Shown here: piece by piece, positions 1 through 24,000 of the stretch
Numbering within the stretch: the stretch's first letter is position 1
Layout of the letters: each line of letters begins with the position of its first letter
DNA from: Tepidanaerobacter sp. GT38
Lineage (GTDB): Bacteria; Bacillota; Thermosediminibacteria; Thermosediminibacterales; Tepidanaerobacteraceae
DNA: 24,000 nucleotides
Reading direction: 5' to 3'
Assembly: GCF_021991635.1 (NCBI RefSeq)
Contig: NZ_JAFFJA010000050.1
Location: 52,324 to 76,323, forward strand
Translations under genes and position numbers: made by a program
The notes under the pieces: generated by a model
Seen by the model: the letters and a program-made list of their open reading frames with translations, nothing else
Databases searched by the model: none
What the model was told of the DNA's origin: nothing

Positions 1-522
1 CCCAAAATTCTTTCCATAGTAAAAGAAGTCCCTGAAACCTTTTGCGGCTGCCCCTATCGAATCAGTATTATAGTTATTGTTTACAATCTGTGCTATACCC
101 CTTGCAATAGTCATAGTTCCAAGGGTTGCAATAAATGGAGGCAACTTACAGTTTGCAACGAGCTGACCATTTATAATTCCAATGGCTAAGCAACATATAT
201 ATGTAATTAACACAGCAACCCAAGGATTTACGCCTTTCGTCATCATTGTGGCAGAAACCATGCAGCTCATGCCAACTACAGAACCAATGGAGAGGTCAAT
301 GTTGCCAGTAATTAATACGTAGGATTGACCTATGCCAATTATTAGAATCGGTGCAATCTGGCGTAACAAATTCGCAATATTTCTGTTTGAGAAAAAAACT
401 GGATTTAATATTCCAAACACAATGCACAAAACTACAAGACCAAAAGCTACTGTAATTACCTGTCCCATTCCTCTTATAGCCATTATTTTTCTTAATATGT
501 TTTTATCATCTCTCTTTTTCAT
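1..522 (-). CDS. Sugar ABC transporter permease (RbsC/MglC-like, CUT2 family), 5' part only; runs off the left edge of the window
   Basis: Not in the ORF track because there is no stop in the window. My own translation from ATG at 522-520 gives MKKRDDKNILRKIMAIRGMGQVITVAFGLVVLCIVFGILNPVFFSNRNIANLLRQIAPILIIGIGQSYVLITGNIDLSIGSVVGM...PPFIATLGTMTIARG, open to position 1. The TGxIDLSxGS and PPFIxTLG(T)M motifs are typical of ribose/galactoside-type permeases. SD GGGGAG lies 6 nt upstream. The gene sits 52 nt downstream of the ATPase. Confidence 0.8.
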   Translation of the reverse strand, partial: MKKRDDKNILRKIMAIRGMGQVITVAFGLVVLCIVFGILNPVFFSNRNIANLLRQIAPILIIGIGQSYVLITGNIDLSIGSVVGMSCMVSATMMTKGVNPWVAVLITYICCLAIGIINGQLVANCKLPPFIATLGTMTIARGIAQIVNNNYNTDSIGAAAKGFRDFFYYGKNFG

Positions 523-574
523 CTTTAACTCCCCTAGATTGTGATATGTTTATTACATGCAAAATTATGCTAAT

Positions 575-2068
575 TTACTTTTCAAATTTCGTTGCATATT
601 CCATGATCATGTTTTGTGTGGCATGTTCAATATCCAACTCACCGGTAATTCTACCATTACACATTACAAGTATTCTATCGCTCATGCCTAAAATCTCCGG
701 CATTTCCGAAGAAACGAATATCACACCTATTCCTTGCTTTTTTAAATCGTTCATTAGATTATAAATCTCGACTTTCGCTGCAACGTCAATTCCTCTTGTA
801 GGCTCATCAAATATTACTACCCGCGAATTCCTAGCTAGCCATTTACTTACTACTACCTTTTGTTGATTACCTCCTGAAAGGCTATCAGTTACCACGTCAA
901 TATCTGGCAACTTAATTTTTAAATCTTTTACCATCTTATTTGCAATTGCTTTTTCTTCGTTTTCGTCTACAATCCCACATGATTTAGAAAGAAAATCTAA
1001 ATTTGGCAGAGCAATATTTTCTCTTACACTTAACTTTGTGCACAAACCGTCTCTTTTTCTATCTTCCGGCACCAAAACTATGCCAGCATTAATTGCATCT
1101 ATTGGCTTATTTATAGTTACAGATTTACCATCTAGGATAATTTCGCCGGATTCTTTCGGTTCCGCACCAAAAATTGCACGTGTTGTCTCTGTCCGACCAG
1201 CTCCCATAAGACCGGCTATCCCTAAAATTTCACCTTCATATAGCTCAAAATTAATATTTCTTACTAGCCTGCCCGCATTTAAATTTTTAACTTCGAATAT
1301 TTTTCCCCCTCTTTTTACGTTAACTCTAGGAAATTTCTGTTTTATTTCGCGACCCACCATGTTGGATATGATTTCCTGCAAAGTAGTTTCTGCGTAATTC
1401 ATTGTTGTTATATATCTACCATCTCGCATAATAGTGACGCGATCCACGATATGTTGTAATTCTTCCAAACGATGAGAAATATAGATTATTCCACAACCTT
1501 CTCCTTTTAATTTTCTTATAATCTTAAATAAATCATCAATCTCTTTTTCAGATAATGCAGAAGTAGGTTCATCCATTATCAGTATTCGCGAATTTGTAGA
1601 AAGAGCCTTGGCAATCTCTACTAACTGCTGTTTTGAAACAGGCAAATTGCCAACAATTTCATCCGGTGAAATATCAATATTAAGCTTATCAAGAATACAT
1701 TTGGCCTCTTTACTCATCTCCTTACTTGATAAAATTCCCATCTTAGTTATTTCTCGACCCAAAAATATGTTTTCGGCTACCGAAAGATGCGGACAAAGAT
1801 TTAATTCCTGGTGAATTATAGCTACACCCAATTGTTGTGCTTTTTTCGGCGTCAATTCTGTAACCGTATCCCCAAAAATTTTAATCTCACCGCTGTCCGC
1901 AGTATAAACACCACTTAGCACCTTCATTAATGTGGATTTACCTGCGCCATTTTCCCCTAGCAGTGCATGAACTTCTCCCGATTTTAGATTGAAAGATACA
2001 TCATCTAATGCTTTAACTCCCGGAAAAGTTTTATTAATGTGTTCCATTTCAACAATGTATTCTTGCAT
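575..2068 (-). CDS. Sugar ABC transporter ATP-binding protein with two fused NBDs (RbsA/MglA/XylG-like, CUT2 family)
   Basis: Both halves carry canonical motifs: Walker A GENGAGKST and GLMGAGRT, Walker B ILIMDEPT and VVIFDEPT, signatures LPVSKQQ and LSGGNQQK. The track start GTG 2077 lies inside the SD (AGGTGG). ATG at 2068 (MQEYIVEMEHINKTFPG) follows the SD by 5 nt and is the probable start. Confidence 0.9.
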   Translation of the reverse strand: MQEYIVEMEHINKTFPGVKALDDVSFNLKSGEVHALLGENGAGKSTLMKVLSGVYTADSGEIKIFGDTVTELTPKKAQQLGVAIIHQELNLCPHLSVAENIFLGREITKMGILSSKEMSKEAKCILDKLNIDISPDEIVGNLPVSKQQLVEIAKALSTNSRILIMDEPTSALSEKEIDDLFKIIRKLKGEGCGIIYISHRLEELQHIVDRVTIMRDGRYITTMNYAETTLQEIISNMVGREIKQKFPRVNVKRGGKIFEVKNLNAGRLVRNINFELYEGEILGIAGLMGAGRTETTRAIFGAEPKESGEIILDGKSVTINKPIDAINAGIVLVPEDRKRDGLCTKLSVRENIALPNLDFLSKSCGIVDENEEKAIANKMVKDLKIKLPDIDVVTDSLSGGNQQKVVVSKWLARNSRVVIFDEPTRGIDVAAKVEIYNLMNDLKKQGIGVIFVSSEMPEILGMSDRILVMCNGRITGELDIEHATQNMIMEYATKFEK

Positions 2069-2176
2069 AAATACCACCTAGTTATAGGTTTTTGTTTGAT
2101 ATGATTTGTGCTATTGTTTATATAGTTTTTATTGCGTAATTATTTATAATTAACATACCAATATATAACTTCTGAT

Positions 2177-2215
2177 AAAAGGGGGGAATTTTTGGATTTA
2201 TGGGGGTTTTTTTAG
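2177..2215. promoter_or_regulatory. Two phased G-run/T-run blocks (AAAAGGGGGGAATTTTTGG and TTTATGGGGGTTTTTTTAG) in the intergenic region upstream of the ABC ATPase; candidate response-regulator binding sites
   Basis: The G-runs start at 2181 and 2202, a 21 bp offset, in otherwise G-poor AT-rich DNA. They lie about 105-135 nt upstream of the ATPase start and 35-70 nt downstream of the pseudo-ATPase stop. The function is inferred only. Confidence 0.25.
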
Positions 2216-2247
2216 AAATGTTCAGATGAGTATTTCAGAGGTGTTTA

Positions 2248-3696
2248 TCATAGATTGGCTCGTAAATAGGAAAACTTCTCACTAGAATATTGTTTTTGCA
2301 GCCTTCCTTGTTCTATGACCATTAAACGGTTTGCTACAACAAGGCAATCAGATATACTAACTGCTAAAATAATCACTGTTATATGCTTTTTTCTCAATTG
2401 ATCAATTAGCTGTACCAAATGATGCCTATGATACATATCTGCATCAGAAAAGGGTTGTATTAAAATAACAATGTCAGGCTTATAAAGATGAACCCTATAG
2501 TACACTAAATTATATAAAGATTTGGGCGTTAAATTTTTTATATCGCTTGCATAAATATCTTCACCGATTAATTTCTCATATTCTTGAATTACACTTTTTT
2601 GGATATTTTTCATTGGACACCAGAAAGATAGTTTCTTGTTTGCTAGAAAACATAAATTATCGATATAACTCATTTCTTTAAATAACATACTTTGAATTGG
2701 ATTTTCTTGAATGAAACATATATTGTTTTTTAAATGTTTTAGGGTTTTAGTGTAATTTACTCCTTTAAAAAAAATTTGACCAGATAATGGTTTTATTTCT
2801 CCATTAATTAATTCTATAAAATCAGTTAAAACAGTATTGTTCATATCTAAAAAAACTACACATTCACCTTTTTGTATAGTGAAACTCAAATTCTTTATAT
2901 TATCTGTTGAAATATTTTGGAATTTTAATATACCATTTTCACTTTCTCTAGAAACTAACGGAAAGTCAATATGGCTAAAATCAAGGCTAAAAGAAGCAAT
3001 CACCTCATCTCGAAATTCACTTTTATTTAATACCTTAATTACTTTCCCATTTTTCATTATTGAAATTCTATCACATATTTTAAAAGCTTCTTCATGATGA
3101 TTACAGATATATAAAAAGGATATTCCTTGTTTTGTATAATATCTAATGATTTTATGAATTTTTTTTAAATCTGCCGTGCTTATAAAATTGCTAATATCTC
3201 GAATAACGATTAATTTAACCTTTGCTACAATAGCCTTTAAAATTTCCACAACGCACTTTTCAAAAGGTGACAAATTGAAAACTAATTCATTGCCGTCTAT
3301 CGAAATATTTAAGTCTTTTGTAAGTAATTTCAATTTAGCATTTAGAAAATTAGAATTAATTAAGTATCCTTTAAAACCTTTACTGATTACAAAAATATTG
3401 TCCACCACAGTTAAGTTTTCTACTAAACGACTTTGTCTTTCAATTACAGCAACCGGATTGTAACTCATAGAACTGTGTTCATAATTGTTAACCATGTTTT
3501 CTTCTAAATAAACATGACCATAATGTATGGGAACGTTTTGACAGAAAAGTTTGATAAGTGCTTCTTTGCCATGGTCGTTTAAGCATAATAGTCCCATAAT
3601 TTCTCCTTTAAAAATGTGCATGCTAAAATTATCTAAAACGGTTACACCATCAATAATCTGAGTTACTCTCTCTAACCTAAAAATTTCTTGTTTCAT
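2248..3696 (-). CDS. Degenerate tandem-NBD ABC-ATPase-like protein (paralog of RbsA/MglA-type ATPases with all catalytic motifs lost)
   Basis: The 482 aa protein is colinear with the neighbouring 497 aa ATPase. Walker A-1 is CLNDHGKE (vs GENGAGKS) and Walker B-1 is VIRDIS (vs IMDEPT). Walker A-2 is DMNNTVLT (vs GLMGAGRT), Walker B-2 is VILIQPF (vs VIFDEPT), and signature-2 is LTPKSLYN (vs LSGGNQQK). A good SD (AAGGTG, 6 nt spacer) lies inside the 3' end of the kinase gene, and the two genes overlap by 20 nt. Confidence 0.8.
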   Translation of the reverse strand: MKQEIFRLERVTQIIDGVTVLDNFSMHIFKGEIMGLLCLNDHGKEALIKLFCQNVPIHYGHVYLEENMVNNYEHSSMSYNPVAVIERQSRLVENLTVVDNIFVISKGFKGYLINSNFLNAKLKLLTKDLNISIDGNELVFNLSPFEKCVVEILKAIVAKVKLIVIRDISNFISTADLKKIHKIIRYYTKQGISFLYICNHHEEAFKICDRISIMKNGKVIKVLNKSEFRDEVIASFSLDFSHIDFPLVSRESENGILKFQNISTDNIKNLSFTIQKGECVVFLDMNNTVLTDFIELINGEIKPLSGQIFFKGVNYTKTLKHLKNNICFIQENPIQSMLFKEMSYIDNLCFLANKKLSFWCPMKNIQKSVIQEYEKLIGEDIYASDIKNLTPKSLYNLVYYRVHLYKPDIVILIQPFSDADMYHRHHLVQLIDQLRKKHITVIILAVSISDCLVVANRLMVIEQGRLQKQYSSEKFSYLRANL

Positions 3697-4762
3697 CTAT
3701 AGCACCTTCTGTTCTAAATATTCTGGGCAGAGTAATTTCTACATCTGTTCCTACATTTTCAGTGCTAAAAATATTAATACCGTATTGTTCTCCAAACAAA
3801 AGTTTTATCCTATTATTGACATTTATCATAGCAATTCCTGCTTTTTTTTCATCATCTGACTTCACATATTCAAAAGACTGTACATTGAGCTTTTCATTAA
3901 GTTCCATTAGGCGCTCTTCTTTCATTCCTATCCCATCATCAGAAACAGTAATTATTAATCTCTTGGGAGTGGTTTCAACCTTTATACGTACATGTCCTTT
4001 CCCCATCTTCTTTTCTATACCGTGAAAGATGGCATTTTCAACAATAGGTTGGAGTGTCAGTTTAGGCAACTGGTATTTTAGTACTTCATCTTTATTTTCG
4101 CTGTCAATTTCAATACTTAAACTAAGGCGTTCGCCAAAACGATATTGTTGAATATAATAATAATCTTCAATATTAGATAATTCATCCTCTAAAGTAACCA
4201 GATTATTATAATTAGAAATCGCGTACCGAAAAAATTTACCTAAAGCTTCAGCCATTTCAGCAATACTGTCTAAACCTGCTAGAATAGCCTCTCCTCGAAT
4301 TCCTTCCAAACTATTATATAAAAAGTGAGGATTGATTTGGTTTTGTAGAGCAAGGTACTGTGCTTGCTTTTTTGTAGCTTTCATAACTTCTTGCGTATTA
4401 TAAATTGCTTTAACTTTATTGATAACATCTTCCATTTCGGGGCTAAAAGGATATTGCAATTCAAACATTCCTTGTACCGTATAGCCTTTTACAAAAAGCT
4501 GCATTATTTTAGAAGTTTCTTTATACGGTATAAATAACCACCTATAAAACAAATATAAAGTGCCCAAGTATGCAAAATAGGGTACTATCAATAATAAAAA
4601 ATAAATACTTTGTGAATTACAATAAATTACAGTTAAAAAAATAAGAAGATAGGCTGATAAGACAATCAAAGCTACAATTATATAAAAAGCCCTGTAAAAT
4701 AAATACTTATTTTTATTCATAGCTCGATTTTCCATTCTAAGCATAAAGTTTTCTATATTCAT
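3677..4762 (-). CDS. Sensor histidine kinase, LytS/YesM family (His_kinase + HATPase_c), minimal form with two TM helices and no extracytoplasmic domain
   Basis: The H-box is LQNQINPHFLYNSLEGI, the N-box is QPIVENAIFHGIE, G1 is VSDDGIGM and the G2 region is AGIAMINVNNRI. The N-terminus has two hydrophobic helices (YRAFYIIVALIVLSAYLLIFLTVIY and IYFLLLIVPYFAYLGTLYLFY) joined only by CNSQS. The start is ambiguous (ATGs at 4762, 4744, 4735, 4720; none has a strong SD). The gene overlaps the end of the RR gene. Confidence 0.85.
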   Translation of the reverse strand: MNIENFMLRMENRAMNKNKYLFYRAFYIIVALIVLSAYLLIFLTVIYCNSQSIYFLLLIVPYFAYLGTLYLFYRWLFIPYKETSKIMQLFVKGYTVQGMFELQYPFSPEMEDVINKVKAIYNTQEVMKATKKQAQYLALQNQINPHFLYNSLEGIRGEAILAGLDSIAEMAEALGKFFRYAISNYNNLVTLEDELSNIEDYYYIQQYRFGERLSLSIEIDSENKDEVLKYQLPKLTLQPIVENAIFHGIEKKMGKGHVRIKVETTPKRLIITVSDDGIGMKEERLMELNEKLNVQSFEYVKSDDEKKAGIAMINVNNRIKLLFGEQYGINIFSTENVGTDVEITLPRIFRTEGAIDETRNF

Positions 4763-6344
4763 GAGGTTTCAGTCCCGTAAGCCGCTTAAAAGTTTTTGTA
4801 AAATGCTTTAGGTCGTTATATCCAACGGTTTGGCAAATATCAATGGTGCTCAAATTTGTTTCTTTTAATAATTCTTTAGCCTTGTTTATTCTAATTTCCG
4901 AAAGATATTCCGTAAAATTTTTTCCGCTTTCTTTTTTAAATAAGGCACTAAAATACGACTCATTAAACCCAACAAATTCACTAACTTCTTTTAAAGTTAT
5001 ACGATGCATATAGTTTTGATGAATATATTCTTTTGCCATCAATATCGGTTTAATATCAGCTTGAATTTTTTCTTTTATAATAACATCTATAATTTTACTT
5101 ATAGATTCAGACAAACAAATAAACAATTCCCATACAGAACTACATAGATCAGCTCGTAAATAAAAAGTCGAATTAGAATCTTCAATTTTATCTACGTCAA
5201 ATTGAAAATTTCTAATCGATCTTAAAAACAAACTAAATATATCGATAACTAAATTAAAAACTTCCTGGCCAAAAACATTTGTTTTTCTTAAAACTTGATG
5301 CCTAAGAAAATCTATTTCTCTAACGACACCATCTTTGTCTAAAATTTCTAGTGAGGTTTCCAATTTTTTAATAGTGTCACCAAAAAGGACCTTTAAATCA
5401 GAATATACTTTCGGCTGAAAACCTTCAAGTATTTTCCCAGTTCCTTCTACCAAACGTTGTTTTATTGCCCATTCAGCTGTTTTAAGAGAATGTTTTATCT
5501 GGCATATGTCATTTACTGCCTCTCCACGACCTATCGTCACTTCTTTAGTACAAAATAAGTTTTTTTGTACAAGTATCTCATCTAGACTGCATTTTAGTTT
5601 TTTTCGTATGTTTTTTTTATTCTGCTCTCCATAGTTTAACATACAATATACTCTGCTATTTTTTAAGTAAATTTCCATGTCAAAACAGTCTGATATTAAC
5701 TTTTCCCTTAAGATGTGTGAAATTTTTTGTTTTAGAATCTGTATGTTCCCATAAGATTCATTATGTTCGTAATCTAGTTTAACTACTAGCACTTCAAAAA
5801 TGCCAGGGCAGAAATGAAAATAGTAGTTCTTATTTACTTCATCAATATTAAAATTAATTTGATTAACTACATCTTCTAACAAATCATTTAAAAAGCTAGA
5901 ACGTAATTTTTCTGCATTGTTTTGTAGACTAAGTCGCAGCTGTTCTTGTACAGTATTGTGTTCTGTTTTTTGTTTATGTTTTTTACGGATATTGTTTAGA
6001 GTAGTAATAAGTTCTTTTTTGTTAATGGGCTTTAACAAGTAATCGCTAACTCCATATTTTATAGCGCTTTGAGCATATTCAAAATTACCATAACCACTTA
6101 TTATGATAAAATCTATATTTTTGTTTATTTGCTTGCCTTGCTTAATCACTTCCAACCCATCATAACCAGGCATACGAATATCTGTAATCACTATATCAGG
6201 CTTTAATTTTCTTATTAACTCTAATGTTTCTAAACCATTATTTGCAATCCCAACTACTTCCATATCCATAGACTTCCAATCAATTAAACCAAAAATCAGT
6301 TGACACACTTTCACCTCATCATCTGCAATAATGACTTTAATCAT
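4737..6344 (-). CDS. Two-component response regulator, YesN/AraC family (N-terminal receiver + C-terminal AraC-type HTH)
   Basis: Receiver motifs are ADDE near the N-terminus, the phospho-acceptor context IVITDIRMPG, and YLLKP. The C-terminus has a double HTH typical of the AraC family (LKEVSEFVGFNESYFSALFKK...ICQTVGYNDLKHFTKTFKRLTGLKPHEYRK). SD GAGGGG lies 8 nt upstream of the ATG. Confidence 0.9.
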   Translation of the reverse strand: MIKVIIADDEVKVCQLIFGLIDWKSMDMEVVGIANNGLETLELIRKLKPDIVITDIRMPGYDGLEVIKQGKQINKNIDFIIISGYGNFEYAQSAIKYGVSDYLLKPINKKELITTLNNIRKKHKQKTEHNTVQEQLRLSLQNNAEKLRSSFLNDLLEDVVNQINFNIDEVNKNYYFHFCPGIFEVLVVKLDYEHNESYGNIQILKQKISHILREKLISDCFDMEIYLKNSRVYCMLNYGEQNKKNIRKKLKCSLDEILVQKNLFCTKEVTIGRGEAVNDICQIKHSLKTAEWAIKQRLVEGTGKILEGFQPKVYSDLKVLFGDTIKKLETSLEILDKDGVVREIDFLRHQVLRKTNVFGQEVFNLVIDIFSLFLRSIRNFQFDVDKIEDSNSTFYLRADLCSSVWELFICLSESISKIIDVIIKEKIQADIKPILMAKEYIHQNYMHRITLKEVSEFVGFNESYFSALFKKESGKNFTEYLSEIRINKAKELLKETNLSTIDICQTVGYNDLKHFTKTFKRLTGLKPHEYRKLYA

Positions 6345-6451
6345 AATATTTACCCCTCAATCAAAAAATTTATCCCTTCAACCCCCAAAACAGCATAGTA
6401 ACTGGCAGTGCCAGAAATGCAAGAAAATTGAAGCAATCGTTCCTAATCTAT

Positions 6452-6481
6452 ATAATAAAAATGAATAGTTTGATTTGTCAA
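6452..6481 (-). promoter_or_regulatory. Candidate sigma-A promoter of the RR-HK-pseudoATPase operon
   Basis: On the minus strand a perfect -35 TTGACA (6481-6476) is followed after 17-18 nt by TTATTA/TATTAT. It lies about 110 nt upstream of the RR start codon. Confidence 0.4.
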
Positions 6482-6525
6482 GTTCTTTAGATTTCGCAAA
6501 ACTATCGTTAATGTTTGAATGGATT

Positions 6526-6580
6526 CAAAAAAAACAAAAAACTCCCGCAGCTTAATAAATCCAAGTTAAACTACGAGAGC
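6526..6580 (-). terminator. Rho-independent terminator downstream of the TrmH-family methyltransferase gene
   Basis: On the minus strand CTCTCGTAG...CTGCGGGAG forms a 9 bp stem (two G-U pairs) around a 20-nt loop, followed by TTTTTGTTTTTTTT. Confidence 0.5.
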
Positions 6581-6693
6581 TTCTAAAAAATTATTGTTCG
6601 TTTACAGAAGTACAAAACTTTTTTGTAAGGCTAACTGTCATTAAATAATGTGGAGAATGTTGTAAATAAATCGCAGCATATATCAAGAAAGTT

Positions 6694-7500
6694 TTAACAT
6701 TTTTTTGTTCTGCTCCTTTGTCTTACAGCTTCAAATACTATGATGCCATGGGCTACTGCTACGTTTAACGACTCAGCCTGACCAGGCATATCAATTCTAA
6801 CTAATTTATCGGAAATCTCAGAGATTTCTTGCGATACGCCACTCGCTTCCGAACCCATCACTATGACGGTACTTGTTTTAAAGTTTACATTGTAATAATC
6901 TTGTTTTGCAGATAAATGTGTGGTTACAACTTGCCCACCTCTCTGTTTTATCTCAAGAAGTGTTTTGCTTAAATCATCAGTATGCACTATGGGAATGTGG
7001 AATATGGAACCCATAGCTGACCGAACAACTTTGGGGTTGTATATGTCTACACACCCTTTTCCTACAATAATGCCATCAGCACCAGCTGCATCGGCAGTTC
7101 TTATTATTGTCCCCAAATTGCCTGGGTCCTGTATTTTATCCAAAGCAATTATTAGAAAGTTGTCTTTAATTATATTATCCAGCTTCGCATCTTTAAAATT
7201 GATAACCGCTAAAATTCCTTGAGGTGTTACAGTATCAGCCAGTTCGGTAAAGGATTTATTTGAAGCCTTGTATAATCTGTCCTCAGAAATTTTCTTTTTA
7301 AGCCTTCCTAAAAAGACATCATTTGAGTCTAAAAAACCATCCGATAATACGACAAATCTTATGTCATAAGCAGAATCAATAACTTCTTCAATATTTCTTA
7401 CACCTTCAACAATAAAGCACCGATTTTTCACTCTTGCGGTTTTAGACTCTCTCAAGGTCTTAATTAATCTTTGTTGCCTTTTAGATAGTTCTTTTAACAT
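6694..7500 (-). CDS. TrmH/SpoU-family RNA 2'-O-methyltransferase (RlmB/YsgA-like)
   Basis: SpoU motifs are present: DPGNLGTIIRTADAAGADGII, VMGSEASGVS and IDMPGQAESLNVAVAHGIIVFE. The N-terminus has a SpoU substrate-binding-like region. SD AGGTG lies upstream. Confidence 0.85.
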   Translation of the reverse strand: MLKELSKRQQRLIKTLRESKTARVKNRCFIVEGVRNIEEVIDSAYDIRFVVLSDGFLDSNDVFLGRLKKKISEDRLYKASNKSFTELADTVTPQGILAVINFKDAKLDNIIKDNFLIIALDKIQDPGNLGTIIRTADAAGADGIIVGKGCVDIYNPKVVRSAMGSIFHIPIVHTDDLSKTLLEIKQRGGQVVTTHLSAKQDYYNVNFKTSTVIVMGSEASGVSQEISEISDKLVRIDMPGQAESLNVAVAHGIIVFEAVRQRSRTKKC

Positions 7501-7510
7501 TTATCTGCAC

Positions 7511-8167
7511 CTATTCAAAATACCTTTCCAATTTTTCTATATCCTCTTTATGGCCAACCACCACAAGTATATCATCTTTAAAAATCACATCATCTGCATG
7601 AGGCGAAATTATTACATCATTATTATTGCGCTTTATAGCCATAACGTTTAATCCGTATTTTTTTCTCATATCGAGCTGTCTAAGGCTTTTATCAAACCAT
7701 GCCGGTACAGCGGCGATTTCTACAATGGAATATTCCGGCGAAAGCTCTATGTAATCTAGAATATTAGAATAAATCAAATTGTGAGCAACTCGGACGCCCA
7801 TATCCCTTTCTGGAAATACCACTCTATCAGCACCGATTTTGTACAACACCTTTCCATGTAATTGACTTTGGGCTTTTGCTACTACATATTTTATACCCAT
7901 TTCCTTTAACATAATCGTAATCAGAATACTTGATTGAATATCATCTCCTATACTAACTATTGCAACATCAAAATTTTTAACACCTAATGCCTTTAAAATA
8001 TTTTCATCTGTCGCATCTGCTTGAACTGCATGGGTTATGCTGTCAGCCATGTTCTGTATAATATCTTCATCTCGGTCAATTCCCATAACATCATAACCGA
8101 GGTTGTACAACGTTTTAGCTAAACTTGAACCAAAACGGCCTAAACCAACAACCAAATATTGCCTCAT
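7511..8167 (-). CDS. ktrA: Potassium uptake system NAD-binding peripheral subunit (KtrA/TrkA, RCK domains)
   Basis: The 218 aa protein has an N-terminal Rossmann motif VVGLGRFGSSLAKTL and TrkA-N plus TrkA-C organisation. It lies directly downstream of the KtrB/TrkH membrane subunit. SD GGAGGA lies 7 nt upstream. Confidence 0.85.
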   Translation of the reverse strand: MRQYLVVGLGRFGSSLAKTLYNLGYDVMGIDRDEDIIQNMADSITHAVQADATDENILKALGVKNFDVAIVSIGDDIQSSILITIMLKEMGIKYVVAKAQSQLHGKVLYKIGADRVVFPERDMGVRVAHNLIYSNILDYIELSPEYSIVEIAAVPAWFDKSLRQLDMRKKYGLNVMAIKRNNNDVIISPHADDVIFKDDILVVVGHKEDIEKLERYFE

Positions 8168-8182
8168 GCATCAATCCTCCAT

Positions 8183-9550
8183 TTAACCTACTAGGATTCG
8201 CTCTTCAGGAAACTTTATTAATGATTTATTTGTTTGATTGCCTAAAGCCGTAGCAAGAGTGAGCGGTCCCAATCGGCCTGTGAACATAGTCAATATTATT
8301 ACGATTTTACCAAAATCCGTAAGCCCCGGCGTAATACCTAAACTCAAACCAACAGTTGAAAAAGCTGCCGTGGTCTCAAATACAATCGAAAAAAAGTCTG
8401 CCTCTTCCGTAATTGTCAATATAAATGAGCTGATAAACACCAGCAGTACAGATACAATCGCTATAACTATAGCTTTAAATACATTATCCATCGGTATGCG
8501 CCTTTTAAATATTTCAACATGTTCTTTTGATGCAATTACAGTATATATCATCAAAATGATAAGCGCAAAGGTTGAGGTTTTTATGCCGCCTCCCGTTGAT
8601 GCAGGTGACGATCCTATAAACATTAAAATTATAGATAAATATTTTGCCGGCGTTGTCAAATCTTCAAGGTTTAAAGTATTAAAGCCGGAAGTTCTCGTAG
8701 ATACTGAATGAAATGCTGCTGCCAGAACCTTTCCAGTAGGTGTAAGAGCCCCCAATGTTTTTGGATTGTTCTGTTCCAATACATAAAACATCATACAACC
8801 CAAAAACATCAAAATTAATGTCATCGTAATGACAACCTTTGAATGCAACGATAAACGCCTAAAATCTCGCGTGGTCAATATGTCATAAATCACAGTGAAT
8901 CCAAGACCACCACACTCGTTAAGTACGATTGTTACAATATTTATTATTGGGTCTTCAATAAATGGTGCAAGGCTCCTAAACCCACCTACAACATCAAAAC
9001 CTGAATTGTTAAACGCAGAAACTGCGTGAAACAGGCCATAATATAAACTTTGGCCAACATCATAATATTTGACAAATCGAAAAACAAGCAGCACTGCGCC
9101 AAACCCCTCGAAGACAAGGGTTATAAGCAAAATGCGCCTAGTTAGTCTCACTAGGCCTGATAGCGTAAATTGATTTAGAGCTTCCTGTATTACCAGCCTT
9201 TCTCGCAAAGTTATCTTTTTTCCTAATAAAAGGAATAACAAAGTAGCCATGGTCATTATACCAAGGCCGCCTATTTGAATTAAAACCAGTATAACAATCT
9301 GACCAAAAAGAGAAAAGTGTGTATAAGTATCAACAACAGTAAGGCCGGTAACACATACAGCCGATGTGGCTGTGAAGAGAGCATTTAGAAAGCCAATACT
9401 TTCTCCACTTTTCGAAGCCTCCGGCAGGCTTAAAAGGATTGCTCCCACCAGTATTAATAAGCAAACACCAAAAGCTAGTGTCCGAGTAGGCTTTATCTTT
9501 TTAAGTCCTGCATCTAATAGCTTAATCCCTATCGCCTCCGAAATATCCAA
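8183..9550 (-). CDS. ktrB: Potassium transporter membrane subunit (KtrB/TrkH family)
   Basis: The protein is polytopic, with repeated selectivity-filter-like motifs (TATSAVCVTGL, QIGGLGIM, SAFNNSGF, ECGGLGFTV, SPASTGGGIKT, FSTVGLSLG). The start is uncertain. The track start TTG 9595 overlaps rplT and lies upstream of a terminator-like hairpin. In-frame alternatives are TTG 9550 (no SD) and ATT 9526, which is preceded by GGAGG at 8 nt. Confidence 0.85.
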   Translation of the reverse strand: MDISEAIGIKLLDAGLKKIKPTRTLAFGVCLLILVGAILLSLPEASKSGESIGFLNALFTATSAVCVTGLTVVDTYTHFSLFGQIVILVLIQIGGLGIMTMATLLFLLLGKKITLRERLVIQEALNQFTLSGLVRLTRRILLITLVFEGFGAVLLVFRFVKYYDVGQSLYYGLFHAVSAFNNSGFDVVGGFRSLAPFIEDPIINIVTIVLNECGGLGFTVIYDILTTRDFRRLSLHSKVVITMTLILMFLGCMMFYVLEQNNPKTLGALTPTGKVLAAAFHSVSTRTSGFNTLNLEDLTTPAKYLSIILMFIGSSPASTGGGIKTSTFALIILMIYTVIASKEHVEIFKRRIPMDNVFKAIVIAIVSVLLVFISSFILTITEEADFFSIVFETTAAFSTVGLSLGITPGLTDFGKIVIILTMFTGRLGPLTLATALGNQTNKSLIKFPEERILVG

Positions 9551-9575
9551 AAAAAGCGACCTGAGCCGCTTTTTA
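9549..9575 (-). terminator. Candidate weak rho-independent terminator/attenuator at the end of rplT
   Basis: The minus strand reads AAAAGCGGC-TCAG-GTCGCTTTT followed by further T's (7 T in total). It starts inside the rplT stop codon region. Confidence 0.4.
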
Positions 9576-9929
9576 CTGGACGTTTGCCTTGGCAATATCT
9601 ACCAACTGAGAAAACCCGCTAGCATCATTTATTGCCATTTCAGACAACATTTTGCGATTAATTTGTATTCCGGCTTTTTTAAGGCCGCAGATAAACTTGC
9701 TGTAAGAAATTCCATTGGATCTGGCTGCGGCATTGATTCTGGCAATCCACAGCTTCCTAAAATCTCTCTTTTTAAGTTTTCTACCTCTGTAAGCATGAGA
9801 TAAAGCCTTTAAGACCGCCTGGTTAGCAGGTCTAAATAATTTGCTCATTGAGCCTCTATAACCTTTTGCAAGCTTAAGAATCTTTTTATGTCGCTTACGT
9901 GCAGTAACTCCTCTTTTAACTCGTGCCAT
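9573..9929 (-). CDS. rplT: 50S ribosomal protein L20
   Basis: The N-terminus [26 protein letters not shown] is diagnostic. Synteny infC-rpmI-rplT. SD AAAGGAGGA. Confidence 0.97.
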
Positions 9930-9948
9930 ATAATTATCCTCCTTTGAC

Positions 9949-10146
9949 TTACATATAAGGTATTACCTGTTTTATTCTCTTTAAATCGGCTTTACTAAGC
10001 ATAGCCGGTTTTCTTAAGTATCTTTTTCTCTTAGCAGTTTTCTTGGTTAATATATGGCTTTTGAAGGCCTTAGCCCTTTTAATCTTACCTGTTTTTGTAA
10101 CTCTAAATCTTTTAGCAGCTCCTCTGTGTGTTTTTACTTTTGGCAT
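9949..10146 (-). CDS. rpmI: 50S ribosomal protein L35
   Basis: [24 protein letters not shown] is diagnostic. 65 aa, with conserved synteny. Confidence 0.97.
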
Positions 10147-10153
10147 AAATATG

Positions 10154-10684
10154 TCACTCCTTAGTTTTAGTTTGTTTTGGTGAAAGAATCATGACCATAT
10201 TTCTACCTTCAATTACAGGTGGCTTTTCAACTACTCCCAGCTCTTTTGTCTGTTCTATCATCTTGTTTAAAACATCTTCACCCAATTTGGTGTGTGTCAT
10301 TTGCCTACCCCGAAATTTAATGCTCACCTTAACCTTGTTTCCATCTTGTAAAAACTTTATAGCACTTTTTAATCTGACTTGGAAATCGTGGTCATCAATG
10401 GTAGGGTTCATCCTGATTTCTTTTACATTGATTACTTTTTGATTTTTGCGTGCTTCTTTTTCACGTTTGCTCTGTTCATATTTATATTTCCCATAATCCA
10501 TAATTTTACATACGGGCGGCTTGGCATCAGATGCAACCTTTACAAGGTCCAGTTGAGCTTCCTGTGCGTGGCGCAGCGCATCTTTTAACGGCATGATACC
10601 CAATTGCTTTCCATCAGGGCCTATCACTCTAACTTCGCGAGCCTTAATTTCGTGGTTCACCTGTATATCCTTATCTTTGCTAAT
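10154..10684 (-). CDS. infC: Translation initiation factor IF-3, probable AUU start codon
   Basis: [38 protein letters not shown] and the C-terminal domain are typical of IF-3. The track start TTG 10699 overlaps the SD itself (GGAGG at 10697-10693). In-frame ATT at 10684-10682 follows that SD by 8 nt. Confidence 0.9.
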
Positions 10685-10699
10685 ACTGTTCACCTCCAA

Positions 10700-10845
10700 G
10701 ACATAATAAAACCAATTAATAAAAAAGGGACGAGAAGAATCACTCGTCCCGTCCTTACCGTTGACAGATTAATAACCTTATAAGCCTTAGCCATAAGGTG
10801 AGAAGTGAATCTTCTGCTTAGAATTGTTATTTAATTACACCAGTT
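10700..10845 (-). promoter_or_regulatory. infC-rpmI-rplT leader with intrinsic terminator (L20-leader-type attenuator candidate; also serves as the thrS terminator)
   Basis: On the minus strand the hairpin GGGACGAG-TGATTCTT-CTCGTCCC (10750-10727) is followed by TTTTTTATT, about 35 nt before the infC SD. Upstream helices (ACCTTAT...ATAAGGT and AGAAG...CTTCT) give a structured leader of about 150 nt. Assignment to the L20-leader family rests on position and analogy, not on a covariance-model match. Confidence 0.55.
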
Positions 10846-10875
10846 AATATATCACATATTAACCTTTACTGTCAA
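10846..10875 (-). promoter_or_regulatory. Sigma-A promoter of the infC operon; its -35 box overlaps the thrS stop codon
   Basis: On the minus strand TTGACA (10875-10870) is followed by 18 nt and then TGaTATATT, an extended -10 (10851-10846). The thrS stop TGA (10874-10872) lies inside the TTGACA. Confidence 0.55.
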
Positions 10876-12782
10876 TTAAATTTTGAAGTTAATGATTTTA
10901 CTTCATCAATAAAGGATTCAATAGATTTTTGCCCAATATCGCCTTTTTCCCTCACCCGCACAGAAACAGTATTTTCTTCTGCTTCTTTATCGCCCACAAT
11001 TAACATATATGGAACTTTTTGCATCTGTGCTTCTCGTATTTTGTAGCCTATCTTTTCGTTTCTTTCGTCAAGCTCTACTCTGATACCAGCTTCCTCCAAG
11101 CGGTGTTTTACTTTGCGGGCATAATCCATGTGTTTTTCACTAATAGGCAGTATTCTGGCCTGAACAGGAGCCAGCCAAACCGGAAAAGCACCGGCAAAAT
11201 GTTCTATCAATATCCCGATGAACCGTTCTATACTGCCGAAGATAACGCGGTGAATCATAACTGGGCGATGTTTTTCTCCATCAGGACCAATATACGTTAA
11301 GTCAAAGCGCTCTGGCATCTGGAAGTCCAACTGTATGGTGCCGCACTGCCAGGTCCTTCCTATACTATCCTTTAAGTGAAAATCTATTTTAGGACCGTAA
11401 AAAGCGCCATCGCCTTCATTTATTTTATATGGCATACCTTTTTTTTCTAGGGCTTTTTGCAAGGCATTTGTTGCCTGCTCCCATAGCTCGTCAGAGCCCA
11501 TGGAGTCTTCAGGTCTTGTGGAAAGCTCTACATGATATTCAAAGCCAAATATTTTGTAGACATAATCAATTAAATCTATTACACCTATTATCTCTTCCTC
11601 TATTTGAGAAGGCATCATAAATATGTGTGCATCATCCTGGGTAAAACAGCGTACTCTCATGAGCCCATGCAATACCCCTGACTTTTCGTGCCTATGGACA
11701 AGCCCAAGTTCCCCCAATCTTATGGGTAAATCCCTGTAACTGTGTGAAGCAGTTTTATACATGAGTATGCCGCCAGGGCAGTTCATGGGCTTTACTGCAT
11801 AATCCAATTCATCTATTTTAGTAAAGTACATATTCTCCTTGTAGTGGTCCCAGTGGCCTGATCTGCGCCAGAGCTGTTCATTTAATATGATGGGTGTTTT
11901 TATCTCCTGATAACCCCGTTTTTGATGCTCACGGCGCCAAAAATCAGTCAATATATTCCATATCACCATGCCCTTTGGATGGAAAAACGGAAAACCTGGC
12001 CCTTCCTCGTGAATGCTGAAAAGATCGAGTTCTTTGCCCAGTTTGCGATGATCGCGCTTTTTAGCTTCTTCAATTCTGACAAGGTATTCTTCCAGCATGG
12101 ATTTTTTGGGAAAAGATATGCCGTAAATCCTTTGAAGCATCTTATTGCGTTCATCGCCTCTCCAGTAAGCGCCAGCAAGGCTTGTCAGCTTAAAGGCTTT
12201 TATTTTGCCCGTAGAGGGAATATGAGGACCTGCACAAAGGTCTGTAAACTCTCCCTGTTTATAAAAACTTATGTTCGCCTCTTCTGGAAGTTCCTCAACT
12301 AATTCTACTTTATAAGGCTCATTTTGGTTTTTCAAATGATTTAAAGCTTCTTGCCTTGAAATATCTTCCCGATAAAAAGCATAGTCTTCTGCAACTATTT
12401 TCGCCATTTCCTGTTCTATTTTCTCAAGATCAGATGGAGAAAAGCTTTCCTCCCTGTCAAAATCATAATAGAAGCCTTCGTCAATAGCAGGGCCAATAGC
12501 GAGCTTTACTTCCGGAAATAGTCGCTTTACCGCCTGAGCCATTACATGAGATGTGCTGTGCCAAAATACTTTGCGGCCTTCTTCATCGTCAAAAGTCAGT
12601 ATTTCAACCTGGCAATCGTCTTGGACTTTGTAGCTTAAATCTTTTACGACTCCGTCCACTTTGGCAGCCAGGGCCTCTTTTCCCAGCTTCTTGCTTATAT
12701 CTTCGGCAATTTCAAACAATGAAATACCCTTCGGATATGTTTTTTTAATTCCATCTTTTAATGTTACCTGTACTTCGTTCAT
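10872..12782 (-). CDS. thrS: Threonine--tRNA ligase
   Basis: The 636 aa protein has a TGS domain at the N-terminus, the editing-domain motif WHSTSHVMAQA, class II core motifs (FRREHQKRGYQEIKTP, GLMRVRCFTQDDAHIF, QCGTIQLDF) and an anticodon-binding C-terminus. A Thr T-box leader lies upstream. Confidence 0.97.
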   Translation of the reverse strand: MNEVQVTLKDGIKKTYPKGISLFEIAEDISKKLGKEALAAKVDGVVKDLSYKVQDDCQVEILTFDDEEGRKVFWHSTSHVMAQAVKRLFPEVKLAIGPAIDEGFYYDFDREESFSPSDLEKIEQEMAKIVAEDYAFYREDISRQEALNHLKNQNEPYKVELVEELPEEANISFYKQGEFTDLCAGPHIPSTGKIKAFKLTSLAGAYWRGDERNKMLQRIYGISFPKKSMLEEYLVRIEEAKKRDHRKLGKELDLFSIHEEGPGFPFFHPKGMVIWNILTDFWRREHQKRGYQEIKTPIILNEQLWRRSGHWDHYKENMYFTKIDELDYAVKPMNCPGGILMYKTASHSYRDLPIRLGELGLVHRHEKSGVLHGLMRVRCFTQDDAHIFMMPSQIEEEIIGVIDLIDYVYKIFGFEYHVELSTRPEDSMGSDELWEQATNALQKALEKKGMPYKINEGDGAFYGPKIDFHLKDSIGRTWQCGTIQLDFQMPERFDLTYIGPDGEKHRPVMIHRVIFGSIERFIGILIEHFAGAFPVWLAPVQARILPISEKHMDYARKVKHRLEEAGIRVELDERNEKIGYKIREAQMQKVPYMLIVGDKEAEENTVSVRVREKGDIGQKSIESFIDEVKSLTSKFN

Positions 12783-13030
12783 AATACCCCTTCCTTTACC
12801 TTTATGTTACATTATGTTATTCAAAAAGCCTCTCATCCCTAAGGGACGAGAGGCTTTCCCGTGGTTCCACCCTAATTTGAACTCATTAGCTTTTAAGGCT
12901 TGCAGCCGTAAAACTCCGAGGTGGTCTTCGGCTTAGTTTTCCCAGGGCTTTTCCAGCTACCGGCCCCTCTCTGAGGGAAAAATCATAAGCTTACTCTTCT
13001 CATCATAGTTTTTTGTAACTATAGAATTTT
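12783..13030 (-). promoter_or_regulatory. T-box riboswitch leader (threonine specifier ACU) with terminator/antiterminator
   Basis: The minus strand has a GA/K-turn motif GATGAGAAGAGTA, an AG-box CAGAGAG, and a distal loop GGTAGCTGGAAA. The specifier loop GGGAAAACTAAGC carries ACT (plus 12935-12937) followed by A. The T-box sequence AAATTAGGGTGGAACCACGG lies at about 12860-12879. It is followed by a 12-bp terminator GCCTCTCGTCCC-TTAG-GGATGAGAGGC (12828-12854) plus TTTTT. Confidence 0.85.
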
Positions 13031-13034
13031 ATTT

Positions 13035-13063
13035 ATTATAAATCTTATGGTTACATATGTCAA
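13035..13063 (-). promoter_or_regulatory. Consensus sigma-A promoter of thrS
   Basis: On the minus strand TTGACA (13063-13058), 17 nt, then TATAAT (13040-13035). It begins 10 nt downstream of the MFS gene stop. Confidence 0.7.
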
Positions 13064-13073
13064 GAGTTCGCGG

Positions 13074-14288
13074 CTACTGTCCTACAGCTTTATTGCTGCG
13101 CTGATATATTATACCTACTAATGCCAAAAGGGCCCCTGATAAAATCAAAATTGTTTCTACCGATATCACATCTGCCAATGGGCCAAAAATCAAAATGGCC
13201 ACCGGCATAGAACTGGCTGTGATAATTTGAACAATAGAAAAGACCCGGCCTAACACTGATGGATCAGTAATTTCCTGAATAAATACTGTTTCCGCTGTGG
13301 AGATAATAGGCACAAAGAAACCAGAACATGCCATAATAATCAAATATAAGATAAAGTTTCCCGTTATGCCGAGCAGGACGAAGCTTATTCCAAAAGCCAC
13401 AAGGCAGATAGCAATGGTTTTAATCTTATCCTTGAAATCTCCATGTAATGAAACAAATACGCCACCAATTAGTGTACCGATTGTCCAGACTATCTCAATA
13501 GCAGAGAGTCTCCATACATCACCGCCGAAACTTCTTTCTACTTGAAGGGGTGTCAGTACAGCTGCAGGAGTAATTAAAAAGAAGGAGAATGCATAACAGA
13601 TAATAATTCCTCTAAGCAATGGATGCTGGAATGCATAATAAATACCCTGTTTTAAATCAGTGAATATAGATTCATGTGCATCCATACGTTCAACTTTTTC
13701 CACCTTTATAAATCCAATTATCAGAACAGCAAATGCCGCAGTAACCACATCCACCATAAAGGCCCACGCAATGTCCATAGTAGCAAGGAGTGCACCTCCT
13801 GCAGCAGGTGCAAGCAGCATTAATAAAGAATTCAGCGTTTGATTGACTCCCTGGACCTTTGTTAGGTTTTCCTTAGGTACAAGCTGAGGATAAATAGCAT
13901 TTACAGCAGGCGTTTGAATTCCAGCTCCAATTGAACGCACTGCTGATACCGCAAGCAATAACTCCATGCGTCTAAAGCCCGCCCAAAAAGCAATGGCGAG
14001 GCCCAGTGTTGCCAAAGCAATAAAACTATCTGATAACATAATCAGGTATTTTCGATTATATCTATCTGCCCAAACACCGCCCCATAGTGAAACCACTACC
14101 TGCGGAACCATTGAGCAAATAGTAGACATCATTAACCATACTCCCGAAGAAGTTTCTAGTGTAATATACCACATAATAGCAAAGGCAACAACTGATGAGC
14201 CAAATAACGATATGTTTTGACTTAAGAGAAATAAAATAATCCTTTTGTCAAAAAGCGGCTGACCTTTTTTTACAGCTTTATTCCTCAT
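13074..14288 (-). CDS. MFS transporter (DHA3 / macrolide-efflux- or EntS-like family)
   Basis: About 12 predicted TM helices. The N-terminal region FLLSQNISLFGSSVVAFAIMWYI...SLWGGVWADRYNRK is typical of the MFS_3/Mef-like family. The track start 14306 is possible, but AAAGGGA precedes the second ATG (14288, MRNKAVKK) at SD distance, so 14288 is preferred. Confidence 0.8.
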   Translation of the reverse strand: MRNKAVKKGQPLFDKRIILFLLSQNISLFGSSVVAFAIMWYITLETSSGVWLMMSTICSMVPQVVVSLWGGVWADRYNRKYLIMLSDSFIALATLGLAIAFWAGFRRMELLLAVSAVRSIGAGIQTPAVNAIYPQLVPKENLTKVQGVNQTLNSLLMLLAPAAGGALLATMDIAWAFMVDVVTAAFAVLIIGFIKVEKVERMDAHESIFTDLKQGIYYAFQHPLLRGIIICYAFSFFLITPAAVLTPLQVERSFGGDVWRLSAIEIVWTIGTLIGGVFVSLHGDFKDKIKTIAICLVAFGISFVLLGITGNFILYLIIMACSGFFVPIISTAETVFIQEITDPSVLGRVFSIVQIITASSMPVAILIFGPLADVISVETILILSGALLALVGIIYQRSNKAVGQ

Positions 14289-14331
14289 AAAAGATTTCCC
14301 TTTCATTTATTTTGAAAGGATAATAGCAACC

Positions 14332-14364
14332 AAAAAACGACAGAGGACATAAATCCACTGTCGT
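14332..14364 (-). terminator. Rho-independent terminator after the ferritin-like gene
   Basis: On the minus strand ACGACAG-TGGATTTATGTCCT-CTGTCGT (14364-14337) is followed by TTTTTT. Confidence 0.55.
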
Positions 14365-14365
14365 A

Positions 14366-14394
14366 ATTATAACACTACATAATAATTGTTTAAA
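14366..14394 (-). promoter_or_regulatory. Candidate extended -10 promoter for the MFS gene, abutting the terminator hairpin
   Basis: On the minus strand TTTAAA (14394-14389), 17 nt, then TGtTATAAT (-10 at 14371-14366). The 5' arm of the terminator starts 1 nt (14365) after the -10 box. Confidence 0.4.
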
Positions 14395-14436
14395 TGATAC
14401 CATAAAAGGGTCTAAATTTCAATAAAAATAGCCAAA

Positions 14437-14904
14437 TCATCCGCGTAAATTTACTGAACAAACGCACTTTTGTTCTGCCAAGGTCTTTAACTTGCGGATA
14501 GCCATTCTGTCTTTATGAAGTATCTCTCCTACAACATCTCTGGATTTATCATCCAGGTTGCCCCTCAGGATTTTTTCAGCCATATTGACGCCTCTGGTTT
14601 CTCCTTCGATGGCCTTTTTTAATATCTCAGCATCATCGCTCCTAAATCCCAAGTCTAAATTAACCTTTAAATCACCCATTTTACCCTTAAAACCAAGGTT
14701 TTCGTCAGGCTGCCCTCCTAAATTCTGGATATAAGTAGCAAGTTTTTCTATATTACTCCGGTGCTGTTGTTGAATCCTTTGAAATTCGGTTTTTATTTTC
14801 TCATCTTCTACCCTAGATATGAAATTATTAAAGCTTTCCACTGCCATGTATTCTCCCTGCAAAAGCTCATTTAGTACTTTTATTATTTTAATTGTATCTT
14901 TCAT
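14437..14904 (-). CDS. Small ferritin-like / four-helix-bundle protein of unknown function (DUF2383/PA2169-like by resemblance)
   Basis: 155 aa and predicted all-helical. The N-terminal LNELLQGEYMAVESFNNFI and later AIEGETRGVNMAEKIL resemble paired ferritin-like helices. Strong SD AAGGAGTGA. The family assignment is from memory of motif style only. Confidence 0.45.
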   Translation of the reverse strand: MKDTIKIIKVLNELLQGEYMAVESFNNFISRVEDEKIKTEFQRIQQQHRSNIEKLATYIQNLGGQPDENLGFKGKMGDLKVNLDLGFRSDDAEILKKAIEGETRGVNMAEKILRGNLDDKSRDVVGEILHKDRMAIRKLKTLAEQKCVCSVNLRG

Positions 14905-15015
14905 CCCATCACTCCTTATAAAAATGCGCTGTCTTTATCTTGCCACTAAGTTGCAAATTAATACTTGTTTATAAATCGTTCTTTAGCTTCCTTATATGAA
15001 TTAAGCTTTTTTTAC

Positions 15016-15042
15016 TTTGAATTCTAAAAGCATATGTTATAA
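15016..15042 (+). promoter_or_regulatory. Candidate extended -10 promoter of the nhaC-like/metH operon
   Basis: TGtTATAAT has TG at 15034-15035 and the -10 at 15037-15042. A weak -35-like TTGAAT (15016-15021) sits at a short 15 nt spacing. Confidence 0.45.
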
Positions 15043-15095
15043 TATCCTATATTATAGTATTTTTTTAATATTACGGAATTCCTTAGGTGAAAGCG

Positions 15096-16466
15096 GTGAT
15101 ATCAATGGCAGAGATGATAACACTACTTATCTTTGCCTGTGTGCTGTTTGTCTGTATACTGAAAGATTTTTCAATATTAGTTGCACTGTTTTTGGGTCTC
15201 ATATGCTTTGTTTTTTATTCACTGTACAGAAAATACACATATGCGCAAATAGGTAAAATGATTTTAAATGGCATTAAGGAAGCAAGAACAATTCTCATAG
15301 TATTTTCATTAATAGGAATGCTAACTGCTCTTTGGCGGGCTGGTGGGACAATTCCATTTATAATCTATCATACACTTTTGATGGTTGATTCACGGTTTTT
15401 TGTCATGTTTGCCTTTCTTTTGTGTTCACTGGTTTCTTTTTTAACAGGAACAGCTTTCGGAACAGTCAGCACCATGGGAATAATTTGTATGATTACAGGC
15501 AAAGCATTAGGTATATCTCCTTTTTATCTTGGGGGAGCTATTTTATCAGGTGTTTTTTTTGGCGACAGGTGTTCTCCCATGTCTACCAGCGCACTGCTGG
15601 TTTGTGAACTGACCGGAACTGATATCTACACTAACATAAAAAACATGATAAAAACTTCGGCTTTTCCTTTTATATTTACAGTCGCCTTTTATGCAATTAC
15701 CGGATATGTGGGCATTAGCAGCAATGTAACAACTGACACTGTGGCTGTTTTTGCGGATAATTTTAATTTAAGTCCCTGGGTAATACTGCCTGCTCTTATA
15801 ATTGTGGTACTCGCGATTTGCAAATACAATATCAAAGTGACAATTGTTTGGAGTATCATATTCGGCATTTTTATTTGCCTTTACTTTCAGGAGATGAGCT
15901 TGTACGAACTTTTTAAGTGTTTAATATACGGCTATCATACGGAAAACTTGACACTTGCCAAGTTAATAAACGGTGGAGGACTTATATCCATGGCAAAAAC
16001 TATGGCAATAATCGCAATTTCTTCATCCTATTTTGGTATCTTTCGCAACACAAAATTGCTCGACCGAATAAAGCTTTGGAGTAATACCATAGCCCAGCAC
16101 AGTACAAAGTTTGCTACGGTGTTAATTATTTCAATAATTACCGCAGCGTTTAGCTGCAATCAAACTCTTGCAACAATGTTGACTTATGAAATAGCGAATA
16201 ATCTAATTTCCGACAGAGAACAATTAGCTGTTTATCTGGAAAATACAGTTATATTAGTGAGTGCCCTTATTCCCTGGAGTATTGCTGCTGTATTTCCAAT
16301 TTCAACTGTAGGTGCTCCAACAAACTCCATAACTTATGCAGTTTATCTGTACCTTGTCCCTCTGTGGAATCTTTTCATTTCATTTATGAATCCTAAAGAT
16401 AAAAGGGCCGGACTTTTAAACTCAGTAAGGAGGAAATGTCATGAGAAAACAGCTGAACTTCGATAA
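15096..16466 (+). CDS. NhaC-family membrane transporter (MetT-like candidate methionine/sulfur amino acid transporter)
   Basis: Polytopic membrane protein with Na+/H+ antiporter NhaC-family sequence character (GTIPFIIY, FLTGTAFGTVSTMG, GAILSGVFFGDRCSPMSTSA). The track start GTG 15087 lies inside the SD AGGTGA (15085-15090). GTG 15096 (5 nt spacer) or ATG 15105 is more likely. The 3' end overlaps metH by 26 nt. Confidence 0.75.
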   Translation: MISMAEMITLLIFACVLFVCILKDFSILVALFLGLICFVFYSLYRKYTYAQIGKMILNGIKEARTILIVFSLIGMLTALWRAGGTIPFIIYHTLLMVDSRFFVMFAFLLCSLVSFLTGTAFGTVSTMGIICMITGKALGISPFYLGGAILSGVFFGDRCSPMSTSALLVCELTGTDIYTNIKNMIKTSAFPFIFTVAFYAITGYVGISSNVTTDTVAVFADNFNLSPWVILPALIIVVLAICKYNIKVTIVWSIIFGIFICLYFQEMSLYELFKCLIYGYHTENLTLAKLINGGGLISMAKTMAIIAISSSYFGIFRNTKLLDRIKLWSNTIAQHSTKFATVLIISIITAAFSCNQTLATMLTYEIANNLISDREQLAVYLENTVILVSALIPWSIAAVFPISTVGAPTNSITYAVYLYLVPLWNLFISFMNPKDKRAGLLNSVRRKCHEKTAELR

Positions 16467-18807
16467 TTTTATTATCTTCGATGGAGCCATGGGCACCATG
16501 CTTCAAGCCTTTGGAATGGGAGCCGGAGAACTGCCGGAAAGCTATAATTTCACTCATCCGGATATTATAGAATCTATTCACAGCAAATACCTGGAAGCCG
16601 GTGCAGATGTTATAACTACCAACACATTCGGAGCTAACCGATTTAAACTTAAAGGTTCAGGATTTGCTGTAAAAGATGTGGTTGCTCAGGCGGTTAACAT
16701 TGCCCGTAGGGCATCGAAGGAAAAATGGGTGGCACTGGATATAGGACCAACCGGAAAGCTCATGAAACCCCACGGCGATTTATCTTTTGAGGATGCATAT
16801 ACTGCTTTTTCCGAACAAATCATGGCAGGAGAAGCGGCGGGAGCAGACGTAATCCTCATAGAAACCATGTCAGATATATATGAAGCTAAAGCCGCTGTCC
16901 TGGCAGCTAAAGAAAACAGTAAGCTTCCAGTAATATGTACCATGACCTTTCAACAGGACGGTAGGACTTTAACAGGTACAGATGTCCTTACAATGGTCAA
17001 CATCTTACAGAACTTAGGCCTTGACGCACTAGGAGCAAACTGTTCCCTTGGCCCAAAGGAAATTCTGCACTTGGTAGATGAATTGGTGCGGTATTCTAAA
17101 ATACCGGTAATTATTCAGCCAAATGCGGGACTTCCTAAAATCCAAGACGGTAAAACTGTTTACGAAATAGAACCACAGGAATTTTCCCTTTATGCCAAAG
17201 CAATGGCACAAAAAGGTGTTACAATACTGGGCGGATGCTGTGGCACAACACCGGAGCATATTAGAGCCGTAAAAAATGTGCTTTGGGGTTTTAGTCCCGG
17301 AAAAAGAAATGTTGTGGATTTTACGGCGGCTAGTTCCTATTCTAAAACCGTAATTTTGACAGAGGGCATAAGCATAATTGGTGAAAGGATAAACCCCTCG
17401 GGAAAGCCCAAAATGAAGCAGGCCCTTAGAAACCGCACCTACGATTACATACTTAAAGAAGCCATAAAGCAAAGGGATGCAGGAGCTAAAATTATAAATG
17501 TAAATGCAGGCCTTCCGGAAATAGACGAAAAGCAAGCCATGATTGAGCTGGTGACAAAACTGCAAGGCGCTGTTAATTCTCCCCTGATGTTTGATAGCAC
17601 AAAACCACAAGTATTAGAAGCAGCATGCAGGATCTACAGTGGAAGACCTATAATAAACTCGGTAAATGGCAAGGCAAGTTCAATGGAAGCCATTTTGCCC
17701 ATAGCAAAAAAATACGGAGCCTGTGTAATCGCCATGACTTTAGACGAAACGGGCATTCCTGAAACCCCGGAAAAAAGGTTAAAAATAGCAGAAAAGATCA
17801 TTGAAACAGCAACAGCCTACGGTATCCACAAAAATGACATTATCGTTGACTGCCTTGTGCTTGCGTCTTCAGCCGAACAAGAGGCGGCTGCCCAAACCAT
17901 TAAGGCATTACAACTTATCAAAAAGGAGCTAGGAGTTTTAACAATTCTCGGAGTCAGCAATATTTCCTTTGGTTTACCAAACAGGTCATTATTAAACCGA
18001 ACTTTTTTAGCAGCTGCCCTCGGCGCTGGACTTGATCTTCCAATTATAGATCCATTGGATTTGGAAATGATAAAGACAATAGACGCATTTAATGTGCTTT
18101 CAGGCCATGATAAAAATGCAGATCATTACATCAGCACCTATGCAAAATCTGCTGACATTACAAATGTAGAAAAAATAGATAGACCCGATTTAAAATCAAT
18201 TATCTGTGAGGGGTTAACGGATGAAGTTAAGCCTGCTATTGATGAGCTGTTAAAACAAAAATCTCCCATGGAAATCGTAGATGGGATCTTAATCCCTGCA
18301 CTAGATGATGTAGGTAAGAAATTCGAAACCGGCGAAATCTTCCTGCCCCAGATGATAATGTCAGCTGAAACTGCAAAGACTGCCTTTCAGATAATAAATT
18401 CTTATACTAAAAGCACCGAACAAAACACTTCTTATATCAAAGGCAAGATACTGCTGGCCACCGTCAGAGGCGATATTCATGAAATTGGAAAAAATATTGT
18501 CAAAGCAATGCTGGAAAATTACGGCTACGAAGTAATTGATCTTGGAATAGATGTGCCGGAACAGGAAATTGTAGAAAAGATAAAACAGGAAAATATCCGC
18601 CTTGTTGGATTGAGCGCACTCATGACAAGTTCGGTAAAAAGCATGGAAGATACTATCAAAGCCATAAAACTTAATGGCATTGACTGCAAGGTTATGGTGG
18701 GTGGTGCTGTGTTAAATCCTGAGTATGCAAACATGATTGGTGCTGATTACTATGGAAAAGACGCTCGCGCTGCTGTAGAGATAGCCCAAAAGGTTTTTCA
18801 AGCCTAA
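16441..18807 (+). CDS. metH: Cobalamin-dependent methionine synthase, short form (Hcy-binding + pterin-binding + B12 cap + B12-binding domains; no AdoMet reactivation domain)
   Basis: The N-terminal homocysteine S-methyltransferase domain has Zn ligands C201 (GANCSLGP) and C266/C267 (GGCCGTTPEHI). The pterin-binding region contains IGERINPSG...INVNAG...GVSNISFGLP. The B12 motif DxHxxG is GDIHEIGKN (D678/H680/G683, nt 18472-18489), with SALMT and VMVGGA. Strong SD AAGGAGG. The protein ends at 788 aa, whereas I recall E. coli MetH at 1227 aa. Confidence 0.92.
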   Translation: MRKQLNFDNFIIFDGAMGTMLQAFGMGAGELPESYNFTHPDIIESIHSKYLEAGADVITTNTFGANRFKLKGSGFAVKDVVAQAVNIARRASKEKWVALDIGPTGKLMKPHGDLSFEDAYTAFSEQIMAGEAAGADVILIETMSDIYEAKAAVLAAKENSKLPVICTMTFQQDGRTLTGTDVLTMVNILQNLGLDALGANCSLGPKEILHLVDELVRYSKIPVIIQPNAGLPKIQDGKTVYEIEPQEFSLYAKAMAQKGVTILGGCCGTTPEHIRAVKNVLWGFSPGKRNVVDFTAASSYSKTVILTEGISIIGERINPSGKPKMKQALRNRTYDYILKEAIKQRDAGAKIINVNAGLPEIDEKQAMIELVTKLQGAVNSPLMFDSTKPQVLEAACRIYSGRPIINSVNGKASSMEAILPIAKKYGACVIAMTLDETGIPETPEKRLKIAEKIIETATAYGIHKNDIIVDCLVLASSAEQEAAAQTIKALQLIKKELGVLTILGVSNISFGLPNRSLLNRTFLAAALGAGLDLPIIDPLDLEMIKTIDAFNVLSGHDKNADHYISTYAKSADITNVEKIDRPDLKSIICEGLTDEVKPAIDELLKQKSPMEIVDGILIPALDDVGKKFETGEIFLPQMIMSAETAKTAFQIINSYTKSTEQNTSYIKGKILLATVRGDIHEIGKNIVKAMLENYGYEVIDLGIDVPEQEIVEKIKQENIRLVGLSALMTSSVKSMEDTIKAIKLNGIDCKVMVGGAVLNPEYANMIGADYYGKDARAAVEIAQKVFQA

Positions 18808-18878
18808 TAAATGTTTAGAAAAAAATCGTGTGAAAATTTATGCTGAATTAAATAGTTTTTATCAATGATTTTTTCGGT

Positions 18879-19274
18879 TTGAGAGAGTATTTGGCTCGGC
18901 ATAAAGCAGGCATTTTTCACTTTACAGCTATAAAATTTCCAAGGGGATTTGACCTATATGTATCCGAGGATGGAGTTAATTTCAGTTCTGTCTTTCTAGA
19001 TGGCCTTAACAATCCCCACAACTATGGTGGCAGAATTCTCTTTGTAGACAGTGAAAATAATTTATACATTGGGACAGCAAATCCCTTTGAAGGTTGTGAG
19101 GTATGGAAGACGGATAGTATTCCTAACAAATCGCTACAACCCTGTAATAATAACCATTATAAAGAGTTTGAGAAGACAAGGGAAATACTAAGTGAAAATT
19201 TCAAAGTCATAAATGATAATATTCCTGTTATCCTGGAACTCATGTCAAAAAATACCCACCTGAAATCCTTGTAA
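18879..19274 (+). pseudogene. Orphan 131-aa ORF resembling the C-terminal blade of a beta-propeller-type protein; probable gene remnant (or small hypothetical protein)
   Basis: It starts at TTG without a recognisable SD. The sequence GFDLYVSEDGVNFSSVFLDG...NLYIGTANPFEGCEVWKTD looks like the last repeat of a larger beta-rich protein. The upstream DNA is fully occupied by metH, so no N-terminal part exists here. Confidence 0.3.
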
Positions 19275-19281
19275 GCTAAAA

Positions 19282-19326
19282 AAAGAAAGAGGACACTGAG
19301 TTGACACTGAGTTGTCCTCTTTCTTT
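19282..19326. terminator. Bidirectional rho-independent terminator between convergent genes
   Basis: AAAGAAAGAGGACA (19282-19295) pairs with TGTCCTCTTTCTTT (19313-19326), a 14-bp stem. An A-tract lies upstream and a T-tract downstream, so it can work in both directions. The loop contains an 11-nt tandem duplication. Confidence 0.75.
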
Positions 19327-19345
19327 TATATGGTTGCCGTGATAT

Positions 19346-20359
19346 TTAACTAAATTTAACTAAAACCTTTAATTTGGTTCCATCATTGTTGGTTAAGGTT
19401 TTAAAAGCATCTAATACATTATCTAAATCATATTCATCTGTAACAATATCATCTATATTAACTTTTCCGCTGGATGTCAAATCAATTAAAGGCTCAAAAT
19501 CATTTAAGCTGTTTCTAGAACCATATACATTTAATTCTTTTTGCAGTAAAACAGAGTGATTAAAGGTTGTCTCTCTTTTCCCGTTTCCTACCAGTATAAT
19601 TTTCCCTGCAAAAGCCACTGTTTCAATACATTTCAGGAAAGTTTCAGGTGCACCTGCTGCTTCCACACAGACATCCATGCCATCGCCATTGGTTATCTCT
19701 AAAACTTTTTTCTTTACATCTTCATTACCCACGTTAATAACACCATCAGCGCCCATCTTCTTGGCATATTCCAATCTTCCATCTAGCATATCAGCTGCAT
19801 AAACCTTTGCGCCCTTAAGTTTTGCTGAAATCAACGCAAAGATCCCAATTGGCCCGGCGCCAAAAACTAACACATTGTCTTCCTCTTGGACTTCCCCACG
19901 ATTAATTGCATGATAACCAATTGAAAAAGGTTCAATCAATGCTAAGGTTCTTGCATTTAAACCCTTGCCATGGTAAATTCTTTCAATTGGCATTGTAATA
20001 TATTCTGTAAAAGAACCGTCTCTGTGAACACCCATTGTCTGGTTAGACTCACAGCAGTTTACTTTTCCTTTCCTGCATGAATAGCATTTGCCACAGTTAA
20101 AATAGGGATTAGCAGTAACAATCATACCTTTTTTTAAGCCATAGTCATTTTCCTCAATTTCCACTATTTCAGCAGAAAACTCATGGCCTGGAACCCGTGG
20201 GTAAGTGGCAAAAGGCTGATTTCCCGTATAAGTTGCAACATCTGAACCACAGATGCCACAATATTTTATTTTTAAAAGAGCTTCTCCTTTTTTAGGAATA
20301 GGTATATCTTTTTCAATAACTTCGATTTTCCCTGGTTCCTTTATATATACTACTTTCAT
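19346..20359 (-). CDS. Zn-dependent NAD(P) alcohol/polyol dehydrogenase, MDR family (threonine/sorbitol/idonate dehydrogenase-like)
   Basis: Catalytic Zn motifs are CGICGSD and PGHEFSAEIV. The structural Zn cluster is CGKCYSCRKGKVNCC. The Rossmann motif is VFGAGPIG. The track start TTG 20380 contains the SD (GGAGG), so ATG 20359 (MKVVYIKEPG) is the probable start. Confidence 0.85.
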   Translation of the reverse strand: MKVVYIKEPGKIEVIEKDIPIPKKGEALLKIKYCGICGSDVATYTGNQPFATYPRVPGHEFSAEIVEIEENDYGLKKGMIVTANPYFNCGKCYSCRKGKVNCCESNQTMGVHRDGSFTEYITMPIERIYHGKGLNARTLALIEPFSIGYHAINRGEVQEEDNVLVFGAGPIGIFALISAKLKGAKVYAADMLDGRLEYAKKMGADGVINVGNEDVKKKVLEITNGDGMDVCVEAAGAPETFLKCIETVAFAGKIILVGNGKRETTFNHSVLLQKELNVYGSRNSLNDFEPLIDLTSSGKVNIDDIVTDEYDLDNVLDAFKTLTNNDGTKLKVLVKFS

Positions 20360-20411
20360 TTTTAAATTCTCAGCCTCCAAAAAAAAAGTAAATGATTAAA
20401 TGCTACATCTA

Positions 20412-21056
20412 TTAGATTCTTTTCAATGCAGCTTCTCTCGACGTCCTTAAATGTTCAAGGATACTCTTTTCTATTTTTTTAATATCCCTTTCGATTAGAG
20501 CGTCAATAATGGCAAAATGCTCCGGTTTAGATCTTGTCTCTATATCTCCTATCTCTAAAGTGGACATAATGCGAATGCGAGAATCAAGATCGTAAATTTT
20601 GCTCATAAATTCTATTAAATAGTCGTTTTTGCTACTTTGGACAATGTATTTATGAAATTGAATATCCAAATCAAAATACTTCATAGCATCAGGAGTATTG
20701 GGGATAAATTTTATTTTACTAAATTTTTCTTTAAATTCCATCAAGCAGTCAATTGACATGTTTTTACATGAGTTTGTAGCAGTATAAACCTCTACCATTT
20801 CTCTAATTTGATAGACTTCATGAATATCTTTAACTGTAATAGGAGATACTATAATCCCTTTTCTGGGAAAAATAGTTATAAAGTTTTCTTGCTGCAGCCT
20901 TAATAATGCTTCTCTTACAGGAGTTCTACTCATGCCTAACTCTTCACAAATTTCAGATTCAGATATATCACTGCCTGGCAGTATTCGGCATTTTATGATT
21001 TTGTCTTTAATACTATTGTAGGCTTGTTCTGTCAGTGACAAAGTCTTTCTCAACAA
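20412..21056 (-). CDS. GntR-family transcriptional regulator, FadR subfamily (wHTH + FCD domain)
   Basis: The N-terminal region LTEQAYNSIKDKIIKCRILPGSDISESEICEELGMSRTPVREALLRLQQENFI is a GntR wHTH. The all-helical C-terminal domain includes the HxxI motif of FCD domains. TTG start with AGGGGGA upstream. Confidence 0.85.
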   Translation of the reverse strand: MLRKTLSLTEQAYNSIKDKIIKCRILPGSDISESEICEELGMSRTPVREALLRLQQENFITIFPRKGIIVSPITVKDIHEVYQIREMVEVYTATNSCKNMSIDCLMEFKEKFSKIKFIPNTPDAMKYFDLDIQFHKYIVQSSKNDYLIEFMSKIYDLDSRIRIMSTLEIGDIETRSKPEHFAIIDALIERDIKKIEKSILEHLRTSREAALKRI

Positions 21057-21081
21057 TATTCCCCCTGCCGTGCAATCAGTT

Positions 21082-22374
21082 TTAGTAGACTAAATTGACT
21101 ATTCCTGTAGAGAAGGCTGGTACAAATGTTATGAGTATCAAACATATGAAAATTAAAGCATAAAATGGCACTGCTTCTCTTAGAAAATCTCTGATCTTAC
21201 ACTTGGTTATTCCACATGTTACAAACATCAATGTTCCAACTGGCGGTGTGACACAGCCGATGGCCAAATTAAATATTACTGTCATTGCAAATTGTATTTC
21301 ATCGATGCCATAAGCTGCAGCAGTCGGCGCCAATAAAGGTACTAATATTATCATTGCTGCATTTCCTTCGATAAACATGCCGATAACAAGTAAGAATAAA
21401 TTAACTGCAATTAAAAATAAATATTTGTTTGAAATATTTGCTAGTATGAACTCCATAAAGAGCTGTGGAATCTTCTCCCTTGTCAAAATCCAGGAGAAAG
21501 CTGAAGCAGCTCCAACTATCAACATAATACCACATGTTCCAGTTACTGTCTCTTTTAAGCCGGCAACAAATTCTTTAAAGCCCATCTCTCTATACACTAT
21601 TAAACCGAGGAAAAGGGCGTAAACAACGGCAGCAGAACCAGCCTCAGTTGGTGTAAAGATTCCGATACGTATACCACCAATGATAACTAGTGGCAGTAAC
21701 AGCGGCAAAAAGGCCTTTTTAAGAGCATCAAAAAATTCACTTGGTGTGGCAGCACTATCCCGGGAGGGCTTGTAGCCACGCTTTTTTGAAATTATATGCA
21801 CCATTATCATCAATGCAATACACAGCAATATTCCTGGTCCAAAACCAGCTACAAATAATTTACCTATTGAAATATTTGCAAGGGAACCATATAGAATCAT
21901 AGCAATACCTGGTGGAATCAGTGGTGTGATAATAGCAGAAAAAGCTGTTACTACAGAGGAAAAAGCATTTGAATAGCCTTTCCGCACCATTTGTGGAACC
22001 AACATTTTGGCGTCCATTGAAGCATCGGCTAAATTGGAACCTGACATTCCGCCCATTAAAGTAGATACTAATATGTTAACTTGGGCTAATCCGCCCACTA
22101 CATGTCCAGTCACCACATCGGCAAAATCATATATTCTATTTGAAACTCCAGCATAATTCATATATGCTGCTGCTCCAATAAAGAATGGAATGGCAAGCAG
22201 TGGAATGCTTTCAACACCGGCAATAACCCTCTGTGCTATAATCTGAGTTGGCACATTAGGAGTTAAAATGAAATAAACAGCTGAACCTGCCAGAATTGAG
22301 ACAAAGGCAGGTACCTTTAAAAACAACAAGACTAGCATTATTATAAAGGCTAGGCCTACGATACTTGCTCCCAC
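21082..22374 (-). CDS. TRAP transporter large permease subunit (DctM family)
   Basis: About 12 TM helices with DctM-like sequence throughout. The track start ATG 22398 lies inside dctQ and upstream of a perfect SD AAGGAGG. GTG 22374 follows that SD by 8 nt and lies 1 nt after the dctQ stop (TAA 22378-22376). Confidence 0.88.
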   Translation of the reverse strand: MGASIVGLAFIIMLVLLFLKVPAFVSILAGSAVYFILTPNVPTQIIAQRVIAGVESIPLLAIPFFIGAAAYMNYAGVSNRIYDFADVVTGHVVGGLAQVNILVSTLMGGMSGSNLADASMDAKMLVPQMVRKGYSNAFSSVVTAFSAIITPLIPPGIAMILYGSLANISIGKLFVAGFGPGILLCIALMIMVHIISKKRGYKPSRDSAATPSEFFDALKKAFLPLLLPLVIIGGIRIGIFTPTEAGSAAVVYALFLGLIVYREMGFKEFVAGLKETVTGTCGIMLIVGAASAFSWILTREKIPQLFMEFILANISNKYLFLIAVNLFLLVIGMFIEGNAAMIILVPLLAPTAAAYGIDEIQFAMTVIFNLAIGCVTPPVGTLMFVTCGITKCKIRDFLREAVPFYALIFICLILITFVPAFSTGIVNLVY

Positions 22375-22375
22375 T

Positions 22376-22876
22376 TTATACTCCTCCTTGGACTTCATTT
22401 GTACTTAAAAAATACTGTACAACCGTCACTGTGTAGCTAATAATCATAATAATACACCCCACCGGAAAAGCGCCGTATATTAATCCATACGGTATACCCA
22501 GTATATTAGTCAATCTCTCTGTCCTAACCATCTGTTGTGCAAGTACAGTTGAATATTTTGTATAGTATATAAGAACTGCTATGACAACTACATATTCAAA
22601 GACTTTTATAATTTTCCGCAAAGCCTTTGGTAATGAATCCACCAAAATATCTATTGATACGTGTTCCCCCAATCTAAAAGTTGCTCCTCCGCCAAGGAAA
22701 ACTACCCAAACGAAACACCATAGCTGTACTTCTTCAGTCCAAACTAAAGGATTATTAAAAAAATAACGCATAATTACACCAAGGAAAGTAACAAATATTA
22801 GTACAGCCATGGCTATACATGTTACTGCCCAGTCTAAATTTGACAGCAAGTGTAACAGCCCGTTTTTAGACTTCAT
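22376..22876 (-). CDS. TRAP transporter small permease subunit (DctQ family)
   Basis: 166 aa with four TM helices, positioned between the dctP-like and dctM-like genes. SD AAGGGGA lies 7 nt upstream. Confidence 0.85.
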   Translation of the reverse strand: MKSKNGLLHLLSNLDWAVTCIAMAVLIFVTFLGVIMRYFFNNPLVWTEEVQLWCFVWVVFLGGGATFRLGEHVSIDILVDSLPKALRKIIKVFEYVVVIAVLIYYTKYSTVLAQQMVRTERLTNILGIPYGLIYGAFPVGCIIMIISYTVTVVQYFLSTNEVQGGV

Positions 22877-22904
22877 TATTTCATCCCCTTCAGCGTATTT
22901 ATAT

Positions 22905-22927
22905 GCCGGAGACTATGTGTCTCCGGC
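22905..22927 (-). other. Intercistronic GC-rich hairpin between dctP and dctQ
   Basis: GCCGGAGAC-TATGT-GTCTCCGGC is a perfect 9-bp stem. No T-tract follows on the minus strand, so it is not a canonical terminator. Confidence 0.6.
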
Positions 22928-22959
22928 TCAGCAAATACCTTATCAGTTTTTCATTTGTT

Positions 22960-24000
22960 TTATTTCATGCTATTTTTAACAGTTTCATATAATCCTTCAG
23001 ACCATATTGAGGTAAAATCGGAAAGTGAATAGAATTCCTCTGCAGCTTTTCTAAACTCTTCTCGATCAACTTCAATAACTTGTACACCTTCAGCCTTAAA
23101 CTTCTCTAAAGTTTCTTTTTCCACATCAAGTACTATGTTATTGTTGTATACACCTGCTTCTTCAGCTGTTTCTATTAACATTTGCTGCTGCTCAGGTGTT
23201 AAAGAGTTGAAAAATTCGGTGCCGCAAACTAAAGTGGTAAAGTTCTTTATGTGCCCGTCCAATGTCAAATATTTAGCTACTTCATGGAATTTTCCATTGT
23301 AAAGCACTGGCAGCGGATTTTCAAGGCCGTCTATTGTTCCTTGCTGCAATGAAGTGTATACTTCTCCTAAAGCCATGCCTACCGGTGCAGCTCCTAAGAC
23401 TTCAAAGCCTTTAATTTGAATTTTATTATTTGGCACGCGGATTTTCATTCCCTTTAAATCACTTGGACTATGTACTGGCTTCGTGGTTAAGGTGTGTCTT
23501 TCTCCATAAATCCAGTTAGAAGCTAAAATCTTCAATCCTTTTTCCTCTAATTTTGCACACTGTTCTTTGTACCAATCGCTTTCTACGAGTTTCCAGCACT
23601 CATCCCATGTTTCAAAAAGATAAGGGGCAAAAACAATTCCAAAATCTGGCACTCCCCTGTCAGCATAGAAGGCTCCGTCAGCCAATGTAACAACAGCGTC
23701 TCCAGCTAACATTTGGTCCATTAAGTCATTCTTTGAACCTAATTGGCTGGAAGGATAAAGTTCCATTTTCATAGTTCCGTTGCTTCTCTCTTCAAGAAGC
23801 CTTTTCCACTCATTCATGCCTAGGTCAAAGGGTTCTCCTGGGTGATTTTCATACCCCACTTTGACAACAACTGGCTCAGGTTCGCTGGCAGTTTCTCCGC
23901 TTTGAGGTCCTCCTTTTCCTTGTTTACCAGTAGAACCGCAAGCCGTCAAAATTGCTAATGTCAGTGCTGCAATAAGTAACAAAGCAATCTTTTTCTTCAT
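22960..24000 (-). CDS. TRAP transporter substrate-binding lipoprotein (DctP family)
   Basis: Lipoprotein signal peptide MKKKIALLLIAALTLAILTAC (lipobox LTAC) is followed by a G/P/E-rich linker. DctP-family core motifs are WIYGERHTLTTKPVHSPSDLKGMKIRVP. The ATG is the last three bases of the window, so its promoter and operator are out of view. Confidence 0.88.
   Translation of the reverse strand: MKKKIALLLIAALTLAILTACGSTGKQGKGGPQSGETASEPEPVVVKVGYENHPGEPFDLGMNEWKRLLEERSNGTMKMELYPSSQLGSKNDLMDQMLAGDAVVTLADGAFYADRGVPDFGIVFAPYLFETWDECWKLVESDWYKEQCAKLEEKGLKILASNWIYGERHTLTTKPVHSPSDLKGMKIRVPNNKIQIKGFEVLGAAPVGMALGEVYTSLQQGTIDGLENPLPVLYNGKFHEVAKYLTLDGHIKNFTTLVCGTEFFNSLTPEQQQMLIETAEEAGVYNNNIVLDVEKETLEKFKAEGVQVIEVDREEFRKAAEEFYSLSDFTSIWSEGLYETVKNSMK

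Follow-up and report, generated by a model that had tools for sequence, protein, structure and literature searches.

A non-catalytic ABC ATPase paralog encoded with a sensor-less histidine kinase and its response regulator: genomic evidence that points to a three-component switch for a neighbouring sugar transporter

Two-component systems of the YesM/YesN type, which combine a LytS/YesM kinase (PF06580) with a REC-AraC regulator, control sugar ABC transporters in Firmicutes, and YesM-type kinases usually carry an extracytoplasmic Cache-like domain together with HAMP. In MalK-MalT, UhpC/UhpB and the yeast Snf3/Rgt2 systems the sensing role falls to an active ATPase (MalK) or to a paralog of an entire transporter. 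In XylFII-LytS-YesN and CuaD-CuaR/S the co-sensor is an extracellular paralog of a binding protein, which contacts the periplasmic domain of the kinase. The latter two, from Clostridium beijerinckii and Ruminiclostridium cellulolyticum, respectively, are three-component systems that depend on a binding protein (SBP) (PMC8050422, PMC10384115, PMC5663094). In Bce-type modules (BceRS-BceAB, GraSR-VraFG) intramembrane-sensing kinases are controlled by an ABC transporter (PMC3023708, PMC4314665), and in PstSCAB-PhoU-PhoR phosphate signalling a dedicated cytoplasmic adaptor stands between an ABC importer and the kinase (PMC9239213, PMC13577022).

Here we analyse a locus of Tepidanaerobacter sp. GT38, in a window of 24,000 nucleotides (the whole stretch of DNA under analysis), where a trio of minus-strand genes for a response regulator, a histidine kinase and a catalytically degenerate ATPase (hereafter pseudoATPase) lies upstream of a canonical CUT2 sugar ABC transporter. 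The features are as follows:

1..522, minus strand: CUT2 permease (BPD_transp_2), N-terminal part, cut by the window edge
575..2077, minus strand: genuine CUT2 ABC ATPase with the canonical motif set
2152..2160, minus strand: extended -10 of the transporter promoter, TGGTATGTT, following the proximal C-box at a distance of 20 nt
2177..2216, minus strand: putative regulator operator in the spacer, two direct repeats (double C-box pattern)
2248..3696, minus strand: pseudoATPase, 482 aa, tandem-NBD CUT2 (RbsA/XylG-like) paralog with replaced catalytic motifs
3677..3696, minus strand: 20-nt overlap of kinase stop and pseudoATPase start, with internal Shine-Dalgarno sequence
3677..4762, minus strand: histidine kinase, YesM/LytS family, 361 aa as longest ORF, His_kinase PF06580 plus HATPase_c
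4737..6344, minus strand: response regulator (YesN-like), 535 aa, with Response_reg domain, middle region of ~300 aa and AraC-type double HTH
6452..6481, minus strand: near-consensus sigma-70-type promoter, TTGACA-18-TATTAT, upstream of the regulator gene

The initial annotation of this DNA had proposed the three genes of the trio, and all three reading frames are present at the positions it gave, with domains confirmed by profile search (for the regulator, Response_reg at 1.2e-24 and HTH_18 at 1.1e-21, an HTH_18/HTH_AraC domain). The overlap between kinase and pseudoATPase and the Shine-Dalgarno sequence inside the kinase gene (GAAGGTG, 8 nt before the pseudoATPase ATG) were both found as described and suggest translational coupling. 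The proposed regulator-kinase overlap of 8-26 nt holds for kinase starts at ATG 4744 (8 nt) and ATG 4762 (26 nt), but the family alignment suggests a later true start at Met10 (4735) or Met15 (4720), which would leave a gap of 1-16 nt and no overlap. The distance of 170 nt (2078-2247) between the pseudoATPase gene and the genes for the canonical ATPase and permease is real as well, and grows to 179 nt with ATG 2068, the likely start of the ATPase, which gives 497 aa. This ATPase reaches ~605 bits against the RbsA and XylG models. On the full contig, the single CUT2 permease, whose coupling-loop motif TRTGRhIYAiGSNiEAAxLSGVN is highly conserved, extends to 345 aa. Next comes a Peripla_BP_4 binding protein gene, which belongs to the transporter operon and encodes the sole SBP at the locus.

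The pseudoATPase aligns end to end with the XylG, RbsA, AraG and MglA models, with 135-163 bits against cut-offs of 690-830. Its Walker A and Walker B positions read CLNDHGKEA and IRDISN in NBD1, where the real ATPase has GENGAGKST and MDEPT, and DMNNTVLTD and IQPFSD in NBD2 (Walker B is FDEPT in the real ATPase). A canonical Walker A or D-E Walker B motif is found in 0 of 75 pseudoATPase copies; the adjacent ATPase orthologs show a canonical Walker A and two D-E Walker B motifs in 66 of 66 cases. The best 150 pseudoATPase relatives (50% clustering, down to 25% identity) are all dead, 0/150 having Walker A. An AlphaFold2 model (pLDDT 85.9, pTM 0.81) finds its best structural matches among tandem-NBD proteins (TM 0.76-0.77), and dN/dS values of about 0.05-0.28 indicate purifying selection. 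Given this selection and the missing Walker A, the pseudoATPase is a functional but non-catalytic protein with a retained tandem-NBD fold, which bears out its earlier description as a non-catalytic CUT2 ATPase paralog. A decaying and functionless duplicate of the transporter ATPase would also have lost all catalytic motifs, but would not be expected to keep intact ORFs in more than 120 loci under such selection, nor a mean column identity of 64% among 25 diverse members (Bacilli, Clostridia, Thermoanaerobacterales) in which the family-specific replacement motifs (PIHYG, LVNNYxHS, CNHHEEAF, SLYNLVYYR, QPFSGADMYLR) are themselves conserved; selection and conservation effectively refute this scenario, and we give it next to no credence. 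Very improbable, too, is a nucleotide or energy sensor, whose degenerate sites would bind ATP or ADP without hydrolysis and gate the kinase by energy state. The P-loop Gly43 of NBD1 in 100% of copies, the Lys in 53% and the retained H-loop His would fit such a role, but C-I/L-N-x-x-G now stands where the glycine-rich loop was, many members have Gln, Met, Leu or Val in place of the Walker A Lys, the pseudoATPase has neither an A-loop aromatic residue nor a signature motif left, and the Walker A of NBD2 is entirely gone.

The kinase is of the intramembrane type, with two adjacent TM helices joined by a loop of ~5 residues, a DHp domain with intact H-box and a CA domain; H146 and the QNQINPHFLYN box show no variation. 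The domain profile search detected no HAMP, PAS or Cache domain in it, so that not only the extracytoplasmic domain is missing, as had been claimed before, but a cytoplasmic sensor domain likewise. With two TM helices, a negligible loop and none of these domains, the kinase presumably depends on external input. Sequence conservation in its TM helices is poor, which speaks against a specific TM-TM contact with the permease; the juxtamembrane motif PYxE..K.L.LF..GYT is conserved even in a clade at 25% identity. In the regulator, the receiver residues DD(8,9), D55, S83 and K105 show conservation of 90% or more among 60 orthologs.

The sigma-70-type match upstream of the regulator gene agrees at 11 of 12 positions, the best value in 1900-7000, and from this consensus match alone it is probably the constitutive promoter of the regulator-kinase-pseudoATPase operon. 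A simple scan of the 2078-2247 spacer detected no terminator-like hairpin, in agreement with the initial annotation, but a single transcript is not implied, since a conserved activator-type promoter is located there; in about a third of the relatives a hairpin plus T-run follows the pseudoATPase gene. Each operator repeat consists of an A-rich stretch and then a C-box (about tCCAAAgaAtaCCCCCtta), the C-box starts lie 21 bp apart, and the proximal repeat overlaps the -35 position. Within the 24-kb window the double C-box pattern occurs at this site alone (two overlapping matches one base apart; 0.03 expected). The combination C-box-N17-22-TGnTAnAnT is present in 47 of 68 orthologous spacers versus 0 of 74 regions upstream of regulator genes and 0.06 in shuffles, with TGcTATACT as the extended -10 of relatives at the same spacing; the C-box operator motif was likewise seen in none of these 74 regions. 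With a conserved double-repeat operator and an extended -10 of its own in the spacer, the transporter thus forms a separate operon, probably activated by the regulator, and the pseudoATPase is encoded outside of it. The same elements, together with a promoter of this type before a GH92 gene in locus L132, mark the transporter as the likely target of the switch.

Throughout 125 non-redundant loci the order regulator, kinase, pseudoATPase and then ATPase, permease, SBP is nearly invariant, a recurrence far beyond chance. The possibility, named in the initial annotation, that the arrangement is unique to one genome falls away decisively with a six-gene cassette conserved in more than 100 species of Bacillota and, at 27% identity and in canonical form, in one Spirochaetales MAG. 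An adjacent kinase gene is present in 105 of 112 testable loci and an adjacent regulator gene in 101 of 105; the real ATPase follows downstream in 94 of 102, permease and SBP in 81 of 86. In nearly all relatives the kinase/pseudoATPase junction is an overlap (4, 11, 20 or 38 nt) or a gap of at most ~33 nt, and one natural in-frame fusion of the two exists (P0005/L083). A search starting from the kinase recovers the same cassette, and the trio is retained even where pseudoATPase identity has dropped to 25%. The distance matrix of the pseudoATPase correlates with those of the kinase (r=0.88) and the regulator (r=0.85). Partial correlations (kinase 0.46, regulator 0.42, ATPase 0.05, permease -0.09, the last a weak test because the permease is so conserved, at 76% mean identity) suggest that the pseudoATPase co-evolves with kinase and regulator rather than with permease or ATPase. 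Adjacency, junctions, fusion, persistence and matrix correlation argue for a kinase-pseudoATPase partnership. The trio is also found with no CUT2 transporter next to it, for example in a clade of four loci paired with an MFS gene (L145-L148) and in L055, L128 and L132, and one pseudoATPase is an orphan (L025). We regard it as improbable that the pseudoATPase is a decoy or brake, competing with the ATPase for the permease and limiting transport by trans-inhibition or dosage control, next to a merely co-expressed two-component system whose kinase senses another cue, e.g. membrane or lipid. Such a brake would agree with the motor ancestry, the retained fold and helical subdomains and the gene position outside the induced operon, but would leave the near-obligate gene coupling, the fusion and the transporter-less trios unexplained and the kinase without an input device.

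Our analysis points to the trio as a three-component sugar-sensing switch for the neighbouring transporter. To the more specific scenario, in which the pseudoATPase is the obligate input subunit of the kinase, docked on the permease where the motor would otherwise sit and reporting ligand or transport state, we give an even chance. The trio operon would be transcribed from its own promoter, and the sensor-less kinase would receive its input from the pseudoATPase, co-produced through translational coupling. A descendant of the transporter motor subunit, the pseudoATPase has kept the tandem-NBD fold with both helical subdomains, which normally hold the coupling helices of the permease, but is unable to bind or hydrolyse ATP normally. 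Most likely it would sit in the motor position beneath a permease dimer and so form a copy of the transporter that serves as a receptor and does not transport. When the sugar-loaded binding protein docks, the permease would change its conformation and open or close the two pseudo-NBDs, and this movement would reach the kinase, whose two TM helices and conserved juxtamembrane segment would keep it close by in the membrane. The phosphorylated AraC-type regulator would then bind the two direct repeats overlapping the -35 and activate the ATPase-permease-SBP operon. What the data show is the anatomy of the genes, the loss of motifs, purifying selection, conserved synteny with gene coupling, and the conservation of operator and promoter; all protein-protein contacts, the signalling direction and the ligand are inferred.

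The link to a CUT2 permease is suggested by the adjacent transporter genes (in about 92% of the loci of the near clade and in 3 of the 4 distant clades that are informative), by the Spirochaetales MAG, by L152, where CUT2 genes adjoin the trio, and by the top conserved positions of the superfamily, the post-Q-loop motifs DNiF (N100) and dNLcf (N347), with which the helical subdomains begin. In the distant clade L151 the pseudoATPase gene and a CUT2 permease gene share a 23-nt overlap within the regulatory operon, which favours docking on the permease. Docking on the real ATPase, also considered in the initial annotation, is unlikely, since the real ATPase by itself makes up a full tandem NBD. 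A CUT2 transporter structure on which contacts could be mapped was looked for, and none exists. The loci without an adjacent CUT2 transporter, the orphan and, as a weak test, the partial correlations speak against permease docking. These loci and the correlations lend some weight to a self-contained cytoplasmic sensor, which we consider possible although rather unlikely: the pseudoATPase would dock on the kinase dimer without involvement of the permease, one tandem pseudo-NBD per two kinases, the juxtamembrane helices of the kinase would act as coupling helices, and an intracellular ligand (imported sugar or metabolite) would be sensed at the remodelled former nucleotide site. The kinase-pseudoATPase fusion and a juxtamembrane motif (PY..F..G.T..L..P) that is invariant even in the MFS-linked clade are consistent with this, as is the strongest family-specific conservation, which clusters in aromatic- and His-rich motifs at former ATP site 1 (HHEE, YNLVYYR, QPFSGADMY) and could equally mark a new ligand pocket. 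These motifs are, however, not superfamily-wide (HHEE in 32/150, QPF in 65/150), a membrane-anchored kinase would be needless, and the CUT2 motor ancestry, the CUT2 adjacency and the translational coupling to a permease in L151 would all be left unexplained.

As the initial annotation had supposed, full-text literature searches found no description of a trio of dead ATPase, kinase and regulator, which we regard as an undescribed form of accessory-protein or transporter-coupled two-component sensing. With YesM/YesN systems it shares the kinase core (PF06580 plus HATPase_c), the REC-AraC regulator and an adjacent sugar ABC transporter operon as likely target; it differs in a kinase without Cache-like and HAMP domains and in a cytoplasmic, ABC-derived third protein whose gene always accompanies that of the kinase. 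As in XylFII-LytS-YesN and CuaD-CuaR/S, a third component derived from an ABC part would feed a YesM/LytS-type kinase, and an AraC-type or other regulator turns on a sugar ABC transporter, but here the co-sensor would be a cytoplasmic paralog of the motor subunit and the kinase has no outside domain. Bce-type modules likewise have a two-TM kinase with minimal loop that is unable to sense alone and relies on a neighbouring ABC system; theirs is an active FtsX-type exporter with flux sensing dependent on ATP hydrolysis, a HisKA-type kinase and an OmpR-type regulator, in contrast to the CUT2 importer, dedicated dead ATPase, PF06580 kinase and AraC-type regulator of the trio. In PstSCAB-PhoU-PhoR, too, a kinase without external sensor learns the state of an importer via a dedicated cytoplasmic adaptor, but PhoU, which is helical and unrelated, has the active ATPase PstB and the PAS domain of PhoR as its binding partners, whereas here an NBD paralog would serve as adaptor for a kinase that lacks PAS. 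Finally, MalK-MalT, UhpC/UhpB and Snf3/Rgt2 also reuse transport machinery or a paralog of it to report substrate availability; in the trio, by contrast, the motor subunit alone seems to have been duplicated and inactivated, and permease and SBP may be shared with the transporter.

Each of the three minus-strand reading frames reported in the initial annotation is present at its coordinates:

4737-6344, minus strand: response regulator (RR), 535 aa, receiver and AraC-HTH domains
3677-4762, minus strand: histidine kinase (HK), 361 aa, His_kinase (PF06580) and HATPase_c, no further domain
2248-3696, minus strand: third protein (hereafter pseudoATPase), 482 aa, ABC_tran as sole Pfam match

The kinase gene and the third gene overlap by 20 nt, with GAAGGTG preceding the ATG. 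An overlap of 26 or 8 nt between the RR and HK genes, as described before, holds for the respective start codons, but family alignments favour a gap instead. The longest kinase ORF runs from 4762, alignments of homologs set in around Met10 or Met15 (4735 or 4720), and the annotated length of this same gene differs between the GenBank and ENA records (347 vs. 361 aa); the alignments suggest that translation in fact begins at one of these two codons, leaving 1-16 nt between both genes. The 170-nt spacer (2078-2247) that separates the pseudoATPase gene from the gene of a real CUT2 ATPase (575-2077) was upheld, and so was position 522 as the start of a BPD_transp_2 permease. On a matching contig (DUSW01000016.1, a Thermoanaerobacterales MAG from a biogas fermenter) the operon runs on with the remainder of the permease, the single permease gene of the transporter operon, and then a Peripla_BP_4 binding protein (SBP). 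The kinase shows 100% identity to a kinase of Tepidanaerobacter sp. GT38.

The G+C content of the regulatory genes (window 2001-6000) is 0.275-0.30 vs. 0.33-0.42 in the flanking housekeeping and transporter genes. GC skew is ~0 in bin 2001-3000, which comprises the bulk of the pseudoATPase gene's 3' part, and about -0.13 to -0.27 in most neighbouring bins, all of which likewise hold minus-strand genes. In the window the cassette adjoins a thrS-infC-rpmI-rplT-ktrB-ktrA-trmH-like housekeeping block, inside which a T-box leader (99 bits; 12839-13015, minus strand) precedes the threonyl-tRNA synthetase gene.

Residues 1-474 of the pseudoATPase align with the XylG, RbsA, AraG and MglA models of NCBIfam, i.e. 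the homology to CUT2 ATPases is full-length and covers two nucleotide-binding domains (NBDs). Its scores of 134-163 bits fall 4-5 fold short of the cut-offs (~690-830), and the real ATPase reaches ~605 bits against the same models. Profile searches revealed no NCBIfam or Pfam family specific to the pseudoATPase. A protein search returned a large family (47-72% identity) spread over Thermoanaerobacterales, Oscillospiraceae, Lachnospiraceae, Clostridiaceae, Peptostreptococcales, Paenibacillus, Bacillus and Robertmurraya. For the motif comparison 75 members of this family were set against 66 neighbouring real ATPases. A canonical Walker A (G..G.GK[ST]) is found in 0/75 pseudoATPases vs. 66/66 real ATPases, and a D-E Walker B in 0/75 vs. 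two per real ATPase. In the pseudoATPases the Q-loop Gln is absent, LSGGNQQ is changed to L..SLY, DEPTRGID to QPFSGADM and the Walker A of NBD2 to DMNNT. The CUT2 active site, taken as Walker A, Walker B with catalytic Glu, Q-loop and the LSGGQ of NBD2, is thus missing, in agreement with the earlier proposal of a CUT2 ATPase paralog that is presumably unable to hydrolyse ATP. A role as nucleotide sensor, to be viewed against these motif losses, seems very improbable to us.

The degenerate motifs are themselves conserved (mean column identity 64% in 25 diverse pseudoATPases), and dN/dS in close pairs is 0.05-0.28, similar to kinase and regulator. The protein is a conserved pseudo-ATPase and not a decaying duplicate; that it has no function at all can practically be dismissed. 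An AlphaFold2 tandem-NBD model is confident (pLDDT 85.9, pTM 0.81) and finds its top PDB matches among fused-NBD proteins, namely Mtb OppD and DppD (TM 0.76-0.77) and the MCR A2 component; a sequence search identified no solved structure among CUT2 ATPase, permease or pseudoATPase relatives. When 1.84 billion cluster representatives were searched exhaustively with HMMER, 493 matched at E <= 1e-30, and Walker A is missing from all of the best 150 of these 493, down from 46% to 25% identity. In a search starting from the most distant of the 150, a gap between 378 and 159 bits precedes the first genuine ATPases. In PLSDB plasmids tblastn recovered genuine ATPases alone (21-24% identity; top match, from Acetoanaerobium, with canonical Walker A). 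Besides structural glycines, the top-conserved positions of the pseudoATPase superfamily are N100/F102 and N347/L348, which fall in the post-Q-loop motifs opening both helical subdomains, and it is with its helical subdomain that an NBD grips the coupling helix of a permease. The current label “sugar/ribose ABC transporter ATP-binding protein” on such proteins misleads metabolic reconstruction.

The kinase possesses an ordinary catalytic core (PF06580 2.9e-24, HATPase_c 2.6e-11). H-box, N box and G box are intact, and the QNQINPHFLYN box with the phospho-accepting H146 is invariant in the family alignment. In the regulator, which combines a receiver with an AraC-type HTH, D8/D9, D55, S83 and K105 are conserved and the acceptor Asp is intact. 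Judged from these residues the phosphorelay looks functional. A domain search of the kinase identified no extracytoplasmic sensor domain, HAMP or 5TM-LytS domain; the ectodomain is missing as initially noted, with two adjacent TM helices joined by a ~5-residue loop, and with a helical linker of 45 aa in the place of HAMP. Kinase length is 260-378 aa in all 120 closest homologs and short throughout the trio loci (mostly 335-370 aa). The sequences of the two adjacent hydrophobic helices are not conserved, and they are followed by a conserved juxtamembrane segment (Y.W.Y.PY.E..K.L.LF..GYT) that in the kinase model prolongs TM2 before a loop and a short helix lead into the DHp. The kinase appears to have no input device besides the neighbouring pseudoATPase.

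The neighbourhood survey proposed earlier was run with custom annotation profiles on 125 non-redundant loci, drawn from 79 loci in genomes and 59 in metagenomes, and the degenerate RbsA-like paralog and the short kinase indeed recur together. Counts are restricted to loci with long enough flanks:

Gene content around pseudoATPase genes
Short kinase directly upstream of the pseudoATPase: 105/112 loci (most misses are truncated genes)
AraC-type regulator upstream: 101/105 loci
Real CUT2 ATPase downstream: 94/102 loci
Permease and SBP downstream: 81/86 loci

At nearly every locus the pseudoATPase gene begins inside the end of the kinase gene, with an overlap of 4, 11, 20 or 38 nt, or no more than ~33 nt from its stop codon, and a non-coding spacer always parts the pseudoATPase from the real ATPase. 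The regulatory operon contains RR, HK and pseudoATPase only, without a gene for a binding-protein-like co-sensor, and look-ups of kinase homologs (Defluviitalea, Caloramator) lead back to the same cassette. Sequences of the module form at least 150 clusters at 50% identity; the module is widespread, with cultured Paenibacillus, Bacillus and Anaerocolumna strains among its carriers. One contig carries an in-frame kinase-pseudoATPase fusion of 837 aa (protein P0005; L083:2176-4689), the junction of which (...AAAAAGGGAAATAAAAATAAAATG) is located within an A-rich run, so that a true fusion or an indel/assembly artefact are both possible; no second fusion was found in the 59 metagenome and 79 genome loci. 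Other departures from the common layout are trios without an adjoining CUT2 transporter (loci L055, L128, L132), a differently oriented transporter (L019, L058) and two tandem RR-HK-pseudoATPase trios on one contig (L134:3329-11234), the second of which is truncated where the contig stops; these tandem trios are preceded by HipA-like and resolvase-HTH genes. An orphan pseudoATPase gene (L025:8001-9455, also L099) has ileS on one side and three M42 peptidase genes on the other, with no kinase, regulator or transporter within 8 kb in L025. Directly upstream of the Caloramator quimbayensis cassette are the genes of a Bce-like module with an OmpR-type RR, a kinase, an ABC ATPase and an FtsX permease (L085:505-5033), so that two different transporter-linked kinase systems neighbour each other.

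The most distant relatives, listed with identity to the pseudoATPase of the window, show which parts of the cassette are constant:

L153, Spirochaetales MAG GCA_016936115.1, 27%: complete six-gene cassette
L151, 35%: one operon RR-HK-pseudoATPase-permease, pseudoATPase/permease overlap 23 nt
L152, 32%: permease-SBP-esterases-pseudoATPase-RR-HK
L145-L148, 25-28%: trio and MFS gene in divergent orientation, CUT2 genes absent within 8 kb
L150 (short contig), 34%: HK-pseudoATPase, 4-nt overlap

In L151 the genes for the SBP and for an ATPase with Walker A run divergently from the regulatory operon. From these arrangements it follows that the kinase-pseudoATPase pair is the invariant core and the CUT2 transporter a usual, not universal, companion. 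The juxtamembrane motif of the kinase is kept in the MFS-linked clade (L145-L148), where P65, Y66, F76, G79, T81, L88 and P91 are invariant. The L153 cassette, outside Bacillota, suggests either an ancient origin or horizontal transfer.

Transcription signals were located around the trio:

6452-6481: near-consensus promoter of the regulatory operon
2177-2216, minus strand: putative operator, two direct repeats (roughly tCCAAAgaAtaCCCCCtta), conserved C-box starts 21 bp apart
2152-2160, minus strand: extended -10, 20 nt after the C-box repeats

The double C-box pattern is unique to the spacer site in the window (two overlapping matches vs. 0.03 expected). C-box-N17-22-TGnTAnAnT occurs in 47/68 orthologous spacers (0.06 in shuffles), recognisable variants of the C-box pattern in most of the others, and a search for autoregulation encountered the operator in 0/74 RR-upstream regions. 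This layout is probably that of an AraC-type activator overlapping the -35. In line with the initial statement, no terminator was found in the spacer of the window; a hairpin plus T-run follows the pseudoATPase gene in ~27/68 relatives (a few of them doubtful). In the metagenome locus L132 the transporter is replaced by a gene for a 1869-aa GH92 alpha-mannosidase with CBM6 (6390-11999), ahead of which (6231-6390) C-box repeats and a TGCTATACT -10 form a promoter of the same type as in the spacer. A PfkB kinase gene lies upstream in L132.

A substrate call from the binding protein was abandoned, as its match is RbsB/AlsB-like only, distant and far under the cut-offs. Recurrent neighbours of the cassette (flanks of L004-L082) include ROK (34 loci), SIS-domain (27), D-lyxose/mannose isomerase (10), mannose-6-P-isomerase-like cupin (8), PfkB kinase (7) and DUF4432 (6) genes, none of which is near the cassette in the window. 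These neighbours hint at a mannose-, fructose- or lyxose-like sugar.

Mirror-tree and partial-correlation analyses of the six cassette proteins were based on 60 complete cassettes, in which mean identity is 74% for the ATPase, 76% for the permease and 67% for the SBP vs. 47% for RR, 56% for HK and 49% for the pseudoATPase. The distance matrix of the pseudoATPase correlates best with those of HK (0.88) and RR (0.85), and its partial correlations with permease and ATPase are near zero. This pattern supports a likely partnership with HK/RR; it is weak evidence against a permease link, because the permease is nearly invariant. It also supports the main rival scenario, in which the pseudoATPase binds to the kinase dimer and uses its former ATP site to sense a cytoplasmic ligand. 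The aromatic- and His-rich remodelling of this site and the existence of the MFS-linked clade speak for the same scenario, which we rate as possible but rather unlikely. What we favour, at about even chances, is that the pseudoATPase occupies the motor position under the permease dimer and relays the state of SBP or permease to the kinase. This model draws on the CUT2 ancestry, the ~92% CUT2 adjacency, the coupling of pseudoATPase and permease genes in L151 and the conservation of the helical subdomains. Under the motor-position model the pseudoATPase would replace the motor below the permease dimer and pass conformational information on to the kinase. A more specific version, to which we give somewhat less credence, is a motor-swapped receptor: a shared permease and SBP would transport sugar with the live ATPase and signal with the kinase-tethered dead paralog. 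The TMD-to-NBD coupling of an importer would then be reversed, ligand-driven NBD closure, read by the kinase, taking the place of ATP-driven closure. Pairing with the real ATPase was rejected, since the latter already is a complete two-NBD protein. That the pseudoATPase acts as a decoy appears improbable. Of the earlier reading the observation as such is borne out, but its interpretation as transporter-coupled sensing is supported in part only.

Intramembrane-type histidine kinases are unable to sense unaided. Only few signal feeders are known to us, i.e. Bce-type transporters, LiaF, PhoU-Pst and binding-protein co-sensors. The present locus is a member of a large, strongly conserved family in which a catalytically dead paralog of the motor subunit of an ABC importer would serve as feeding device. 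A position of the pseudoATPase beneath the permease, if real, would mean that ABC importers can use their conformational coupling backwards, as a receptor, which would constitute a new construction principle for transmembrane receptors. A natural nucleotide-independent NBD pair would become available for studies of TMD-NBD coupling, and the induction of monosaccharide transporters in many Firmicutes, possibly for mannose-like sugars, would be explained.

Compared to YesM/LytS-YesN systems, HK and RR share the same catalytic cores, but the kinase lacks a sensor domain: both the extracytoplasmic domain between TM1 and TM2 and the HAMP of a typical YesM are missing. The logic resembles that of SBP-dependent three-component systems of the XylFII-LytS-YesN type (PMC8050422, PMC10384115), in which a co-sensor SBP gene and a kinase ectodomain binding its product are found; neither is present here. 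The regulator of those systems activates the adjoining CUT2 operon; here the spacer contains a conserved putative double-repeat operator and an activator-type promoter. Bce-type modules, also similar in logic (PMC3023708), share the intramembrane-sensing kinase with 2 TM and a very short loop. In contrast, they employ the FtsX permease BceB with a large extracellular domain and an OmpR-type RR, here replaced by BPD_transp_2 and an AraC-type RR. Bce-type signalling depends on flux sensing through transporter activity; the partner in the present locus probably cannot hydrolyse ATP. In PhoU-mediated Pst-PhoR signalling, again of resembling logic (PMC9239213, PMC13577022), a PhoU-fold adaptor binds the PAS of the kinase and an active ATPase; here the third protein has the NBD fold and the kinase no PAS. 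The suspicion that this architecture was new agrees with the full-text literature, in which we found it nowhere described (most subscription journals are outside this scope, and an earlier description is possible). The third component is a different kind of protein from that in SBP-type, Bce-type or PhoU systems, and we classify the locus as newly recognised accessory-protein or transporter-coupled two-component sensing with a new third component.

Follow-up and report, generated by a model that had tools for sequence, protein, structure and literature searches.

The 24,000-nucleotide stretch of Tepidanaerobacter sp. GT38 DNA analysed here (the window) encodes a 482-residue protein with two nucleotide-binding domains (NBDs) in tandem that descends from the CUT2 sugar-importer ATPases and is predicted to be catalytically dead. 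As many Firmicutes strictly conserve it in third position of a two-component sensor operon, this pseudo-ATPase is probably a signalling subunit of a previously undescribed kind; literature searches found no published description of the family. It is likely to be functional and non-catalytic, with the histidine kinase as its partner. The signal that it conveys is most likely the state of the adjacent importer, with a cytoplasmic sugar as the alternative.

Gene layout of the window

The features of interest, all on the minus strand, are as follows.

1..522, minus: 5' part of an RbsC-type permease gene (BPD_transp_2); the binding-protein gene comes next, off the window
575..2068, minus: canonical CUT2 tandem ABC ATPase, all motifs intact (Pfam, NCBIfam, BLASTP)
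2152..2160, minus: extended -10 element, TGgTATGTT, starting 20 nt past the second C-run
2181..2216, minus: tandem direct repeat (candidate operator), TCTAAAAAAACCCCC ATAAA TCCAAAAATTCCCCCC, between the pseudo-ATPase and catalytic ATPase genes
2248..3696, minus: pseudo-ATPase gene, 482 aa, tandem NBD (intact ORF and collinear alignment)
2248..2934, minus: NBD2-like half, residues ~255 to 482, with LDMNNTVLT, LTPKSLYN and the Walker B/D-loop IVILIQPFSDADMYHR
2992..3696, minus: NBD1-like half, residues 1 to ~235, with CLNDHGKEA, LIVIRDIS, ICNHHEE and NLSPFEKC
3677..4720, minus: histidine kinase, His_kinase PF06580 plus HATPase_c (Pfam, family alignment, hydropathy)
4737..6344, minus: response regulator, receiver plus AraC-type HTH, YesN type (Pfam)
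6452..6481, minus: putative housekeeping-type promoter, TTGACA/18 nt/TATTAT, upstream of the regulator-kinase-pseudo-ATPase operon (pattern match only)

The full importer operon was read on the source contig (L089). The start of the pseudo-ATPase gene overlaps the kinase stop by 20 nt. An alternative kinase start lies at 4762, and gene calls give the kinase 347 or 361 aa.

Homology and motif state of the pseudo-ATPase

The reading frame is intact over 482 codons from its ATG start, as the first-pass annotation had stated. The accompanying claim of a ribosome-binding site of its own holds because GAAGGTG lies 6 nt upstream of the ATG. BLASTP against the neighbouring ATPase (575..2068) gave a single alignment, collinear from residue 1 to 473 (23% identity, E = 2e-39), in agreement with the earlier description of a full-length RbsA/MglA-type paralog, and every motif correspondence proposed there was reproduced without a shift. 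In NBD1, GENGAGKST of the neighbour is replaced by CLNDHGKEA, ILIMDEPT by LIVIRDIS and ISHRLEE by ICNHHEE; in NBD2, GLMGAGRT is replaced by DMNNTVLT, LSGGNQQK by LTPKSLYN and VVIFDEPT by IVILIQPF. The NBD1 P-loop had been described as lacking both its glycines and its Ser/Thr. The Ser/Thr is indeed gone, but the third Gly and the Lys remain in the window protein (HGKEA). This Lys (K44) is K in 41 of 78 orthologues and Q, R or E in the others. At the Ser/Thr pair, Ser is found in only 5/78 and 18/78, Thr being absent among the common residues.

Walker B reads IRD in NBD1, where Arg or Lys is present in 59/78 orthologues, and IQP in NBD2, where Gln is present in 74/78. An LSGGQ-like ABC signature is absent from both halves (LSPFEKC and LTPKSLY), and there is no P-loop at all in NBD2. 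Beyond the motifs listed initially, the whole family has also lost the A-loop aromatic and the Gln of the NBD1 Q-loop, which brings the replaced elements to the A-loop, both Walker A and both Walker B motifs, both signatures, the Q-loop Gln and the H-loop His. The NBD2 of the canonical neighbour is itself atypical, with GAGRT and with SSE in place of the H-loop; the ablation of NBD2 is therefore measured against an already unusual site.

Profile searches agreed with this homology, the NCBIfam XylG, RbsA, AraG and MglA models matching over the full length (E = 1e-47 to 5e-39). Fold, order of the two NBDs and length are common to the pseudo-ATPase and the CUT2 ATPases (RbsA, XylG, MglA, AraG), and like them it is encoded beside a CUT2 permease and binding protein. 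It differs from them in that the ATP motifs are replaced in both halves and in scores of about 160 bits against equivalog cut-offs of ~700 (XylG, 163 vs 699; RbsA, 159 vs 745); the canonical neighbour scores 605 bits. Furthermore, a separate intact ATPase here serves the transporter, and the pseudo-ATPase gene belongs to the two-component operon. The pseudo-ATPase is an ancient, divergent offshoot of the CUT2 ATPases, and from the loss of motifs it is predicted to be a catalytically dead tandem NBD that no longer handles ATP. A recent duplication of the neighbour is ruled out by an identity of only 23%, compared with 70-82% among the neighbour's own orthologues across loci, and is also contradicted by the span of the family over Bacilli and Clostridia. 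The NCBI protein P0001 is identical to the window protein. Databases list such proteins under the name "sugar/ribose ABC transporter ATP-binding protein", a label that is almost certainly wrong for the pseudo-ATPases.

The AF2 model predicts a tandem ABC-ATPase fold (pLDDT 79.9), and the pseudo-ATPase part reached a pLDDT of 90-97 in a run with a deeper alignment. The top Foldseek matches were tandem NBD proteins (TM 0.6-0.7). A sequence search of the PDB matched single-NBD ATPases only (E about 1e-14) and found no solved CUT2 tandem ATPase.

Conservation and selection

More than 560 homologues, 38-72% identical, were found across Bacillota. The ORF is intact in 78/80 loci from >30 genera, and the two split ORFs sit on MAG contigs on which other genes are split too. 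Pairwise dN/dS was 0.05-0.17 for the pseudo-ATPase, with one pair at 0.28; in the identical genome pairs, the kinase and regulator gave 0.01-0.19 and the catalytic ATPase gave 0.03-0.18. Comparison of 78 orthologues with 68 linked canonical ATPases showed that the motif loss is family-wide, and as the same substitutions recur in 78/78 orthologues the pattern is not due to chance. At the ex-motif columns the pseudo-ATPase consensus equals the canonical one in 10 of 64 cases, and conservation at these columns is slightly above that of the remaining protein (entropy 1.39 vs 1.68 bits, p = 0.013). New near-invariant residues, among them those of the motifs HHEE and QPFxxADMxxR, occupy former ATP-site positions: H200, H201, E202 and E203 are kept in 75-78 of 78 orthologues, and D284, P415, F416, A419, D420 and D450 in 76-78. 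A second subfamily, at about 37% identity, has the same regulator-kinase-pseudo-ATPase triad.

A retained non-catalytic role, as scaffold or sensor, had been suggested from the window alone in preference to gene decay. The low dN/dS, the intact ORFs and the conserved ex-motif columns point to the same reading, and the sensor option is made concrete by the membership of the gene in a two-component operon instead of the transporter operon. A functionless pseudogene in the making would fit the heavy substitution across all catalytic motifs and a G+C of 0.275 against about 0.36 for the neighbour, but decay is ruled out by the dN/dS values and the ORF integrity, and the hundreds of full-length homologues with invariant family-specific motifs leave it a vanishingly small probability.

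Association with the kinase and regulator

The gene order runs from the AraC-type response regulator through the YesM-type histidine kinase and the pseudo-ATPase to an operator/promoter and then to an importer of ATPase, permease and binding protein. The kinase lies immediately 5' of the pseudo-ATPase in 77/78 testable loci, the regulator 5' of the kinase in 76/77 and the canonical ATPase 3' of the pseudo-ATPase in 74/76. Across loci the pseudo-ATPase start abuts or overlaps the kinase stop. A reverse check starting from kinase homologues (Defluviitalea, Caloramator) returned the same layout. A PF06580 plus HATPase_c kinase and a REC plus AraC HTH regulator were present in all loci examined.

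The kinase has two N-terminal TM helices, joined by a loop of 3-6 aa across the family and of about 5 aa in the window, and lacks an outside sensor domain. Conservation is seen in its cytoplasmic juxtamembrane segment and not in the TM helices. Pfam searches found no further domain in it, HAMP being undetected even at E <= 10; a HAMP domain was rejected, as the 50-aa juxtamembrane segment resembles one only in length and in its helix-loop-helix pattern.

In at least two lineages besides those with separate genes, the pseudo-ATPase is joined to the kinase C-terminus; such natural kinase::pseudo-ATPase fusions are P0129 and P0130 (two independent contigs), P0173 and P0005. The AF2 model of P0005 had a pLDDT of 83.9 and a pTM of 0.61, with 43-64 in the juxtamembrane region. 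Apparent fusions in P0121, P0134, P0135 and P0136 were not counted, being duplications or deletions that may stem from assembly errors.

Distance matrices of the pseudo-ATPase correlated with those of the kinase (r = 0.90) and regulator (0.85) and, at lower values, with those of the ATPase (0.60), permease (0.58) and binding protein (0.49), such mirror-tree correlations being confounded by rate class and shared operon history. Partial correlations with the permease and ATPase were about 0. As judged from these sequence distances, the pseudo-ATPase co-evolves with the kinase and regulator rather than with the transporter. In some triads (L052, L081, L082 and L087/88) the 4-8 kb examined downstream contains no transporter, and one pseudo-ATPase copy (L023) has neither kinase nor transporter nearby. 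A "four-component" reading of L082, with the pseudo-ATPase followed by a binding protein only, was rejected: the downstream gene encodes a transcription factor, since it starts with a LacI-type HTH (MAATIKDIAKMTG).

Candidate operator and promoters

A promoter and operator separate the pseudo-ATPase gene from the transporter operon. The tandem repeat at 2181..2216 is presumed to be the response-regulator binding site. AraC-type regulators of such systems are activators that use tandem repeats upstream of promoters (PMC8579813). The strict operator pattern occurs in 53/74 equivalent intergenic regions (29 kb), with 41 matches elsewhere in 2.9 Mb, and its spacing to the -10 element is 19-21 nt in 46/53 loci (consensus TGCTATACT). 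The pattern is absent upstream of the regulator genes. The sensor operon, having its own putative promoter and no copy of the operator, would therefore be made before the importer is induced. The pattern was not found in subfamily-2 loci, whose regulators presumably have a different specificity.

Proposed mechanism

In the proposed mechanism, a YesM/YesN-type two-component system has an obligatory third member, a catalytically dead tandem-NBD protein of ancient CUT2 (RbsA/XylG-type) ATPase descent. Since the kinase is anchored in the membrane by two helices but has no sensor domain facing outwards, the pseudo-ATPase would supply the signal input, sitting on the cytoplasmic part of the kinase and setting its kinase/phosphatase balance. 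The phosphorylated AraC-type regulator would bind the tandem repeat over the -35 region and switch on the adjacent importer, and in some species lyxose/mannose-isomerase genes as well. That the protein binds the kinase physically, and what signal it passes on, are inferred here.

In the favoured form of this mechanism the pseudo-ATPase would take the NBD docking site under the permease dimer, replacing the real ATPase, and would signal to the kinase when the sugar-loaded binding protein docks, which would make it a transporter-coupled outside sensor. Docking under the importer permease is a serious possibility that falls somewhat short of an even chance, and the explanation as a whole, docking included, is put forward with the same reserve. 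The origin of the protein from a transporter ATPase and its retained tandem geometry argue for docking, as do the tight linkage to a CUT2 importer and the fact that the kinase stays membrane-anchored. A precedent is found in the Bce modules, in which a two-TM kinase with a minimal loop is unable to sense by itself and depends on the neighbouring ABC system that it induces (PMC4513084, PMC10314905). Nevertheless, the partial correlations with permease and ATPase are about 0, and pseudo-ATPases occur at L052, L081, L082 and L087/88, and in the isolated L023 copy, without an adjacent transporter. Around the Q-loop and in the helix that follows Walker A, the pseudo-ATPase and the catalytic ATPase have different consensus sequences, although both would dock on the same permease, and the sensor operon is apparently expressed ahead of importer induction.

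Less probable than docking, though it merits weighing, is a cytoplasmic receptor, an input subunit of the kinase without transporter contact. The two ex-ATP pockets between NBD1 and NBD2 would then be remodelled so as to bind an intracellular sugar or sugar phosphate, and opening and closing of the tandem would signal to the kinase. Near-invariant polar and aromatic residues at the ex-ATP sites (H200, H201, D284, N287, Y395, Q414, F416, D420 and D450) are consistent with such pockets, but they could equally be inter-domain glue. Co-evolution with the kinase and regulator instead of transporter parts, the triads and fusions without an adjacent transporter, and expression of the sensor operon independently of the importer all favour this reading. 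The unconserved kinase TM helices suggest plain anchors, yet the reading leaves unexplained why two such helices are present in every lineage, fusions included. It also sits poorly with the very tight importer link (74/76 loci), and sugar sensing in the cytoplasm is normally performed by one-component regulators.

It is rather improbable that the dead tandem NBD regulates transport itself, competing for the permease as an uptake brake or chaperoning assembly. Homology to the transporter ATPase, the same tandem geometry and the adjacent importer in most loci would suit such a role. Against it, expression of the gene is coupled to that of the kinase at both the transcriptional and the translational level, and a promoter and operator set it apart from the transporter operon. 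Several lineages have the protein as a kinase fusion, its evolution tracks that of the kinase and regulator, and it persists at loci with no adjacent transporter.

A non-canonical nucleotide binder, either a slow ATPase or a nucleotide sensor working through the shifted His, the Gly-Lys and acidic residues, is highly improbable: G43-K44 are kept in the window protein, E202/E203 are inherited from the canonical H-loop helix and the HH pair adjoins the old H-loop position, but K44 is Lys in only 41/78 orthologues, NBD2 is without any P-loop, and the Mg2+-ligating Ser/Thr, the A-loop aromatic, both Walker B Asp-Glu pairs and both LSGGQ motifs are gone.

Comparison with known systems

The kinase shares two TM helices and a minimal outside loop with the kinase of the flux-sensing BceRS-BceAB systems. 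In those systems the transporter is active and exporter-like, with an FtsX-type permease and a catalytic BceA, the regulator is of the OmpR type and the kinase contacts the permease in the membrane. Here, in contrast, the transporter is a binding-protein-dependent importer with a BPD_transp_2 permease, the regulator is of the AraC type and a dead ATPase paralogue lies in the sensor operon.

In gene content the triad resembles XylFII-LytS/YesN, CuaD-CuaSR and HptRSA, which likewise combine a PF06580 kinase with a REC-AraC regulator and carry a transporter-component paralogue as third gene of a constitutive sensor operon. These systems target an adjacent sugar ABC importer via tandem repeats (PMC3656788, PMC10384115, PMC8050422, PMC8579813). 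Their paralogue is an extracellular binding protein, received by an outside domain of the kinase, whereas here it is a cytoplasmic tandem-NBD paralogue of the ATPase and the kinase is without an outside domain.

Two further systems offer partial parallels. The kinase of PstSCAB-PhoU-PhoR has no periplasmic sensor and monitors the state of an ABC importer from within the cytoplasm, by way of the ATPase and an adaptor. That adaptor, PhoU, is however no relative of the ABC ATPases, and PstB is an active enzyme. In UhpC-UhpB-UhpA, a non-transporting transporter paralogue is the sensor for the kinase that induces the real transporter; UhpC, however, is an MFS membrane permease, not a nucleotide-binding subunit.

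The kinase and the dead tandem NBD might together form a new receptor class, with an ABC dimer as the kinase input module, although this can be suggested only tentatively. Equally tentative is the corollary that the former ATP pockets were rebuilt for sugar, or that they read the permease without a nucleotide cycle. If true, such a class would be an input-domain type missing from current catalogues of two-component sensing. The triad bears on the signal source of kinases without a sensor domain, is a clean natural experiment on the capacities of an ABC NBD dimer without ATP, and would give the clostridial binding-protein co-sensors (XylFII, CuaD) a counterpart in the cytoplasm. It is relevant to sugar sensing in biomass-degrading and gut anaerobes, and the pseudo-ATPases, almost certainly mislabelled, swell the transporter tallies of hundreds of Firmicutes from gut, soil and digesters. 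The operator-promoter and three-gene sensor could serve as a portable sugar-inducible switch for Firmicutes.

LmvK/LmvR of the EHEC OI167 island (LmvK/LmvR-lmuKAIZYX) induces a CUT2 mannose/lyxose importer, a D-lyxose/D-mannose isomerase and a fructokinase (PMC10128022). It shares with the triads a two-component system and a lyxose isomerase neighbourhood. As a sensor it is not homologous, having a hybrid kinase with HAMP, an OmpR-type regulator and no pseudo-ATPase. A lyxose isomerase gene, sometimes with that of a PfkB-type kinase, recurs beside many of the triads.

Gene Order around the Pseudo-ATPase

The 482-residue pseudo-ATPase, a relative of the RbsA/XylG-type tandem ATPases with replaced ATP motifs, is encoded among the following features of the window.

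4737..6344, minus strand, REC-AraC response regulator
3677..4720 or 4762, minus strand, short YesM/LytS-type kinase
2248..3696, minus strand, pseudo-ATPase, 482 codons
between the pseudo-ATPase and catalytic ATPase genes, minus-strand order, A+T-rich spacer of 179 nt
575..2068, minus strand, catalytic ATPase (canonical CUT2 tandem ABC ATPase)
after the catalytic ATPase and running off the window, minus strand, RbsC-type permease

On the source contig, the binding-protein gene comes next after the permease. The first-pass annotation had described an intact reading frame of 482 codons with its own Shine-Dalgarno sequence, and both were borne out: GAAGGTG lies 6 nt 5' of the ATG, and the first 20 nt of the gene overlap the end of the kinase gene. 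Where the kinase starts is ambiguous: the longest ORF, from 4762, encodes 361 residues and overlaps the regulator gene, and M15 at 4720 (347 residues) is favored by the alignment of the family and by one public gene call.

A scan with one genome per species gave 79 loci. The order regulator, kinase, pseudo-ATPase, catalytic ATPase, permease, binding protein is kept almost everywhere. The kinase lies directly upstream of the pseudo-ATPase in 77 of 78 testable loci and the regulator upstream in 76 of 77. Downstream, the catalytic ATPase is found in 74 of 76 loci (the importer being divergent or upstream in two more), followed by the permease (69 of 70) and the binding protein (65 of 67). A reverse check from kinase homologs in two genera outside the locus set showed the identical layout both times. 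In a second pseudo-ATPase subfamily (about 37% identity), the triad of regulator, kinase and pseudo-ATPase genes is kept while nearby sugar genes are shuffled, which marks the triad as the invariant unit.

The second subfamily (loci L082–L088; proteins P0142, P0159, P0163 and P0164) gives weak or faint Pfam ABC_tran matches in most cases. It adjoins genes for lyxose isomerase, PfkB kinase, GH92 mannosidase or arabinose/fucose isomerases, and its operator is unlike that of window-type loci. One orphan pseudo-ATPase gene (L023, 10001..11455) lies between genes for isoleucyl-tRNA synthetase and an M42 peptidase, with neither a kinase nor a regulator nor a transporter nearby. In Caloramator quimbayensis the triad is directly preceded by a Bce-type module (L092, 1..4033) of OmpR regulator, kinase, ABC ATPase and FtsX permease.

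Fold and Lost Motifs

The pseudo-ATPase and the catalytic ATPase gave a single collinear BLASTP alignment (residues 1–473, 23% identity, E 2e-39), in which every motif replacement listed in the first-pass annotation was reproduced. A profile comparison and a structure prediction, both suggested there, were carried out. Pfam ABC_tran matched weakly, with 57 bits against 191 for the catalytic ATPase, and the NCBIfam XylG, RbsA, AraG and MglA models aligned end to end at about 160 bits, far below their cut-offs of about 700. The AlphaFold model (pLDDT 79.9, pTM 0.78) has the tandem ABC-ATPase fold, and its nearest structural matches are tandem-NBD proteins, for example the fused DppD/OppD of mycobacterial importers (TM 0.6–0.7). 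The PDB offered no CUT2 complex for placing contact residues.

When 78 pseudo-ATPase orthologs were aligned with the 68 catalytic ATPases encoded beside them, GENGAGKST, HQE, the signature, MDEPT, SHRLEE, GAGRTE, LSGGNQQ and FDEPT were kept in 64–68 of the 68 catalytic proteins, whereas the orthologs had none of them. The family no longer has the A-loop Phe, keeps the P-loop Lys in just 41 of 78 sequences, and has other residues in place of the Ser/Thr, the Q-loop Gln, both Asp–Glu pairs and both signatures. Across window positions 2001..3000, spanning the 3' half of the gene and the spacer, G+C falls to 0.275 with a GC skew of about 0, compared with 0.36 and -0.25 for the catalytic ATPase gene.

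Distribution and Selection

An identical protein is present in NCBI from a Thermoanaerobacterales MAG of a biogas digester, and the kinase encoded beside it matches a protein of Tepidanaerobacter sp. GT38 at 100% identity. More than 560 relatives came up in a protein search; the top 120 of them are nearly all full length, 47–72% identical, and from Clostridia and Bacilli (among them Oscillospiraceae, Lachnospiraceae, Caproiciproducens, Mahella, Paenibacillus and Robertmurraya). Databases name them "sugar/ribose ABC transporter ATP-binding protein" or "ATP-binding cassette domain-containing protein", and a full-text literature search found no description of the family. The pseudo-ATPases are a real, widespread pseudo-enzyme family, apparently undescribed so far.

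The replaced motif positions are under constraint, not freely varying. Their consensus equals the canonical one at just 10 of 64 columns, and as a group they vary slightly less than the other columns of the protein (entropy 1.39 vs 1.68 bits, p = 0.013). H200, H201, E203, D284, P415, F416, A419, D420 and D450 are each present in 76–78 of 78 sequences. The dN/dS values (Nei–Gojobori, more than 20 close genome pairs) were 0.05–0.17 for the pseudo-ATPase gene, with one pair at 0.28; for the same pairs the kinase and regulator gave similar ranges of 0.01–0.19 and the catalytic ATPase 0.03–0.18. Together with the near-invariant residues and the scarcity of split copies (2 of 80, both on MAG contigs with other split genes), this ortholog comparison, likewise proposed at first pass, upholds the earlier claim that the gene is not decaying. 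Decay is excluded. Assembly frameshifts probably account for the split genes on MAG contigs: in L075 the pseudo-ATPase and permease genes are split, in L079 those of the regulator and pseudo-ATPase, and in L018 that of the catalytic ATPase.

Link to the Kinase

The kinase has two hydrophobic N-terminal helices of non-conserved sequence, joined by a loop of 3–6 residues, followed right after TM2 by a conserved cytoplasmic segment, PY.E..K.L.LF..GYT..G.F. Pfam detected no sensor or HAMP domain in it, even at E ≤ 10. Judged from its sequence, the kinase alone cannot sense outside the cell.

Gene overlap, fusions, distance matrices and an intervening promoter are four lines of evidence linking the pseudo-ATPase to the kinase. 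In most loci its start touches or overlaps the stop of the kinase gene. In four natural fusions the kinase is N-terminal and a motif-less tandem NBD C-terminal: P0005 is a close relative with a 7-residue linker, P0129 and P0130, from two independent contigs, are 34% identical to it over 97% of its length, and P0173 is more divergent. The P0130 gene (L081, 2367..5168) has no adjacent transporter and is followed by HAD-type hydrolase genes. Over 43 complete loci, the pairwise distance matrix of the pseudo-ATPase correlated with those of the kinase (r = 0.90), regulator (0.85), catalytic ATPase (0.60), permease (0.58) and binding protein (0.49), with partial correlations of 0.56, 0.46, -0.02, -0.06 and 0.18, respectively, which is weak evidence because rate classes differ. 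Lastly, a promoter separates the pseudo-ATPase gene from the transporter genes.

Putative Promoters of the Two Operons

2216..2181, minus strand, tandem direct repeat (putative operator), copy in the spacer upstream of the catalytic ATPase gene
2160..2152, minus strand, extended -10 TGgTATGTT, after the tandem repeat
6452..6481, minus strand, housekeeping-type promoter match (TTGACA, 18 nt, TATTAT), ahead of the regulator gene

The repeat, with consensus CaaAAaAaa..CCCc.taA.tC.AAA......CCCCTta, recurs in spacers across Bacillota with fixed spacing. Its strict pattern occurs in 53 of 74 equivalent spacers (29 kb) vs just 41 other sites in 2.9 Mb of locus sequence, and the extended -10 (TGCTATACT) lies 19–21 nt past it in 46 of the 53 cases. 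Further copies precede lyxose-isomerase/DUF4432 operons in Proteocatella; upstream of the regulator gene no copy was found. Tandem repeats just upstream of a promoter are a known layout for AraC-type activators of such systems (PMC8579813), and the regulator presumably binds this one. The repeat placement and the housekeeping-type promoter suggest that the sensor operon is expressed constitutively and that the importer is inducible. The promoter match follows a hairpin and T-run ending a SpoU-type methylase gene.

Role of the Pseudo-ATPase

The triad, fusions and selection evidence support the sensor or scaffold role first suggested from motif loss in an intact reading frame. Very probably the pseudo-ATPase is functional, non-catalytic and part of the signaling system as kinase input or accessory subunit. 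The anatomical and evolutionary evidence is strong; the mode of sensing we infer.

In the reading that we tentatively prefer, the dead tandem NBD may take the place of the catalytic ATPase beneath the importer permease dimer, and would signal to the kinase that the loaded binding protein has docked. Such docking has precedent in Bce modules (PMC4513084, PMC10314905). These likewise tie a sensor-less kinase to an ABC system, but differ in transporter type and regulator family. A further precedent is Pst–PhoU–PhoR. Docking also fits the CUT2 origin of the pseudo-ATPase and its tight linkage to a CUT2 importer, would explain why the kinase is membrane-anchored with nothing outside, and agrees with the logic by which two-component systems respond to signals from outside.

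A cytoplasmic receptor, in which the rebuilt pockets would bind a sugar or sugar phosphate from within the cell, would suit the new, nearly invariant residues of polar and aromatic type. It would also suit the lack of co-variation with the permease, the independently expressed sensor operon, and the triads and fusions without an adjacent transporter (L052, L081, L082, L087/88); we nevertheless consider it rather unlikely. Action as a transport brake or assembly factor is quite improbable in view of the operon structure and the kinase fusions. Residual nucleotide binding is scarcely credible given the motif table.

The pseudo-ATPase resembles CUT2 tandem ATPases in fold and ancestry but, as far as sequence tells, departs from them in every catalytic feature and in its operon, and because of this ought not to be classified with the transporter ATPases. 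The three-component sugar sensors XylFII-LytS/YesN, CuaD-CuaSR and HptRSA of Clostridia and Staphylococcus (PMC3656788, PMC10384115, PMC8050422) have the same kinase and regulator families and also use a dedicated paralog of a transporter part. There the paralog is an extracellular binding protein, whereas here it is a cytoplasmic ATPase, and the kinase is without the receiving domain present in those systems. We suggest that the triad is a new form of the accessory-protein/three-component theme in two-component signaling.

As to the signal, 10 of 80 loci and three of four second-subfamily contexts have a D-lyxose/D-mannose isomerase gene beside the module, with a PfkB kinase or GH92 mannosidase alongside in individual loci. 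None of these genes is visible near the window's own copy on the source contig. EHEC has a mannose/lyxose pathway made up of a CUT2 importer, D-lyxose/D-mannose isomerase and fructokinase (PMC10128022). On these grounds, many family members may plausibly sense a mannose- or lyxose-like sugar.

Other Features of the Window

The methionine synthase MetH (16441..18807, plus strand, 788 residues) carries domains for binding homocysteine, pterin and B12, but a C-terminal reactivation domain was not picked up by Pfam. Upstream of the threonyl-tRNA synthetase gene (10872..12782) is a T-box leader (12839..13015, minus strand; Rfam RF00230, 99 bits).
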